Origin: a virus
IMG/VR virus record: IMGVR_UViG_3300005289_000004
Span: 1 to 64,000 of that record
Direction: 5' to 3' (one strand)
Length of the DNA stretch: 64,000 nucleotides
In this document: positions 1-64,000 of the stretch, piece after piece
Position numbering within the stretch: the first letter of the stretch is position 1
Layout: the number at the start of each line of letters is the position of its first letter
Notes under the pieces: model-generated
What the model was told of the DNA's origin: nothing
The model's input: only the letters and a program-made list of their open reading frames with translations
Databases searched by the model: none
Position numbers and translations under genes: made by a program

Positions 1-756
1 TATTAACTGGTAGCCTCCCCTTGCATTACTTTGACCGCCCATAATGTCCGTTACGTGTGGAATTGGGTAGTATTTAATTTGACTGTCCTTATCGACTATA
101 AGCTCAACATCTCTACAGTGCGATGATAGTATGGTATGAACCTTTAAAGCTAAACTGTAATCAGCAATTGTATCATGCAAGTGTAGTACATAATCTTGAA
201 CTGACATTTTAGATTCTTCTGAACTCCTAGAAATATAATTTGCAGGGTCTATGAACAACAGTTTTATTTTACAACCGTACTCAATCTCAGCCTCTTTACA
301 AAGTCTAAAAACATCAGTTATGGTTACTGGTGCAAGTGGATTCTCTTTTGTACGTTTAGGTCTTTCTAAGAAAATAAATCGGTCTGACACCCATTGTAAA
401 GCCTCAATGAAATCTCCGTCACTAACATGATTTTTATATTGACCGTATAATGTTAAGCCTAGTTTTTGTTGTACAACAGCACTTATTAACTCCTCTCTTG
501 TTCTAAACTCAGGGCTGAATATACTGATAACTGTATCTGGCTCTCTTTCACAGATACCAACCAGTAAATCTAAAGCTAAAACACTTTTACCAGTATGCGC
601 ATAGCTAAACAGTAAACTGCTATAACCAATTTTAAAACTGATAATTTCGTCTAGCGTATGAAAACCTGTTAGTATACCCCGTTCAAAGTTCTTTTCTCTA
701 TTTTTAATAACTGAATTTATTTCGTCTTTAGCTCTATAGAACTGTTTATCGCTCAT
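1..756 (-). CDS. DnaB/T7 gp4-like replicative helicase (truncated by window edge)
   Basis: Read manually (not in ORF track): MSDKQFYRAKDEINSVIKNREKNFERGILTGFHTLDEII...; Walker A YAHTGKS, Walker B LLFIDP; open to position 1. Confidence 0.85.
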   Translation of the reverse strand, partial: MSDKQFYRAKDEINSVIKNREKNFERGILTGFHTLDEIISFKIGYSSLLFSYAHTGKSVLALDLLVGICEREPDTVISIFSPEFRTREELISAVVQQKLGLTLYGQYKNHVSDGDFIEALQWVSDRFIFLERPKRTKENPLAPVTITDVFRLCKEAEIEYGCKIKLLFIDPANYISRSSEESKMSVQDYVLHLHDTIADYSLALKVHTILSSHCRDVELIVDKDSQIKYYPIPHVTDIMGGQSNARGGYQLI

Positions 757-1104
757 TTATTTTCCTTTATTTAGCATGTTAACTATACTGAATTTTTCAT
801 GGTTCTTCTGCCAGCGGGATAACCTAAGTTTAATATCAAAGGTCTTCTCGTATTGAAATCTCATCTTTCTCTTACCCTTTCCTTTTTCAAGCCAATACTT
901 ACCGAAAGAATTGCACATATCTTTACCGTAGATTTCAATGTATGGTCGTAACTCCTCTATAAACTCATTCTTAGCTTCTTCAAGGCTTTTAATCTTAGGA
1001 TGGTATATTTCCTCTATCTTATCGAGAAAGTCGCTTAGATGGTCTGTAAACTCGTGTGTTGCAAACAGAGCCTGTAGCTGTTGTTTAGTAGTGATCTCGG
1101 TCAT
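757..1104 (-). CDS. Putative replication initiator/helicase loader
   Basis: Abuts helicase; C-terminal FGKYWLEK..KMRFQYEKTFDIKLRLSRW resembles Bacteroidota phage initiator C-termini; start moved to MTEITTKQ. Confidence 0.5.
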   Translation of the reverse strand: MTEITTKQQLQALFATHEFTDHLSDFLDKIEEIYHPKIKSLEEAKNEFIEELRPYIEIYGKDMCNSFGKYWLEKGKGKRKMRFQYEKTFDIKLRLSRWQKNHEKFSIVNMLNKGK

Positions 1105-1258
1105 CTTCCATCCAATCAAGAAATCCGTCTTCGTCAATTTCATCTTCGTCACTATAGTCGGGTTCCCAATTTGCTTTACAGTTTGAGCAGAATCCCAAAC
1201 CTTCTTCTCTGTTATTTAATCCTATGCCACACTCAGGGCAGTAATCTAAATTTCTCAT
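1085..1258 (-). CDS. CPxCG zinc-ribbon microprotein with acidic tail (57 aa)
   Basis: MRNLDYCPECGIGLNNREEGLGFCSNCKANWEPDYSDEDEIDEDGFLDWMEDDRDHY; below ORF-track cutoff. Confidence 0.65.
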   Translation of the reverse strand: MRNLDYCPECGIGLNNREEGLGFCSNCKANWEPDYSDEDEIDEDGFLDWMEDDRDHY

Positions 1259-1276
1259 AATTTATTATTTAAAGTT

Positions 1277-1408
1277 TTAATACTCATCAGGTTCATTACA
1301 AGTACACCAATACTCAGTCAAACCACACCACTAACACTCTCCACAGTCACAATCATCTATGTGATTACCGCATTCAGGGCAATCAAAAAGTTCTTCTATG
1401 TTAATCAT
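1277..1408 (-). CDS. Cys-rich CPxCG microprotein with in-frame TAG (readthrough or pseudogene)
   Basis: MINIEELFDCPECGNHIDDCDCGEC*WCGLTEYWCTCNEPDEY; TAG at 1331-1333. Confidence 0.5.
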
Positions 1409-1503
1409 AACAAATCCTCCTCATCACAAAAACAATAGAAGTAAGTCTCTCCGCAACAAGGGCAAATAATATCTCCATTTAAGTTTATTATTACATAATT
1501 CAT
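1405..1503 (-). CDS. CPxCG microprotein (32 aa)
   Basis: MNYVIINLNGDIICPCCGETYFYCFCDEEDLL; ATGA overlap with next ORF. Confidence 0.55.
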   Translation of the reverse strand: MNYVIINLNGDIICPCCGETYFYCFCDEEDLL

Positions 1504-1504
1504 T

Positions 1505-1747
1505 TCAATCCTCCTCCAATAAATTAAATTTTAAAAATATCTCTTCGTTATCTGCAAAGTATGGTATTAAACCAATTAAAAATCCTAGCCAAGATAATAG
1601 GCTTAGCTTAATAAGGGAGGTTTTAAACTCCTCCCATTGACTGTTAAACAACCACTTGTTCTCCCTGTATGTGCAATAGTAGGAGCTAAGATTACGTCCG
1701 TAAGAAAGCACTGCACCAACTAGGTAAATCCAGATTAATAGTATCAT
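1505..1747 (-). CDS. Small membrane protein
   Basis: Two hydrophobic segments; ATGA overlap with upstream gene. Confidence 0.6.
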   Translation of the reverse strand: MILLIWIYLVGAVLSYGRNLSSYYCTYRENKWLFNSQWEEFKTSLIKLSLLSWLGFLIGLIPYFADNEEIFLKFNLLEED

Positions 1748-2436
1748 TTTAAAGTTCCGTAAAAGTGATCTGTTGCTATACCTTCTTTCTCTTCTTGTTT
1801 CATAATGAGCATCACATTAAATATAACCGCTGACAAATGGTCTTCATCTTGTTCAACTCCGTTTTGTAAATTAAGCTCGAATTTAGCTAAGTGCCTATGT
1901 AAAGATTCAAGAGCAGTTTCTGTAGGTTGCAATTTTTTCCAGTTCCCTTTGTCGTACTTATTTGCTCCCTGTCTTAGTAGATAACCGAATCTTAATCTAA
2001 GGTAAGGGTCTAAGTGGTTTACTAAAGGTTTATTACTATCATCATCCCGCCTACTTCCTGTGCTAAATTCCCTTATCCCAGCAGTTTTAACAACCTCTCC
2101 AAAATTATCACTACACTCATTTACTTCCTCACTTGCACCTTCAACTTCCCCAATCAATTCTGATACCTTAACAACCGGTAGTTGGTTTTCTTCAATCTCA
2201 TAAGTATCAAAGGCGTTCCACTGTTCTTCATTTTGTTTATAAAAGTATTTAAACTCTCCCCACCCACTATTTCTGACATCATCGTCATCGTCGGGAAAAG
2301 CTAACCGTAACACTCTATCCAAGTCTTCAATAGAACCGTCCCTTTCAATGACAATCTTTCCTGCGGTTAGGTCTGCTATTGTGTAGGTAGGTTTCTCTAA
2401 AACCTGAGCTACTTTAAAACTTTGTTCTGTTTTCAT
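1744..2436 (-). CDS. dATP/dGTP diphosphohydrolase-like (DUF5664) domain protein
   Basis: C-terminal REFSTGSRRD..KPLVNHL..GANKYDKGNWKK..SLHRHL..EDHLSAVIFN. Confidence 0.8.
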   Translation of the reverse strand: MKTEQSFKVAQVLEKPTYTIADLTAGKIVIERDGSIEDLDRVLRLAFPDDDDDVRNSGWGEFKYFYKQNEEQWNAFDTYEIEENQLPVVKVSELIGEVEGASEEVNECSDNFGEVVKTAGIREFSTGSRRDDDSNKPLVNHLDPYLRLRFGYLLRQGANKYDKGNWKKLQPTETALESLHRHLAKFELNLQNGVEQDEDHLSAVIFNVMLIMKQEEKEGIATDHFYGTLK

Positions 2437-2448
2437 AATATGTTTTGT

Positions 2449-3735
2449 TTAAAAATAATGTGTAATACGGGCGATCTGACCGTCATTTAAACTGTGTATA
2501 AAACCTTCAACTGCTTTCTTTGCTCCAACATAGCCGTTATCTGAGTGCCACCTGTCTGATGAAGATGGGCTTCTAAGGTATTCTACTGTTACTCCAATGT
2601 AATCTTTACCAGACTGGAATTTATTTACCTGTTTGTGGTGTATGTGATGTAGGTAGGCATACCTGTACTTAGTTTCACTCCACATAATAGGACTTTCAGT
2701 TGCCATTAGCATGGGTATGTCTTGCATCTTAGCTCCATCTCCATGTGAAAAACAGATCATATTCTGACCGTATTGATAATATTTCCTATGTTGCATGTTT
2801 GTATAGCACCTAACATTACCAGAAGTTCTGTACCAAGATTCCAGTGTTCTAGCTAACATCCATCCTGAGATGTAGTCGTGGTTAGAAACAGAATGCACGA
2901 TGTCGATGTCGTACTCAGATATAACTGAATCAATTAGGGATGTATACAATTTTAAAGCTACGTTAAAGCTCTCTGATATGCTTGTTGCGCTATCTTGAAA
3001 CGTACCTGATGTTGTGGTACTCTTAGCATTATCTGTGTGAAGTATGTCATTACCTACCGCTAACAGAATCTTATTAATGTTGAAGTTTCTAGCTTTATTG
3101 AGGATACCTTGGAAACCTTCTGTAACCCTTTGAACTGCTATCTCTAAATTATAGTCTTCTCCCGTTTGATACACTAATGCCAGCTTACCTATGTGTATGT
3201 CAGCACAGTCTATAACTAACAAATTGTTATCTGCGGTCTTTTCTCGTTTGTAAGTTTTGTAGTTAGGGATGTGGGATTTCATACCCTCAAACAGTTCCTC
3301 TATAAACTCTTTAGTAAACAAGTCTTCGATACCGTCCTCTACACTTTTGGATGCTATGTTATAGTAGGCAGCTTTACCTTGATGTGTAATTAGCTTAAAT
3401 GATTTTACCTGTTCTTTAGGTATGCCATAAAAAGCACAGTACTCTTCGATTGTCATTATAGAACCATCATATTTTAAAGCCGACATAGAATATACAGGGG
3501 CATACTGGTTAGTCTCTGTACTGGTGTAATTGTCTAAGTCTGCATCAAGAGTCGCCATCCGCTCACTTCGTTGCGCCTTAGTTACCCACTTCAACATAGT
3601 TCGTCTGAATGTATCGGTGTATTCGACTTCTAACTGTTCAGCGACTTGCTTTGATTTCTCTGTGTGATTCTGGTTAGCAGGTAGGCTGGAATAGATTTCA
3701 ACAGCCTTGCTTTTGTAAGAGGTATTTTTCCCCAT
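2449..3735 (-). CDS. Calcineurin-like metallophosphoesterase
   Basis: Motifs DxHIG, GNDILH, SNHD, SHGD, HHIHH. Confidence 0.85.
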   Translation of the reverse strand: MGKNTSYKSKAVEIYSSLPANQNHTEKSKQVAEQLEVEYTDTFRRTMLKWVTKAQRSERMATLDADLDNYTSTETNQYAPVYSMSALKYDGSIMTIEEYCAFYGIPKEQVKSFKLITHQGKAAYYNIASKSVEDGIEDLFTKEFIEELFEGMKSHIPNYKTYKREKTADNNLLVIDCADIHIGKLALVYQTGEDYNLEIAVQRVTEGFQGILNKARNFNINKILLAVGNDILHTDNAKSTTTSGTFQDSATSISESFNVALKLYTSLIDSVISEYDIDIVHSVSNHDYISGWMLARTLESWYRTSGNVRCYTNMQHRKYYQYGQNMICFSHGDGAKMQDIPMLMATESPIMWSETKYRYAYLHHIHHKQVNKFQSGKDYIGVTVEYLRSPSSSDRWHSDNGYVGAKKAVEGFIHSLNDGQIARITHYF

Positions 3736-3762
3736 ATCCTATAGTTGAGTTTTTATTTACAA

Positions 3763-3794
3763 CAAATATAGAACAGGGGAATTTAATATCCAAA
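3763..3794 (-). promoter_or_regulatory. Bacteroidota sigma-A-type promoter
   Basis: TTTG-N20-TATATTTG upstream of the metallophosphoesterase gene. Confidence 0.7.
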
Positions 3795-3853
3795 TATTTC
3801 GACAAATTTATTTTAGAAATTCATCTTTACTCTACAATAATGTCTTTCATATT

Positions 3854-4135
3854 TTACACAGCGTCCTTAATAGTCTGCGTTGTTTGCTCAATTTTAGCTT
3901 GTTCAGGGATGGTAATTACCTTAGATGGTTCAAAGAAATTCTTAGATAAATATGCCAATGCACCTGCTATAGCAGCTATACCGATATTTTTCCAGTCAAA
4001 TGTAAGCTCTCCTGACGCTATGGAGTTTTGGATAATAACAATAACTGGCGTCAAGACTGCCATAACTAGACCTCTGGCTACATCTCTGAAACTTAGGCTA
4101 AACTGTTTTGATTCAATAACTTGTACTTCACTCAT
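3854..4135 (-). CDS. Putative holin
   Basis: Two TM segments, directly downstream of endolysin; start MSEVQ. Confidence 0.7.
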   Translation of the reverse strand: MSEVQVIESKQFSLSFRDVARGLVMAVLTPVIVIIQNSIASGELTFDWKNIGIAAIAGALAYLSKNFFEPSKVITIPEQAKIEQTTQTIKDAV

Positions 4136-4151
4136 AATTTTTATGTTTTTT

Positions 4152-4862
4152 TTATAGTTTATAAAATGTGTCGGTTGTATTCTTGCCGGGTATCCCGTCA
4201 ACTTTTAAGCCGTGTTTAGCTTGAAATTCTTTAATAGCTTCTTTAGTTTTATCCCCATAGATTCCATCTGCTGTGATACCTAGCTTATACTGAATCATTT
4301 TCATTTCGTTGTAAGGGTGCAGTCTTGATAGCCAAGAATTAAGGAACTGTTTTTGATTACCTTTAGCTATAGAGTTATAAAAGTCTCTTCGCAGTTTGTT
4401 AAACTCTGTGTGTAGCTGTGAAGGATTGATACTGTTAGCTTGCGTGATGGTTTGGTTTCCTATCTGACCATCCACTTTAAGACTGCCTCCTAAGTTATTA
4501 ACAGCCTCTTGTAGGTATTTAGCTGATCTACCTGTTCCACTGTTAACTCCAAAATCATAGACTGTCTCTGCTAACTGTTGATCTTTTATTTGATCTAGCT
4601 TCAATACGTCCCAAAAGTTTATTTTATAGAACTGACTGATGAGTGCCATTATAACTGGATTAGACTTCACGTACTTATTTATGACAGATGCCTTTGTACC
4701 GTACTTAGCTTTAATCTCATCTATATACTTCCAACCGCCCCATGTAGGCCAGAACTTACGTGCTATTCCAAACGCAGTTTCACCACCTTTGTCATTTGGG
4801 TTGTTAGCCCAACCACCTTCCGCTATACCAGTTTTTGTTTCTGCTATTTTAAACTCTCCCAT
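4152..4862 (-). CDS. Endolysin, GH108 plus peptidoglycan-binding domains
   Basis: EGGWANNPNDKGGETAFGI; LKVDGQIG, TADGIYG, LKVDGIPG repeats; FLNSWLSRL. Confidence 0.9.
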   Translation of the reverse strand: MGEFKIAETKTGIAEGGWANNPNDKGGETAFGIARKFWPTWGGWKYIDEIKAKYGTKASVINKYVKSNPVIMALISQFYKINFWDVLKLDQIKDQQLAETVYDFGVNSGTGRSAKYLQEAVNNLGGSLKVDGQIGNQTITQANSINPSQLHTEFNKLRRDFYNSIAKGNQKQFLNSWLSRLHPYNEMKMIQYKLGITADGIYGDKTKEAIKEFQAKHGLKVDGIPGKNTTDTFYKL

Positions 4863-4889
4863 AACACAAAGGTAACCATACCTAACAGC

Positions 4890-5297
4890 TTATTTTCGTT
4901 TAGGTTCTTTAGCCCACTGTACTATCATATCGAGTGTACCCCATTTAATACCATTCTTTTCACACCACATAGCATAGGTGGTTTTAGATTTTTTGGATAG
5001 CTTTTTATTTGGTTCTTGGAACACTATGCGTATGTCAATTTTAGGGTGCTGTTCTTTTATTAGCAGGTGTTTTTTCCTATCCGTTGTAGAAAATAAACCT
5101 TTGAGTTCCAAATGTATCTGATTATCAAGTATATAATCGGGGAGGTACAAATGTGATGTTGACGGTTTAATGTATCTAATCTTCTTATCCTTTGGTTCGT
5201 ATTCAAACTTAATCTTTGCTGTCTCTAGGATAACTTGTCCACTCGCTTCAAACGATGACCTATGACCTGTTGCTTTACCTCCGAATCGTCTTCTCAT
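4890..5297 (-). CDS. T7 gp3-like endonuclease I (Holliday junction resolvase)
   Basis: RSSFE..FEYE..YLPDY..ELKG..DRKKHLLIKEQHP.IDIRIVF..TTYAMWCEKNG. Confidence 0.9.
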   Translation of the reverse strand: MRRRFGGKATGHRSSFEASGQVILETAKIKFEYEPKDKKIRYIKPSTSHLYLPDYILDNQIHLELKGLFSTTDRKKHLLIKEQHPKIDIRIVFQEPNKKLSKKSKTTYAMWCEKNGIKWGTLDMIVQWAKEPKRK

Positions 5298-6271
5298 ACA
5301 AGTTCTAGATTGGTTGGGTTAGGGTTTACACCCCTTAATCTATCACCTAAAGTTTTTTCTTTGAGATTATATGCTTTACTAGCCTCCCTGATACTGTCAA
5401 AGAAAATTCCTGTAGTAACATCTACAACTTTTCTGGCTAAAGGCTGCTGTCTATCTGTCCCCGATGGTGTGGTTAATGCTTTACCAACGTCCCAACCTAA
5501 ACTCTTTATCCGAGTCTCAAAAACACTCCGTTCTATATTAAATTCTCTACACCATTGCGCGGATGTCTGTGTCTTACCCCTATAGGTGATGTACAAATTT
5601 CTTCTTGTGTTATTAGCTTGTTCGATTGCTGTAGCCCATCTGCAATTGGAAGGTTCATAATCTCCGTTAACATCTTCCCTTTCTATAGAGTGTTGTGGAG
5701 TAGGTTTATACCCCATGTCCTCAAGGAAGTTCTCAAAGGAGCTTAACCATCTGTCACATACTTTTATACCCCTACCTCCATAGTGGTTATAAGAGCTATT
5801 ATTAGGATTGTTACACCTATTGCGTAAGCTGCACCAAGTTATATATTCTGTAGTGTTATCTTTACTGTGTCCATGTGTTTTTCGAGTTTTCTTAGTATTG
5901 TGTGTACAATTGTGCTTACAAAACTTAGTATTACCTGATTTTACGTTTGAAAATAATGTTGAAAACTCATTACCACACTTACATTTAAAATGTCCGTAGC
6001 TTATATTACCTACAACATCCCCCAAATAAATACAGTTTCCAACCTCAGTGTTTTTAACTCTTTGATATTTTCTTTTAGACCTGTTTCTTAGACAACCACA
6101 GCTTTTTGTTTTGTTTTTTACCACCCTATATACGTCTGTTTCAAACAAGTTACTACAATTGCATAAAAACTGAGCCTTATGACTATCTGTTTTGGAGTCC
6201 ACATATTTTACAAAAGTACAGGAGCCTACTATATCACCCTCTTTAAAATTTAAATATTTGTTGTTTGCCAT
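5294..6271 (-). mobile_element. Free-standing HNH homing endonuclease
   Basis: CxC/SCGC repeats, YGGRGIKVCDRW..HSIER.DVNGDYEPSNCRWAT..QANN, C-terminal NUMOD1-like FDSIREA. Confidence 0.85.
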
Positions 6272-6339
6272 ATAAAAATACGGCTAACTTTTTGTGCTAG
6301 CCGTTCCAAAGATACTAAATAAGTTAGTAGTTACAAAAT

Positions 6340-6699
6340 TTACGCTTTTAGAGCCGCAATAACTTGATTTAAGCGTACTTTTAATGCGTTTGAAAGTGCG
6401 ATAGCAGTACTTAAGTCAGATGCGTCAGCAGTAGCAACGGTAGCAAGAGCCGCTACCGCAGTTCTTGATGCTGCACTGTCCCCTACATTTTGTGCTGTTG
6501 CCCATGTACCTCCATCTGGACTGAATTTAATAGTTGCTACGTCTGCATTACTGATAAGCCTTACTGTAGAGTTCTCAGGAAGAGTCTCTGTACCTGCTAC
6601 AATTGCTGCGTAGAGTGTAGGGTCTATTGCCTCGTCTACTGTGTAGAAAGCTGATGCTTTTTTAACTACTGTCTTAGAATTAATGATTGCTGATGCCAT
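6340..6699 (-). CDS. Putative head fibre/decoration protein
   Basis: Ala/Thr-rich; C-terminal helix DLSTAIALSNALKVRLNQVIAALKA resembles head-fibre trimerisation motifs. Confidence 0.5.
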   Translation of the reverse strand: MASAIINSKTVVKKASAFYTVDEAIDPTLYAAIVAGTETLPENSTVRLISNADVATIKFSPDGGTWATAQNVGDSAASRTAVAALATVATADASDLSTAIALSNALKVRLNQVIAALKA

Positions 6700-6731
6700 G
6701 TGTTTTTGTTTTTAAATGATAAAATGTTTTA

Positions 6732-7250
6732 TTAGTTCTTTATAACAATCCAGTCTATTGCTATATTATTAGTACCTACAACAGGTATACTGGCAAAGTT
6801 AATTGTAAATCCTGTGGTTGTTATGTTACTTATCCAACTTGGAACAGCGGCGTTAGCCGATCTTGGGTTCACAACAATGGTCAATGGGGTAAAAGGAAAT
6901 GTCTGACCAAAACTAACTGTGTAAGCAGTTTGTAAAGCTACCCCACTTAAAGTAGAACTTCCTTTAAAAGTATTACCGTTAGATATTCTCTTCCACCTTC
7001 CTGTGGTTACTCCTGTAACTTGTAAAGTTAGAAATCCGTCATCTGCATCAGTGTTGCTTTCATTAAACATGTATAGACCTCCATTACCGTCACCAATAGT
7101 AACAAGTCCATTCAATAGTACTTGTGTGTTTGGCATACCTTTTTGTAGTCTCATATCAGCACGTGTACCAAATGATACTTGAGGTACGTTAACACTTTGA
7201 GAAAAGCACTTAGCAGAGATAAATAGTAGTAAAATAATCAGTTTCTTCAT
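6732..7250 (-). CDS. Fibre/tailspike-like protein with Sec signal peptide
   Basis: MKKLIILLLFISAKCFS|Q; GDGNGGLY..DADDG..GRWKR tailspike module; C-terminal beta domain. Confidence 0.65.
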   Translation of the reverse strand: MKKLIILLLFISAKCFSQSVNVPQVSFGTRADMRLQKGMPNTQVLLNGLVTIGDGNGGLYMFNESNTDADDGFLTLQVTGVTTGRWKRISNGNTFKGSSTLSGVALQTAYTVSFGQTFPFTPLTIVVNPRSANAAVPSWISNITTTGFTINFASIPVVGTNNIAIDWIVIKN

Positions 7251-7254
7251 TTAG

Positions 7255-8100
7255 TTACGGTTTGATTAAAATTGAATATGAGAGGTTGGACGAACCTGAG
7301 ACAGGAGCTACAGTATAGTTTATTGTGACTTGAGTTGAACTGATTGATACGTATGTTACACCTGCGCTAGCAGCATTTAAAGGCTGTACAATGACTTTAC
7401 TTGTTCCACTGATACCTGACAGTCCATGAGTAATAGTTATGGCTGTAGTACTTCCATCTCCGCTTGCAGTATAGTTGGCGAAAGAATTTAAATCAGCTAA
7501 TCTGACAATATCATTACCTGTTGAAGGAGCGGTGGTTATCTGTCCTGTGGTAGCTAGAAAAGAACCATTTACAGCAAGTTTATAGGCTGCATCACTACCA
7601 TCAGTATATCCAACATGCAAATTACCTGTAGCGCCTTTTATGTAAGCCCTCACTTGTTGTGTGGTACTTGTAGCAAAAACTATATCAGCATTAGCACTTC
7701 CTCTACTCTGAAATACTAAATTACTGTTGCTTAAAAACGGATAAGCAGCCCCCGCAGATGAAGATATAAGTATCATGCCATTAGAACCTGTTCCAAAAGC
7801 TGTACCATTCTGTATAATCATAGAACCTGCTGTAACACTGGTAGTTCCTACTAAACTTACCCATGTAGCTGTCCCACTACCTGTTGGTGAGGCTAAGGGG
7901 GCAAAGTCTGCTCTGCTCACCTTATAAACGCCACCATTTGCTTTTTTAGTTAACAAACTATCTGTAGTTGAACCCGTAGCAACGGCACCCAATTTAAACT
8001 TACTCTTTACCCTTACACTATCAAAACCTAATTGGTAATACTGTGCCTTTACACAGGTAAACGAAATAAGTAAAATGCTTAATGATATAATCTTTCTCAT
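7255..8100 (-). CDS. Tail-fibre-like protein with Sec signal peptide
   Basis: MRKIISLSILLISFTCVKA|Q; GNLHVG..AYKLAVNGS fibre repeat; C-terminal domain paralogous to 6732-7250. Confidence 0.65.
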   Translation of the reverse strand: MRKIISLSILLISFTCVKAQYYQLGFDSVRVKSKFKLGAVATGSTTDSLLTKKANGGVYKVSRADFAPLASPTGSGTATWVSLVGTTSVTAGSMIIQNGTAFGTGSNGMILISSSAGAAYPFLSNSNLVFQSRGSANADIVFATSTTQQVRAYIKGATGNLHVGYTDGSDAAYKLAVNGSFLATTGQITTAPSTGNDIVRLADLNSFANYTASGDGSTTAITITHGLSGISGTSKVIVQPLNAASAGVTYVSISSTQVTINYTVAPVSGSSNLSYSILIKP

Positions 8101-8102
8101 AA

Positions 8103-11100
8103 TTATGTTAATTGAATTGTTGGAAATACTGACCAATTTCCTGTAGGTGAATTATCTTTTTTAATATATGTCTGATTAGCCCCATCTTGAATAACTATTG
8201 TATTTGCTCCTACATTGGGGTATGTGGCATTTATTGTTGCTTTAGTGTAGGGGGTAGATGTAGTGTCTACAATAGTCTTAGTGCTAAATAACACTACCCA
8301 CATTGACCCATCAAAATACATACTAAAAAACATATTTGGCCTTAAGGTATAAGTACTTAAAGCTACTCCATCAACACTAATAGAAGATTCTATTCCAGAA
8401 CCGGGATTACCCCCATTTATAACAAGATTAAATGAACTATTATTATATATAGTATAATTTTTGCCAAGACCTAATGAAATAATAGGGAGTGTTAGAGTTC
8501 TATTTGTAGTTGAAGCAGGACTCATGATATAAATACCAGAAGTACTCAACGTAATAGATGTAGTGAACAAAATTGGTACTTTATCTTTAAATTCAGACTC
8601 CAATGGGGTAATATCTACTAACCTAGTTACTCCTGTTGTAGGCTTCACCTCTTGAGTCATAGAAAGCACTCTATTAGGCGCATTAGTAGTGGAGTCGTCG
8701 TAACATGCAACTACATATTTCCTTACTGTAGATGCTGGGAGCCACAAACACAAACACCCCTCATATATAAATACCGACATATTGATATTCTGTCCAAATG
8801 CAGTCGCTGTAACTGATTTAATCAGATCAGCAACATTATCATTTAACCCTTGCAATGTAAGTCTTCCAACTACAGGACTCGCAGAATGAGTATGATAATA
8901 AACCTCGAAAGTAAAATAAGAGGGCGTGGTAATCAGTATTGATGTTTTAACCAAAGTCCCTAAAGCAGCAAAATTCGTTAAACTGTTCCCGATTCTATTT
9001 CCTGAAACTGGTAAAGTATTGTTCTCAGTACCATTTAATGTACCTTCAAATGCTGTAGCTAGTGTGACCGACCACCCTTTCTCTACCGTTTCTAAAGTCG
9101 CTCCTGTATGGCTTGCTTGTACGTGGGTGATTGTAAGGCTAGTGAAATACCAAGAAGAAGTAAGCTCACCAATGTAAATATATTTTTTACCTGCTGTTGA
9201 ATCAGTGTAGAACCTTACAGGATATTTAATCCCATTGCTTCCGATAAAAGTTGCACCCCTAGACGCCATATTAGAACCCTGTACAGATATATTAAAACCA
9301 ACAGGACTAGCTAGTGCAGAATCAGGATTATACATATTTATAACGCCTGTAATCAGGTACATAACGTTAGCATTGTTTGTTGGCAATGTAATTCTTATCG
9401 CACCAACATCAGCGGAAGTAGCTGCTTTCCATATCCCACCATCAGGATTTGTCATGGAAACTACTTTACCAGAAGTACCAACCGTTCCAATCTCAGCAGC
9501 GTTATGTATTAATCCTTCGTTAATTATGACACCCCGACCTACATTATATGGGAATTTCTTACCTATTGGATTCTCAACCTTAAATAAATCGAAAAAAGCG
9601 TTTCCCAATATGTTACAACCTAAAGCTGTTAAGTGAATGTAATCGTAATAAACACCCTCTCCCGCTTGTGATGGAACTGTATTGAGGGCTTTCTCAGCAT
9701 CAAAGAAGCTACAGTTTTCTTCTATAGCTAGTTCCCTCATTGCATTATTGTAATAAGGTATGTCCTCTCTGCCACTAGGTTCACCCGGCAATGCGGCAGG
9801 GTTTGTGGCTAATATTATTATACAATTTGGGCTAACAGCCCTTACTTCTTTTACTCTTACCCTAAGTAACTCCTTAAACTCGTAAGGATTTGTGTTAAGA
9901 GCCGTTCTACTATCAACAAACTGAATAATGTAGAAATTTGTGTTGAAACTTTTTGCTAGATTAAACCTCTCGTCAGTAGTGATACCCCTTGTAATATTGA
10001 AGCTGCTATTCTTTAATGACGCACTTGAAACAGCTATATTGTTTATTTTAACACCATTTCCAAAAGCAAATCCCGCTACAGCAGCAAAACCGTTTGCAGG
10101 GTCAGTGGGGCTAACTATATTGCTAATAGTAAATGAAACTTCTCTTGTTGCAGGGATATCAACAGTTGTACTCTCTAGTCTGAAAGTTACGTTTGTACTT
10201 GGCTCGACATACGTCAATGGAGCTTTGTATGTATCTATTGTAGTCGTTCCCAAAGATGTTGTTACGTCAAATGTAGGTGCGCTAGCCGAAGACCTTACAT
10301 AATAATATATAGTTAGCTTGTTTAAAAGAAATGAACCTGGCTGTTTTACTGTATAATTTAATGTTGGATTTACAGGAGTTGCTAGATAATGGTAAGGAAT
10401 TAATAGTCTGTTTTTATTTGCTGAATTAGTAACTAGGTTGTTAGAATTGTAAGCGTCAACAACAGGGTATACCGCTTTTTGTAAAGGTATGAAATTGGGG
10501 TCTGTTAGTAGCACACCCATTGCAAATATCATTTGCCCTACTGCGTTAACAAAACCTGTTGCCTCTCCGTATATACCGTCCTCTCCATATCCAACAGCGC
10601 CCGCAGAGTTAGAACTTCCCATTATAGTTATAACAACCCCCTTACCTGACATTAATAGAGATTTTAGGTTTGCTATGTCAGCTTCCCTTGCGAATGAACC
10701 ATCTCTAATAGCTCTTGGAATTACTTCAATATCTTCGTAATCAAAGTATCTGGATAAAGGCATTGATTGTTCTGCGTAACGAATCCACCTTCCTGCTCCT
10801 TTACCTGTGGCTGGGAATATAAGACCATTGTCAACAACTTCTGTCTCGCTAGTGGTGTAATTAAAAAAGCCACCCCGTACTTCATCTTTAACAAATACAT
10901 TGACACTTAACCCTGTATAACTTACTAGATCACTTATAGTGTTAACATTTGTTGTTACTTTAGAATCTAAGTATGTTAAGGTAGCATAGTCAGTTAAATC
11001 TACACTCTTCTCAATTAACCCATCATCACTTAAATCTTCCTCCTTCCACCAATATTCTTTAGTAGTCCCTCCAATTATATATCCCGTACTTAAATCTAAA

Positions 11101-11318
11101 AGCCCTGTCTCGTTGACATATATGCTAAACATCCCCCTACGGAACTCTTCATTGTTAAAATAGCTCTTGACAAAGGTTAGTGATTGAAATGGTCTCCTAA
11201 CAAAACGGTCTGTGTCAGGGTAGGTGGAACGTCCGTCTATAGCATAGTATAAAGCACCAACTGCTCTGGCTAGTACAATAGTGTCAATTGAGGGGTTATA
11301 AGTTAGTGGTGATGCCAT
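8103..11318 (-). CDS. Tail spike with SGNH/GDSL esterase-like domain
   Basis: TIMGSSNSAG (block I), DYIHLTALG (block V), RGGFFNY..DNG..GRWIR head module. Confidence 0.75.
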   Translation of the reverse strand: MASPLTYNPSIDTIVLARAVGALYYAIDGRSTYPDTDRFVRRPFQSLTFVKSYFNNEEFRRGMFSIYVNETGLLDLSTGYIIGGTTKEYWWKEEDLSDDGLIEKSVDLTDYATLTYLDSKVTTNVNTISDLVSYTGLSVNVFVKDEVRGGFFNYTTSETEVVDNGLIFPATGKGAGRWIRYAEQSMPLSRYFDYEDIEVIPRAIRDGSFAREADIANLKSLLMSGKGVVITIMGSSNSAGAVGYGEDGIYGEATGFVNAVGQMIFAMGVLLTDPNFIPLQKAVYPVVDAYNSNNLVTNSANKNRLLIPYHYLATPVNPTLNYTVKQPGSFLLNKLTIYYYVRSSASAPTFDVTTSLGTTTIDTYKAPLTYVEPSTNVTFRLESTTVDIPATREVSFTISNIVSPTDPANGFAAVAGFAFGNGVKINNIAVSSASLKNSSFNITRGITTDERFNLAKSFNTNFYIIQFVDSRTALNTNPYEFKELLRVRVKEVRAVSPNCIIILATNPAALPGEPSGREDIPYYNNAMRELAIEENCSFFDAEKALNTVPSQAGEGVYYDYIHLTALGCNILGNAFFDLFKVENPIGKKFPYNVGRGVIINEGLIHNAAEIGTVGTSGKVVSMTNPDGGIWKAATSADVGAIRITLPTNNANVMYLITGVINMYNPDSALASPVGFNISVQGSNMASRGATFIGSNGIKYPVRFYTDSTAGKKYIYIGELTSSWYFTSLTITHVQASHTGATLETVEKGWSVTLATAFEGTLNGTENNTLPVSGNRIGNSLTNFAALGTLVKTSILITTPSYFTFEVYYHTHSASPVVGRLTLQGLNDNVADLIKSVTATAFGQNINMSVFIYEGCLCLWLPASTVRKYVVACYDDSTTNAPNRVLSMTQEVKPTTGVTRLVDITPLESEFKDKVPILFTTSITLSTSGIYIMSPASTTNRTLTLPIISLGLGKNYTIYNNSSFNLVINGGNPGSGIESSISVDGVALSTYTLRPNMFFSMYFDGSMWVVLFSTKTIVDTTSTPYTKATINATYPNVGANTIVIQDGANQTYIKKDNSPTGNWSVFPTIQLT

Positions 11319-12146
11319 TTATGCAGTTTTGAATTGAATTGTGTTAATGCCTGAATATAATGGGAATAATACCCGTGTGTAATAATACCTGTAAGTGCCT
11401 GACTCTACATAAGCCCTGTATTTAGAATCTGGTATCACTCCATAGTTGTAGTCAATCTGGTTAATCCAAACTGTTTTAACTGGTTCCGATATAGGTTCTC
11501 TGTGTACTAGGTATTTTAAGTTAGCTGATACTGTGAAGTTTATTGTATACTGACTGACTCCTGATGATATAGTTAGCGAGCTAGGTAGAGAAACTGCTGT
11601 TACATTTCCATCTGGATTAGTATCTGTAAACCCAAAGTTAACAACTACGTTATTTGCAACTGTTAAACTTCTACCAACTGGCGAGGCTGCATTGTATGTA
11701 CCATCCCCCGCTTGTGTAGCTGTAATAGTTGTACTTCCAACTCCGACAATATGAATCAAGCCACTTACTATAGTTGCTACTGCTGTATTAGAACTGGAAT
11801 AAGAAACTGGTAATCCTGAGCTAGCTGTTGCGTTAGGTGAGAAGTCTACATCCCCCACTTGTTTGTTAGTTGGTAGTGTTGGGAAAGTAATCGTCTGGTC
11901 TAATTTAATAATTTCTCCACCCCCTATAATCCAGTACAAAATTCTTAGGTTAGCTAATACTGAGTCATCAAATTCATCAAGCTCAACTTTACCATCAAGT
12001 GCAACAAGTACTCTTTCCAGTATCTTTTGATTTTCAGATTTACAAGCACAACCACGTAAGAAGTCTTCCCGTAGGTCTTCATTCATATTTGACAGGTATT
12101 CTTTCCCATCGGCTATAGCTTCTAAAACATAGGTAGGTAATGCCAT
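11319..12146 (-). CDS. Virion protein with Ig-like domain
   Basis: QTITF..ATASSGLPVSYSSSNTAVATI..GSTTITATQAG. Confidence 0.7.
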   Translation of the reverse strand: MALPTYVLEAIADGKEYLSNMNEDLREDFLRGCACKSENQKILERVLVALDGKVELDEFDDSVLANLRILYWIIGGGEIIKLDQTITFPTLPTNKQVGDVDFSPNATASSGLPVSYSSSNTAVATIVSGLIHIVGVGSTTITATQAGDGTYNAASPVGRSLTVANNVVVNFGFTDTNPDGNVTAVSLPSSLTISSGVSQYTINFTVSANLKYLVHREPISEPVKTVWINQIDYNYGVIPDSKYRAYVESGTYRYYYTRVLFPLYSGINTIQFKTA

Positions 12147-12392
12147 TTATGCGTAGTAATTATAAAGTAACTGGTAAGCTATTGCTAGGTCTTTCTTCCA
12201 CTTCTCAGGGTAAGCAGTTTTATCATACAACCTATTAATCATCTGAGCATTGATTATGTCCATAGGAAGTTCTAGTGGATGACGTGTACCAAGATCGGCA
12301 CTTACATCTGAGTACAGCCGAAGTAGCTCTGTCTCTACAGTGGTATAATTAAGCCCTGAATCAGAAAAATTGAACTGAGTGTATGTTGCCAT
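12147..12392 (-). CDS. Hypothetical protein, first gene of the fibre operon
   Basis: Abutting ORF downstream of promoter at 12414. Confidence 0.6.
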   Translation of the reverse strand: MATYTQFNFSDSGLNYTTVETELLRLYSDVSADLGTRHPLELPMDIINAQMINRLYDKTAYPEKWKKDLAIAYQLLYNYYA

Positions 12393-12413
12393 TCTTTGCT
12401 TTTTATATAATCA

Positions 12414-12445
12414 CAAAAGTAGGCAAATATAAAAGAGGTATTTTA
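12414..12445 (-). promoter_or_regulatory. Putative late promoter
   Basis: TAAAATAC-N16-TACTTTTG. Confidence 0.65.
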
Positions 12446-12454
12446 TGAGGCTCG

Positions 12455-13129
12455 CTACTTATTTATGCGAGGGTTCTTAATGAAGTACAATACTGCACCA
12501 ACTATTGCAAGAACTGCAACAATTGCAATAACAGCCCACATCCCTTTAGAAGTAGGTTCTGATTTTTTATCCAATACTACGTGTTTGTCTTCTGATTTAC
12601 CCTTACCTGCGCTATCTAATGTCAACTTATAATTACTGGAATCTTTTTTAGAGGTGTCTATTTTACTGGACGTATTTGAATAATTCTTTTTAATCCTTAG
12701 TTCTTCAAAGGGTATATTCTGACTCTTACCGTTACTGGTAATTTTAGCGGTTAGCTCGTTCCTTTTCTTGTCCTGATAGATTACTACGCTTACCCCATTG
12801 TTGTTTATGTCTACCAGTTTTAATGCTGTGTCTCCTTTTAAAGTAGAAGCTGTGTCTAATCTAAAGGTTGCTGTTAATTCGATAGGAGTTGGGTTAGGAT
12901 TCCCTTTCCTGTACGTTATATCCTCACTTGTTACTGTTGAAGTGTTTTCACTGACGCCTTTGGCTTCTGTAACCTTCACATCATCGACAGTCTTTTTAAC
13001 ATCTGTGTTACTTTCAGTTTTGGTGTAGTCTGACAGTTTATTCTTAGAAGTCGCTTTAAACAAACCGCAACTCCCGTATATAAAGATAACTGCTATTGAT
13101 GCTAAGATTATTAGTAATGTGCGCTTCAT
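12455..13129 (-). CDS. Unimolecular spanin (u-spanin)
   Basis: N-terminal lipoprotein signal (..IYGS|C) plus C-terminal TM followed by basic tail. Confidence 0.75.
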   Translation of the reverse strand: MKRTLLIILASIAVIFIYGSCGLFKATSKNKLSDYTKTESNTDVKKTVDDVKVTEAKGVSENTSTVTSEDITYRKGNPNPTPIELTATFRLDTASTLKGDTALKLVDINNNGVSVVIYQDKKRNELTAKITSNGKSQNIPFEELRIKKNYSNTSSKIDTSKKDSSNYKLTLDSAGKGKSEDKHVVLDKKSEPTSKGMWAVIAIVAVLAIVGAVLYFIKNPRINK

Positions 13130-13431
13130 TTCTTTGGGGTTATTGTAATAGTGCTATTTTTATTTTTAATGTCCAGTAAATCTTTTATCTCCTTATAACT
13201 TGCATCAGTTCTATTTACGATCACTGCTTGCAGACTGTCTTTTTCTTTTCTCTCTTTAACTATCATATTATCTCTAATATTAATTTGTGTTTTGAGATAG
13301 TCTATATCTTTTTTGACATCCTCTAACCTACTTTTGTTTATGACCGCAACATATGACGCAATACTTGATATACATCCCATCATCCATAGGGCTACTTTTT
13401 TATAACTGTCGTTTGTATTTGTATTCGGCAT
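13126..13431 (-). CDS. TM plus coiled-coil protein, possible lysis accessory
   Basis: N-terminal hydrophobic helix, coiled coil, ATGA overlap with spanin. Confidence 0.5.
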   Translation of the reverse strand: MPNTNTNDSYKKVALWMMGCISSIASYVAVINKSRLEDVKKDIDYLKTQINIRDNMIVKERKEKDSLQAVIVNRTDASYKEIKDLLDIKNKNSTITITPKK

Positions 13432-13512
13432 TAAATATTTCCCCGTTTATTTGATGTCTTACAAAACTAGGAAAAATATGTCGTGCTATTATATAGTGGT
13501 GCAAACATCATG

Positions 13513-13788
13513 CTACTTCTTAGTACTCTTTCCGTCCTTGCCATTACGGCCTCTGTTGACCTTGCTACTCTCTAAAACGAGTTTTCCTGACTTAGTGTGC
13601 GACCGATCTTTTCCCATAGCAGTCATCTTTCCGTATGTTCCGGCTTTTCTATTAGCACGATTGGTTTCTGCCCTATTACGTTTCTGTTCTGGTTTTGCAG
13701 AGAACTTTGCATCGTAAGCTAATTTCTTTTTCCTTGCTTCTGGACTAAGCGTACTTTTTCCTTTTCCGGCTAGTTTGTTTCTTGGCAT
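13513..13788 (-). CDS. Small basic HNH-like protein
   Basis: KDRSH..KLVLES..NRGRN; very K/R-rich. Confidence 0.5.
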   Translation of the reverse strand: MPRNKLAGKGKSTLSPEARKKKLAYDAKFSAKPEQKRNRAETNRANRKAGTYGKMTAMGKDRSHTKSGKLVLESSKVNRGRNGKDGKSTKK

Positions 13789-13792
13789 ATCT

Positions 13793-16700
13793 TTATATTT
13801 TTATTTTTCTACGGAATTTAGATTTTGCAATAGCTGCTCCTCTTGAATAAGCTGATTTCAATCTAGGTATCATTCTTTCAGGGTCAGTTTTATCAGTATA
13901 GTTTTTAAGTATTCTTTCCACTAACTTTCTTCTTTCCTGTCCTACCATCTTAGTCAACTCTGACTTTTGCTCCTTATCTAACTTGACTTTAAAATCCTTT
14001 TTAGTGAAGGTGTCGTCTATTGAATTAGGTATAGCTCCGTCATCCCTTGTCTTACGTTGTATGTCAAACACCGCATAAGTAATAGGGTCTTGCAAAATCT
14101 TTTGACTCCTGAATATATCAATTATCTGGTACACGTAAGGATTAGAACCATCTGGTGTTTGTTTAATAGGTTTACCCCACATATCATATTTAATAGGCAA
14201 GTCTTCAACATTACCGACCTTTTCTTTTATGATATTAGCAAATGTTTGTAACTGATCGTCTGTGTACAAATCTCTCATATAATCGTTAGAGGCTCTGAAT
14301 GTCTGAGAAACTGTATTTGGAATCCCCATTGTAACAAAAGTCTTTCCTAGCTGGGGTATTATATTTTTAGCTCCATCAGGTGTAGAGACTGCACTTAGAA
14401 TTGTTTCTGCCCCTTGTACGAATGATTGGTTAAAGAAGTAGCGCATAGCAGCAGGAGCATTTGTTGCAAAATTACCTATGAAATTAAGTGGATTTAAACC
14501 TGCTTCTGGGTAGTACGCTTCTCCTTTAGTGTTAACTACATCTGCTTTCTTCTTTTGTTCCCTTAACTGTTCTCCTTTTGTTGAAGAAACTATACCTATC
14601 TGTGCGCCAATCAATCCTAGTGGTACATAAGATACTACTCTATCTCCTTGTTTATAAGCGAAATCTTCTCCATTTAACAACCTTTTAACTCCATCTACAT
14701 TTATTGTGTTTGGCGGTTGGGTAGCAAACATAAAATCTTTTTGTTTCTTTTGAAACTTGTCTTCTGGTAAATCTCCTGTTGCTAGTCCATTGGCTACTAA
14801 GATTGTTGCTGCACCTAATACTGCTCCACTTACTATAGCTTGACCCATGTGTTCAGAGAAGTCTTTTTGATGCCTACGTATAAGAGTCTCTTTAAGCTTG
14901 CTATCTTTCATCTTATAAGCCTTGGTTAGCTGAGTAGCATCATAAATAGCTTGACTAAAGGGTATGGCAGGAACAGCAAACTTAACTGTCTTTAATGCAA
15001 TAGAGGACGGAGTATTTACAAATGGTAAGATACCTTTCATTATGAACCTGTAACTGGCACTGGCAGTTGTGCCTCCTATTTCCTCTATTCGTTTAGCTCC
15101 GTCCCCGATTAAGCGGTTTATGTTACGGGATATTACGTTCTCCTCTTGGAAAGTAGCTTCTTTACCATAGTTTGTGGCTTCTTCTAAGGATTTGGCATCT
15201 GGTTTTAAAACAAATCGTTCTAGTGCATCTCCCTCTAAACCCTTATCATTCTTACCGATCTCAACAAGTCTTTGTGTTTTAGCTTGCTCAAAGAATGGAT
15301 CATCCCCAAAAGGAAGTAACCTGAACATTAAGTTAGCAGGAACACCAATAGTAGACTCTGTAAAATCTGATAATCCTTGTGACCATCCATACTGATTCTC
15401 CTCACGGGTAGCTGAACTTTTAAGGTTTTCAAACAACCTGTTAAATGCTACTCTGGGTTTTAATCTACCACCTACATCATATTTTGCCAGCTCTGCATTA
15501 GCAGTACCTCTGACAGCTTTACGTGTAGCCCTTTTAGAGCCTTGTACAACAGCTCTACTTCCTAACCTAATGTTATCCGCACTAAGGGTAGGAGACTTCG
15601 TTCTACGGCTTGTAATTAGCCCCACTAGGGCATCAACTGCTGTAGCTACATCGTTCTCTGTACCTCTTAAACCGAATTGCATTAAGTTGGCAAATGGGTT
15701 GATAACAACAGATTTAAAACTAAGTAGGTTTCCCTGTAGTATTTTAGCTAAAGTGTCTGGTAAGTTCTTTCCTCTTATATTGTCAATGTAATCCTCTAAA
15801 TCTCTGATTGCATCTTCGTAAGCTATTTCATTTGCATAGTAATCTTTGTAGTCAGCATCATCTAAAGTTTCAGTTACTTTATTTAATGCTTCCTCTACTC
15901 TTGCAGCCGCTTGCTGTTGATTAGCAAACAGTTCTTTTATTTTAGTCTTTTGAGGTTCGGTTAGCTTCTTATTAACTTTATCTAACCACTTTTCAACAAG
16001 CTGTATGTATCCGTCTGGTGTAGATGATTTAAACTCTCCGTATTGACGTAATGTTTGTGCAGCAACTGTAGCAGACTTAGAGAGGGTTTCAATTATCTTA
16101 CTTGCTTCGTCAAAGTTTCCTTCTGAATTGTACTTGTTAATTAACTCAATACCTGCTAGCACACCAATATTTTGTTCGGATGTTAGTTGAGATGTTACAG
16201 CAGAAAGTTCTCCCACTAACCGTTGTTTCTCTAAATCGTCCATTGTAGACAACCTACTCCTTATTTCCGCATAATCCTGTGTTTGATAAAGCTGTTCTGT
16301 ATTATCTAAAAGTTCTGCTGTCTCTGTAGGTGTTGTTTCATCGGTTCTAACTCTTTCGCCAAATCCACGTACACCGTATCCTAACTGTTCTGCTGACTGT
16401 CTGTAAATATCCCGTAACTGTTCATCAGGAATAGTCTTACCTAAGTCCTGTCTCATCCGATCTGCAAAGTCTTTAAAGCGTATTACTCCTTCTTCTACAT
16501 ACGTAACACCAAGTTCTACTAAATCTTTAATAGCATCCGGGTTTATTCCTGTATTTATGTTAGAGAGTTTATCACTTAGTCTTTTGGTTATCTCTGCTCG
16601 TCTGGCTTGTATTTCGGTTAGCTTCTGTTCTGTAACTGTAAGTCGCTGTTCTGGTACAATTATTTCAGACTCTATATTTGAAGTGTTTTTTGATCTTTCA

Positions 16701-18688
16701 TACTCTTTAAACGATTCAACATCGGCCTCAGACCCCAACTCATGTATTTGCTCAGGATTAAATACCAACACCTCAGGGAACTTTAAGTCATCAGCATAAT
16801 CTTTAGGGTCTAGTCCATTATCTTTAATTCTCTGCTCGTAAATTTCTGGTGTAGCGATTAAACCGTCATAACCCTGATCTTCATACTCCTTAACAAGCTC
16901 TTTACTTGTTTTACGTGTTATCTCGTTAGCATCAACATATTTAGGGTTCTTCAAGTTAACGACAACAGATATTGTTTTACCATCTTCTGAGAAATGACCT
17001 TGTTTAGAGGATGTAAAGTACATTGTTCTACTCTTATCGAAGCTCTTTAAGTCAAAGTCTTTAGTAGTTTGGTGGTACATAACAGCATTAACCTTAGACT
17101 CAGGGAATATGTTCTGAACATACGTTTCATATTGTTTTTCATCCCCAATAGTCTTTATCTCATCTTTACTCCCATAAACATCAGATACACCTGTTATAGG
17201 TTCAGTAGTTGTATTTTCTGCAACAGGTGTAATAATGGAGTCTAACTCTGCCTCAACTTGATTTAACTCTTCTTGTAAGGTAGTTTTAGTTACCTCAGAT
17301 AAAGTTTTATCTTTAAGTATATCGGTTATAGCATCTGCACGTTGTACAAGAATGTCTGTATCGGCTCTCTGCTCTGGGGTTAGTTTTTGCTCTGTTGTAA
17401 CTGCCCCTTCAACTAAGTTAGATAACTCTTCTGTCTTTTGCTCTAATACGTCACTAACAGCATCGCTACCTGTTTTATCTAAGTCAGCTTTAAGTTCGTT
17501 GATTTCAGTGGTTAGCTGCTCTACTCTCTCACGCCCTTGTTTATTTTTAACTGAACCTAGTATATTTCCTGCACCTTGAATACCACTATCCATTACACCA
17601 CCAACTATAATAGCATCAGCCACACCTTGCATCAAATCTAAGTCAGGATTTAAACCGCTATATTTATCAAGCATGTTTTGAGTGAACTGTGTAAGCCCCT
17701 CAGAAGCTCCACCTTTACCAAAAGCTACAGGAATACCGTTCTTAGCGAATATCTTTTTCAAATAACCTTCTGCAAACTCTGTTGCTTTACGTTTGGCTAC
17801 GTCTATTCCATCCCTACCCAAGTCCCGTACAATATCATCTATAATTGCTTTAGAGCCGAATGCTTGTTCAAACACAACTTCACTTAAACCGTTAAAAGCA
17901 GCAACGATTGGTTTTTGATAGTTCTTAATGTCAGGGTTGTCTTCAATCTCTGCTAATTTGTTTGAAGCAAATGGTAGCGCATTTAAAGCTGTTTTGCTGA
18001 TCGTAGAGAGGTTTGCTGCTTGTCCTAGACCTGCTGTAGCATATAGCTGTAGTAAAGACGGTACAGAGCCTGTAATAGCGTTAGCTACCTGTCTTCCTGC
18101 ATCACCTAGTTTACCGTTCTTAATTGAGTTATAAATATCACCTTCAAACTTAGTTACCTCTTTATTGTAAGCCTCTGACTCTCCCCTGTAATGTTGAGAC
18201 ACTTGGTCTAACAGTTTTAATGGGGTGCTTGCTTTTCCTGTTTCGTTTAACAGTTCTGCGTAGGAGGTAGATAGCGTATTCTTTAACTCCCCTTCTGGCA
18301 ATTGGTCTGCTATAAAATTTTGAGGAATAGCTGCTAACTCGTAAACTATTTTTGGAATATCTGCAACACCTGCATAAGCCTTGTTAAGGGAAGATGCAAA
18401 CGTGTTCCAAGTATCTGACCAAAAACCATCATCTTTTTTGGGGGCTGTTATAGCAACTTCTTCTAATTGCTTTGTTCCGTAAGTTGGTTCAGGTTCAACA
18501 GGTGCAGGTGGGGCGATCTTAGTTTCAAAATCTTCGTAACTTCCTAGATCGTACTCTTTACCCACTCCATCATAAAATGCTTTACGTTTTGTTGAGTCTC
18601 CCATCTTACCAGAGAACTCTTCGTAACTGCCAACACTATAATCTTTGGATACGGCTTCATACAGTAATTTTAATTTCTCCTCATCCAT
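13793..18688 (-). CDS. Large internal virion/ejection protein with ART-PolyVal-like ADP-ribosyltransferase domain
   Basis: 1631 aa, helical; MYHQT..MYFTS..VNLKNP..GYDGLI..EVLVFNPEQI. Confidence 0.7.
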   Translation of the reverse strand: MDEEKLKLLYEAVSKDYSVGSYEEFSGKMGDSTKRKAFYDGVGKEYDLGSYEDFETKIAPPAPVEPEPTYGTKQLEEVAITAPKKDDGFWSDTWNTFASSLNKAYAGVADIPKIVYELAAIPQNFIADQLPEGELKNTLSTSYAELLNETGKASTPLKLLDQVSQHYRGESEAYNKEVTKFEGDIYNSIKNGKLGDAGRQVANAITGSVPSLLQLYATAGLGQAANLSTISKTALNALPFASNKLAEIEDNPDIKNYQKPIVAAFNGLSEVVFEQAFGSKAIIDDIVRDLGRDGIDVAKRKATEFAEGYLKKIFAKNGIPVAFGKGGASEGLTQFTQNMLDKYSGLNPDLDLMQGVADAIIVGGVMDSGIQGAGNILGSVKNKQGRERVEQLTTEINELKADLDKTGSDAVSDVLEQKTEELSNLVEGAVTTEQKLTPEQRADTDILVQRADAITDILKDKTLSEVTKTTLQEELNQVEAELDSIITPVAENTTTEPITGVSDVYGSKDEIKTIGDEKQYETYVQNIFPESKVNAVMYHQTTKDFDLKSFDKSRTMYFTSSKQGHFSEDGKTISVVVNLKNPKYVDANEITRKTSKELVKEYEDQGYDGLIATPEIYEQRIKDNGLDPKDYADDLKFPEVLVFNPEQIHELGSEADVESFKEYERSKNTSNIESEIIVPEQRLTVTEQKLTEIQARRAEITKRLSDKLSNINTGINPDAIKDLVELGVTYVEEGVIRFKDFADRMRQDLGKTIPDEQLRDIYRQSAEQLGYGVRGFGERVRTDETTPTETAELLDNTEQLYQTQDYAEIRSRLSTMDDLEKQRLVGELSAVTSQLTSEQNIGVLAGIELINKYNSEGNFDEASKIIETLSKSATVAAQTLRQYGEFKSSTPDGYIQLVEKWLDKVNKKLTEPQKTKIKELFANQQQAAARVEEALNKVTETLDDADYKDYYANEIAYEDAIRDLEDYIDNIRGKNLPDTLAKILQGNLLSFKSVVINPFANLMQFGLRGTENDVATAVDALVGLITSRRTKSPTLSADNIRLGSRAVVQGSKRATRKAVRGTANAELAKYDVGGRLKPRVAFNRLFENLKSSATREENQYGWSQGLSDFTESTIGVPANLMFRLLPFGDDPFFEQAKTQRLVEIGKNDKGLEGDALERFVLKPDAKSLEEATNYGKEATFQEENVISRNINRLIGDGAKRIEEIGGTTASASYRFIMKGILPFVNTPSSIALKTVKFAVPAIPFSQAIYDATQLTKAYKMKDSKLKETLIRRHQKDFSEHMGQAIVSGAVLGAATILVANGLATGDLPEDKFQKKQKDFMFATQPPNTINVDGVKRLLNGEDFAYKQGDRVVSYVPLGLIGAQIGIVSSTKGEQLREQKKKADVVNTKGEAYYPEAGLNPLNFIGNFATNAPAAMRYFFNQSFVQGAETILSAVSTPDGAKNIIPQLGKTFVTMGIPNTVSQTFRASNDYMRDLYTDDQLQTFANIIKEKVGNVEDLPIKYDMWGKPIKQTPDGSNPYVYQIIDIFRSQKILQDPITYAVFDIQRKTRDDGAIPNSIDDTFTKKDFKVKLDKEQKSELTKMVGQERRKLVERILKNYTDKTDPERMIPRLKSAYSRGAAIAKSKFRRKIKI

Positions 18689-18690
18689 CT

Positions 18691-20073
18691 TTAAAATCCT
18701 TGTATTGTTTTCTTACCTGTTGACTTAGGGGCTGTTTGTTTTGGTGTTGATTTGGCAGTTGTACTTCCTGCTGTTGCTGGTTTAAAAGTTGACAATGCTT
18801 GCGCTATAGATTTAGAGTTTTTAACGTTAGCTGGTAATCTATCATAAGGAATGAAATAATCATTAGCCACACCATCCTCTGCTAGCCTAACATGTATAAC
18901 TGGTTTCCTAACCACATTATTAGGATTGTTTCTAGCAAAATTAGGTTGTGCTATAGCTCCTGCAAGTGGATTTTTCCCTTGACCTTTTGCTGGTTTAATA
19001 AATGGTGCGTTAGTTATACCCACTACTTCATATCTGCCAGAAGAAGGTAACGGCTCATTCAAAGGTTTACCTGTTGCTAGGTCTATTGACTGACTACCTG
19101 CAAAATTCTTATTAGGGATAGATAGCGGTACATATTCATCTAACTGTACACTTCCTTTACCGTCTGCAAATGGAAGATTAACTGAGGTAAGACTGCCAAC
19201 TGCTGCGTTACTTCCTGAACCAGATTTAGCTACAGCAGGGATAACATCTCTGAACCTGTCTTTAACTTCGCCCGGTTTAAACGCACTATATAACTCTTGA
19301 GTTTTCTGTACAAGCAATTGATCTGGCGTAACACCTAGTTGTGCAGCTTGCGTATCAAAAATATTACGGTACTTACTATCATTATTATACTGCCAGCTAA
19401 GTGCTGTCCCTACAGTTTCTGGTGTTAAATTAGTTGTGGTTATTTTATCTCCTGTCAAAACACGACCGTCCATACTACCTTTACCGTACGATGTAGTTTT
19501 ACCTGCTTTGTTAACAAGAGTATTCATCAGTTGTGACTCTTCGTTATTTAGGTAGCTGGTATCAGGTTGAGTGTAGTTGGCAAGGTTGTATGCTCCCAAG
19601 TCTATTTCATCAGTTGGTGTTTTATCCAGTTTTTGAAGTCTAGCTTTAGCATCAGAAGAAACTAATCCTGTACTTCTTGGGTCTGCTATAAAGTCGTATG
19701 CTTTGGTGGCAATTTTACCTCTTTCTTTACTGGTAGTTATAAACTGTTTAGTCTCGTTAATGTCTTTCTCCAACTGCATTCTTAGCTTTAACCGTTCTTC
19801 CCTACTTGACGCTTTGTTAGCTTGATAGTAAGTGTCGTAAACTTTAGTGAGTCTGCTGTTTAATTTATTTACATCTACCTGTTGTATGCCATTAGGGTTG
19901 ATGTTTTTAATTAAAGTAGACAGTTCTTTTTGGTCGGCTGCTTGTTGTTTAGCTAATGCTTGCTGTTGTGATACTATTCTCTCTTGGTTAGCTTGCCACG
20001 CTTTACCTATTGTTCCGAAGAACGCACCCAACACGGCATCTCCTCCTCCATTATAATCTTGTGGTGTTGCCAT
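18691..20073 (-). CDS. Internal virion/ejection protein
   Basis: Position between ejection genes; Gln/Ala coiled-coil N-terminus. Confidence 0.55.
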   Translation of the reverse strand: MATPQDYNGGGDAVLGAFFGTIGKAWQANQERIVSQQQALAKQQAADQKELSTLIKNINPNGIQQVDVNKLNSRLTKVYDTYYQANKASSREERLKLRMQLEKDINETKQFITTSKERGKIATKAYDFIADPRSTGLVSSDAKARLQKLDKTPTDEIDLGAYNLANYTQPDTSYLNNEESQLMNTLVNKAGKTTSYGKGSMDGRVLTGDKITTTNLTPETVGTALSWQYNNDSKYRNIFDTQAAQLGVTPDQLLVQKTQELYSAFKPGEVKDRFRDVIPAVAKSGSGSNAAVGSLTSVNLPFADGKGSVQLDEYVPLSIPNKNFAGSQSIDLATGKPLNEPLPSSGRYEVVGITNAPFIKPAKGQGKNPLAGAIAQPNFARNNPNNVVRKPVIHVRLAEDGVANDYFIPYDRLPANVKNSKSIAQALSTFKPATAGSTTAKSTPKQTAPKSTGKKTIQGF

Positions 20074-20076
20074 AGT

Positions 20077-20703
20077 TTATGCGTAAAGTCCTTGTTGTCT
20101 GCCGTTAATTGGTGCAAACGGGTTGTATTGTAGTCCTGCTTGTCCTTGCGTTGATTGTTGTTGTCCTCCTAAACCACCTCCCATAGCAATTGCCGTTGCG
20201 CCACCGATGCCATTAAAGATATTTTGTACACCTGCATTTCTCATAGATGCCACTTGCTGTGCTGTCCTTAGGTACGGTTGTGCTTTATTCCAGTTCCAAA
20301 CTCTTTGCTGTTCTTGAGCTAAAGTTTGATTCTGTTGCATTGAAAGTATTTGATTCTGTCTACGTGCCTGTTCGTCCTGTATATTCAGATTTGTGGTGGC
20401 TTGGTTAGCTTGCCTAAGTAAACCAGCAACTGGTATATTTCTTCCTGAACGTGATGCCGAGGCCAGTATAGTAGAGAGGTTGTTCTGATTCTGTTGTAAG
20501 GCGTTATTATACTGAGTATTTGATAACCCAATTTGTGCCATATTTCTAGCTTGTGCTGCGTTTTGAGCCAAAAGTGAGTTAACTTGTGCTACAGGTAATT
20601 GATTATTCCTTTCCAACGCGTTTGCCCTCGCCCCCTGAAACAATCCGTATGCGGAGCCGAGTAGGTTTGCGCCAATTCCGAGTGCAGCTAAAGGTAATGC
20701 CAT
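20077..20703 (-). CDS. Ejection (pilot-like) protein
   Basis: Gly-rich hydrophobic termini, Gln/Asn-rich core. Confidence 0.6.
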   Translation of the reverse strand: MALPLAALGIGANLLGSAYGLFQGARANALERNNQLPVAQVNSLLAQNAAQARNMAQIGLSNTQYNNALQQNQNNLSTILASASRSGRNIPVAGLLRQANQATTNLNIQDEQARRQNQILSMQQNQTLAQEQQRVWNWNKAQPYLRTAQQVASMRNAGVQNIFNGIGGATAIAMGGGLGGQQQSTQGQAGLQYNPFAPINGRQQGLYA

Positions 20704-20726
20704 ATTCTATGTTTTAAAGTATAAGG

Positions 20727-20757
20727 CAAAGATAGGCTTTAAGTTAACTGTATTTTA
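20727..20757 (-). promoter_or_regulatory. Putative late promoter
   Basis: TAAAATAC-N15-TATCTTTG. Confidence 0.7.
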
Positions 20758-20764
20758 AATAGGG

Positions 20765-21637
20765 TCACTCGTTGACCGTAGATACGTTTCCTTTTGTCAC
20801 AATTTTAAATAACTGTAGAGCTTGCGAACCATCTATTGTTGTTAATTCCATGCTGAGGTAGCGACCTTTGAGTCTATCTCCGTCAACAAGTCCTGTTATC
20901 TTATCCCTCAGAAACTCTGCATAATGTATACCCTCTTTACTGGTAAAATCTGCTTCTATTAAATCCGATACATGACCTAACTGAGTGGTAATACCGTCTG
21001 TTGTAGTTGCCATTATTATGTTGGAGTGGATAGCTACTGAACTCCAAGTCTTAACGTAGCCTGAACCCATAGGAAACTTAACGGTTGTTTGAAACTGTTC
21101 TCCGTAGAAGTTGTTGTAGTTACTGTTGTTCTTGTGAATCCATAACTGACCGTTCTTCCAAGTAAACAAATCTGTGAACATGCTAAAACCGTTCTCTGGT
21201 CTGTAGCTTCTAAAGTCAACCCACCTGTTTCTGTCCTCACTCCATATCACATTGAACTTACTGCCTGTGCTTACTTCTTCTCCTTCTTTCTGAATATTTA
21301 GCACCTCTATTTCGAGATAACCTGTTCCCCAGAATGTCAGTTTCTGGTTAGCTTCTGTTGTGGAGATTTCTACTGTTACATCTTGTACAGTTGTGTACGT
21401 AAACAAAGGTGTATCAAATCCTAAGCTAAGGCTTGGTGAGTTAGAAGCTGCTATAATTCTAAAACTTATAGTATAGTTGGTATCCTCATCAAAAGGATAA
21501 GTAAGCAGTTTTAACGGTGTATTGTTATTACACGGATAATGAATAGCTTTAGTACCATTAAGCTCCCATGATCTGTCATTTAACAGTTCTTGAAAGTTTA
21601 TAAGTACTGGTTGATCTTCTACAGTTTTAATATTCAT
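20765..21637 (-). CDS. Tail muzzle/stabilisation protein, C-terminal portion
   Basis: WSEDRNRWVDFRSYRPE..FTWKNGQLWIH..NNFYGEQ..KEGIHYA..GDRLKGRYL, typical of crAss-like muzzle C-termini. Confidence 0.7.
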   Translation of the reverse strand: MNIKTVEDQPVLINFQELLNDRSWELNGTKAIHYPCNNNTPLKLLTYPFDEDTNYTISFRIIAASNSPSLSLGFDTPLFTYTTVQDVTVEISTTEANQKLTFWGTGYLEIEVLNIQKEGEEVSTGSKFNVIWSEDRNRWVDFRSYRPENGFSMFTDLFTWKNGQLWIHKNNSNYNNFYGEQFQTTVKFPMGSGYVKTWSSVAIHSNIIMATTTDGITTQLGHVSDLIEADFTSKEGIHYAEFLRDKITGLVDGDRLKGRYLSMELTTIDGSQALQLFKIVTKGNVSTVNE

Positions 21638-21837
21638 TACTTGCTCCTTTTGCTTTTTGGTACGTATCTCTTATAAATACCGTCTACTATTTCTATAACC
21701 CGATATATAGCACCTGAATCGTATGGCACTAAGTTATTCAAATTTTCCTGTCTTTTAGCACAAGGGTTGCAGTCTTTTTCTATTCCAACTGCTCTAAGCC
21801 CTGCCTTAACTGTATCTCCTAATCCTCTCTGTTTCAT
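21637..21837 (-). CDS. Small conserved phage protein
   Basis: RGLGDTV..GI..DC.PC.KRQE.LN.LVPY motif. Confidence 0.6.
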   Translation of the reverse strand: MKQRGLGDTVKAGLRAVGIEKDCNPCAKRQENLNNLVPYDSGAIYRVIEIVDGIYKRYVPKSKRSK

Positions 21838-23189
21838 TAGGGATCTACTCTATTAAATACAAAACTATAATATGAACCTACGTGATAAAGTGGGTCATTG
21901 GTTGAAGCGTTTATAGTTATAGTGTGATCTCCAATTGTTAATGGGTAACCGCTTGGATATAAGTTTGTTGACACCACAGGCCCCATCTCACAACCAAGAC
22001 TTCCACCAGGACTCGTTGCTGAACCTATTTCCACCCCATCTATAAATATAGTCATTTGTTCAAAAGTACTAGCTTGTTTCTCGGCTAAACCTTCCCAAAT
22101 AGCCTGTATCGCTTGCGCAGTCGTTACGTTAATACTTACTGTTGCTGTTGCACTTTGAGTTTTATCATTTGTTCCTCCCGGACAATTGGCACTATCCTCC
22201 CAATTCACCCTTAGTCCATAACCACCTGCTGAAACGCTCCAAAATGCAGGGGTAGGTATTGAAGGGAAAGATGTTTGATCATACGTTCTTGTAGCAAGTA
22301 TACTTCCTGCACCTGTGTCAGTGAAACTCCACGGGGTATTAAAAGTGAATGACGGTAACGGTTCTTCTTCTGTACAGTTTCTATGTTCTTCTGAATCTGC
22401 GTAAGCCTGTCCGTTATCTTCTATATCCTGTAGTGCGTCTGCGTTAGCTTCTTCTTTAGTCGCTGCTGTATAAGTATCTGCTGGCACAGTGTACGTTACA
22501 GTTCCCCCTACAAATCCTTCTGGACAGTTACTAACGAAATCTTGACTTTGTAAATCATTACCTATTACTGGCGCAGCACCATGTTCTAATCGTATTATAT
22601 CACCATCAAGAACATTTTCCGCTAAAGCTGTGTCTTTATTTAAAGCGAACTGAGCATTCGTTATATACGCTGGGAAAGAAGTGCTACTAGACCCTAAAAG
22701 CGTACCGTTGCGGTATATTCTTGACTGTTTACTAGCAGCCGAAGTGATACTATTTGCGGTCAAATACGATTCTATCCTTGATATATAGCTATCAGCAGGT
22801 ATTGTTATGGATGTTGAATAAACTCCTCCTCCTCTAGTAACAGTTGATGGAAACCATAAACCACCTAACACATCCGAAACCTGTAAGATGCGTACACTCA
22901 TTCCTCTGCTATCCATAGCTTGATACCTTGCGTCTATAAAATCGGGGTAAATCACGACTTCAAATATAAAGGTTACTGTATCTGTTGGAGTGGCGGGTTT
23001 AGTGGTTATATTAAAATCAGTGCTATACCCTCCTACTGTTAAGGTAGCAGTAGTGGTTGTGCTGTTGACGGCTGAACTATCTCTTCTTACCTTTACAACG
23101 TCTCCGTTTACCACAGTTCCTGCAACTGATGTGTACGCATCTGTATTCTTTTTATACTCTCCGTTAACTATACTTATTGGTGTTGCCAT
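21837..23189 (-). CDS. Tail-associated protein: partial Ig-like repeat, DUF5977-like domain, beta-rich C-terminal domain
   Basis: N-terminus completes the repeat begun by the upstream gene; NCPEG..VTYTVPA..EEANADA..NGQAYAD. Confidence 0.65.
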   Translation of the reverse strand: MATPISIVNGEYKKNTDAYTSVAGTVVNGDVVKVRRDSSAVNSTTTTATLTVGGYSTDFNITTKPATPTDTVTFIFEVVIYPDFIDARYQAMDSRGMSVRILQVSDVLGGLWFPSTVTRGGGVYSTSITIPADSYISRIESYLTANSITSAASKQSRIYRNGTLLGSSSTSFPAYITNAQFALNKDTALAENVLDGDIIRLEHGAAPVIGNDLQSQDFVSNCPEGFVGGTVTYTVPADTYTAATKEEANADALQDIEDNGQAYADSEEHRNCTEEEPLPSFTFNTPWSFTDTGAGSILATRTYDQTSFPSIPTPAFWSVSAGGYGLRVNWEDSANCPGGTNDKTQSATATVSINVTTAQAIQAIWEGLAEKQASTFEQMTIFIDGVEIGSATSPGGSLGCEMGPVVSTNLYPSGYPLTIGDHTITINASTNDPLYHVGSYYSFVFNRVDP

Positions 23190-23227
23190 AAACTTCGTTT
23201 TTTTTTACAAGGTGACCATCTTTAAAA

Positions 23228-26200
23228 TTATATTACTAAGGTAACTGCATTAGATTCATACGTTGTACTTAACTCTGCGTTAGTGACTGCTGTGAATGTA
23301 AATGGATTAGGGTCTATACTGTCTTTTGTAGTTATTGTAAAACTTGTTGTGTAGCTGCTTACTGTTACATCAACCGTCACTGCTGTGCTATAAGCTGTAG
23401 AACTGTTTCTTCTTAGTTTTAAAACATCTCCTACGTTTATTGTACCTGTTGTAGATACCCAACCGCCTCCGTTTATTTGGTATTGTCCTCCAACTACCGA
23501 AATAGATACTGGTACGTTAATTCCGGCTATAGTAGCCCCATTCGACGTTTGAAGGGTATTAAGATTAGCATTAGTAACAGGAGTAAATGTAAACGGAGTT
23601 GGCGTTGTAACTGGTATTTTAGTTACGGTTGTAAAAGTACCTGTTTCTGTTGCGATAGTTAGTGTGGAATATGCCGAATCCCCAGCAGTTGCAGAAGTCA
23701 GGTGTCTTACTTTAACCACATCTCCTGCACTTACTAATCCTGCTGATGAAGTCCAAGCTCCGCCGTTTATCTGGTACTCACCTCCTGCTGAAATACTTAT
23801 AGGTGCTGGAACATTATTTCCTGCTACTACTATTTCATTTGATTCCACTAAGACTCCGCCTGTTTGATCGGTTAGGGTTATGAAAGAAAATGGATTTACT
23901 TCACCGTCACCCTCCTCTACCTCTATACAAGCAATTTTGGTAATTAGGGTAGCACCATCCATAAAAGTAATACTTACTGCATCGTCTCCAAAGTAACCTG
24001 AATCTGGTGTGTAAAGTATATCTCCTGACTCATTTGTAGCTGTTCCGTTGTCTGGTTGCACTAAGGTTACGTCTGCTAAAGTTTTAACATAACTGTCTCT
24101 GTATTCCCATTGCTGTGAAGTAAAGCTAATTACTTTGATTTCTCCATCGTTGTTGGTTATAACAAAGTTTAGCTCGTTGTTAAAGTCGTCAAATATCAGT
24201 ATAATTTCTTTAGGTTCTACACTTTTTATCAGATCATGGAAATACTTAGACATCTTAGTGTCAATAATGGTTAGCCCATTTCTTCCAAACTTACAAGGAT
24301 AGCCGTTGTTGTGGTCTACGAAATAAATATCCCCCTTGTTTGAAACTGTTATTGCACGTTTAGCAAGTCCTGTTCCTATATTTCCTACGCTGTACCTTAC
24401 ATTATTTAACAGTTTATCACTGATAGTTAGCTGATCTTGTTCGGCTTGTGTAGTTATGATTGCCATGTTAACTGGAATAGAAGCCACTTTAAGCTCCTGT
24501 AAAGCTACCAGTATGTTATCACTCATTACCAGTTTAGTAATAGCTCCATATATGGAAGTAGTCTCTCCCGGCTCATCTCCGTAGATTCTAGCTCCGTAAA
24601 ACTTATTGATGGTATTAGTCAAGCTACCGATAGAAGATGGCTCTGAGTACCTTATACTGGCCTTACGTCTAACCTTTCCTACTTCATCGTTGTAAGTACG
24701 ACCTCTTCCTGCACTCCAATACCTACTCGCATACTCATCAGAGAAGTTAAAGTCTTCTACAGGGAAAGCAAACACATCATTTGAACCTTCTACATTTGAT
24801 CTAAACTTGCGGGGTTTAAGGTAAGCATCAACTGCGTTTATAGTCCCTGCTGTTACTGAGTATTCTCCATCTATAATATCAAACTGCTCACCTATTTCAT
24901 AAAATATTTTAGTCTCTACAGATTCAAAGTTGTTTTTAGGTGTGTATATCTCGATTAGTATTTCATTCTCTAAATCCGACACATCTATGATGTCTGACTT
25001 TTTAATCTTCAACAGATATTTAATAGGGTCTGCTTCTACTTCGGGAGCTTTAATCTCAAAACCCGCCACAGGTAAATCGATAGCTGGCGTATTAAACCAT
25101 TTAACTACCTCCCCTGAACTATCAAAACTATTTATTAAAATAACCCTGTCTGTTGGTGTGTAATCGTAAGCTACTGCACTATTGGCCAGAAAAGCCATGT
25201 TAAGGTAAATAAACTCATCGTCACTTTCATCAACATCATACAGAGCTGTAGCATATAACGTGTTTAAGTACTTAGTGTTTTCAGATATACCCCACTGATA
25301 ACTTACTGCACCTTCTGGCGGCGTTCCTTCTATACTCCATCCAATCTGCGGTACTTTACCTTCACTTACTGCATAAGACGGTGTGTTGGCTACGTAGTTG
25401 CTTCCTGTAATAATTGGGAAATACCTGCCCTTGTCATCAAAGTGGAATAGGGTTAGCTGATAACTTGTGTTAGATTTAACTATGTTTTTAGTCAACCCAT
25501 TTACATCCCCCACATCTCCCCATACTACATCTACACCTTTACCTTCAAAATACGGTTTGGTTATGTAGAATACTGATATACTGCCATCTGAGTTATACAC
25601 CTTTCTTTTATAAGGAATACCTCCACCACTTGTGGGGACAAATGAATAGTTAGGTAGTGTGTTTAAGAAGTTAGTTGTAAACGAGTCTAAGTCATTATTA
25701 TCTCCCGAATTTGCTGTATAAGGAAAATCTTCTGGTGTAGAAGGTCTGCCCCATAACTGATCTGTACGGAGGGTAACTTTGTCCCCTGCTCTTGGGTCTC
25801 CCCTAAAAATAACTTCTACTTGCCTACGATGCCCCCAACCTCTAGGAGCAGTATTAATCATACTAGCAGTAAAGTCTCTAGGGTCGGTTACTGATATGCC
25901 TAAATCTAACTGGGTAGTTCCAACTGATACTTGTACATTAGGGTCTTCTGGTCTGTCATAACCTTCATCTAAATCTGCAATAGCAAGTACATTACCATCA
26001 ATTACTTCTAAAGTCCCTGCGTTACGTGGTATAGCGTCATAAGGTTCATCTGTCTCTAAGGGAGGTATCGGTTCGTAGGCTCCATCGTTGTAGAATATAA
26101 AGGTGTATATTCCTGTTGTTGGGTCATATGCCTCTCTGACCTCATCCTCTAAATCTATTTCAGTAGGCAACGTGGTGAGATATTCTTTAGTAACTGTTTT

Positions 26201-27004
26201 TAAGATAAACCAATCACCTAAATTATACCTGCCAGCTATACTTACCTTTTGTACCCTATCTGAGTCAATAAAGGTTTCCAGTTGGATACCGTTTACTTTT
26301 CTTGGGTCATCTCCAATTTCATCTGTAGACTCTAATTCAGGAACTGTTCTTTTAGATATTGTTCCCCAACTCGATCTCATCAAATCGAAGTACTCATTTA
26401 AATACCTGAACTGAAATAGCTTTCCTTTAATTAGGTTAGCTGTTTTTACCTCATCATTTATGTAGGTGGCTTTGATCGGCTTTAAAGGTTGAGCTTTAAG
26501 TAAGTTGAAGTCATCTGCTGTAATGGGGTCTGGGTATTCTCCTGCTTTTAGTCTGGCAATATTGATACAGTAAATCATACCGCTTATACCATCAGTCATA
26601 ACAATGTACTCTTCCCTGTAAAGTTTAACGTCTAAGAAGAAGTGGTCAGGTTGTATGTTGAATAGTTGTACTCCACCTGTATCATCCAAATCAGTAAAGA
26701 TTGTCGAAAGTTGCAGAGTATCATAGTCAAATTCCAACAAAGTATGTTTTCCTGTTGAACTGTAATCTATCCCGTATGCTTTACGAATATTTTTAAATAC
26801 TCCTACACCGATATTAGCTGATAGCCCCTCTGGTAGTTCGTGTGCAATTAGGGTATTGCCCTGAATGTTCACACCAAATCCTTCGTCGCTTCCAGATGTT
26901 CCAGTTATCCTGTAGTTATGGCTTTCCTCATACTCTGTATTATTTAGGTAGTCTGGTGCATCCTCTGTATTTAAACCTCCGTTGGGTATCTTTATCTCTT
27001 GCAT
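23228..27004 (-). CDS. Tail muzzle/stabilisation protein (main part) with C-terminal Ig-like repeats
   Basis: GGLNTEDAP..Y N-terminus, FQFRY, YGAITKL..LQELKV, IYFVD; Ig segment YTPDSGYFGDD; 2.3 copies of a PFxF repeat. Confidence 0.75.
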   Translation of the reverse strand: MQEIKIPNGGLNTEDAPDYLNNTEYEESHNYRITGTSGSDEGFGVNIQGNTLIAHELPEGLSANIGVGVFKNIRKAYGIDYSSTGKHTLLEFDYDTLQLSTIFTDLDDTGGVQLFNIQPDHFFLDVKLYREEYIVMTDGISGMIYCINIARLKAGEYPDPITADDFNLLKAQPLKPIKATYINDEVKTANLIKGKLFQFRYLNEYFDLMRSSWGTISKRTVPELESTDEIGDDPRKVNGIQLETFIDSDRVQKVSIAGRYNLGDWFILKTVTKEYLTTLPTEIDLEDEVREAYDPTTGIYTFIFYNDGAYEPIPPLETDEPYDAIPRNAGTLEVIDGNVLAIADLDEGYDRPEDPNVQVSVGTTQLDLGISVTDPRDFTASMINTAPRGWGHRRQVEVIFRGDPRAGDKVTLRTDQLWGRPSTPEDFPYTANSGDNNDLDSFTTNFLNTLPNYSFVPTSGGGIPYKRKVYNSDGSISVFYITKPYFEGKGVDVVWGDVGDVNGLTKNIVKSNTSYQLTLFHFDDKGRYFPIITGSNYVANTPSYAVSEGKVPQIGWSIEGTPPEGAVSYQWGISENTKYLNTLYATALYDVDESDDEFIYLNMAFLANSAVAYDYTPTDRVILINSFDSSGEVVKWFNTPAIDLPVAGFEIKAPEVEADPIKYLLKIKKSDIIDVSDLENEILIEIYTPKNNFESVETKIFYEIGEQFDIIDGEYSVTAGTINAVDAYLKPRKFRSNVEGSNDVFAFPVEDFNFSDEYASRYWSAGRGRTYNDEVGKVRRKASIRYSEPSSIGSLTNTINKFYGARIYGDEPGETTSIYGAITKLVMSDNILVALQELKVASIPVNMAIITTQAEQDQLTISDKLLNNVRYSVGNIGTGLAKRAITVSNKGDIYFVDHNNGYPCKFGRNGLTIIDTKMSKYFHDLIKSVEPKEIILIFDDFNNELNFVITNNDGEIKVISFTSQQWEYRDSYVKTLADVTLVQPDNGTATNESGDILYTPDSGYFGDDAVSITFMDGATLITKIACIEVEEGDGEVNPFSFITLTDQTGGVLVESNEIVVAGNNVPAPISISAGGEYQINGGAWTSSAGLVSAGDVVKVRHLTSATAGDSAYSTLTIATETGTFTTVTKIPVTTPTPFTFTPVTNANLNTLQTSNGATIAGINVPVSISVVGGQYQINGGGWVSTTGTINVGDVLKLRRNSSTAYSTAVTVDVTVSSYTTSFTITTKDSIDPNPFTFTAVTNAELSTTYESNAVTLVI

Positions 27005-27010
27005 TGTATC

Positions 27011-27715
27011 TTAGCTTTTAAGGGACATTTTAACCGCCTCACGGGAGTTTTTATTCATCTGTGACTTAGTGATCTTCTTAATACGTAAACGTGCCTTAGA
27101 CTTCTCGTTATAGAACTGTCTCTCTTTATCTCGTTTCTCATTTATACCCATACGTCTGTCTCCTTTACTCCATTGCCAATCTATCCAAGTAAGTAGTGCT
27201 TCTTGTGCCAGTTCGTTTATTTCGTAGTCATCGCAGTTACCTGCTCCATTACTGATATATTTTAGCACAAAAGTTCCTGTGTATGTGTTATCAGGACTTA
27301 GTATAATCCTTCTCTCTTTTAGGTTGATGTTGTAGTAGCCTATGTTGTTGTAGCTTCCTATACCATAACTGTAACCTCCGTTTGGATAAATGTCTTTTGT
27401 GTTGCTAACCTTATTGCTAGGGTCGCTTGTAATCAATCTGTCAAGTGAGGTAAAGTTAGTTGATCTGGTGTAGCTTTGTATTCCCCCGTTACCGTTATCT
27501 ATACCGAAATCTGCAATATTTAAAAAATCCTCTGGTAAGAAAATGGTCTTGTCGCTGTTAACCTCTAACCGTATTGTTTTAACCTGACCTGTAATATCCC
27601 AATTCAACTGTCTCCAACCTCTTACAGCTATCCTTAAAGCACGTGCATACTCAGATTTCCCGAGATTTGTTAAATCCAAAAATTGTCCTACTACTTCTGA
27701 AACAAGTATGTTCAT
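27011..27715 (-). CDS. Ring/tail tubular protein
   Basis: Synteny; IFLPEDFLN..VLKYISNG..ELAQEAL..KSKARLRI motifs of crAss-like ring proteins. Confidence 0.7.
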   Translation of the reverse strand: MNILVSEVVGQFLDLTNLGKSEYARALRIAVRGWRQLNWDITGQVKTIRLEVNSDKTIFLPEDFLNIADFGIDNGNGGIQSYTRSTNFTSLDRLITSDPSNKVSNTKDIYPNGGYSYGIGSYNNIGYYNINLKERRIILSPDNTYTGTFVLKYISNGAGNCDDYEINELAQEALLTWIDWQWSKGDRRMGINEKRDKERQFYNEKSKARLRIKKITKSQMNKNSREAVKMSLKS

Positions 27716-27724
27716 AATTTAATT

Positions 27725-28336
27725 TTAAAGGTGTACACCGTCATTTGCACGGTCTGCTGGTAATAATGGTACAAGTAATCTGTAAGCTGCTTCAAAAGCC
27801 ATATTTTCTACTTCACTTGGTAAGGTTAGGTCTGCATCGTCGTCAGCAGGTATACTGTACTTCTCTGTTACTAATACTTGAGCTTCTGTTACTTTCTTAC
27901 CGATGAAGTACGCTTTGTTATTTTCTTTATAAAAATAGTTGATACAAGGCAAGCTAGTTTGCAGTTTATTAATGAACACTTCTTCTGTTCTTAACGGTAT
28001 GTACATTGTAGCTACCCCTGATGCAGGGTTAACTGAGTTTATGTCCAAGAACCTGTTACCTGCTATGCTAATTGATTTACCTGTAACCGTTACATACTGT
28101 AACCCTTTGGTTGCGTCTGTTGATACTGTAGCTAGATATGAGTAGGCTATACTATCATCTCCGTACTTGAAGTCTTCTAAATTACGCTGTGCAAAATAGC
28201 TGTCTCTCATTGCTTGAGCTATCCCTGCTACTACGTAACCTTTAAGTTCCCGATATGTAAAACGACTATCGTCGCCTAAATTTCCTCCATCAACTTTACG
28301 CCAAACGCGATAAACAATTTCTTTTATTGAGGACAT
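27725..28336 (-). CDS. Ring/tail tubular protein
   Basis: Synteny and size; start MSSIKE. Confidence 0.6.
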   Translation of the reverse strand: MSSIKEIVYRVWRKVDGGNLGDDSRFTYRELKGYVVAGIAQAMRDSYFAQRNLEDFKYGDDSIAYSYLATVSTDATKGLQYVTVTGKSISIAGNRFLDINSVNPASGVATMYIPLRTEEVFINKLQTSLPCINYFYKENNKAYFIGKKVTEAQVLVTEKYSIPADDDADLTLPSEVENMAFEAAYRLLVPLLPADRANDGVHL

Positions 28337-29232
28337 AACTCCTCCTTCCATATAAAACCGTACGAAAACTCTCTTTTGCCTGTTGTTGCCTTGCTTATGA
28401 ACGAGGGGTCGAAGTTTAGTACCCTTCCTATTTCTGCTTTATTTTTAAAACTACCTATTAAATTCATATCTTTATCATACTGATTAATTCTAATTTTAGC
28501 TAGCACAGGGCGTTCAAAACTTTCCCCCTTAAAACGCCAAACATACCCTGAACAACCTTTAAATTTTCTTGCTGCACTTAAAATTTTCCAACTTCCCACA
28601 CCTACACTTTGTGCTGCCTTCTCCGCACTTCTAAAACTTTGTACATAAACACCTTCTTGGGTGTATTGGTCAACAGCTTTATACCTGTATAGGTTTCCCT
28701 CCACAACTTTATCTATATACTCTTGAGATAATATTCTGCCTTTACGTTTTTCAGAAGCACGTTTATGAACTTCTGGGTCTCTTTTCTTCATAGCATCAGA
28801 TATTTTAGCTTTAGTCTCAGGGGAAGCCTTTCTACCAATAGCTTTTTGTCTTAATTTTTCTTTTGTTTCTTCTGAGTGCTGTTTATTATTACCTGCTGGT
28901 TTTATATTGTATCCTATTTTTTTATCTAGTGACTTGTACTTTTCTACACAAGCTATTTCAATGGCATCTAGTAGCCCTATGTTAAATGTGCTATCTTTAT
29001 GAGGTTTAAAGTACATCAACGCTTCTACTTTAAAATTATCAAACCCATATTTTCTAATAGCGTTACTAATGCTCATAGTAGGATTATTCTTAGAAGCAGT
29101 TTTATGAGTGTTTAATCGTTTTCTTAAATTTAAAGATTGTCCTATATATATCTTACCATTAGGTGCAGTTAGCTTATATACTCCGCAAACTCCAAAAGGT
29201 ATATGACTTAATCTCTTATCAATCGGACTCAT
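28324..29232 (-). mobile_element. GIY-YIG homing endonuclease with NUMOD3/NUMOD1
   Basis: GVYKL..KIYIGQS..R; HSEETKEKLR, ASPETKAKIS; inserted between ring genes. Confidence 0.9.
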
Positions 29233-29233
29233 A

Positions 29234-29881
29234 TTACTCTTGATTAATTTTATTATTAGCTGTCTGTAATTGTAAAACATCCCTCATCGACAACGAAGCC
29301 TTCTCTAAAATACGCGATGTCAACTCACTTTCTTCTGATTTATCCCATTGGTAGTAAGTAGAACCTGCATCATTATATACTGGTCTTCCTGATACTTCTG
29401 TGTAAGCGTATACCATAGGAGTAGGTCTTTCGTAGTATTCGACTGTTACTGCCAGTGAATCTTCTCCTAATAGGGTAAGCTCTTCGTAACCTTCTACATA
29501 ATACTTATCTTCATCGTTAGGGCTTGCTAGTGGGTCTTCAAAGATTCTTGCTTGTCTGTCGTCATCTAAGGGTTTAACTGGTATTTTACCTGATGTAGTA
29601 TAAACAGCCGATATGTAGGCACAGTTCTCTGGTTTGGTTAGCACCTCTCCTGAAAATGACAGATTAACTTTCTTTTTAAAGGGTAGCAGTCTTGTATCAA
29701 CTAACCTGTTCTTACCAACTACAATTCTCGGATTAGTCTTTCTTCCTAAGAAGTCGTCAAACATCTCATTGGAAGCAATATTACCGTACCGTTCGTATTC
29801 TTTAGGGGCTACGTAAGCACCGCTATTTTTACTGAGCAGGTCTTTTAAGTATAAGTAGTTATCACCGGGTGAAATAGGCAT
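29234..29881 (-). CDS. Ring/adaptor protein
   Basis: LSKNSGAYVAPKEY..VEYYERP; synteny after capsid module. Confidence 0.65.
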   Translation of the reverse strand: MPISPGDNYLYLKDLLSKNSGAYVAPKEYERYGNIASNEMFDDFLGRKTNPRIVVGKNRLVDTRLLPFKKKVNLSFSGEVLTKPENCAYISAVYTTSGKIPVKPLDDDRQARIFEDPLASPNDEDKYYVEGYEELTLLGEDSLAVTVEYYERPTPMVYAYTEVSGRPVYNDAGSTYYQWDKSEESELTSRILEKASLSMRDVLQLQTANNKINQE

Positions 29882-29903
29882 GATCTGTTATTTTGTACAG
29901 TGG

Positions 29904-29934
29904 CAAATTTACGCCTTATCTACTAGGTATTTTA
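29904..29934 (-). promoter_or_regulatory. Putative late promoter
   Basis: TAAAATAC-N15-TAAATTTG. Confidence 0.7.
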
Positions 29935-29952
29935 CTGTAGCTTGTTAAACAT

Positions 29953-29979
29953 AAAAAGCCGAAGGGGTTAGCTCCGGCT
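29953..29979 (-). terminator. Intrinsic terminator
   Basis: AGCCGGAG-loop-TTCGGCT followed by TTTT. Confidence 0.75.
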
Positions 29980-30043
29980 AGTTGGACAAAGAGAGAAAAG
30001 AAGGTCGTTCAAGTTTTCTTAAAGGGTGTCCCCCAGAAAATAG

Positions 30044-30976
30044 TTATTTTAGTTCACCCTCTAGCAGAGAGTAAAACTCTTTTGCTTCCTTGTCACCACC
30101 TAACACCCAACGTGCTAAGGCTTCGTCGTAGGAATGACGAGATTGGTCAAAATCTTTAATTACTGTACCTGACTTCACATACTTGATCTGATTACCGTCT
30201 ACTGCTAAGAACTGATCTTCATGTGCTTTTTGGATAGCAGCTTTGATTTTGTGCTTAGGATTGGTAAAGTCAGTTACAAATAATGCGGGGTTGGCTTGTG
30301 CTTTCTTGTAAGCTATCTTAATGATCTCCTCATCTCTTTCAGAAGTTTCACCGAAGCGACTTCTCATAAAGTTACGGATGTCTCCAATCTTAGCTTCTTC
30401 GATAATTGCACCTGCTTTAACTACCTGTTTGTAGTATTCAATTTCTGCATTGTCAGCAGCAGTTGTGTCACGTAGCTTATATAGATTCTTAATAGGGTTG
30501 TTTGCAGGAAGAATTTTCTTTTTATCTCCATTAGCATCGTAAGCAAGCAAGTAACGTATTTTAGCTTTTTCGTGTCCTGAAACAATCAGTTCTTTTGAGT
30601 TAAACTTGATCTGTTCCCGCTCTACTTTGGCTGTTGGTTCTTGCTCATCTACATAAGGAGATTCTTCTGTTTTAACGTACCGTATGTCCCGTATAGATTG
30701 GGTAGCTTCACACCACACGCTAGCTGTTGTAGGGATGTTGTGCCTAGCTTCTTTCCTACGTTGTAAGTCAAAACTGTATTCTTTATTTTGGTCAATTTCA
30801 AAATCCATTACAGGGTCTTTAACCTCTGACTGTTCTTTTTTAGCTTTAGGTTCTTCAACCTCTCCATCAAAATTATCAATCAGTTCTTGGAGCTTTTCTT
30901 CGTCCCAACCGTGATATGCTTTCTTCTGGTAAAGTTCTTCGTATTGTTTTTTTAATTCTTCTTTATCTTGTGCCAT
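30044..30976 (-). CDS. Capsid-module protein with N-terminal HeH/LEM-like motif
   Basis: EELKKQYEELYQKKAYHGWDEEKLQELI; IRYVKTEESPYVDEQ. Confidence 0.6.
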   Translation of the reverse strand: MAQDKEELKKQYEELYQKKAYHGWDEEKLQELIDNFDGEVEEPKAKKEQSEVKDPVMDFEIDQNKEYSFDLQRRKEARHNIPTTASVWCEATQSIRDIRYVKTEESPYVDEQEPTAKVEREQIKFNSKELIVSGHEKAKIRYLLAYDANGDKKKILPANNPIKNLYKLRDTTAADNAEIEYYKQVVKAGAIIEEAKIGDIRNFMRSRFGETSERDEEIIKIAYKKAQANPALFVTDFTNPKHKIKAAIQKAHEDQFLAVDGNQIKYVKSGTVIKDFDQSRHSYDEALARWVLGGDKEAKEFYSLLEGELK

Positions 30977-31035
30977 AACGCTTTGCTTTTCGTCCTAAGC
31001 GGACTTAATTTTATATTTTCTTCTCTTTTTAAATT

Positions 31036-31066
31036 AAATAGGGGAGAGCGATTAACCCTCCCCTTT
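31036..31066 (-). terminator. Intrinsic terminator after capsid gene
   Basis: AGGGGAG..CTCCCCT stem then ATTTAATTT. Confidence 0.7.
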
Positions 31067-31079
31067 ATTGTGTAATTGC

Positions 31080-32435
31080 TTACGGAGCGATCTTAGCGAT
31101 TTTGTAACCGTGGATGTTATAAGTTTCCAAACCTTTGTAAGATATGATTGATACTTGACCGTTAGCTTTAGTGTTTTTGTCAAACATTCCACCATCAGTA
31201 AGTACTTTGTTAATCCAACCTTCGTTAGGTCTAGTCATGTAACGGATACGGAACATTGGAAGGTTTCCTTGGAAGTCATCTCCGTTGATGAACACGTCAC
31301 CTTGTGGGATAAATACTGCCATACCTTTCAAGTAAGAAGCTGTTGCGTCTGAACCGTGAGTCCTAGCTGTGTTGAACAAAGCGTAGTTTTTAAATCCTAA
31401 CTCCATTCCGTAGATTTTGAAATCGCTGAAATCAAAGTTAACCCTTAAATCTTCCTGACCAGTAGTGTTGATAACTACAGTACGGCTACCAGAAGTCAAC
31501 TTAGTATCCAACCAGTCCTCAGTCTCATACCAGAACTCATTCTCCACAAGAACATCGTATTTCTTAGTGTAACCGTCAGCATCAGCAGAACGTGCCATAG
31601 CTTTCCAGAATGCGTCTCCGATTGTAACTGATTGTCCTAAGTCTTCACCCCACTCACGGATTTGTTCTACCAGACCCATTGAGTTAGAGTTACGTGTACC
31701 CGGAGCAGCAGTACCTAAGTTTGTTCTTGCCCTACCTAGCATCAACTGATCTTCTGTTGAATAAAGGTGACGGTCGTTCATATCGGTTTTATCCAAATCA
31801 TAATACGTCTGTCCTTCATACTCCAACTCTTCCAACATAGCAAGATCGGTGTAGTTCTTATCAGTTCTGATGATTGATAGCTCTCTACGTCTCTTAGCCC
31901 AAGTTTTGTACATTCCGTCTTGTTGATCGCTAGCTTCCTCAGCTGATTGACGACCTTTCCATAAGAATACAGAAGAAGTAGTAATAGCAGCAGACTCAGT
32001 TGAATCAGTTGGCCTTAGCGTGATTGTGTGTGCGCCAGCAGATGTTTTATTTACTGCAACACCTACGTACTCGATACCAGTAGTATCATCTACAAAGAAG
32101 TGCCCAACAACAGCAGGAGACAAGCTAGTAGCACCAGCTACGTGAGAGTCAGCAGTAAGTGTAACTGTTACGTTAGCACCAGCAGCGCCCGAAGCAGCAC
32201 CTGTTACTTTAAAATTCTCAAACGGTTTAGAGTCCTGAACCCACTGGTCAAAAAATGTGTTACCTGTACGCTCAATCTTCCCTGCGGCTTCCTGAGATAC
32301 GATATAATAGTCTTTAAATAATCCGGGATACTTATCAATGTAAGCCCCCAAATTGTCTGGTTTAAGTAATCCAAGTGTGCTGATTACACCTTGTGATAAC
32401 ATCGGATGTGCAAATCCATTCGGTCTTGATGCCAT
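31080..32435 (-). CDS. Major capsid protein
   Basis: 451 aa; order portal-scaffold-MCP; followed by terminator. Confidence 0.8.
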   Translation of the reverse strand: MASRPNGFAHPMLSQGVISTLGLLKPDNLGAYIDKYPGLFKDYYIVSQEAAGKIERTGNTFFDQWVQDSKPFENFKVTGAASGAAGANVTVTLTADSHVAGATSLSPAVVGHFFVDDTTGIEYVGVAVNKTSAGAHTITLRPTDSTESAAITTSSVFLWKGRQSAEEASDQQDGMYKTWAKRRRELSIIRTDKNYTDLAMLEELEYEGQTYYDLDKTDMNDRHLYSTEDQLMLGRARTNLGTAAPGTRNSNSMGLVEQIREWGEDLGQSVTIGDAFWKAMARSADADGYTKKYDVLVENEFWYETEDWLDTKLTSGSRTVVINTTGQEDLRVNFDFSDFKIYGMELGFKNYALFNTARTHGSDATASYLKGMAVFIPQGDVFINGDDFQGNLPMFRIRYMTRPNEGWINKVLTDGGMFDKNTKANGQVSIISYKGLETYNIHGYKIAKIAP

Positions 32436-32455
32436 AATTCTTTAAGTTTTGTTTT

Positions 32456-33535
32456 TTAACGTTTTAACATGAAATTTTCAAAGTCATTATCTGACGAGTG
32501 GGCTGATGGAGTGTGATTCCTAGCTTCCTCTGAATAGTTAACAACTTTATTTTTAATCAAATCCTCCCTTGCTTTCGCAGCCGCTTCTTTCGCAATAGTC
32601 TTGTATATCTTTTTTCTCAGTAACTCTTCGGATTTTTCTTGTACAAACCTCTGTACGTCTACTCCTGTTGTGTTACCCTCTCCATCCTTAATGAAGTATT
32701 TCTCATCACTAGGTTGGCTAATATAGTCTGACAACTGTCCAAGAACCTCTGTTTTCTCTTGCTCGGAAAGTTTGTAGTTAACGTTTAAAACAACCTCGTT
32801 TTCGCCATCAACGTACTTAACCTCTTCCTTAATTGAATCTACAGATGTAAATGCCTCTTTAAGTTGGGGAATCCATTGTTCTTCTTTTTGTTTTTGAGCT
32901 TGCTCTGTTAACTGTTGGGTATACTGTTGTAGTATTTCCTCTGGTTTAGCTTGCTCTTGTGAGCCTTCATCTTCAAACTGATATTCAAACTTCGGTAATT
33001 CTAGGTCTGTATACTGAGAAGACAAATAACTCACTGCTTCCTTACCGTCTTTTTTAAGTGATCGGATAGATGCGTCAATTTTCTTGTTGTGTAGCTTGGC
33101 TTCTTTAATTTCATCATCGGTCATACTGTCCTGATCGATTTCTATCTTTTGAAGTCCCACTGCATATTTATCTTGTAGCTCTGCTTCTACATCAGATGAG
33201 TCCCATTCAGGATTATCTTTTTGTAGCTTAATTCGCAAAGCATCTTCGTTACTCAAAGAACTGTAGTCTTTTCCTTTTTCGGTTAGGACTTTTAATACTG
33301 TATCCTGATTAGTCTTTAGAAATTCGTAAATGTCAATCTCTACTTTCTTAGGTTCAGGTGTAGTTACAGGTTCAGGTTCAACAACTGGTTCTGCAACTGG
33401 TTCTGCAACTGGTACTACGGGTTCAGGCACTATCGGCTCTTCTGGCGTAATAGCTGGTTCAGGTGCAATTACAGGTTCTTCTTTACCTGCCATCTTATCC
33501 AATTCACTCATTCTAAAATCTTGTACTTCACTCAT
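32456..33535 (-). CDS. Putative scaffolding protein
   Basis: Acidic, EP-repeat N-terminus, helical; between portal and MCP. Confidence 0.65.
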   Translation of the reverse strand: MSEVQDFRMSELDKMAGKEEPVIAPEPAITPEEPIVPEPVVPVAEPVAEPVVEPEPVTTPEPKKVEIDIYEFLKTNQDTVLKVLTEKGKDYSSLSNEDALRIKLQKDNPEWDSSDVEAELQDKYAVGLQKIEIDQDSMTDDEIKEAKLHNKKIDASIRSLKKDGKEAVSYLSSQYTDLELPKFEYQFEDEGSQEQAKPEEILQQYTQQLTEQAQKQKEEQWIPQLKEAFTSVDSIKEEVKYVDGENEVVLNVNYKLSEQEKTEVLGQLSDYISQPSDEKYFIKDGEGNTTGVDVQRFVQEKSEELLRKKIYKTIAKEAAAKAREDLIKNKVVNYSEEARNHTPSAHSSDNDFENFMLKR

Positions 33536-33597
33536 ATAATTTCTTCTTTTCTTCCGTTTACAAAGCTACAACGCTTGTTTGGCATTTTTTACGTATG

Positions 33598-36042
33598 CTA
33601 AGCGAGTCCGTTTTGTTGGGCTATACTTAGTGCCTCCTCCTCGGTCATCTCTCCACTATCTACTGCTGCCTGTAACTCTTGTCCCATTTGTTGTTGAGCT
33701 TGTTGCTGTTCTAACTGCTGTTGTTCTTGTTCTGCTTGCTGAGAACTGCTACTTGTCTTGACTGCTGCATTTTGAAGTGCCAGTGAAACTAACGGCTCGT
33801 ACATTGGTGGAATTGGCGTGCCTGTTTTAAATGATTCGGTTATCATGTCCATAGCTCCTTTTAACAATACCTGTATTTGGTCGTTATCTCCTTTGGCTTT
33901 TTCTTTCGCTTGTTCGTACTGTAGTTGGAGTTGAATGTTCTGTCCTCTGGCTTGTTCAGTTGCTTGGGCTGCTTGTGCGTTATATTCAGCAGCACTTCTC
34001 TGGGCTACGTCTGCATCTGCTACACGTTCTTTACGTCTTTTCTCAGTCAGGTAACTAAGCATTCTTTCAGCTAGCGCATATCCTGCATCCATTGTACGTC
34101 TTATACGCATTACGTCTTCCATGTATAGAGTTCCTGATGCTAAGGCTCTTTCTATGTTCTGTTCAAGATAAGCCCTTTCATCTGAACTGATGCCTAACTC
34201 ATATTTAAAATCGTAAATAGACTGTACTACTTCATCTTTAGCTTGGATAAGTTTAGCATTCTTTTCTCCTAGCAGTTTTAAGTACCCTTTATTTGGATTA
34301 CCGTATTTTAAAGCATCCCATATTCTAATACCCATTTGTCGGGTTAGCTTGGTTGTTGCTTTAACGTAAGCCATGTAATTAGACACCGTTGCTGTATTTG
34401 ATGCTTGTGCTTGTGACTGAGCGAACTTAAAACCAATTCTGGCTGCTGATGCTGAACCATCCCTAAACTCATTAATACCTAAAGTCTCCCTTACATTTTG
34501 TTGGGCTAGGTTATAAGCTACAATAAATCCGTTTATACTTGCACCGATGTCAACTGCTTCATTAACTACAGGGGGTTTGTAATCTATGTTACCTTCTTCA
34601 TCTTTACTGTTGTAATAAAGATCACCTGTTTGTCTTCGGATGGTTAGCACTTCTATCGGTTCTATCTCTCCATCTCCCAAGTCAATGTTCATCAAAGAGC
34701 GTATGTCAATAGAAAGTCCCGGAGGCGGTGTCTTGGCAATTACCTGTTTTATCTTTAACCAGTTCAAATCCATGATCTGAAAGTAATCCTTGACGTTCTC
34801 TATAGGACTAGGACTTAGCATACCTCCATGATTATCTACCATGTGGAATATGAAAGGACAGATCAACTCTTGCTTGTAATTACCATCTCTTAACTGGTTA
34901 GTTTGTTCAGCCCATTCAAGACAATAACAACCGCCACCCAAGAAATAACCTTCGTATGCTGTAAGTGGATAAACTCTTCCTGTATTCTTTCTGCCATCTG
35001 AGGATTTTCCTGTTGGGGTTAGCTTATCTGATACGTCAAACACTGATCTACCATATCTATCTTTACCCTCTGTGTATTCTAACACTTGGTTACAAGACCA
35101 CCAGACGTGCAATACCTCAACCATGAAGTTATCATACGGTCTTACGTCCCTAAACCGATAATCTTCTGTCCATCTTGGAAGTGAAGCGTTACCAAACCTA
35201 CCTGCAAACTTTTTAAGATAACCATGTAGTTCTTTCTCGTCTAATCCTTTAAGTGCAAACCTAGCTCTAAGTTTAGCTAGTGGCATTCTTATTAACCGTC
35301 CTGCATAACCGCCCTCTGGTATCTCACTGAAATCATCTGTAAAACAGTTTGAATAAATACAGTCTTCTCCTTGGATGTAGTCTACAACTTCCCGACCGTT
35401 ATTGTCTATGTATTCGTAAAGACCAAACAGATTGACTTGAAACTGATCGGTTAGGATTCTACGTTTAAGTTTTTCAATGTCTATGTCGTTAAAAGCAAAG
35501 GTTAAGGTTTCCTGTAGAAGTAACTCTTCTTTCTCTTTGTCGTTAATATCGTAGTACAGTTCTAAATCTTCCTTAGATTCTGGGGTATATTCTGATGGGT
35601 CTGTAAGAGGAACACCTGCTTCTTGTGATAGTTCACCTAACACCCCGCCGTACTCCATCCTAAATTGAGCGTCTGATTTACGTTTTTCTTTTCGTTCTTG
35701 TATGTGTGCTGATAATGCAGTTACTCTTGGGAACTCCTGTCTTGATTCCATGTAGCCGTCTACTACAATCTTTTCAAATTTCTTAGCGTATGCTCCCGGT
35801 TTAATCGATATATTTGTATAGGTTGACTTACCATCAATTTCCACCATATCCAAGATAGGCTTCATATCCTGCTTTCCCTCAGCGTAAGCCCTGTTGCTTG
35901 AAAATATCTTATTACGCTTTTCCCGGTAATCGTATGTGGATGCTAATATTGCCTTTGCTACAGAAGTACCAAATGCTTTGGTATCTTTATCTACCTTTGC
36001 CGACAATGGATTAGGAAAGTTGTCATTTATAATTAACTGCAT
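33598..36042 (-). CDS. Portal protein
   Basis: 814 aa after TerL; RAYAEGKQ, RETLGINEFRDG, Gln-rich C-terminus. Confidence 0.85.
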   Translation of the reverse strand: MQLIINDNFPNPLSAKVDKDTKAFGTSVAKAILASTYDYREKRNKIFSSNRAYAEGKQDMKPILDMVEIDGKSTYTNISIKPGAYAKKFEKIVVDGYMESRQEFPRVTALSAHIQERKEKRKSDAQFRMEYGGVLGELSQEAGVPLTDPSEYTPESKEDLELYYDINDKEKEELLLQETLTFAFNDIDIEKLKRRILTDQFQVNLFGLYEYIDNNGREVVDYIQGEDCIYSNCFTDDFSEIPEGGYAGRLIRMPLAKLRARFALKGLDEKELHGYLKKFAGRFGNASLPRWTEDYRFRDVRPYDNFMVEVLHVWWSCNQVLEYTEGKDRYGRSVFDVSDKLTPTGKSSDGRKNTGRVYPLTAYEGYFLGGGCYCLEWAEQTNQLRDGNYKQELICPFIFHMVDNHGGMLSPSPIENVKDYFQIMDLNWLKIKQVIAKTPPPGLSIDIRSLMNIDLGDGEIEPIEVLTIRRQTGDLYYNSKDEEGNIDYKPPVVNEAVDIGASINGFIVAYNLAQQNVRETLGINEFRDGSASAARIGFKFAQSQAQASNTATVSNYMAYVKATTKLTRQMGIRIWDALKYGNPNKGYLKLLGEKNAKLIQAKDEVVQSIYDFKYELGISSDERAYLEQNIERALASGTLYMEDVMRIRRTMDAGYALAERMLSYLTEKRRKERVADADVAQRSAAEYNAQAAQATEQARGQNIQLQLQYEQAKEKAKGDNDQIQVLLKGAMDMITESFKTGTPIPPMYEPLVSLALQNAAVKTSSSSQQAEQEQQQLEQQQAQQQMGQELQAAVDSGEMTEEEALSIAQQNGLA

Positions 36043-36113
36043 GTTATCGATTTATGTTTGCAAAATTAGTTTAAATACTTGTGGTGTTTTGCTTAGGCTG
36101 AGAACTGTTACTT

Positions 36114-38168
36114 TTAGCGATAAGTTGTTATACGACCATGTTTGACAAATTTCTTTCCTTTTGGCTTATCTTTGACTTGTTTTAGGGGTTCTTTGATTGT
36201 TATGAGAGAATTTCCGTCACTTATGGCGGTATCATAATCGGTTCGGTCATTTACATCGAAGTCTAAACGGTCTTTAATTAGGCGTTTAAAGAATATTTTT
36301 TCCACATCATTGTAAGAACTCTCTACCATTTCTGTAAGATGTTCTTCTATGTACTCTTTGTTTTGTGGGGCTGCACCATACACCCAAGTCCCATCTGATC
36401 TTTGAGTTCCAAGTAAAAACTGTTCGTACCCATTTTCCTTAGCCCAATCAACCCAGTCAGTTGGCGAACGTTCTCCGAGCATTCTAACACCGTAAAACTT
36501 TAACCCCCAGTAGGTTTGCTTATGAAAATCTGGCTTATTATCCATACGACCAAGAAACATAGCTACAGGGCATCCGCTTTTTTCAGGGTCAATAATAGTG
36601 TACCTTCTTCTTATCATTATTGAGGCATCACTGCCCTTTTCTACAGTAGCATCGCTGTGTGCTATAGCATCAAGACCAGCACCGCCATAAGCAGTTCCTG
36701 TAGGTTTATACTTAGGTTTACCACCAATCTCACTTTTTTCAAACTGGTTAGGTTTATCGGGGAATTGTAGTATGTACCACAACCCTTTGGGGTCGTCTTC
36801 AAAAAATACAGTGCCATCAAACTTCTCCCTAAACCAACCTCTTCTTCCAAGTTCATCTTTTTCAGGGTCTTTACCTTCGGCTACCAATTGATCTTTTATA
36901 ACTTGTAATTGTGCTTCATGCCTTTTCCTGTCGAAGTGTATCTTCTTATTGGCACTCTCAAATACTTCTTTATCGTTCCAAGGATTCTGTCTTATCTCCT
37001 CTTCTAAGGCTTCAAGATCATTCTCCAATGCCTTTCTTGTATTAGCTTGATACTGTTTAGCACCTATAGTTGGGTCGAGGCAACCAATGGTTTCAAGATA
37101 TTTTGTCTGTTCAGGTGTTGGTGTGTCCCACACAGATTCCCCAAATGCGCCAATCCAACCGTCATACCCGAAATAAGCGGGCAACATTATACGATAAAGT
37201 CCTGTTTTTGTTTCCCCTAAGTAGTTAGCTTTAGATTGATCGCTTGACTGCCACGTAATTTGATACTCAGCTCCACCAGATTTTTTATCATTCACAGTGG
37301 TAGGCATAAATATCTTTCCAGTTATTCTAGCCCCTTTCTTGACGCACTTTGCAGCAATTGATAAGTATTTGTTGATCGGAGTTTCAGTTGGGAACTTACC
37401 CCCTTCATCGATAAGTAAGTAAGCAAGAGCATATCCATCATAAGAGTTAAGGTCTGTATTTTCCCAAGATAGTTCATTATTAAGACCCTCCCCTTTAGTG
37501 GCAGACTTTTTTGTTTTAGTTATTCTGTCTGCTTGCTTCTTTAAAGAGAGAACCTGTTTTGGTGCAGTGTTACCCTCTTGTATGGGTTTTAAAAACTCCG
37601 GTAAATTTCCCAAAGCCTTAACAGCATATTGAAAAGCCTTACCAGCATCCTTTCCCTTTTTAGATACAATACCTAAGTTAGCGTTTCTTAGGGTTAGCAT
37701 CTTTAATAGTAAGGCAGACATAATCATTGAGGTAGCCCCCAACCTACGGGCTTTTAGTAACGTATGCCCCAGACAAGTCTTTGTATTATCACATATTTCT
37801 AAAAACCTGTAATAGTAAAGGGACGTGTCTCTATATTCTGGGTACACTCCTTCGGGTAATAAAAACCAGTTGAGGAAAAAGTAAAAATAGCTGTTTATGT
37901 AGGTTGGTTCTCCGTTTACATATAACCACATTCCTGAGTTTAGTCTCTCTACCTCTTCTACCAAATAATTTACTTGATCGGGATTATCATTTAACCTATC
38001 TTCCCAACCGCCTGACCAATCAAACTTCTCGTAATCAACTACCCTTGACCATTTCTGTTTTGACTTAGGTATCCCATAGCCTCTAATATCTTTAAGAGGC
38101 GGTCTTTTAGGGAACTCGTATTTTAACCCTTCTACATAATATTCTCCATCTACCCAGATTCCTAACAT
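36114..38168 (-). CDS. terL: Terminase large subunit
   Basis: LKARRLGATS (Walker A), LLIDEGGK (Walker B), MPTT coupling motif, AGLD and YDTAISDG nuclease motifs. Confidence 0.92.
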   Translation of the reverse strand: MLGIWVDGEYYVEGLKYEFPKRPPLKDIRGYGIPKSKQKWSRVVDYEKFDWSGGWEDRLNDNPDQVNYLVEEVERLNSGMWLYVNGEPTYINSYFYFFLNWFLLPEGVYPEYRDTSLYYYRFLEICDNTKTCLGHTLLKARRLGATSMIMSALLLKMLTLRNANLGIVSKKGKDAGKAFQYAVKALGNLPEFLKPIQEGNTAPKQVLSLKKQADRITKTKKSATKGEGLNNELSWENTDLNSYDGYALAYLLIDEGGKFPTETPINKYLSIAAKCVKKGARITGKIFMPTTVNDKKSGGAEYQITWQSSDQSKANYLGETKTGLYRIMLPAYFGYDGWIGAFGESVWDTPTPEQTKYLETIGCLDPTIGAKQYQANTRKALENDLEALEEEIRQNPWNDKEVFESANKKIHFDRKRHEAQLQVIKDQLVAEGKDPEKDELGRRGWFREKFDGTVFFEDDPKGLWYILQFPDKPNQFEKSEIGGKPKYKPTGTAYGGAGLDAIAHSDATVEKGSDASIMIRRRYTIIDPEKSGCPVAMFLGRMDNKPDFHKQTYWGLKFYGVRMLGERSPTDWVDWAKENGYEQFLLGTQRSDGTWVYGAAPQNKEYIEEHLTEMVESSYNDVEKIFFKRLIKDRLDFDVNDRTDYDTAISDGNSLITIKEPLKQVKDKPKGKKFVKHGRITTYR

Positions 38169-38584
38169 TATATCTTACCCTCAAGTCTTTGCTTCTGTAA
38201 CTGCTCAAACGGATTAGAGGTTGGGTCAATTTTTATTTGTGATTTTTTAGTTTCACCCTTTTTTGCAATATCAGGCCTGAGTGCCTCGGCCATATCCGAT
38301 ACTTTTTTAAATGAATCTATCTTCTCCACCAGCTTCATTACACGGTCGAAGGTTTTATCTTGAGCATCGTTTGATAATATAGTCAACTTTTCTAACTCTC
38401 CGTTGGTAACATGATTAATATCGTCAGTTAGTTTTACAGACAGCTCGTCAAGCGAAATCAATAGTTGTTTGATACTACTAGTTTCGAAATTTACGAGGTA
38501 GTTATGCAATTCATACAAGTAAAGGTTTATCTCTTCACTTTCAGACACTAGGTCTAATCTCAATTCAAATTTCTCTTCGTTCAT
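38168..38584 (-). CDS. Putative terminase small subunit
   Basis: Helical 138 aa protein overlapping the TerL start. Confidence 0.45.
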   Translation of the reverse strand: MNEEKFELRLDLVSESEEINLYLYELHNYLVNFETSSIKQLLISLDELSVKLTDDINHVTNGELEKLTILSNDAQDKTFDRVMKLVEKIDSFKKVSDMAEALRPDIAKKGETKKSQIKIDPTSNPFEQLQKQRLEGKI

Positions 38585-38589
38585 AATTT

Positions 38590-39402
38590 TTATATTCTTT
38601 TCCAAACATACCCCCAAGCCTTGAGTGGCTCTTTGTCTTTCCTAAATTTGTCTATAACATCATCTAAATAGCACACTCCATGTTTACCCTTACCAAAATA
38701 TCTACATGCTTCTATTTTAGATGGGAAAGTTTTATACAGCTCACCTGTTAAATCGTAACATGCTATCTCTACACAATCTGGATGATTATTAAAAGTTTTT
38801 GCTTTCTGCTTTAATAGAATATCCTCCCGCTCTTTTTTCCAGTTGTGTGGTTCTCTGCTGAAAAATAAGTGTTTCCACCCTCTGGCTTCTCCCCTTAGAG
38901 TTCCGCTTACTCTGGCTTGGTTAGCGCCTAACATACGCCTAACTTCGCAAGCACTTTCAAACTCCCCCAAGATTTGATCTGTATTCATATCTATTGCATA
39001 TATCAAACCTCGAAATTTATGGTTGTCTTTACCCCAATTAGCTGGCCCTCTCCTTCCACCTAAACATAAGTTATAGTTAAAATCTGCGTCTACCCACGCT
39101 TGATCTACCATATTTTCCTCCGCTAAGTAGGCTTCATCTTCGGTATCAAATAATTGTAGGTTTTCTCTTTTAAAATTTTTATAACCGTATTTAAGGACAG
39201 CATTTATAAAACAGGTTTTACCTTTTCTTTCTATAATTCTAACTTTTTCTCTTATAGCATCTGCGTCTGAGGTTACTCCATCTCCAATATACTTGTCGTG
39301 TAATTTGTTTGAAGCATGTACTCCTACGTAAATTTTTCCGTTGATTAAATTTGTCGTTTTATAAAGTATGTTATATTTCTTATCTTGTTTTGATGCCCCC
39401 AT
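38590..39402 (-). mobile_element. GIY-YIG homing endonuclease (Seg-like)
   Basis: ILYKTTNLINGKIYVGVH..KYGYKNFKRE..YNLCLGG; NUMOD1 repeats. Confidence 0.9.
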
Positions 39403-39439
39403 ATAAATAAAAATGCACACTAGTGGTTTAAACTGTGTG

Positions 39440-39471
39440 CAAATATAATCAATAAAGGGGGTAGTATTTTA
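39440..39471 (-). promoter_or_regulatory. Putative late promoter overlapping a hairpin
   Basis: TAAAATAC-N16-TATATTTG; hairpin TGCACAC/GTGTGCA at 39414-39441. Confidence 0.65.
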
Positions 39472-39482
39472 CTAGGCTATCA

Positions 39483-39809
39483 CTACGCTTCTATAATCCC
39501 TAAAACGTTCTTCTCTTCAATCAGTATGTACTTCTCTCCGTTGTGTTCGATACGAGTTCCCCTGTTGTCAAATATTACAGTATCTCCTTCTACTACTTCT
39601 TCACAGTCTTTTCCTACTCTTAGTATGTCTAGTCGGTTTGTGGGGGTTAGCTTGTCTGTTTTAGCTACTAGGTTTTTTACCAGTTCGTGATCTTCATCAC
39701 CTATCCCTAGGATAAGCCCTGATGCTGATTCTACAGGTTTTACTTCTTCAAATATCTGTTTAGCTAGTATCCTATTCTTAATAGGTCTGAAATTTACTCG
39801 TTGTTCCAT
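39483..39809 (-). CDS. groES: GroES-like co-chaperonin
   Basis: FRPIKNRIL..SASGLIL..VGKDCEEVVEGDTVIF..GEKYILIEEKNVLGII. Confidence 0.85.
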   Translation of the reverse strand: MEQRVNFRPIKNRILAKQIFEEVKPVESASGLILGIGDEDHELVKNLVAKTDKLTPTNRLDILRVGKDCEEVVEGDTVIFDNRGTRIEHNGEKYILIEEKNVLGIIEA

Positions 39810-39818
39810 TTTATAGTT

Positions 39819-40502
39819 TTATGTTGTTTTATCAGTTACAGTAGAGTGGTCACGCTGGTGGATTAACAGTTCTTCTGCTCTCCAATCTTTACTGTCTACT
39901 ACGGCTGCTATATCATCAAAGTAGTCGTCTGATTTAACGTAGTCTGTGCCGTTGAAGTTAAAGTGGTAATCACCTCCTTTTTCTAGGAAAATGTAATCCC
40001 CCGGTTTGTAGTCTGTACAACCTATCCATACTTTCAATACCTTTGCTACATCTCTGCGGTAATCTTCTAAGTTGCCAGCTAAGTCTAAGAATGTACTGGT
40101 TAGCTTATCATATATAGGTTCGGATAGCACTATCCCTTCTCGTGGTATAAGTTCTTCTCCATCTACCTTAAACATTATCTCTGCGTTGTATACCTTGTAG
40201 TACTTAATACCGTCCTGTTCAAAGAAATGATTAGAAGTCTTGTTCTCTTTTTCAAATGCAAAGTGCTTACACAGTAACTGATCTCCTACATTAAAATCAC
40301 AGTTACCTATTACCTGTACTACTGTTCCCACGTTAGGGTGAGCAGTTCTGTGGTTATTGTTGTACTTTTGTGGGGTGTATAAGGTTAGCTGACCATCTAC
40401 AGTTTCTATCTGCTTAGATTCCTTCTGTTCAAGATCGCACGTCATTATGTAGCATCCTGAAAAATTATAATCGTCTTTATCTAATTCTGCTTTAAACTGC
40501 AT
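39819..40502 (-). CDS. Tandem GroES-like domain protein
   Basis: Two GroES-like halves (GTVV..NVGDQL; KPGDYIF..FNGTDY). Confidence 0.6.
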   Translation of the reverse strand: MQFKAELDKDDYNFSGCYIMTCDLEQKESKQIETVDGQLTLYTPQKYNNNHRTAHPNVGTVVQVIGNCDFNVGDQLLCKHFAFEKENKTSNHFFEQDGIKYYKVYNAEIMFKVDGEELIPREGIVLSEPIYDKLTSTFLDLAGNLEDYRRDVAKVLKVWIGCTDYKPGDYIFLEKGGDYHFNFNGTDYVKSDDYFDDIAAVVDSKDWRAEELLIHQRDHSTVTDKTT

Positions 40503-40710
40503 CTAACCATCTAATTAAAAGTTGTGCGGGCATTTCGTCCTGAAAAGTGTCAGAGTTCCATTCTGAATCTGGTATAGAGAATTTTACGTCTGTTCCATCT
40601 GCTAGTGTCGTTCTGTACACATTGGTATTGTAAACAACAGAAGATACTATTCCACGTTTAGCTGTTGGTTTTTCTTTATAAAGAGCTTTCTTTATTTCTG
40701 TCTTGGTCAT
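40492..40710 (-). CDS. Hypothetical phage protein
   Basis: EIKKALYKEKP..MPAQLLIRWL; overlaps neighbours. Confidence 0.6.
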   Translation of the reverse strand: MTKTEIKKALYKEKPTAKRGIVSSVVYNTNVYRTTLADGTDVKFSIPDSEWNSDTFQDEMPAQLLIRWLDAV

Positions 40711-41525
40711 TGTGTTAATATTGATTTTCCAAATGATAATGCGTTCTTGTGATCTTTAATTAATTGTTTACCTTCCATGCTTACAAACCAGTACTTCTTA
40801 GCTCCTACAGCATTGTTAGACTGTAAGTATCCTTTTTCGGTTAGTTGAGTAAGTATGCTGTACGATGTAGTCAGTAAATCACTTTTTTTAATGCTACCCA
40901 GAACTTCCGCTTGCATAACTGTTGTAAACTGGTCAAAGGTAAGTCCTTTCTTTTTAAGAAACTTGTGTGTCCTTGTTAAATACTCTAGGTTGTTAAGAGT
41001 CTTCTCGTCCACCCCACCATCTGCTATTTTCTGTAACCTCTGTGCCTCTCTACTCAATTTCTCTTTTACAGTTCTGGTGTATCCTCTCTTCTTCTGACTC
41101 CTAACTTCCTGTAGTATATCATGTGACTTGTCCAATTCACGATTAAGTTTAGCTATCTCCCTGTCTTTTGCTTTTGATTCCAGTTCCAGTTGCTCTACTT
41201 CTGAATCCAGTTTCTCTATGCGATCTTCCCTCCTGTAAACTTTATCACGCATTAGTTCTTTCGCATGAATCTGTTTTTGTACTTTCTCTTTAGTTTTTAT
41301 CAGTTTGTCTGTGACATCCTTGGCTTTGTAAAGTTCTAGTACGTATTTAATCTTTTTAATTCTGACTAGCTGGTGTGTAATACAATTTCGCAAGTCTTCG
41401 ATATACAGTTTAAGTTCTTTGCTACTCTTCCCCCTAACATCCCACCTAGCGTAATTAGCATAGAACCCCCCGAAAGTTTTCTTCTTTGTCTTGTGAGTAG
41501 CTTTTACTCTTGGTTCTGTTTCCAT
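40707..41525 (-). CDS. Coiled-coil protein with C-terminal winged-helix (MarR-like) domain
   Basis: GLTFDQFTTV..LTQLTEKGYLQ..YWFVSMEGKQL. Confidence 0.55.
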   Translation of the reverse strand: METEPRVKATHKTKKKTFGGFYANYARWDVRGKSSKELKLYIEDLRNCITHQLVRIKKIKYVLELYKAKDVTDKLIKTKEKVQKQIHAKELMRDKVYRREDRIEKLDSEVEQLELESKAKDREIAKLNRELDKSHDILQEVRSQKKRGYTRTVKEKLSREAQRLQKIADGGVDEKTLNNLEYLTRTHKFLKKKGLTFDQFTTVMQAEVLGSIKKSDLLTTSYSILTQLTEKGYLQSNNAVGAKKYWFVSMEGKQLIKDHKNALSFGKSILTQ

Positions 41526-41608
41526 ACAATCTTTAAATAAGAGGAGTGATACATGAGGGCTTAAACCGACCTGTTCGTAGATTTCCTAACGACTTCACAT
41601 CTCCTCAA

Positions 41609-41815
41609 TTAGTTTACTATTGCTTTTGAAAATCCAAACATTGCAGGATACTTTGCTACTTGAAAACCGCCATTTACAAATGCTTGTAGAACATCTATGT
41701 GGAACTCATCTTCTGGGTTGTACTTCTCTTCGTAAAAGTCTTCTATGTACTTCTGACCCATTTCAATTAGCAATTCTTCTAGGGTGTGTTGCTCAGTTGC
41801 CTTGCGATGTTTCAT
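41609..41815 (-). CDS. Hypothetical protein
   Basis: Operon-consistent ORF. Confidence 0.55.
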   Translation of the reverse strand: MKHRKATEQHTLEELLIEMGQKYIEDFYEEKYNPEDEFHIDVLQAFVNGGFQVAKYPAMFGFSKAIVN

Positions 41816-41818
41816 AGT

Positions 41819-42097
41819 TTACTGTTTACCAAATACATCCTCTAAAGACACTCCAACTAGCTCAGCTACTTTTTTAAGTAGAGCTACCTTATCTTCTACC
41901 TCGCATTCAGGTTCATTGTTCTGTTCGTCGTAAAGTTTAGCTTTGATAAGTAGTTTTTTCATCTCTTCAACCTCAGCCTTTAATTTATCGAACTCTTGTC
42001 TGCTTACCTGTATAGGGTTTACAAGGGGGTTTTTAAACTGTCCCAAATCTTTCCACTTGTCTGAATAGTGGTCGCCAATCATTGATACTACGCACAT
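41819..42097 (-). CDS. Conserved phage protein
   Basis: MCVVSMIGDHY..EFDKLKAEVEEMK..EPECE motif. Confidence 0.65.
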   Translation of the reverse strand: MCVVSMIGDHYSDKWKDLGQFKNPLVNPIQVSRQEFDKLKAEVEEMKKLLIKAKLYDEQNNEPECEVEDKVALLKKVAELVGVSLEDVFGKQ

Positions 42098-42100
42098 AAC

Positions 42101-42349
42101 TTAAAACGGTAAATCTGACGAATCTCCGTTAGTTTGTCCTGTTGGTTTGAAATCGTTAAGCACCGCATATTTCTTACCCCCTTCTTTAGCGTTTAAAATA
42201 TCAACGTTACAATACCCTTTTTCGTTGGTGTGATCTTGCAGGAACTGTGCGAAGTCTGCTGTTTTGAAGGATAGCTTTGTGATCTCTCCGAAGGTAGTGT
42301 TTTTAACGTCTACGAATAAGCCGTTTGCATAAATTTTCTCGTTTGCCAT
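42101..42349 (-). CDS. Putative small single-stranded DNA-binding protein
   Basis: Beta-rich with SSB-type acidic tail SDLPF. Confidence 0.55.
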   Translation of the reverse strand: MANEKIYANGLFVDVKNTTFGEITKLSFKTADFAQFLQDHTNEKGYCNVDILNAKEGGKKYAVLNDFKPTGQTNGDSSDLPF

Positions 42350-42370
42350 TTTTACTTTTGTTTAAGTTTA

Positions 42371-42682
42371 CTATTTAATTTGTTTTCCTTCAACATTACG
42401 TTTCACTCTATCAGCAGTTCTTTTATTTAACCACATAAGAGACTCTTCCAATTTGGTTATTACCAATGCGTTCTCTCTACACGGAAACTTAGATTGCAAA
42501 TAGTTCATCCTTGCAATAAGGACTTCTAAAACCTCCTCATTAGTTGTACCATCACTTACAGTCATCAACTCAACCGAACCCTCTTCTTTTGGTTCTTTTT
42601 GAATAAACTGGATTGTCTGTCCGTTCCTTGACTCTTCAAAGTTTGAAGCAACGTACCTGTGTCCTTCTACTAGTTCTTGCAT
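42371..42682 (-). CDS. tad1: Tad1-family anti-defence sponge (Acb2/Tad1 domain)
   Basis: TIQF..DGTTNEEVLEVLIARM..FPCRENALVITKLEESLMWLNKRTADRVKRNVEG matches the Tad1 C-terminal signature. Confidence 0.8.
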   Translation of the reverse strand: MQELVEGHRYVASNFEESRNGQTIQFIQKEPKEEGSVELMTVSDGTTNEEVLEVLIARMNYLQSKFPCRENALVITKLEESLMWLNKRTADRVKRNVEGKQIK

Positions 42683-42810
42683 GTTTTTAATTCTAATTTA
42701 TATTGTTTCTTTAATCTTTTATACAATGTCCGTTTTGGTATGTCGCTGTTACTCTCAGCTAGTAGTACACCAGCTAACCCTCTTAATTCTCGTGCTTTAT
42801 TTCCGGTCAT

Positions 42811-43005
42811 TTACAGTAGAATTAGTTTTTCATCATTTATAAGTTCAGACTGCCAATCTCTTAAAAGATTTATTGCATGTTTTAATTCTTTCGCTCTAAC
42901 CTGATCTGTTAGAACTTCTTCTGGTTTAATGTAACCACCATCTGAAATGTCATACCAAAAACCATCTGTTGTGACAATTTCTTGTTCGTCTTTGTACTTA
43001 CTCAT
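42811..43005 (-). CDS. Hypothetical protein
   Basis: First ORF after promoter 43032; DGFWYDISDGGYIKPE. Confidence 0.6.
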   Translation of the reverse strand: MSKYKDEQEIVTTDGFWYDISDGGYIKPEEVLTDQVRAKELKHAINLLRDWQSELINDEKLILL

Positions 43006-43031
43006 CTTCTTTAATGTTTAACTTAACAATT

Positions 43032-43197
43032 CAAATATACGACTACTATATGACATTACCAAATTTATTTTTATAAAGGGATAGCTTTACTTTTTCGTAT
43101 AGGATGTTAAGTTATAACTGTACTTGTGTCACCCTGTTAAAATAGGTATACTATTTCTGTATATATTTGCAATTGTAAAAGTAAAGTAGTACCTTTG
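43032..43197. promoter_or_regulatory. Divergent sigma-A-type promoter pair at the main strand switch
   Basis: Minus: TTTG-N20-TATATTTG (43063-43032); plus: TTTG-N20-TACCTTTG (43166-43197). Confidence 0.75.
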
Positions 43198-43199
43198 CA

Positions 43200-43700
43200 T
43201 GTATAAGTAGTTGTTATATCAGGAGTGTAACATACCGCAGCTTAAAAGATATTAGAAAGGCCGATAAGTCGTCAAATAGGAACTCCTGATTCCTGATGTA
43301 CTTTGAAGCCTTTTCTGTTTTAAATATTTTATTTAAGCTGTTGTATGTAGTCGTTGAACAGCTTGGGATATAAGAAGCCCTTAAACAAAAACAACCGTTA
43401 AGAAAATAGGCTAAGAAATAAAGAGTTAGCAATGCTTACGCCAGCAACTAACGACCTGAATGACAGAAATGTTCAAACACTTAGACCGCCATTGAGAATA
43501 AGATTTAGCTTTGATTGAGATTTACGAGCTATTTGGGAGGGGTGATGGGTAGTTTTCTTATAGATTGTAACCTTTAGAACTTAGATCAGCTATAATGCTA
43601 GATTATTAATAAGGGTTAACTCAGGAAGGTTGGGATCAAGTATCTCTACATTCAGGGGTATAAGGCGGGAACTGTCTAATCAGCAACTAACGATCATATA
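43200..43700 (+). ncRNA. Candidate large structured non-coding RNA/leader
   Basis: No credible plus-strand ORF, downstream of promoter, many local and long-range complementary segments (see findings). Confidence 0.55.
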
Positions 43701-43706
43701 TAGGTT

Positions 43707-43925
43707 ATGTCAAGAAGTTATAAAAAGAGTGCAGTAATAAAAGATGGTGGGCATGAAGGTAAGAAACGCTTCAACCAAAACTTTAGGAGTAAAAATAAAA
43801 TACACATAAGGTTAGGTCTTGAACCCAAGTTGCCCAATGAAGTAGAAAATCAATACAATTTATGTGATTGGGGGTGCAGGTTTGAGAAGAGTCATCCCGA
43901 CTATAAAGTAAGAAAAAGAAAATAA
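43707..43925 (+). CDS. Small basic phage protein
   Basis: MSRSYKK..YNLCDW motif. Confidence 0.6.
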   Translation: MSRSYKKSAVIKDGGHEGKKRFNQNFRSKNKIHIRLGLEPKLPNEVENQYNLCDWGCRFEKSHPDYKVRKRK

Positions 43926-43981
43926 TACTTGCACATATAAAAATAAAACACTTACTTTGACTTATATTAAAAAACAAAATT

Positions 43982-44437
43982 ATGGAAGACCTAAGAATTA
44001 GAGAGCTTGACTTTTTCAAGCACAGAACAATCACTTATATGTGTAAAGCAAGAGTGGGTGAAATGGTAATATTTAATAATGAGATGGTTCACGAATCGGA
44101 ATGTGAAAGAGTCACGGAACCCTTCAAGCTTTCGTATAATCTTATGAAGTCAGGCGCTCAATTAATATCAACAGAGAGGCGTGAACAAATGTCTAAGCAC
44201 AAATACAATGATTCTAACGATGACGAGTACGTAAACGGAGAGTTGAAACAGGCTGCAATATATGCCTTAACGTGTAATGATGATGTAGTTTCCAATTACC
44301 CTAAGGACTGGCATCCTATTTTTGGTGATAAATGTGCTACCAAAGATGAGATAGGATTATTGACTGTAGCTGGAGCTTTAATTGCGGCTGAAATAGACAG
44401 AATTAGAAGGCTGGAAGAAAAGGAAAACAATTTTTAA
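43982..44437 (+). CDS. Conserved phage protein, possibly all-alpha NTP-PPase-like
   Basis: ERREQ..DD.Y.NGEL..AA.YA..AGALIAAEIDR. Confidence 0.55.
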   Translation: MEDLRIRELDFFKHRTITYMCKARVGEMVIFNNEMVHESECERVTEPFKLSYNLMKSGAQLISTERREQMSKHKYNDSNDDEYVNGELKQAAIYALTCNDDVVSNYPKDWHPIFGDKCATKDEIGLLTVAGALIAAEIDRIRRLEEKENNF

Positions 44438-44454
44438 CAACTCCACTTTAATAT

Positions 44455-44883
44455 ATGAAAAATCAATTAGCAATAGCAATTAGTTTAACCGCACAGGTTT
44501 TTGAAACTAAAACTGATAAGGCAGGACAACCTTACATCCTACATTGTTTAAGAGTAATGAACGCTGTAGCAGGAGATGACGAGTTAATGCAGATAGCAGT
44601 TCTTCACGATGTTGTTGAAGACACTAACATGACTTTAGAGGACTTGAAAGGTTTAGGATTCACAGACAGGGTTATAACAGCAGTTAGTAGGCTGACACAC
44701 AATTCAGGTGAAAACTACGACGAGTATATTAAATGGATTTCATTTAGCCCTGATGCCACAAAAGTAAAGCTAGCAGACTTAAAAGATAACAGTGATATTA
44801 CAAGACTAAAAGGGCTGACTAAAAAAGACTTTGACAGGATGGAGAAATACCATAAATCCTATGTCTACTTATCTTCCATATAA
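44455..44883 (+). CDS. HD-domain hydrolase, (p)ppGpp-hydrolase-like
   Basis: DKAGQPYILH..AVLHDVVEDT..VKLADLKDN. Confidence 0.85.
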   Translation: MKNQLAIAISLTAQVFETKTDKAGQPYILHCLRVMNAVAGDDELMQIAVLHDVVEDTNMTLEDLKGLGFTDRVITAVSRLTHNSGENYDEYIKWISFSPDATKVKLADLKDNSDITRLKGLTKKDFDRMEKYHKSYVYLSSI

Positions 44884-44887
44884 ACTT

Positions 44888-45487
44888 ATGATGACGCCAT
44901 CCCAGATAAGACGATGTGAACGATTAAAACAGGAGACTAAAGCTAGGAGAACGTTACGGTTAGCTGAGAAAGCTAAAGAGAAGCAAAGACAGTTAGTTTT
45001 AAAGGCTAAACAGAAAGCAGACCGTAAATTAGCAAAGGCTGTACCAGTTAAACCTGAACAAGAGAAGCTACCCAACAGACAGATAAATTTAGACAAGTGT
45101 GTAAGAGTACAGCTAGACGATAACACTGAAGTCTACGTAAAAGAAGGAACGGATATTAACACACTTAAAGCTAGACATAAAAAGGCACGTAAAGTAGGTT
45201 CAATAGGTAAGGTTAGAGAGTGGAGTAACAAGCAGGAGCGTTGGTTAGCAGATAATTATAAAGAACTTACAGATGCCGAGATGTCCAAACATTTAGGAAG
45301 AACGCCTCATGCTATCAAAGAGAGAAGATGCCAGTTAAGGTTACTGAGAAACTGCGGGGACACTTTGTCCTTAAAAGCCAAAATAAAGCGCATGAAGGAA
45401 CTAATAACTTTATGTGAAGCTAATCCTTCACCACCTATAAAAGATGGCTATAAACTAGAGCTAATGAAGTTAAGCGGATTATGGTAA
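44888..45487 (+). CDS. Basic protein with HTH (Myb-like) domain
   Basis: WSNKQERWLADNY..DAEMSKHLGRTPHAIKERR. Confidence 0.6.
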   Translation: MMTPSQIRRCERLKQETKARRTLRLAEKAKEKQRQLVLKAKQKADRKLAKAVPVKPEQEKLPNRQINLDKCVRVQLDDNTEVYVKEGTDINTLKARHKKARKVGSIGKVREWSNKQERWLADNYKELTDAEMSKHLGRTPHAIKERRCQLRLLRNCGDTLSLKAKIKRMKELITLCEANPSPPIKDGYKLELMKLSGLW

Positions 45488-45843
45488 GAACGAAAACAAT
45501 AGACATTCCAATTTACTTTGGATATTTCAGAATTATAGTGGCTGATGATTTTTCTGATGTTCATTTAGGAGGAGCTACGCACCTAAAGGATGTCAAATAT
45601 TATTCAGCTTTCGTATTTACAGACTACACTCCGAAAGACATACAGCGTTTTACAATAGTGGTAAAGCCTAAGACAACACATAGTATTATTGCTCATGAAG
45701 TAGTACACTTAGTCAATTCCCTGTTTGTAGGTAGGGGTATAACCTTAGATGCACACAACGACGAGCCACAAGCCTACCTTACGGGTTGGTTTACAAAAGA
45801 GATATACAAGTTTATTAAGCCTGAGAATGTTAGTTTGTATTAG
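45481..45843 (+). CDS. HExxH zincin-like protein
   Basis: IAHEVVH..DEPQAYL. Confidence 0.7.
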   Translation: MVRTKTIDIPIYFGYFRIIVADDFSDVHLGGATHLKDVKYYSAFVFTDYTPKDIQRFTIVVKPKTTHSIIAHEVVHLVNSLFVGRGITLDAHNDEPQAYLTGWFTKEIYKFIKPENVSLY

Positions 45844-46225
45844 GTGAGGATTGCATGAATTTTTCCTTAACTCGTGTAAGTAGCTGTTCTCTTTCTTCTG
45901 GGCTAAGTGTTCCTTTAATGTCGCCTAAATATAAGTCTCGCTCTACCTCTGATAACCCAAACCATAAATTGTACGTATCAAACTCATCTGTTGCACGTAG
46001 GAAGGGTATCATTTCGAAGGCCGAAAGCGATGAATGTTGTGCGTACCTCTTTATAAGCGTAGATTTCGTAACATTAGTACATTCCCATAACAGTTCTATT
46101 AGCATAGCTCGCATAAAAGACTTATCTGTATGAAAATAATCAACAGCAATCCTCCACCTCACACTGTCCAGCATTTCCTCGATTGTAAAACTCGCAGTAC
46201 GACCTTTCCTTTTCACTTTACCCAT
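45830..46225 (-). CDS. Hypothetical protein in opposite orientation with its own promoter
   Basis: Start MGKVKRKG; TATCTTTG at 46246-46253. Confidence 0.55.
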   Translation of the reverse strand: MGKVKRKGRTASFTIEEMLDSVRWRIAVDYFHTDKSFMRAMLIELLWECTNVTKSTLIKRYAQHSSLSAFEMIPFLRATDEFDTYNLWFGLSEVERDLYLGDIKGTLSPEEREQLLTRVKEKFMQSSPNTN

Positions 46226-46323
46226 AACACTATTTATATTTAGGTCAAAGATAACTATTTTAAAATAAATTTGCAAGTCTGACAAATAGCACATATCTTA
46301 GCGTTATATTAAAAATCAAAAAT

Positions 46324-46737
46324 ATGGAATTAGAGAACTTGACTAGATCACAAAAAGAGTTAGTAAGCTATAAAATGAAAATAGCTTCAAATGTAAACTC
46401 TCTTTCAACACTTTGCAATGGTTTATCTACTGATGCTGGTTGGTGGAAGGGTAATGAAGAACCAAGTATTGAGTGTTTAGCTGTGAAGTTATGTTTAGTA
46501 CATAGTGAAGTATCTGAGGCTTTAGAAGGTTTAAGAAAAGGGCTACAAGACGATCATCTACCAGAAAGAAAGATGTTTGAGGTTGAACTAGCTGATGTGC
46601 TTATCAGAGTTTTTGATTTAGCAGGACAACTTGATATGGATTTAGGTGGTGCTATGGTTGACAAACTGTTATACAACCAACAAAGAGCAGATCATAAGCT
46701 AGAGAACAGGGAAAAAGAAAACGGTAAGAAATTTTAA
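46324..46737 (+). CDS. MazG-like nucleotide pyrophosphohydrolase
   Basis: LVHSEVSEALEG..EVELADVLIRVFDL. Confidence 0.85.
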   Translation: MELENLTRSQKELVSYKMKIASNVNSLSTLCNGLSTDAGWWKGNEEPSIECLAVKLCLVHSEVSEALEGLRKGLQDDHLPERKMFEVELADVLIRVFDLAGQLDMDLGGAMVDKLLYNQQRADHKLENREKENGKKF

Positions 46738-46740
46738 CAT

Positions 46741-48282
46741 ATGAGACAAATATTTACAGTAGAAGAGCTAATCAATTTAGGATTTGAAAAGGTAGAGGAC
46801 AGCCCAACATACCTACAATATATACTCAACAAAAACGATTATTTCTCATCAAACTTCATTGCGAGCGAGGACGTATGGAATTTAGAGAGCGGTATGGAGC
46901 TTAGAGTATCAGCTAGCGGAGATGAAAACTGGTTAGGTGAAGAAGAGTTATTAGCAATCATTAAAAGAGGGTATTTATAATGGAAGAAACAGCAGAACTA
47001 ACGCTAGAGGACAAGCTAACCGCATTCTCCCAACAGGTTAACGAAGATTATCAAAAGATAGACTCTGAACAGAACTTAGAACTGGTACTTGACAAAGAGC
47101 ATTTAGATTTAATCTTAACAGTAGGATTTGGAATACCTTATCACAAGGTTAGCTTGATACGTACAGACGGAAAGTATTTAAAACTTAAACTAGAGAAGAT
47201 ATGAAAAATTCAATATTAATTGCAATACTAGCTTTTACATGTGTATCAGCATCGGTAGTGTCAAGTAGCATTATTACTACACCCGCTAAACCAAAGGAAG
47301 TGTTTACTGATTGGTACGGTATATCTTCATCCTTAACGTCAGATATTAAAAGATACCACGCAAAAGGATTTATTGTTAAAACAGTTACTTCTGGGGGTGG
47401 TGAAGGTAGTAAATACATTCTTGTAATGGAAAAATATTAATAGTATGACTAGGCAAGAAGTAAGAAACTACATATTCAACTTTCCCACTAAGTACGAACA
47501 GGGATTTACAAATTCGGAGATATACACTGTGATTGAAGATTTCCCACCTATTACTCACAACGAGTTCTTTAGAGTGCTTGGAGTTAACACAGTAATGGTG
47601 ATTGGAGGAGAGACGGTGACCTATGCGTGCGATATAGAGAAAACGCTGATGGCTTGTTTAGAAGGTCGGGAACTTAACTGGTGGGAGGTAGACTGATGGA
47701 CTTTAATACGAGGTTTAGGATTAAACGTAGGGTTATCAAAAGCAACAGAGTAACTAACCAAAGAGATTACGGTGATGTTGGGTTGTTTTTAAAATTTGGT
47801 GTAGAAACTTTTAAGCGGTACAACGTCAAAGAGTACTTTACGGGCAGACCTTCTGGTGAGGTAGGAGAAATATGGACGTTCGATTTAAAAGCTAGAAAGT
47901 TTGTTAAGCAGGATATTGATTTTATTGAGCGTGAATTAAATATTGAATTATGAGTGACGTATTTATATCAGTTACAATACAAGATAGCACTACACCTGTA
48001 TGGAAATTATCAGCTTTGTTTTTAGACGGCAAGTATACAATGGTGGGGTTAGAAACTCCATTTGAAGACATGTCGTATTGGGACAATCCAATCTACCTGT
48101 ATGGCACACTTTATCCTCTACTTAGGAGATTTATAGATCACACATTGACTGAAGAAGATGTGTATGAACTGCACGACAATAAATTAGCAACAGTTTTTAA
48201 AGAAGATAACAACTTACCACAAGTGCTATTTGATATGCTTGATAAGGGTAAAGAGTTGGGTTGGCATCTGGTAAAGTTGTAA
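46741..48282 (+). other. Six small hypothetical CDSs (46741-46980, 46980-47204, 47201-47440 with signal/TM, 47445-47696, ~47696-47953, 47950-48282)
   Basis: Tightly packed or overlapping plus-strand ORFs. Confidence 0.65.
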
Positions 48283-48383
48283 CTGTTAAATTGAGACAAG
48301 TTAAACGGTAATAATTAGGTTATCTTAAAAATAAATTGCAGATAACTCTTGACATTGTAAATTTAAGATTGTAGATTAGCAGG

Positions 48384-50741
48384 ATGAAAAAAAGATGTTT
48401 AGTCGATTTAGAGTCGAGTGCGCTACTATCTCAAATGTTAGATTACAGAACTCTACCATACAAACTACGAAAGGATGCGAAACTATGGTGTGTTGTTGTC
48501 ACAGACTTAGAAACTAAAGAATCTAATGTAGCTGTTGGTAATCAGATCACTAAGCAGTGGATGCAAGATGCTCTCAAAGACTACGACTTCATAATACTTC
48601 ACAACGGGCATAAGTTTGACTTAATAGTTTTATGGTTGTTTGGAGTTCTTGAATACTCAATCGGCTATTTAAATGAAAGTGACACCTGTTTTGGGAGAGA
48701 GGTTCAGTTTGTTGACACCCTCATATTATCTCGTATAGCAAACCCAGATAGATTTGGAGGACACTCTTTACATGCTTGGGGCGTACGCTTAGGAAACTAT
48801 AAAACTGATTTTAGACAACAATGTATAGAAACTGGAGTTATTGAGAAAGGCTCACCTAAAGCATCAGAATTTTTACAGTACACCCCTTTGATGACTGAGT
48901 ACTGCATTCAAGATACCCTAGTTACGGGTGACACCTACGAAGAGTTGGTTAAAGAACTTAGTGGTTGGGATGGATGGAAGCAAGCTATCAAATTAGAACA
49001 TAAACTGGCAGACCTATCAGTAAGAAGAGAGACGTTCGGTTTTTGGTTTGACAAAGAATCAGCTTTAAAATGCCTTGAAGATTTAACTGTTAAGATGCAG
49101 GAACTGACTGATAAGGTTAACCCACTGCTACCCGAAATACCTTTAAGTAAAGGAAAGCTAGACGACTACACCCCACCTAAGAATCAGTTTAAGGCAGACG
49201 GAACACCAACTGTTCACATGGTAAGATTTGTTCAGAGACTAGGTGCTAAGGTAGAAGACAACCAACTGTTCTACGAAGGTAATTGGTATACACTCCCACT
49301 AACTGAACCACTGAAGACTACAGCCAAAGCTACTATAGATGATATGGATGCGGTGAAGATGCATCTTATTGACTTGGGATGGGAACCGACAGAATGGAAA
49401 GAGCGGGATTTAACAAAAGATTCTAAGAAGCAAAACTTGTCTATAGAGAAAAGAGTTAAAGCCTTAGATCGGTGGTATTCTGAAACTATGGCAGGTAAGT
49501 ATAAAAAAGCTAGACTGGCAATTGTTGGTGATAAAGACACGTACAACAAACTAAGAAGACGGCTTAACGAAAATAAACCTGTTAGAGTACCGACCTCTCC
49601 TGCTGTAAGGGTTGGGGTTGAGAAAGAACTTTGCCCCCACTTACTAGAACTAGGCGATAAGGTGGCATTTGCTAGAGACTTTGCTGACTACCTAACCTAC
49701 CGTCACAGAAAAAGCAGTATTGCTGGTGGAGATATAGAGGAAATGGATTTTGACGAGGATATACCAAACACAGGATTCTTGTCGATGTATAGGGAAGAGG
49801 ACGGAAGAATACCAACACCTGCAATAGAGATCGGTGCAGCCACGAACAGATATAGACACATAGGGGTTGCAAACATACCAAGAGCTTCATCAACTTATGG
49901 TAAAGAGATGCGAAGCCTTTTCGGATGTGGAGAAGGATACGTACAGTTAGGATTTGATTTTTCTTCATTAGAAAATAGGGTTCAAGGGTCGTATGTTTTT
50001 AACGGCACAGACGGTCAACTCTTAGCTAAACAACTGATAGCTGACAAGCCTGACGATTTGCACACCATTAATGGGCAGAAGCTAGGTATATCAAGAACAG
50101 ATGCCAAGTCTTTTACTTATGCTATTCTTTACGGTGCGTCTGCTAAGAAAGTTTCAAAGATGCTTAGTTGTACAATGGAGCGAGCAGAACAATTAGTTAC
50201 AGAGTTTTGGGAAGCTGTACCAGCGCTAAATGAACTGAAGCAACAGAAAGAACAGGAATGGTTACAAACAGGTAAAAAATATATTCGGGGCGTAGATGGT
50301 AGGAAGATCAACATCAGAAGTCAGCATAGCATATTAAATGCTTTATTTCAAAGTGGCGGTGTTATCTGTACAAAGTACACCACAGTATTTTTACTAGAAC
50401 AGTTGGAGAAACAAGGTTACTGTATTGATTGTTTTAAAGGAGTACCTGATGTAGCAGAGATGATTTCTTATCATGACGAAAGCCAACTAGCTGTTAGACA
50501 AGCACTTACACAATTTATACCATTTGAAACTGAGGGCGAAGGAAAAGAATTTATCAGTAGTGTTTCGTTAGATTACCAGTTGTCTGCTTTATCCGAAGGA
50601 AAGAGTTGGTATATCACACTTCCTAATGTCGTATCCCAAGCTATTGAAGACAGCATTAAAAAGACAGGAGAGCTAGTTGGATTGAATGTTCCGCTAGGTT
50701 ACGAATGGATAGTTAATAAGACTTGGTACGGATGCCATTAG
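48384..50741 (+). CDS. polA: T7-like family A DNA polymerase with 3'-5' exonuclease
   Basis: Exo motifs DLE, HNGHKFD, YCIQD; motif A GFDFSSLENR; motif B RTDAKSFTYAILYG (Tyr, T7-type); motif C YHDE. Confidence 0.95.
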   Translation: MKKRCLVDLESSALLSQMLDYRTLPYKLRKDAKLWCVVVTDLETKESNVAVGNQITKQWMQDALKDYDFIILHNGHKFDLIVLWLFGVLEYSIGYLNESDTCFGREVQFVDTLILSRIANPDRFGGHSLHAWGVRLGNYKTDFRQQCIETGVIEKGSPKASEFLQYTPLMTEYCIQDTLVTGDTYEELVKELSGWDGWKQAIKLEHKLADLSVRRETFGFWFDKESALKCLEDLTVKMQELTDKVNPLLPEIPLSKGKLDDYTPPKNQFKADGTPTVHMVRFVQRLGAKVEDNQLFYEGNWYTLPLTEPLKTTAKATIDDMDAVKMHLIDLGWEPTEWKERDLTKDSKKQNLSIEKRVKALDRWYSETMAGKYKKARLAIVGDKDTYNKLRRRLNENKPVRVPTSPAVRVGVEKELCPHLLELGDKVAFARDFADYLTYRHRKSSIAGGDIEEMDFDEDIPNTGFLSMYREEDGRIPTPAIEIGAATNRYRHIGVANIPRASSTYGKEMRSLFGCGEGYVQLGFDFSSLENRVQGSYVFNGTDGQLLAKQLIADKPDDLHTINGQKLGISRTDAKSFTYAILYGASAKKVSKMLSCTMERAEQLVTEFWEAVPALNELKQQKEQEWLQTGKKYIRGVDGRKINIRSQHSILNALFQSGGVICTKYTTVFLLEQLEKQGYCIDCFKGVPDVAEMISYHDESQLAVRQALTQFIPFETEGEGKEFISSVSLDYQLSALSEGKSWYITLPNVVSQAIEDSIKKTGELVGLNVPLGYEWIVNKTWYGCH

Positions 50742-50761
50742 GAAATTACTAAAAATTTTAG

Positions 50762-50873
50762 TATCTTTGTGCTGTTACAGTATCTCAATTTAAGTAACAG
50801 TAAGAAATTTAACACCCATTGCACCTAAAAGTGAGTTGAGATACACTGGCGGGAGTAGTGGGTTTATTATTTT
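50762..50873 (+). promoter_or_regulatory. Promoter (TATCTTTG) plus kissing-loop structured leader
   Basis: Two hairpins with complementary loops TATCTCAATT/AGTTGAGATA directly before the ATG. Confidence 0.65.
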
Positions 50874-51803
50874 ATGACACGCTCAGAAGAAATTTTAAAT
50901 GGGTTCAACGAAACTCATAACTACAAATACACCTATCCTAATTACGGTGCTAAGAACCTTCAAGAAAAAGTTACAATCGTCTGTCCTGAACACGGAGAGT
51001 TTGTTAAGTTCGGATATTGCCATTTGAGAAGAAAGCAAGGATGCCCCAAGTGTTCGCACATTGGTTTGTCAAGGTATACAGAAGAGGAGTTCATGGATAG
51101 CCTAATTAAAACTCACGGTTATCCGTTACCTTTTGAAATTTTGTCTCCGTATGTGGGTAATAAGGATGACATTATGATTAAGGATAAGTATGGTATTTGC
51201 AAAACTAAACCCTATAACCTTACACGAACCTCTTATGGTTCCTTACGAACTGCCGTAGATAAAACTGCGTACATGATTGCCAAGTTTAATGAAAAACACA
51301 ACTTCAAATACACTTACGACAATTTTGTGTACAAAGGTAATAGGGTACTAGGTACAGTCACTTGCCCTGAGCATGGGGATTTTGAACAGTTGGTGGATGT
51401 ACACTTAATGGGTTGTGGATGCCCTAAATGTGCAGACTCTAATAAGGTAAGCGGCTACGGGAGAAATGATTACATAAGGGTTTGTAAAGAAAGGGAGGCA
51501 AGTTTATACATCATATGCTGTTACAGCGAGGATGAGTTCTTTGTTAAAGTGGGTATTACATCTACAGGAGTGAATAAAAGATTTAGAGACAGAAGTGCGA
51601 TGCCCTATGAATTTTCTTCATTATTTGAAACTATAGGTGATCCTGCTGAAATTTGGGATTTAGAACTGAGCTTGAAAAGAAAATATAAAGGCAATACATA
51701 CCTGCCACAAGTTTATTTCAAAGGACAGACAGAATGCTTTACTTTTGAGACAGCAGAAAAAATGATTGAAGAAATTAAAAATAAATTTGTAAATGCGACA
51801 TAG
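50874..51803 (+). mobile_element. Homing endonuclease with Zn-ribbon repeats and C-terminal GIY-YIG-like domain
   Basis: 2x CPEHG.F..H..GCPKC; SLYII..FVKVGIT..RF..E..G.TECF. Confidence 0.8.
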
Positions 51804-51845
51804 ACAAGTTACATTTGATAAACACAACATCCAAAACAATTGAAA

Positions 51846-52064
51846 ATGGATAAAATAATAACCAACATGAAATACACACGATACGAAATACAAGAACGCA
51901 AGCATAGCTCGAATGTAGTCTTAGGAATATACGAGATTTTTAACAATCACAAAGGTGAATACGAAGAGCATTCTCAGATTATAGCTATACCTGTTGAACG
52001 TAAAGCAGAAGGAGATAAGTTAGCGATATTAATTTGCGATATGTTAAATGGTCAGTTGAAATGA
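51846..52064 (+). CDS. Hypothetical protein
   Basis: Downstream of TACATTTG (51810-51817); overlaps next start. Confidence 0.5.
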   Translation: MDKIITNMKYTRYEIQERKHSSNVVLGIYEIFNNHKGEYEEHSQIIAIPVERKAEGDKLAILICDMLNGQLK

Positions 52065-52993
52065 ATTACCTAGATACCCAGATTCAATATTACGAAAACG
52101 ATATACGCAAAACCAAGCCCATCGGAGTTTGTACACTAGGGCAGTTATTAGCCAGCATACGTAACCCTAAACAGGAAGTCTTAGAAAGGTTCAAGGAGAT
52201 TGCTAAAGCCAGTTCAGACGGAGATAAGAAGTTGAAAGACGAACTTAAATCTAAACTGTGGTATTTTACACCTTGTATATACAGCAAAGGAAACAACAGA
52301 ACCTACGAAGACATAGATCACTGGACAGCTGTTATGGTTTTAGATTTTGATAATCTGGAACAAGAGTTAGCGGTTGAATTAAGAGATTGGCTGTTTGAAA
52401 ATTATTCCTGTGTTGTAGCTAGTATGTTATCTAGTTCCCGTAAGGGTGTTAAATGTTTTGTGAGGATTCCAGAGGTTATCAGTGTGGAAGAGTTTAAACT
52501 GTATTTTTATGGGATAGCTTCTGAGATGCAGTATATTGTCGGGTTCGACCATACTACTCAAAATAGCGCATTGGCTTTCTACCTCACCTACGACTATGAC
52601 ATAAAGGTTCGGGAAGACGCAACTGAATGGACACAGACAGGTTATAAGCTAGACGAGTTTAAGCAGTGGGAAGGTGGAGAGATTATACCAATTGACGATG
52701 TAACAGAACAAGACAGGGAAGAAATAATAAAACAGCTAACCTGTATGTACGCAAATATAACTGATAATGGGCATATTCCAAATCGAAGCGCAGGACTCCT
52801 CATGGGGGGTTATATCGGTTCGGGGTACTTTACTTATGACGAAGCAGTTGACATACTAGATGAGCTAATTGACAATACAAGCTATCTACAAGCTAAACCA
52901 AGAACGTACAAGACCACTACACGACAGATGTTAAAAATTGGCAGTAAGTCCCCCCTATACCTAACCCGACACGAACACTTATATGAAGCCTAA
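52061..52993 (+). CDS. VirE-N/BT4734-like primase-polymerase family protein
   Basis: LKSKLWYFTP..VMVLDFDN..SSSRKGVKCFVRIP. Confidence 0.7.
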   Translation: MNYLDTQIQYYENDIRKTKPIGVCTLGQLLASIRNPKQEVLERFKEIAKASSDGDKKLKDELKSKLWYFTPCIYSKGNNRTYEDIDHWTAVMVLDFDNLEQELAVELRDWLFENYSCVVASMLSSSRKGVKCFVRIPEVISVEEFKLYFYGIASEMQYIVGFDHTTQNSALAFYLTYDYDIKVREDATEWTQTGYKLDEFKQWEGGEIIPIDDVTEQDREEIIKQLTCMYANITDNGHIPNRSAGLLMGGYIGSGYFTYDEAVDILDELIDNTSYLQAKPRTYKTTTRQMLKIGSKSPLYLTRHEHLYEA

Positions 52994-53351
52994 CAGATTA
53001 AAAGTATACAACAAATACGGAGGAAAGTGCGCTTACTGTGGTACAGATATACAGTTTAAAGATATGCAGGTTGACCACGTTATACCTCAATGGAGAGGTG
53101 GTAGCCATAGCAGAGCAATTCCTGTAGACGAAATACACTGTGAAGACAACTACATGCCTAGCTGTAGATCGTGTAACAACTACAAATCAGGGAATCCGTT
53201 AGAAGTTTTTAGAAAATCTATAGAGAACCAGATTGAAATATTAAGAAGAGACAGGCCAACTTTCAGACTAGCTGAGAGATATGGACTAATTGAATGCAAA
53301 CCTAAACCTGTAATATTTTACTATGAAGGATATACCACAACAATTCCTTAA
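52983..53351 (+). CDS. HNH endonuclease
   Basis: CAYCG..DHVIP..NYMPSCRSCNNYK. Confidence 0.9.
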   Translation: MKPNRLKVYNKYGGKCAYCGTDIQFKDMQVDHVIPQWRGGSHSRAIPVDEIHCEDNYMPSCRSCNNYKSGNPLEVFRKSIENQIEILRRDRPTFRLAERYGLIECKPKPVIFYYEGYTTTIP

Positions 53352-53396
53352 AAAGGATGTAAAGATTAAATTTAAACCTTACTGTAACAAAACGAC

Positions 53397-54948
53397 ATGG
53401 AACATAATTATCACGAACAGGAAAATGAATGGGTCAGAGATAGCTTCGACCTAGAGAAGTTAATAGAATTTACTTCAAAGCATAAAGTAGAGGTACTTAT
53501 GGGGGCTAGCTTTCAATATGAAGCCTACGTAGATTACAAAGAGGGGGACGGTTGTTATGGAACAGGGCTTACAATTCTAGGTGCAATAGTCACAGCTATA
53601 AAGACTTTTGAAAATAAATATCAGTAATTATTTGGAAGTTAAAAAATAAGTATATACCTTAGACTTATGAAGAGCAACACAAACGAAAAGGCACAGAGTG
53701 CTGAGGAAATACTTAAATCATTCATGGCTGAATGCGATACTTACTATGCAGACAGTAATGGTAATGGTTATGTAGACGCATCAAATCACTCTGTATTAAA
53801 AGCTATGGAGAACTACGCTCAATCCAGCATCTCCCAACTCGAAACCGACCTTGCTAAATCGCAGGAACGCATAGCACAACTGGAAGCTAAGTGCCAAAGG
53901 TATGAGGAGGCTTTTAATAGGATAAACAACATGAAGTCAGATAATAGTAGATCAACAGGTAATCGTTTTTTAATAGCAACCGAATTATCAGAACAAGCAC
54001 TAAAAACAACAAGAGATGAGCAAATTTAAAATAGTAACCCTAAAAGGCAATATTGAAAATATACCAGCTAAAAGTATAATTGATGCGGTGAATAGGTTCT
54101 ACAAAGACCCAAGCACATCTGAACAGACAATAAAATCAGTCACGTTAATTGAAGAGGCTAAAAAAGAAAAGTCCACTTTGATATTAAAATTCGGTGGTAT
54201 TAAGGGTGGAGATTATACAGGTAGCCCAGAAGCACTTAAATTAAGTGATGAGCTAAACACCATCTATGACGATTTGGAACGAAAGAGAAAAGAGTGTGAA
54301 ATTATAGACGTATATAACGGCAACTTTCTAATTTGGTGGGGACAAGTAAAGGCCTCTAAAGAACAAGCAAAAGAGTACATCATGAATTATGAAAGTAAAG
54401 TTTAACCCCAAAAGACTGAAAGATGAAAACAATTAGAAGTTACTTAGCAGAACTTACTCAGGCGTATAGCGGAGTAGATGCAATCACAAAGAACATACTT
54501 GATGTATGTGAAGAACAGGCAAAGTACGGTCACAAGTACCACAGGCACTCTGTACACAAATCCCGTACAGAAGAAGTAGTCAGTTATTTAGTTACAGTAG
54601 GTAAGCTGGACGTAGAGGTTTTACATAATAACGATAACTCAGACTGCGACCTAATTGAGGTGAGTTGGGACGGAGGTAGTGATGTATAACAGCGAGAAAC
54701 TTACAAAGATACTGTTGGAATGCTATATTGAAGCCTATAAATTTATTGGAGTAAACTTCCATGAGATAGATAAAAAGGAAGACTTCTTTCTTGACTACGA
54801 GTTGTGTGATTCAGAGCAAGAGAAGATCATCAACAGGGTTATTAACAAACACAAGCTAAAGTCTTACGAGAGACAGTGTATTAAAAATAGTTATTGGCTC
54901 GGCTGTTCACCAGCTAGCACTAAGATGACAAGAAATGAAAAAGAGTAG
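53397..54948 (+). other. Five small hypothetical CDSs (53397-53627, 53667-54029, 54016-54405, 54423-54689, ~54680-54948)
   Basis: Packed co-directional ORFs. Confidence 0.65.
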
Positions 54949-55390
54949 TAGAGATAGAAGAGTTCAACTAAGAGCTAAGAAACGTTATGGCTTAAAAGAT
55001 GGAGTCAAAATGTATAGGTATGGATATAAGAACAAAAAAGGTAATAAGTATGATGGGTCTAAAATTCCTAACCTGTTTATTATACTGCAAGAGCAGCAGA
55101 TGTGGGATGACATCGATAGGACGAGGATAGAAAATCCTTGGTTAGCACAGTTAGCAACAAAAGGAAGTGGGGTTATAGGTAAGTCCATGTTTACATCAAC
55201 TGTAGAAGAAGGGGTAAGTTGTTACAGAACCGTTTGGGAAGATGGCGATGATAATAAAGAAAATGGTTTGTATCGTTATTTTATCCCACACAGCGAACTG
55301 TATAGTAGAGAGTACATTGTAAGTTTAAGGGAAGAATTTAAAGATAAGGATTGTGAACCAGCGCCAGAACGTAGAAAATCACCAAGATGA
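54935..55390 (+). CDS. Degenerate terminase-ATPase-fragment-like protein
   Basis: Collinear motifs shared with TerL of this window: NxYDG, KGxxxxGK..TV, YxxxWxxxD, GLYR..P. Confidence 0.55.
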   Translation: MKKSSRDRRVQLRAKKRYGLKDGVKMYRYGYKNKKGNKYDGSKIPNLFIILQEQQMWDDIDRTRIENPWLAQLATKGSGVIGKSMFTSTVEEGVSCYRTVWEDGDDNKENGLYRYFIPHSELYSREYIVSLREEFKDKDCEPAPERRKSPR

Positions 55391-55854
55391 AAAAGAGTAA
55401 GCCACAACTTATAAACCAGTTTCACCACACTGAGAATATTGTAATCGATACGTGGGGAGGAGACTGTATAGCAGTACACGTAGGAGAAGACATCAAAGAA
55501 CTTTGCGATCATTTCTGTGATTTTTACAAGTTACCAGATAATTACCGTATTACTTCTCACACTGTGCAAGGTACGTTTGTGTGGGTTGAAGAGAAACATC
55601 ATCAGTCTTATAACCTTTTTGTGCAGTTTAATTTTTCATCAGATAGAGTTTTAATCCACGAGTGTCTACATATCGTCCATAGGATACTAAAGAATAAAGG
55701 TATGAAGCTAACTGATTCGTCTGAGGAGGCTTACTGTTATCTGCTGGACTATTTGTTCAATGAAGTACAAAGTATCGTTAAACGGGCTAAAATTGAGTTT
55801 AAAAAGTATAAGAAGAATGAGAGTACCAAGAAAGCTAAAGAAGAAAATACCTAA
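55387..55854 (+). CDS. HExxH zincin-like protein (paralogue of 45481-45843)
   Basis: LIHECLH..EEAYCYL. Confidence 0.7.
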   Translation: MKKSKPQLINQFHHTENIVIDTWGGDCIAVHVGEDIKELCDHFCDFYKLPDNYRITSHTVQGTFVWVEEKHHQSYNLFVQFNFSSDRVLIHECLHIVHRILKNKGMKLTDSSEEAYCYLLDYLFNEVQSIVKRAKIEFKKYKKNESTKKAKEENT

Positions 55855-58532
55855 TGGTATGTATTGTTACACAGGTATAGGTTGGAAAGGCAACTACTAT
55901 CTAGTTAAACCTTGTCCACTGTTTAATCGTGCTAATAATGGTGAATGGTACTGCAAACTATTCAACAAAGCTACGGATAATGTAGAGTGGGATATATTGT
56001 TAAGTGACCAATGTAAGGTTTGTGGAATTAAAAATAATTGGAAATGAAAGATCAAGAAATAGTAATAGAGCTAAACGACTACCATTATACTTGTGGAGAT
56101 GGCTGTTGTGATAATTATGGTACAGTTATTAAAGTGGACGGTGAAGAGTTAGAAGGTAGAAATACTGATGCAGGAGCTATTCTAAAAGAAGTGCTAACCC
56201 ACTTAGGTTATACAAAAGTTAAAGTAATTATAGATGGAGAAGGATACTACTAAGATTGAAGAGATTAAGCAGTTTCTTTACGAAGAGATTATACATCGAA
56301 GACAATACAGCGCATCCAAGTCATTTGAAGTTGTTCTGCAATTTATAGAAGAGTTGGAACAAGGTAAAACCTGTAAGAAGGTAAGGACACCCGTTCAAAT
56401 TGTAACGGACAGGATAAATGCTATCCAGAGTAAAATATCCACTTACAGAAGTCACTTGTTGAAACTTGGTGCGCAAGGTCAGTTTTATCAATATACGTAC
56501 TCTCAGATTATAGCTTTGAACTGTGCTAAACTAGAAGAATTAAGAATTGTAAAAAATAAATTGCATAATACTTGCAAGTCTGAAAAATAATACTGTACTT
56601 AGCAGAATGAAAAAGACAACAAGCATGGAAGGAGTTACGACTCTTTATATAACCAGAGATGAATGGCACTTTGGTTACAAGACAATTATTTCAGAGTTAA
56701 ATGTAGATGATATTGTAATATTTACAGACAGTAAGGAGATAATGGTTGTGGAGCAAGTAAAACAACTAAAGAGGATATGAGTAAGTTACGAAGACAACCA
56801 TTAACTAAAGAGCGTGCTAGGAAGATAGGAATGTCATTTAGACATATGTATGTACTAAGTGTGCTAATGGAGTTAGAATATATGGAACATTGTGATGTCA
56901 ACCTGAAACATCCTACGATACATCAGAAGCTAAGTCGCATTAAAAGCGATTTACAGGACGTACAGAAGCATCACGCATTAGTGTTGGATGGAAAGGATGT
57001 TGAAACTATTTTAGAGCCTATACACCATCTAAATGAGGTTATAAAAGTTCTGTTGGAATTAGAGCCAAATCAGATCGAAGCATTCAGTCAAGGTTTAAGT
57101 AAAATGATAAACGATGGAAAATAAAAAAGGGAGAATTGATGCAGGTGGAATAGCAGTCCTTCTGCTGTGTCTAGGATTAGTTGTAATTATGGTATGGCAG
57201 TTCTTTTTAACAGCAATTAAAGAAAAAACAGCTCTTTGTAAGTGCAAGACAAGTCAAGAGATAATTTTGTTACACGAAAAAAGAAGTCGGTTTATTGACG
57301 CACTCGAATATCCGAACCACCAGCTAACCAAGAAAGAGAAGGATAGCATTATTGATTCAGTTACACACTATACAAATTTACTAAGATGAAAGACAAGCTA
57401 ATTATAGGTAAGACTTATCAGATAGACGAAACCTACACTGGCGTACTTAAAGAAATTGACAGCCGCGGTTATCCACTGTTCGATATGATTAGGAACCCAT
57501 ATTACAAAGTAAACGAGAATGGTTTGACTCCGTTCGGAACTAAGAACTTTAAACTTGTAAATGATGAACCGAGAACTACATCCTAAGCTAACCGCAGAAC
57601 AAACAGGTAAGACAGTAACCTATTTCCTAAAAGATGGAGCAACTTGGAACTGCACTGAGAACGACCTGATTGAATACATAGAAAAGAACAACTTAAATGT
57701 AGATGAGATATTCAGTCATAACGAAGACCCAGAGGGACAAGCTAACCCTGCATACGATGTAATGGCCATAGTAACGAAAGACCCACAGGATATTCTTACG
57801 GATGATTGGGAAATGATAACAATTCAATATTACAAAGATAAATTTAGATTGAGATGAAAATACAACTTGAACAAATAGGAGATCAGTTCTGTATATCAAT
57901 TAAGGACGGTTGGTTTGGCGATAAGAAATATATAGATATACGAGACCCTCAATATAAATGGTATAGAACAGACACGTATTTTAAACATTGCTTATCAACA
58001 AAAGATAAAGTAGAAGAATTATATAATCTTATAACTTCAAAAGGAAAAGTTATTAAATCAACAACATTATGAAAATTAAATTAGAACTATGGAACCAATA
58101 AGATTACCACAAGGAACATACTCTCAATACTATGTAACAAATAACGGAAGTGTAGTAAAAAGATACGGAGAACAATTTGTATTCGTAACTAACACAATTG
58201 ACGATGAGAGAATAGGTAGTTACGTTTACTACAATAAACGGTTAAAGCACATATCAGGTAATCATATAGAGCAAAACTCTGGGTACAACATAAACTACCC
58301 ATGTGATTATCTATCAGATAGAATACTACAACCCTACTGTAACATTAAAATAGGACAAGAGTTTACTATAGATGAATATGTACCTAGAACTACGTTAGGA
58401 GAGACTTACTATGTAGAATCAATAAAGATAACAAAAGATTACTATGAAATAGAGTTTTATAATGATCGAGGGCAAATATCTGCTATATACGATTTAAGTA
58501 TAGTTACCCTAAGGCAACAGGAGGAAAAATAA
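55817..58532 (+). other. About ten small hypothetical CDSs, including Cys-rich 55817-56047 and CGDGCC protein ~56044-56253
   Basis: Packed co-directional ORFs with overlapping start/stop codons. Confidence 0.65.
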
Positions 58533-58783
58533 TTCCAAAAAAATTTTATATAAGTGTCTGTTGGGGACTATCCCATATATTAAGCGACTCCCGTATCAAT
58601 GGGGGCAAGTAGGGGCGGCCTCTTCAATCTCAATCTCAAGTCGGATAAACATTACCTAAGCTACCCGTATCAAGCTATATAAGGGCAATGGCAAGTCTAA
58701 AGCTATCCAGATAATACATTATACATCTGATCTTAGATCGTTGCGTGTTGGCTTTCTTATTGTGCTGTATTGAGGGGGAAATG

Positions 58784-59242
58784 TTATTCGTTCTCACCTT
58801 GCAGTTTGATTAACAATGCTAATCCATCAGTCTTTAATACTTGCGCTCTAGTCTTTCTATCTCCTTTCCAAAATACATGCGGATTGATCGTATAGTTCCC
58901 AAAGCTACCAGTAATTAAACCTTTCTTAATAAGGCTCTTTATATTCTTACTGATGTTGGTCAACCCTATATTCAACTCTTTACATATCTCTATACGTGAT
59001 GCTGTGGTTAGCTGTACAACTCCTGTATTGTACTCAGCTACTTCGCAGAACTTTACCAATAACTTTAAGTCGGATAGCTTAGTAAGTCCGTACAATGAAC
59101 TGATAAACTTTGTGTACGTCATAAAGAACTCCTCTGTTTCTATCTTAACATTAAACTGTTTGGTTGTTTCGATCAACCTTACTTCTCCTGTTTCGTAATC
59201 TACTGTTTCTGTGGTCTGTGATTGTGTTGTGAACTTTGCCAT
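58784..59242 (-). CDS. repL: RepL-family winged-helix protein
   Basis: VDYETGEV..EEFFMTY..ICKELNI..ISKNIKSLIKKGLI..YTINPHVFWKG. Confidence 0.8.
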   Translation of the reverse strand: MAKFTTQSQTTETVDYETGEVRLIETTKQFNVKIETEEFFMTYTKFISSLYGLTKLSDLKLLVKFCEVAEYNTGVVQLTTASRIEICKELNIGLTNISKNIKSLIKKGLITGSFGNYTINPHVFWKGDRKTRAQVLKTDGLALLIKLQGENE

Positions 59243-59267
59243 AATGCTTTGCTAATTTATTTAGTAA

Positions 59268-59386
59268 CAAAGATACTACTAAATAGTACGTGTATTTACT
59301 AAGGGTTAGTAAGCGGTTTACTATTCTCTAGTATTTAAATACTAATAATTCGGTGTAGAATACTAATCTCTAGTACTACGTTACTA
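59268..59386. repeat. Phased TACTA-N5-TAGTA palindrome array overlapping the repL promoter
   Basis: Units start at 59274, 59297, 59319, 59361; half-sites at 59340, 59382; -7 element TATCTTTG at 59268-59275. Confidence 0.75.
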
Positions 59387-60190
59387 ATGGGTATCATTCA
59401 TTTAGTTGTAATACAGGCAGTTATAAAACCTCTCTATCTTATCTAATTAGGTATTATTTATTAATGCTAGGTTGTTGGTTCACTTTTCTGAACCTGTTGA
59501 AATCCTTACTGTACACTAAGCTACTAACAGTTTCTTTTATTCATGCGGTGTAGCATACGTACTCACGATAGTTTAAATGCGGTTTATGAAAAGCTGTGAA
59601 GAGGTCAGTTTTAGCTAGTAATTTACACTAAGTAGGGTATTTTAGCTGTTTTATAGTGGGATTTGGGGAAATTTGATGTGTAATGTGTGCATGAGAGACG
59701 AATAGTGCCTTTGTCCTTATCTCCCTTATCACTATTTGAAGCTATCCTAATCTATTGTATTACCTATTTAAACCCCCACATCGTCACTTTGTCCATGCAT
59801 TTGTCTATGCTCCCACTTTAAACCGTCCTCTTTACCTATCTGTATTCATGCTGGCTGTCTTACTTACGTATGTTAGGCTTATCCCCTTTTATTCTCTGGT
59901 TAGCTTAGCACGTGTAATTATAGAAGATTCGTTCTAATTTCGGGATTATAGTCTGTTTGTTCTATATTATGTTGAGGTGTACTATTCAGCTAGTACAGTT
60001 AGTAGTCATTCTGTTTAAACATGTAATCATTTGGTTACCTATTCCTTAACTGTTATGTTGTATACATAGGTTATTACTATTATCAGTTGGTTAGCTTATA
60101 AGGTGCAATGTTATTCGGTTAGCTATTCACTTAAAATTATTATCTCTCATTTTCAGACAGTTACATTTTATTTGAAAATATTTATTGCTA

Positions 60191-60226
60191 TTTGTTTGGT
60201 TTGCCTAATAATCCTTTGTATGTTTG
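60191..60226 (+). promoter_or_regulatory. Putative early sigma-A-type promoter
   Basis: TTTG copies upstream of TATGTTTG (60219-60226). Confidence 0.65.
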
Positions 60227-60461
60227 TTATGTCGTTAGTGATTAACGCAATCAGATAGGCAACTGTAAAGGTCATTCCGCAAAGCTAGGGTAATAATATA
60301 GCATAAGGTAAAGCATACCGACTGTACAAATGCATCTTCGTGTAATGTAGCTTAGTTAACTAATATGGTTAGCTGATCAGTTCAAAGCCTGAGAAAGTAA
60401 TTACAGTTTTGTAATGAACAAATACAGATGACACAAACAGAAACTTTTAAACTTAAATATT

Positions 60462-63400
60462 ATGAGAGAATTAACAGTAACACAACAGTCTTTTAACAGT
60501 ATGTTATTAGGCTTGATACAATCAGGTGTAACATTTGAAGCTACTGAACAACCAAACGGTACAATATTAATCACATTCACAGGAGGGTATTAAAATGCAA
60601 GACAAATGGTTTTTATACGCACTCGTTGCTATGGGTGTTATAGCTTTAATAATATTATCCACACTTTAAATTATACAGTTATGAATACACTGGAATTTTT
60701 ATCTAAGGCAGAATCGATGTACTTAGACTACGTTAACAACTTCATTACACTTGAAGGATTTGCAAGTCACTACGCAATTAGTATCGGGTTAGCTATTGAA
60801 CTAATAAACTTTGGCAGAGTAGTATTTGAATCAAGTGAATACGAACGTAACACAGACCTTTAATTTTAAAACTATGAATACTCAAATTGAATTTACCCGC
60901 ATTAACAACGACACAAACGGCAATCCTAGGTATGTGTGTCACTTCTTAAATCTGTTAAATAGTAAAGAGCAGGTTGTAATAGCTGCTAAAGCTAAACCAT
61001 TTCAATCTATACCTGATATGTACAGGGAGGCAGTTAACAAAGCACGTGCAATAGGTGGTAAGAAATTCCACAACAAACAATACGGAGGTGGTATAGTATT
61101 TCAGTCTTACAGCATTCAACAAACAGAGAAAGATATTTTAAACCTTGTAAATAGCTAGAAAATGGAAGTAGTTTATATAGCAACCTACAAAAAAGATAAC
61201 GGATATATCAACACTGTACAGTTTGCAGACTTCAATGAAATGGTTGAATACCTAGAGACGTACAGAGACTGTAAAGTAATAATAACCACTATTTACATTT
61301 AACAATTACAAACATGAAAACTACAGCAATACAACAACAGTTAATTAACCATCTTGAAGCAGGATTTTTAGTTAGCAAAAAAGAACAAGATAATTTGTTC
61401 AAAATACTAAACGGCTCTAACACTGAACTAATAGACAAATTAAAAGAACTGTTAAATGAAAGTGAGGGTATTAGTTTATCTGATGAACATAGCAATCAGG
61501 GCAAAGACTGGCTTTTAAATCTTTGGAAGTCACTAACAGGTAAAGAGCGTAAAAACAATCCATTTGGGTACAGAGAGCAGGAAATATTGACAGATTTTAG
61601 TCACTGCGAATTGGCAGGTTATTATAACGGTGGTAATAGGTATATGAACTACTACATTCCTTTGTATGACGTTGTAAGTAATGACGGCAGTAGTTTTCAA
61701 TACTACATGCAAGGTGGTGAAATTAGTATAGTAGGGTAACATACCAAAACAAATAGAAAGTGTCTAAAATCGGCTAATAATAACCTTAAATCAAAGAATA
61801 TGAAAACTAAAGAACAAAAAATAGCAGAACTATATAGTAACATTGAATTGAACTATAAATTAATAGATGCTATTGTTGACTTGCAAGATGCGGGTTTTGG
61901 TAGTAGTGCATTATCACTAGCTCAAGACGAGGCAAATATGAGAGTTTCAATTAATCAAGAATGCTTAAAAGAACACGAATAACAATCCCTTCCCTGTCTA
62001 CAGATTTAAATAGCTTGTAACTATTCAGGGAACTAAACTTAAACAAAATAACATCATGTATTTAACAGAAAAACAAATCAATAGAGTTGCTATAGTGGGT
62101 AGCTTTATTATAATCTCTCTAGTAGTATACGCCTTAACAAAAGGTAATGTGTCTAATCTTTCAACTATAGGATATTAGGTTATGACAAACAGCCAATTTA
62201 CTATTACCTTAGCATTAGGTCTCTTGCTAGGTATTCTAATAACAGTATTAACTTATTCATTATTTAATGTATGAAAACATTAACATTAAACCCTAAAAAC
62301 TATAAGGTAGGTGATACCATTAAGTTTAGTACAATTACTAGGTCAGGAAAAGAGACTGTTAAACGGAAGATTGTTTCTATTGATAGCTTTGGTTTAGGTG
62401 TAAGATACAACGGTTGGAATCCCTATTACTTAAATAACCCGATGTTAGATAAAATTATTGAACATATAAAATTATAATTGTTATGAAAACAAACAACAAG
62501 AAAGAGGTGATAGCTACGGCCATAGCGTTTGTAGTTATCATGAACATGTGTATAGGGTTTACAATAGTAATAGCCCTAACTGATGTGTACACAGTAGAAT
62601 GCTGGTTAGCTTTGGTATTCAGTGTAGGTATTCTTATACTGGTAGGTCTTAAACTGGTAGCTGATATGGTAGAATATGAAATAAATAAACAACTTGAATT
62701 ATAATTGGTAAATTCAAAAGGAGAATTAACTATGAAAAAGAAAACAATTATACTACAGCTACTGACTGTAGATTTTGAGAATCCTAATTATGGCAGCAAT
62801 TGTGACTGTCCTGTAGGTAAAGCATGTGCTAGGCAATTAGGGCTTAACAGGGACGATATTATAGAGTGTGTTGATTGGGTTTATCTAGGTTACGATTTAG
62901 ACCGATACGACCACGAAGTTTACGGTTTAGATAAGTTTAATGCAGACGTTAAGCTAGCCGAACAAAAAGAACCAAACACAGTAATTAGAACACTTACCTT
63001 AACTAAAGCATAACATGTATTTACAAACAGAAATACCGACACGTGGTAGCTGGGTAGCTTGGTTAGCCACGATGATAGTTGGAGAGGTTAAAGTAGCTGA
63101 CCCAAAAGACAGGAATAGAATAGCCACAAGTATTAGCAGTGCTTTTCATAAAAAGAAGCTGGCTAGGTTTACTATTAAAATTAACAAAAACGACCGTTCA
63201 GAATTACATATTACGAGAATCGCATGAGACTGCCTGAAATGGTTGCATTAGCGCAACAAGGGGTAAAAATGACCCATAGATATTTTAGTGAAAATGAGTG
63301 GTTAGTTATGCAGGGCAACTTAGTTGTGTTTGAAGATGGAGTTAAGATATTCCTGTCTGAATGGATAACTAATAAAGAGTGGTTAAACGATGGTTGGTCT

Positions 63401-63666
63401 AAATTTGAAGAGTTATGAAAAGTGTAAATTTCAAAGTAGTTAACAGTGACGGTTTATTTGACAAAGGAGAAGTGTTAGCAATCATAGTGCAGCCTTCCGA
63501 ACAACTCGAAGCTTACCAGCTATTTAAAAAAGACAGTAAAGTGTTATCTAAGCAGTTTATCAGAACCAATACAAGGAATGCTAAACCAAAGGAGATCATA
63601 TCGTTAGCTTCTCACTTAACTAAATTAGGAATACAGTATAAACAAATTAACAGTTTGAAGGGATGA
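60462..63666 (+). other. Putative early region of about 15 small CDSs (e.g. 60462-60593, 60681-60863, 60874-61158, 61314-61739, 62271-62477, 63015-63227)
   Basis: Small co-directional ORFs with A-rich leaders; motifs YLDYVNNFIT and DTNGNPRY..YGGGIVFQSY recur in phage early proteins. Confidence 0.65.
63224..63418 (+). CDS. Small protein, possibly Tad2/DUF2829-like
   Basis: EMVALAQQGVKMTHRYF..EW..DGW architecture resembles the Tad2 N- and C-termini. Confidence 0.35.
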   Translation: MRLPEMVALAQQGVKMTHRYFSENEWLVMQGNLVVFEDGVKIFLSEWITNKEWLNDGWSKFEEL

Positions 63667-64000
63667 AAAACATTGATACTACAAAACCAAATTGGTTTAC
63701 AAAAGAGGTTAAAGAGTCTTGGTTAGCTGACCTTAAATCTGGCAAGTTTATACAAGGGTACGGAGCTTTAAGATATGAAAAAACCTACTGTTGTCTTGGG
63801 GTACTTTGTGTAACATTAGATAAAGAATACGAGTTAATCAGTGAATGTGGTATGAGTAATGGGGATAGCATCTATAACTTACTAGGCCGGGAAATAGGCG
63901 ACATGAGGGTAGATCATCTGTTTAGGGCTAATGACAGGGACTATAACAATAAACACCACAAACATGACTACTCAAACGTAATACCATTAATTGAACAGTT
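63663..64000 (+). CDS. Conserved phage protein (truncated by window edge)
   Basis: WLADLKSGKFIQGYGAL..YCCLGVLC. Confidence 0.6.
   Translation, partial: MKNIDTTKPNWFTKEVKESWLADLKSGKFIQGYGALRYEKTYCCLGVLCVTLDKEYELISECGMSNGDSIYNLLGREIGDMRVDHLFRANDRDYNNKHHKHDYSNVIPLIEQ

Follow-up and report, generated by a model that had tools for sequence, protein, structure and literature searches.

HK022 put and lambda PR'-tR' are leader RNAs of phages that lie close to the promoter and control read-through. RNAs of the ROOL/GOLLD type, which are about 500 to 800 nt long with many conserved helices, often neighbor tRNA genes in phages or prophages. Replication primed by a transcript is exemplified by ColE1 RNA II, the T7 primary origin, and mitochondrial CSB II. 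To our knowledge, large structured phage RNAs are few, and almost none of them come from phages of the Bacteroidota, bacteria with unusual promoters and with ribosomes that mostly disregard Shine-Dalgarno sites. Our literature searches returned no description of an RNA such as the one considered here.

The window analyzed in this study, a stretch of 64,000 nucleotides, corresponds to bases 1 to 64000 of a 75,640-bp phage genome from IMG/VR, whose record termini share a 129-bp repeat and whose assembly appears circular. The host is very probably a member of the Bacteroidota, because TerL is related (27% identity) to those of the Cellulophaga phages phi46:3 and phi18:3 and of Flavobacterium and Maribacter phages, because a Shine-Dalgarno site is present in only 7 of 72 phage genes, and because promoters of the TTTG/TAnnTTTG type occur, with 8 matches in the window against 2.7 expected (at least 8 in 0 of 100 shuffles). 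Leftward genes, including that of the large terminase (36114-38168; an ordinary type of 684 aa), form a run that finishes at 43005, where the first leftward ORF begins behind its promoter. The rightward genes, from 43707 on, include those for an HD phosphohydrolase and, 4.7 kb downstream, a family-A DNA polymerase. The first-pass annotation had drawn attention to an ORF-poor interval at this divergent strand switch, and 43006-43706 indeed has stops in all six frames and no credible ORF under the standard code. A hidden or recoded ORF was rejected, as no frame opens over the whole interval under TGA or TAG recoding, and so was a tRNA or tmRNA reading, with neither gene type found within the window.

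The interval very likely contains a real structured element that acts at the RNA level, since its hairpins, a loop contact, and a pseudoknot keep their pairs through matched changes in two distant phages. As the best explanation, and with somewhat more reserve, we consider it probable that the element is a structured + strand RNA of two modules forming the leader of the rightward operon. The + strand is indicated by the spacing between promoter and first hairpin, by the bias in stability between the strands, by G-U pairs, and by the compensatory changes. An earlier reading of the same DNA had proposed one pseudoknotted RNA of about 500 nt. The noncoding, conserved, structured element behind a promoter is supported by our results; as a uniform unit it gives way to two separable modules. 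Judged by the sequences compared, a single 500-nt RNA is not the conserved unit, because one relative, L091, has module 1 only and another, L084, has module 2 only. The features are collected in Table 1.

Table 1. Features of the strand-switch interval and its flanks, by position in the window
Feature	Position	Strand	Details
Leftward promoter of the structural/TerL operon, TTTG-N20-TATATTTG	43032..43063	-	Exact pattern match
Rightward promoter, TTTG-N19-TACCTTTG	43166..43197	+	Exact match to the TTTG-N19-TAnnTTTG pattern
Predicted hairpin H1	43212..43232	+	Stem 43212-17/43227-32, 9-nt loop AUCAGGAGU
Predicted extended rod form of H2	43230..43348	+	About 50 pairs; in folds of the window and L091
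Linker with conserved UUAAAAGAUAUU	43233..43253	+	Can alternatively pair with the U-rich tract 43317-43333
Predicted hairpin H2	43254..43316	+	Basal stem 43254-60/43310-16
H2 tip	43279..43293	+	Apical stem GGAA/UUCC 43279-82/43290-93, 7-nt loop CUCCUGA 43283-89
Predicted hairpin P1, UAAGCUGU/ACAGCUUG	43334..43365	+	8 pairs kept in L084: 6 invariant, 1 with a single change, 1 with a double change
Candidate closing helix Pc	43377..43666	+	GCC(C)UUA 43377-83 with UAAGGC 43661-66; encloses the 3' domain
Predicted long-range helix Pa	43402..43557	+	43402-07/43552-57; 9 pairs in the window, 43399-07/43552-60
Predicted hairpin in the conserved blocks TAGCAATGC ... GCCAGCAACTA	43425..43452	+	Six counted pairs invariant in L084
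Predicted long-range helix Pb	43455..43656	+	43455-61/43650-56
Putative helix, AACCGCCAUU block 43480-96 with G-rich block UUUGGGAGGGGUGAUGGG 43532-49	43480..43549	+	14 pairs formable in both phages
Putative helix Pd	43511..43639	+	43511-15/43635-39; nested in Pb, crosses Pa
G-rich block GGGAGGGGUGAUGGGUAG	43535..43552	+	1 of 18 positions differs in L084
Conserved 3' block (A)GGGGUAUAAGGC-N8-UCUAAUCA	43657..43687	+	L084 alignments; stops 20 nt short of the first ORF
First rightward ORF	43707..43925	+	72 aa, basic; outside the RNA element (ORF list)

Among the described systems, HK022 put and the lambda PR'-tR' leader have a similar layout. The element would lie directly behind an early promoter, with two predicted hairpins and U-rich tracts, it has a terminator-like hairpin nearby (H2 here; in L084, a G+C-rich hairpin followed by six U), and its position is kept ahead of varying genes. 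In contrast to both, it is far larger, its loops are complementary and covary, and a pseudoknotted domain of 290 nt lies behind them; its hairpins are larger than those of put and would kiss each other. As in phi29 pRNA, the primary sequence drifts from one relative to the next but two complementary loops covary. The element differs from pRNA in that the loops pair over 7 to 9 nt, not 4, in its place at the head of an operon, in having no match to the Rfam model, and in belonging to a phage with an ordinary 684-aa large terminase.

Kinship with ROOL/GOLLD, which had been suggested on grounds of size, is not borne out. The element would resemble these RNAs as a large noncoding phage RNA with a pseudoknot, and some relatives have tRNA arrays at its locus; tRNA genes are absent from the window itself, and at the same strand switch there are 17 in L087 and 1 in L083. 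It differs from them in its unremarkable thermodynamic stability, in being shorter (about 330 plus 120 nt) and known from two or three phages, and in giving no covariance-model match at E values up to 10. The conserved lengths are about 120 nt with L091 and about 330 nt with L084, and seven helices are formable in both the window and L084. Rfam 15, whose families include ROOL, GOLLD, OLE, 6S, tmRNA, RNase P, group I intron, and phage pRNA, gave no family match over the whole window at gathering scores and nothing within 43006-43706 at E values up to 10; the L084 homolog gave chance-level matches only.

No similar DNA was found in GenBank phages by blastn. The terminase has many relatives, the closest (57 to 82% identity) in Logan assemblies; our comparison set consists of more distant relatives from IMG/VR and JGI metagenomes, found via the terminase alignment. 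The relatives retain synteny on the terminase side, with a long gap at the corresponding strand switch in most of them, and by blastn the region of the leftward promoter is conserved in three (L086, L099, and L087). L084 is a 74-kb IMG/VR contig whose TerL and polymerase are 52% and 62% identical to those of this phage, and the TerL of L091 is 59% identical. IMG/VR pattern scans with three conserved blocks recovered only the L084 contig, the other matches being without the remaining blocks nearby, and among the 18 loci at 52 to 63% identity from a polymerase-based scan none had the element besides the L084 contig (there as L218). A scan of genome contigs gave only relatives at 30 to 39% TerL identity, and no further copy of the element was present in 2.7 Mb of collected loci. 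Eighty loci carrying the neighboring phrog_2428 gene were rejected as homologs; they are not syntenic, and the gene is promiscuous. Within the genome, a proposed diverged second copy at 66.7-67.3 kb on the - strand was also rejected: neither a single-sequence search by blastn or nhmmer nor a two-sequence profile at E values up to 10 gave a match. That region has only short motifs in common with the element and folds at z -1.25, and the case for a copy there is weak.

The first-pass annotation had placed a consensus promoter just before the interval, and the match of the rightward promoter to the pattern is exact. Assuming the usual geometry of Bacteroidota promoters, transcription would start at about 43203. 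In the window H1 starts 14 nt past the -7 box; L091 carries TATCTTTA before its first hairpin at equal spacing, 15 nt in that phage.

Module 1 (43212-43348) is common to the window and L091 and lies just behind the promoter. In L091 the stem of H1 reads UACAGA/UCUGUA around the loop GAUGGGAAG, five of the six stem pairs being changed on both sides and still paired, and the tip of H2 reads GGUU/AACC (two double changes) around the loop UCCCAUC. The H1 and H2-tip hairpins are predicted independently by the minimum-energy fold of L091. Over the stems of the module, 7 of 10 pairs are doubly changed relative to L091, compared with 0 to 1 in slid controls. The loops of H1 and H2 can form a run of 9 Watson-Crick pairs in the window, reached in 9 of 20,000 shuffles (p about 5e-4), and one of 8 in L091, reached in 51 of 20,000 (p about 3e-3), with the 120 nt behind the loop searched for complementary runs. 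The complementarity of the loops is kept in L091 with different letters, in a register shifted by one base between the phages, and therefore no column-by-column count is given for it.

The linker between the hairpins has the block TTTAAAAGAYATT in common with L091. Its conserved part, UUAAAAGAYAUU, could instead pair with the U-rich tract, which would lengthen H2 into the rod. Because the rod uses 43334-41, which is also an arm of P1, at least two exclusive folds are predicted. Elsewhere in the genome, at 50770, there is a hairpin pair of like design and unrelated letters, past a promoter box (50762-69) and ahead of a gene at 50874. The individual hairpin pairs at 43212 and 50770 stand out against shuffles. 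Kissing-hairpin pairs as a genome-wide class are unsupported, a loose descriptor giving 10 matches versus 8 to 16 in shuffles.

Module 2 (43334-43690) and the syntenic intergenic region of L084 have eight collinear blocks in common (the P1 hairpin, CAAAAACAACC, TAGCAATGC, GCCAGCAACTA, AACCGCCATT, GGGAGGGGT.ATGGGTAG, and AGGGGTATAAGGC-N8-TCTAATCA). The two regions differ by indels of 1, 4, 5, 7, and 19 nt, their short ORFs differ, and the first genes downstream are unrelated, which argues that the conservation is noncoding and independent of the gene that follows. The 72-aa product of the first rightward ORF has no homology to that of the first ORF behind the L084 element and no Pfam or PHROG family match; a 40% identical relative is encoded at a different place in L083. 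Upstream of module 2, in the place that module 1 takes in the window, L084 has a different 5' region, with a G+C-rich terminator-like hairpin and then six U.

When all stems of at least 5 pairs formable in both the window and L084 at aligned columns were listed, 29 were shared, compared with 5.2 +/- 3.1 after column shuffling. Nine of the stems carry at least 2 compensatory changes, versus 0.93 +/- 1.1 in the shuffles, 0 of 200 of which reached 9; the corresponding counts were 0 in parallel orientation and 4 on the - strand. In a seven-helix model, each of the 46 pairs forms in the window and in L084, with 11 doubly changed, against 0 to 1 when the partners are slid by 1 to 3 columns. Several G-U pairs of the module fit the + strand only.

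Of the stems, the long-range helices Pa and Pb are the most firmly anchored. Pa pairs GAAAAU with GUUUUC in the window and UAAGUU with GACUUA in L084 (3 of 6 pairs doubly changed), and Pb pairs CCUGAAU with AUUCAGG and CCUCAAA with UUUGAGG, respectively (two double changes). Because the arms of both are flanked by invariant blocks and contain no gaps, their alignment leaves no freedom. Pa and Pb cross, and they would therefore form a pseudoknot. Pd, which pairs UUGAU with AUCAA in the window and UUAGC with GCUGA in L084, has 3 double changes in a part where the alignment is less firm. The hairpin at 43425 is seen in the minimum-energy folds of both phages. The helix between 43480 and 43549 is weakly supported; 9 of its 14 pairs are invariant, and many are G-U, which would be mismatched on the - strand. 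For the candidate closing helix Pc, 6 pairs are formable in both phages, with one bulged C in the window, and all positions are invariant, without covariation. The G-rich block contains the sole + strand G3-N-G3-N-G3 site of the genome. A terminator scan gave no terminator-like site at the 3' end of the element or elsewhere in the window, and therefore no discrete RNA is defined.

Several of these helices had been anticipated from short motifs. The pairs AAGCTGTT (43335) with AACAGCTT (43357), TAAGAAAA (43399) with TTTTCTTA (43553), and CCTGAATG (43455) with CATTCAGG (43649) were placed correctly, and L084 supports the first as a hairpin and the other two as long-range pairs; TAAGAAAA and TTTTCTTA sit inside 16-nt arms that are 81% complementary. 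TTAGAC-CGCC (43481) and GGCGG (43664) plus GTCTAA (43674) are located where they were described, but 3 of 6 positions of their pairing are broken in L084. Likewise, TAACCTT (43568) and AAGGGTTA (43611) are in place but form an imperfect hairpin with one extra G, and the 13-nt direct repeat at 43442 and 43681 is present but not conserved, its motif occurring once only in L084. The first-pass annotation had suggested a pseudoknot or alternative folds, and a pseudoknot is supported; the crossing helices that covary are Pa (43402-07/43552-57) and Pb (43455-61/43650-56), not the two that it named as crossing each other. The 1 kb around the interval contains 27 inverted pairs; such 8-mers are common, and the listed motifs on their own are no evidence of structure.

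The fold of 43200-43700 was within the range of its shuffles (+ strand, z -0.83; - strand, z -1.31), as was that of the 3' 317 nt (43390-43706; z +0.25). The 5' 195 nt (43198-43392) gave z -4.37, and with both strands scanned, + strand 43151-43350 is the most stable 200-nt segment of the 75.6-kb genome (z -5.8). In the 5' part, the + strand fold beats that of the - strand by 10 kcal/mol. The 5' domain of L091 has z -3.8 and the leader of L086 z -3.4. Module 2 folds at z +0.1 to +0.25 in this phage and at z -0.46 in L084; its thermodynamic stability is within chance in both phages. Chance-level stability is common for RNAs whose folding needs tertiary contacts or partners. Among the tests put forward for this locus were folding against shuffles and covariation in homologs: folding is no better than in shuffles for the whole interval and the 3' domain, and covariation is found. 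Of the two, covariation is the weightier.

The job of the element is a matter for more caution than its existence. We tentatively favor a cis-regulatory leader, because no terminator closes the element, because the conserved sequence extends up to 20 nt ahead of the start codon, and because unrelated genes lie behind it. In such a scheme, host RNA polymerase would transcribe the interval rightward from the Bacteroidota-type promoter, and the element would make up the first 460 to 490 nt of the rightward (early/replication) transcript. In module 1, the H1 loop and the apical loop of H2 would form a kissing contact of 7 to 9 pairs; alternatively, H2 would lengthen to the rod of about 50 pairs, absorbing the U-rich tract and one arm of P1. 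Together with the U-rich tract, these competing folds may set the fate of transcripts: early termination, cleavage, or continued transcription. In module 2, P1 would be followed by a domain of about 290 nt, with a long-range closing helix and the crossing Pa and Pb; placed ahead of whichever gene is first, the module may act on stability or translation or bind a factor.

The chief rival is a different fate for the same transcript: a stand-alone, trans-acting RNA would be cut from the leader, its loops joining molecules head to tail into dimers or rings in the manner of phi29 pRNA or of ROOL and GOLLD assemblies. The covariation of the two loops would fit this, as would the retention of module 2 ahead of unrelated genes and the RNA genes that relatives have at the same locus; on geometric grounds, the rod of about 50 pairs would put the tip of H2 beyond the reach of H1 within one molecule. 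With the 21-nt linker unpaired, however, an intramolecular contact is feasible. No 3' end signal was found, Rfam gave no match to pRNA, ROOL, or GOLLD, and conservation reaching to 20 nt from the start codon suits a leader, and we regard a stand-alone RNA as unlikely. It is still less probable that the interval is a DNA-level replication element, in which the transcript from 43166-43197 would act as a primer and the G-rich block would give a stable RNA-DNA hybrid. Like ColE1 RNA II/RNA I, the interval would have a fixed promoter giving a structured transcript of about 500 nt, a G-rich segment, and 7-nt kissing loops, in a genome that encodes a Pol I-type polymerase. In favor of this reading, cumulative GC skew changes direction at 42 to 44 kb, the conserved G-rich block has no second copy in the genome, and the family-A DNA polymerase is encoded 4.7 kb downstream. 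Unlike in ColE1, where the kissing loops belong to a sense and an antisense RNA, both loops here lie on the + strand, and no Bacteroidota-type promoter was found on the - strand within 43200-43700 for an antisense RNA that would kiss the primer. The turn of the skew is uninformative because it coincides with the switch of gene direction. There are no iterons, L084 has the motif of the 13-nt repeat in a single copy, and the compensatory changes in the long-range helices favor a folded RNA over a priming site. A RepL gene (Pfam) lies elsewhere, at 58.8-59.4 kb, and is a more conventional origin candidate; for this reason, and because the skew is confounded with gene direction, an origin or primer role is less likely than a cis-acting leader.

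Two further readings appear very improbable to us. One is that the interval contains a short upstream ORF with a strong ribosome-binding site, regulated by the surrounding RNA: GGAGGGG stands 2 bases ahead of AUG GGU AG, which would open an ORF of 10 codons in the window and 19 in L084. The block GGGAGGGGU.AUGGGUAG is nearly invariant, and elsewhere in IMG/VR the same 16-mer, read by eye, mostly resembles a ribosome-binding site with a start codon. However, genes of this phage are as a rule without such sites (7 of 72 have one), the peptides diverge in length and sequence after 2 to 3 residues, and, in both phages, AACCGCC is a possible pairing partner for the block. Third codon positions are conserved and then conservation ends, as suits a constraint on the RNA. 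The other reading, to which we give equally little credence, is that the interval has no function and is an ordinary spacer between divergent promoters, its similarity being leftover ancestry or recent exchange. It would agree with the fold of the whole interval being no better than shuffles, with a comparison based on 2 to 3 sequences, and with the lack of a homolog among the 2.7 Mb of collected loci. Against it stand block-wise conservation between phages whose proteins are only 52 to 62% identical and the most stable 200-nt segment of the genome. So do the 18 doubly changed pairs of modules 1 and 2 (0 to 1 per slid control), a count supported by one relative per module (L091 for module 1 and L084 for module 2) and made on structures picked from the same sequences, a circularity that the slid and shuffle controls correct in part.

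The structured leader that we prefer could, more speculatively, represent a new family of large RNAs in Bacteroidota podophages, in which the hairpin pair would be a fold-switching gate or a handle for self-assembly and the 290-nt pseudoknotted domain would have a function of its own, for example, binding a host or phage factor. The fact that each domain is common to a different relative suggests that phages shuffle RNA modules among themselves as they do genes. A leader with a covarying loop-loop contact and a long-range pseudoknot would stand at the very start of an early operon; it is a candidate new RNA family for Rfam and, if the reading is true, would offer a testable handle on the control of the first transcripts in these phages.

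The leftward promoter (43032-43063, -) is flanked on both sides by a perfect 10-nt inverted repeat. Because one arm of this repeat sits upstream of the promoter, the pair may represent an operator acting at the DNA level. Farther along the window, a second promoter-proximal hairpin pair with complementary loops folds with a z of -2.5 relative to shuffled sequence, and its loop complementarity was matched by 85 of 20,000 shuffles. A U-rich tract and then the start codon of a 309-aa gene (50874) lie 3' of these hairpins.

Features in the window and in L084, a relative whose terminase (TerL) is 52% identical
Feature	Location	Strand	Remark
phrog_2428 gene	window 42371-42682	-	
Inverted repeat TAACTTAACA / TGTTAAGTTA	window 43019-43028 and 43105-43114		perfect, 10 nt
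Second hairpin pair	window 50762-50873		promoter-proximal; complementary loops UAUCUCAAUU / AGUUGAGAUA
RepL gene	window 58784-59242	-	152 aa; Pfam RepL, E 2e-6, above cut-off
Two -7 boxes (TAnnTTTG promoter half), TACCTTTG and TATCTTTG	L084 6150-6420	-	5' of conserved domain
tRNA-like T-arm motif GGGTTCGACTCCC	L084 6150-6420	-	5' of conserved domain
Terminator-like hairpin, then TTTTTT	L084 6150-6420	-	5' of conserved domain

For the T-arm motif upstream of the conserved pseudoknotted module in L084, ARAGORN made no tRNA call. In a third relative, L086 (5560-5800, - strand; TerL 48%), the leader region has no sequence similarity to the window; its fold lies well past those of shuffles (z -3.4), and a candidate complementary-loop pair is present within it. 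Genes for tRNA occur at the equivalent strand switch in two further relatives, namely, 17 in L087 (4179-6793), with 15 of these pointing the same way as the early operon, and a single tRNA-Arg in L083 (7309-7383). The window harbors none.

The RepL locus, distant from the leader RNA, is a candidate origin of replication. In IMG/VR, 151 relatives of the phrog_2428 gene (55 to 80% identity) occur on contigs that have no further neighboring gene in common with the window phage; phrog_2428 is a small gene that is exchanged widely. The DNA polymerase of L084 (150-3425, -) comprises 1,091 aa, whereas that of the window phage comprises 785 aa, and the extra length corresponds to one large insertion. 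Hint and LAGLIDADG domains are found in several terminase relatives of ~1,035 aa (P0043, P0048, P0053, and others). Inteins appear to be frequent in this group of phages.

Follow-up and report, generated by a model that had tools for sequence, protein, structure and literature searches.

The uncultured phage examined in this study encodes, in addition to an intact large terminase (TerL), a small stand-alone protein that sequence comparison establishes as a genuine, diverged homologue of the TerL segment running from Walker B to motif III. We read its gene, the mini-terminase gene, as a selected, non-catalytic mimic of TerL that is carried as an accessory gene. It lies in the window, by which we mean the whole 64-kb stretch of DNA that was analysed, part of a complete virus record of 75,640 bp with direct terminal repeats. 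The features concerned are:

36114..38168, minus strand: full-length TerL, 684 aa, intact; matches phrog_6681 (E 7e-86); 95 homologues
37170..37466, minus strand: the TerL segment copied by the mini-gene, residues 235-333, with Walker B LLIDE (nt 37404-37418) and motif III PTT
54935..55390, plus strand: mini-terminase gene, 151 aa; one of eight stand-alone proteins of 70-154 aa; without a Pfam or PHROG family

The coordinates, length and sequence strings given for the mini-terminase in a first-pass annotation were all correct. Its ATG is 14 nt inside the end of the upstream ORF (54679..54948), and its TGA shares the sequence ATGA with the ATG of the next ORF (55387), which confirms the overlapping start and stop codons described in that annotation. 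The mini-terminase and the next gene share their first 13 nt, ATGAAAAAGAGTA (54935-54947 and 55387-55399, plus strand), and both proteins start with M-K-K-S. The distance to terL is 16.8 kb and the two genes are on opposite strands, in agreement with the 17 kb noted before. The mini-terminase belongs to the early/replication arm and lies on the strand of the DNA polymerase, with the virion and packaging genes on the other, minus strand; this plus-strand arm extends from ~44 kb and contains a family A DNA polymerase, HNH endonucleases and many small ORFs. The HNH endonuclease genes are found at 50874-51803 and 52983-53351.

On the packaging side of the genome, a portal-sized ORF (33598..36042) without a family match adjoins TerL, and a phage-encoded GroES (Cpn10, E 4e-7; 39483-39809, minus strand) lies a few genes upstream of the packaging genes. 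The GroES, TerL and portal genes are also neighbours in Cellulophaga phage phi18:3 (Pachyviridae). A 276-aa ORF (38590-39420, minus strand), which overlaps the putative small-terminase ORF (38168-38617) at the latter's start, shows a NUMOD1 match below the Pfam cut-off and a GIY-YIG-looking N-terminus, and is probably a free-standing homing endonuclease adjoining the packaging genes. In TerL itself, Walker B LLIDE corresponds to residues 251-255 and motif III P-T-T to residues 289-291. Its Walker A is deviant, reading K-A-R-R-L-G-A-T at residues 139-146 (37731-37754, minus strand), which aligns to SRQLGKT of T4 gp17 and has Ala in place of the lysine of the classical GK(S/T). At least six TerL homologues of ~1030 aa (P0034, P0057, P0061, P0062, P0074 and P0107) carry an intein directly after the Walker B D-E, with the homing-endonuclease domains PF05203, PF05204 and PF14528. 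The intein site corresponds approximately to residue 255/256 of the window TerL (nt ~37401-37406); the position behind the intein is occupied by Cys or Ser in these homologues and by Gly in the window TerL. Another homologue, P0010, has an insert near Walker A instead, and the window TerL is intein-free. A link between the mini-gene and the intein site past Walker B was considered and is not supported, since the N-terminal boundary of the small family does not coincide with that site.

Relatives of the mini-terminase are very few. Searched exhaustively with phmmer, a set of 1.8 billion representative proteins yielded six (P0002-P0007, E 1.6e-10 to 6.7e-4), all of them short (70-154 aa) and each with a Met start close to a shared Y-D-G motif; one of the six is encoded on a 78-kb contig. 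A seventh relative, P0011 (107 aa), is encoded in another complete phage genome. The small family is thereby defined as P0001-P0007 plus P0011, that is, eight members among ~15 billion proteins. The members show, in order, the signature Y-D-G, E-x-Q-M-W, G-K-x4-S-T-V, W and G-L-Y-R-x-F-I-P, and the family is supported by the alignments, the phmmer search and the clade in the tree. Two of the eight, P0005 and P0006, are C-terminally short and without the last strand, which may reflect decay or wrong gene ends.

Pairwise BLASTP between the mini-terminase and TerL is marginal (26 bits, E 6e-4, 24% identity, 26% gaps), and BLAST of the mini-terminase ORF against all ORFs of the window did not recover the TerL match. 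By hhalign, the small-family profile aligned with a 30-sequence TerL alignment at 98.6% probability and E 1.4e-15 over 89 columns (TerL 235-333). Both the profile similarity to the TerL ATPase domain expected in the first-pass annotation and the collinearity with the phage's own TerL (~37465-37175) proposed there are thus borne out, the homologous residues 235-333 falling at nt 37170-37466. Against the whole 75.6-kb genome in six frames, the small-family profile matched only the mini-terminase ORF (6.6e-42) and TerL (2.1e-5; 37173-37448), and reciprocally the TerL profile matched only TerL and the mini-terminase ORF (54956-55297, E 8e-11). The small-family HMM matches 97 of 99 TerLs at E < 1e-3, at the same place each time, and the only three longer proteins matched by the family profile are all PHROG 6681 TerLs. 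Three family members were also compared by tblastn with 50,697 INPHARED phage records, in which no stand-alone copy was detected: with the window ORF, 8 of the 14 records matched were TerL genes of Cellulophaga or Flavobacterium phages; with P0011, every match listed (77 rows) was on TerL genes of such phages; and with P0002 there was no match. By their sequence, these TerL matches place the phage among Flavobacteriia-type phages. Searches of Pfam, PHROGs and a PDB sequence profile gave nothing significant for the mini-terminase ORF or its family. Taken together, the profile, reciprocal genome-wide, HMM and tblastn results establish the homology. Chance similarity is ruled out by the hhalign result and the reciprocal profile searches. 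A split TerL with a missing partner half is also ruled out, since TerL is intact and the TerL profile finds no further TerL-like piece in the genome; the same search found no match to the N-terminal half of TerL in the mini-terminase ORF or elsewhere in the genome.

The alignment divides the mini-protein into the following parts:

54956..55045, plus strand: basic N-terminal extension, aa 8-37, weakly alignable to TerL ~217-242
55046..55297, plus strand: TerL-homologous core, aa 38-121, ~TerL 243-333, with the hhalign (98.6%) and TerL profile matches
55073..55093, plus strand: degenerate Walker B, LFIILQE, with Asp replaced by Gln and the catalytic Glu kept, followed by the family motif QMWDDI
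55178..55204, plus strand: remnant of the motif III (coupling) strand, GK-x4-STV, aligned to TerL G284 and T291
55265..55288, plus strand: last shared strand, GLYRYFIP, in which R114 aligns with the TerL-invariant R326

By analogy with T4 gp17, the part of TerL that is covered would comprise the Walker B strand, a helix, the motif III strand, another helix and the next strand. The alignment of the N-terminal extension to TerL ~217 has low posterior values in hmmsearch, and most other family members are without this extension; the window copy has lineage-specific basic tails at both its N- and C-termini in the family alignment. The Walker A/P-loop, the lid and the nuclease domain are all absent from the mini-protein, which aligns only to TerL ~217/235-333. 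The ORF stops 30 residues past the last shared strand and hence does not include the C-terminal RNase H-like nuclease domain. The Walker B Asp (TerL D254) is 100% conserved in the 30 TerLs and is Q, E, Y or F in the small family (Q52 in the window copy), and TerL K258, three residues past the Glu, is replaced by M or L. The earlier statements that the Walker B DE is degenerate (Q52, E53) and that Walker A and the nuclease domain are absent therefore agree with the alignment and its extent.

Other positions of the segment are strictly or nearly strictly retained. The Glu following the Walker B Asp (TerL E255, window E53), the motif III Thr (T89, aligned with T291) and the Asp of Y-D-G (TerL D244) are each present in seven of the eight small proteins; the Gly before motif III (G82, aligned with G284), the adjoining K83 and the Trp equivalent to TerL W305 are present in all eight; and the Arg of G-L-Y-R (R114, aligned with R326) is found in all six members reaching that point. 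S-T-V is preserved as well. The TerL-invariant residues D244, E255, G284, T291, W305 and R326 are thus preserved despite an overall identity to TerL of ~27%, and at the former ATP site the family has acquired a conserved motif of its own, E-x-Q-M-W-D-D-I, where TerL has DExGK. The alignments show that the mini-protein descends from the middle third of the ATPase domain of a phrog_6681-type TerL and is non-catalytic. Having neither the P-loop nor the Walker B Asp, it can neither bind nor hydrolyse ATP as TerL does.

Structure prediction gave no self-sufficient fold. AlphaFold2 on the mini-protein alone reached a pLDDT of 36; with a 38-row alignment including TerLs it reached a pLDDT of 62 and a pTM of 0.27, with helices where those of TerL are and no strands. 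The ESM Atlas model has a pLDDT of 0.35, and its neighbours are mostly unnamed proteins of 160-190 aa. Foldseek of the alignment-based, low-confidence AlphaFold2 model against the PDB returned no match, as is expected from a poor model, and a co-fold prediction of the mini-protein with full TerL scored 0.00, which we weigh neither for nor against binding. Cut out of the interior of a Rossmann-like sheet, such a segment may be unable to fold by itself; the lack of a self-sufficient fold in these models fits a protein that would require a partner, though it does not count as evidence for one.

The distribution of the gene gives information about its history. Searches of IMG/VR and JGI contigs identified one further carrier phage only, IMG/VR UViG_3300026487_000004, a complete genome of 75,583 bp with terminal repeats. 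This phage is a distant relative in which only ~11 ORFs of the window are detectable. Between the two phages the mini-gene is 39.5% identical and TerL 22.7%; over the same aligned segment the mini-genes share 37% identity versus 29.7% for the TerLs. A conserved gene neighbourhood is ruled out, since the flanks of the mini-gene in the two carriers are unrelated. In the second carrier, the ORF after the mini-gene (4472-5005 of locus L001, plus strand) overlaps it by ~120 nt in another frame and is Cys/His-rich with a short zf-BED-type match; it is perhaps an HNH-like nuclease. A 110-aa Phage_TreK protein of the window (60826-61158, plus strand; E 9e-24) is 58% identical to an ORF of the second carrier, and its gene is the sole early-arm gene common to both phages besides the mini-terminase. 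The closest IMG/VR relative of the window phage (TerL 52% identical, 96% complete) has TerL only and no mini-gene, and the same is true of Cellulophaga phage phi18:3.

A maximum-likelihood tree was built from the shared segment. Seven of the small proteins cluster in it (86/87), and in the best tree a weakly supported branch (62/50) separates all eight from the rest. They fall inside the core-lineage TerL radiation, on branches that are longer than those of the TerLs themselves. In both carriers the mini-protein and the TerL of the same phage are not sisters, which rules out a recent duplication of the phage's own terL. Judged from this tree, the small family seems to form a single clade without a sister relationship to the TerL of either phage. 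The clade, the retained residues, the long branches and the patchy carriage together point to one old origin followed by constraint and fast evolution. Such a pattern in the sequences points to an accessory gene engaged in conflict rather than to gene debris. Frameshifted homologues, which the first-pass annotation had named as a mark of debris, were not what we found: the frames are intact in eight lineages and the gene is conserved across distant phages. What stands of its overall reading is that an intact accessory gene among early genes encodes, on its own, a degenerate copy of the Walker B-to-motif III segment that has no catalytic capacity; the two functions it suggested, titration of terminase sensors and dominant-negative inhibition of rival packaging, are hypotheses that we weigh below.

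It is known that TerL is a major trigger of bacterial immunity (PMC13601566), and that Avs2 and Upx sense its ATPase domain (Evans et al. 2026, PMC13601566). In the case of Avs2, the sensor wraps around the complete ATPase domain, touches the bound ATP and buries ~2800 square angstroms, whereas Upx is predicted to thread unfolded strands of the ATPase core via beta-augmentation; one of the Upx proteins tested is a homologue of Hydrobacter penzbergensis, a member of the Bacteroidota (PMC13601566). Stand-alone proteins resembling the TerL ATPase domain have been described, namely T4 vs.8, Ksap1 and Ksap2, and these trigger Avs2 rather than inhibit it, although an anti-defence role of stand-alone TerL-like proteins is raised by the authors as one possibility (PMC13601566). 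Like the mini-protein, T4 vs.8 is an extra, lineage-restricted phage protein derived from the TerL ATPase domain; it represents the whole domain with conserved Walker A and B and activates EcAvs2 (PMC13601566), whereas the mini-protein represents only a third of the domain, lacks the P-loop, stems from a TerL lineage unrelated to that of vs.8 and has lost the Walker B Asp. Ksap1 and Ksap2 are likewise small phage proteins resembling the TerL ATPase core, which are predicted to sit in the terminase-sensor pocket and act as triggers (PMC11564622; PMC13601566). Their likeness to TerL is structural, in a 4-6-stranded sheet, sequence homology being reported for vs.8 only (PMC13601566). The mini-protein differs from them in that it can be recognised as a homologue from its sequence, corresponds to a smaller piece and has no confidently predicted fold. 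Among its closest known counterparts is the TerL of Pachyviridae-like Flavobacteriia phages (PHROG 6681; phi18:3 gp098), with which it shares the Walker B strand, motif III, the following strand and the segment's invariant residues (D, E, G, T, W and R); unlike that TerL, it retains ~90 of ~684 residues and is encoded by an optional gene in the early arm. We found no paper describing P-loop-less, sub-domain copies of TerL. The small family itself is new and unnamed; the published stand-alone TerL paralogues are whole domains.

Since the mini-protein is no enzyme and yet keeps the active-site face of TerL, it most likely acts by being bound in TerL's place. We tentatively infer that it mimics the TerL ATPase core and serves as a decoy for a host terminase sensor. 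Judging only from the position of its gene, the mini-protein would be expressed early and thus made before TerL; it would then occupy something that recognises the TerL ATPase core, a host terminase sensor being the likeliest target, and with the sensor occupied, abortive-infection immunity would be blunted. An Upx-like sensor, which reads unfolded core strands by beta-augmentation, might fit the mini-protein better than an Avs pocket would; a P-loop-less third of the domain should be a poor mimic for Avs, because Avs2 envelops the whole domain together with its ATP. Several observations argue against a decoy. The published TerL-like stand-alone proteins, which are whole-domain with Walker A and B, trigger Avs2 (PMC13601566). 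The anti-Avs proteins known so far are unrelated to TerL, two family members (P0005 and P0006) are short, and the family, with eight sequences, is very rare.

The retained residues may also be viewed from the packaging motor. The fragment could dock on TerL, the portal or TerS and either poison co-infecting, related phages as a dominant negative or restrain the phage's own TerL until heads are ready, an explanation that we take as the main rival to the decoy and regard as somewhat unlikely. The equivalents of the ATP-site residues E255, T291 and R326 are kept, for which a protein lacking a P-loop has no catalytic need, and the family's own motif occupies the face against which the P-loop half would be packed, which is compatible with docking onto the P-loop half of a TerL. 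Moreover, the mini-protein of the second phage resembles core-lineage TerLs and not the very divergent TerL of its own phage, which would fit poisoning others while sparing self. However, the window phage's own TerL is also of the core lineage, so that self-poisoning would have to be avoided, and the mini-gene, placed in the early arm at a distance from the packaging genes, does not vary together with the TerL of its own phage. A precedent is offered by satellites, which are known to block helper-phage packaging via small proteins such as SaPI Ppi acting on TerS. The mini-protein resembles Ppi as a small protein that could block terminase by binding, although Ppi-type proteins are satellite-encoded, target TerS and are not derived from TerL.

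The motif E-x-Q-M-W-D-D-I in place of the DExGK of TerL could alternatively mean that the beta-alpha-beta scaffold of TerL was recruited for an unrelated job, for instance to bind nucleic acid or some protein of the host, perhaps in oligomeric form. The lineage-specific basic tails of the window copy and the mostly unnamed proteins of 160-190 aa among its ESM Atlas neighbours would agree with such a new function, but a mere scaffold would not need the catalytic-site residues of TerL, and Pfam, PHROGs and the PDB profile show no similarity to any other family; we consider this recruitment unlikely.

A more particular form of the decoy is that the mini-protein acts as an unfolded strand bait, showing the core beta-strands of TerL to an Upx-like sensor and jamming it without activating it. 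Walker B, motif III and the next strand would be presented, and with the remaining strands lacking, the sensor would not be switched on. We think it quite improbable that the protein works in this way; if it did, it would be the first anti-defence protein that mimics the unfolded state of a conserved viral protein.

Very unlikely, finally, is a slowly decaying, functionless remnant of a partial terL duplication, perhaps moved along with homing-endonuclease or intein traffic: homing endonuclease genes do lie nearby and adjoin terL, the Walker B site is an intein hot spot in this TerL family, two family members are C-terminally short and structure prediction is poor, but eight lineages hold intact frames at ~37-46% identity, the family preserves TerL-invariant residues and has acquired a motif of its own, only ~11 ORFs, this one included, are still recognisable between two very distant phages, between which it is more conserved than TerL, and within an operon it shares overlapping start and stop codons with the adjacent genes.

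The interpretation of the gene as a selected TerL mimic bears on how phages and hosts contend over the terminase, which is among the main viral proteins recognised by bacterial immune sensors (Avs1-3, Upx). The extra copies of the terminase ATPase published so far, T4 vs.8 and Ksap1/2, are whole-domain look-alikes, and a gene under selection that has retained nothing but the core strands, without a P-loop, limits the possible roles of such copies, since a protein which, from its residues, cannot be an enzyme would have to act by being bound. The mini-gene is thus a small, clonable reagent for asking whether terminase fragments block or trigger sensors, and it also bears on whether Upx reads unfolded core strands and on whether phages poison each other's packaging motors.
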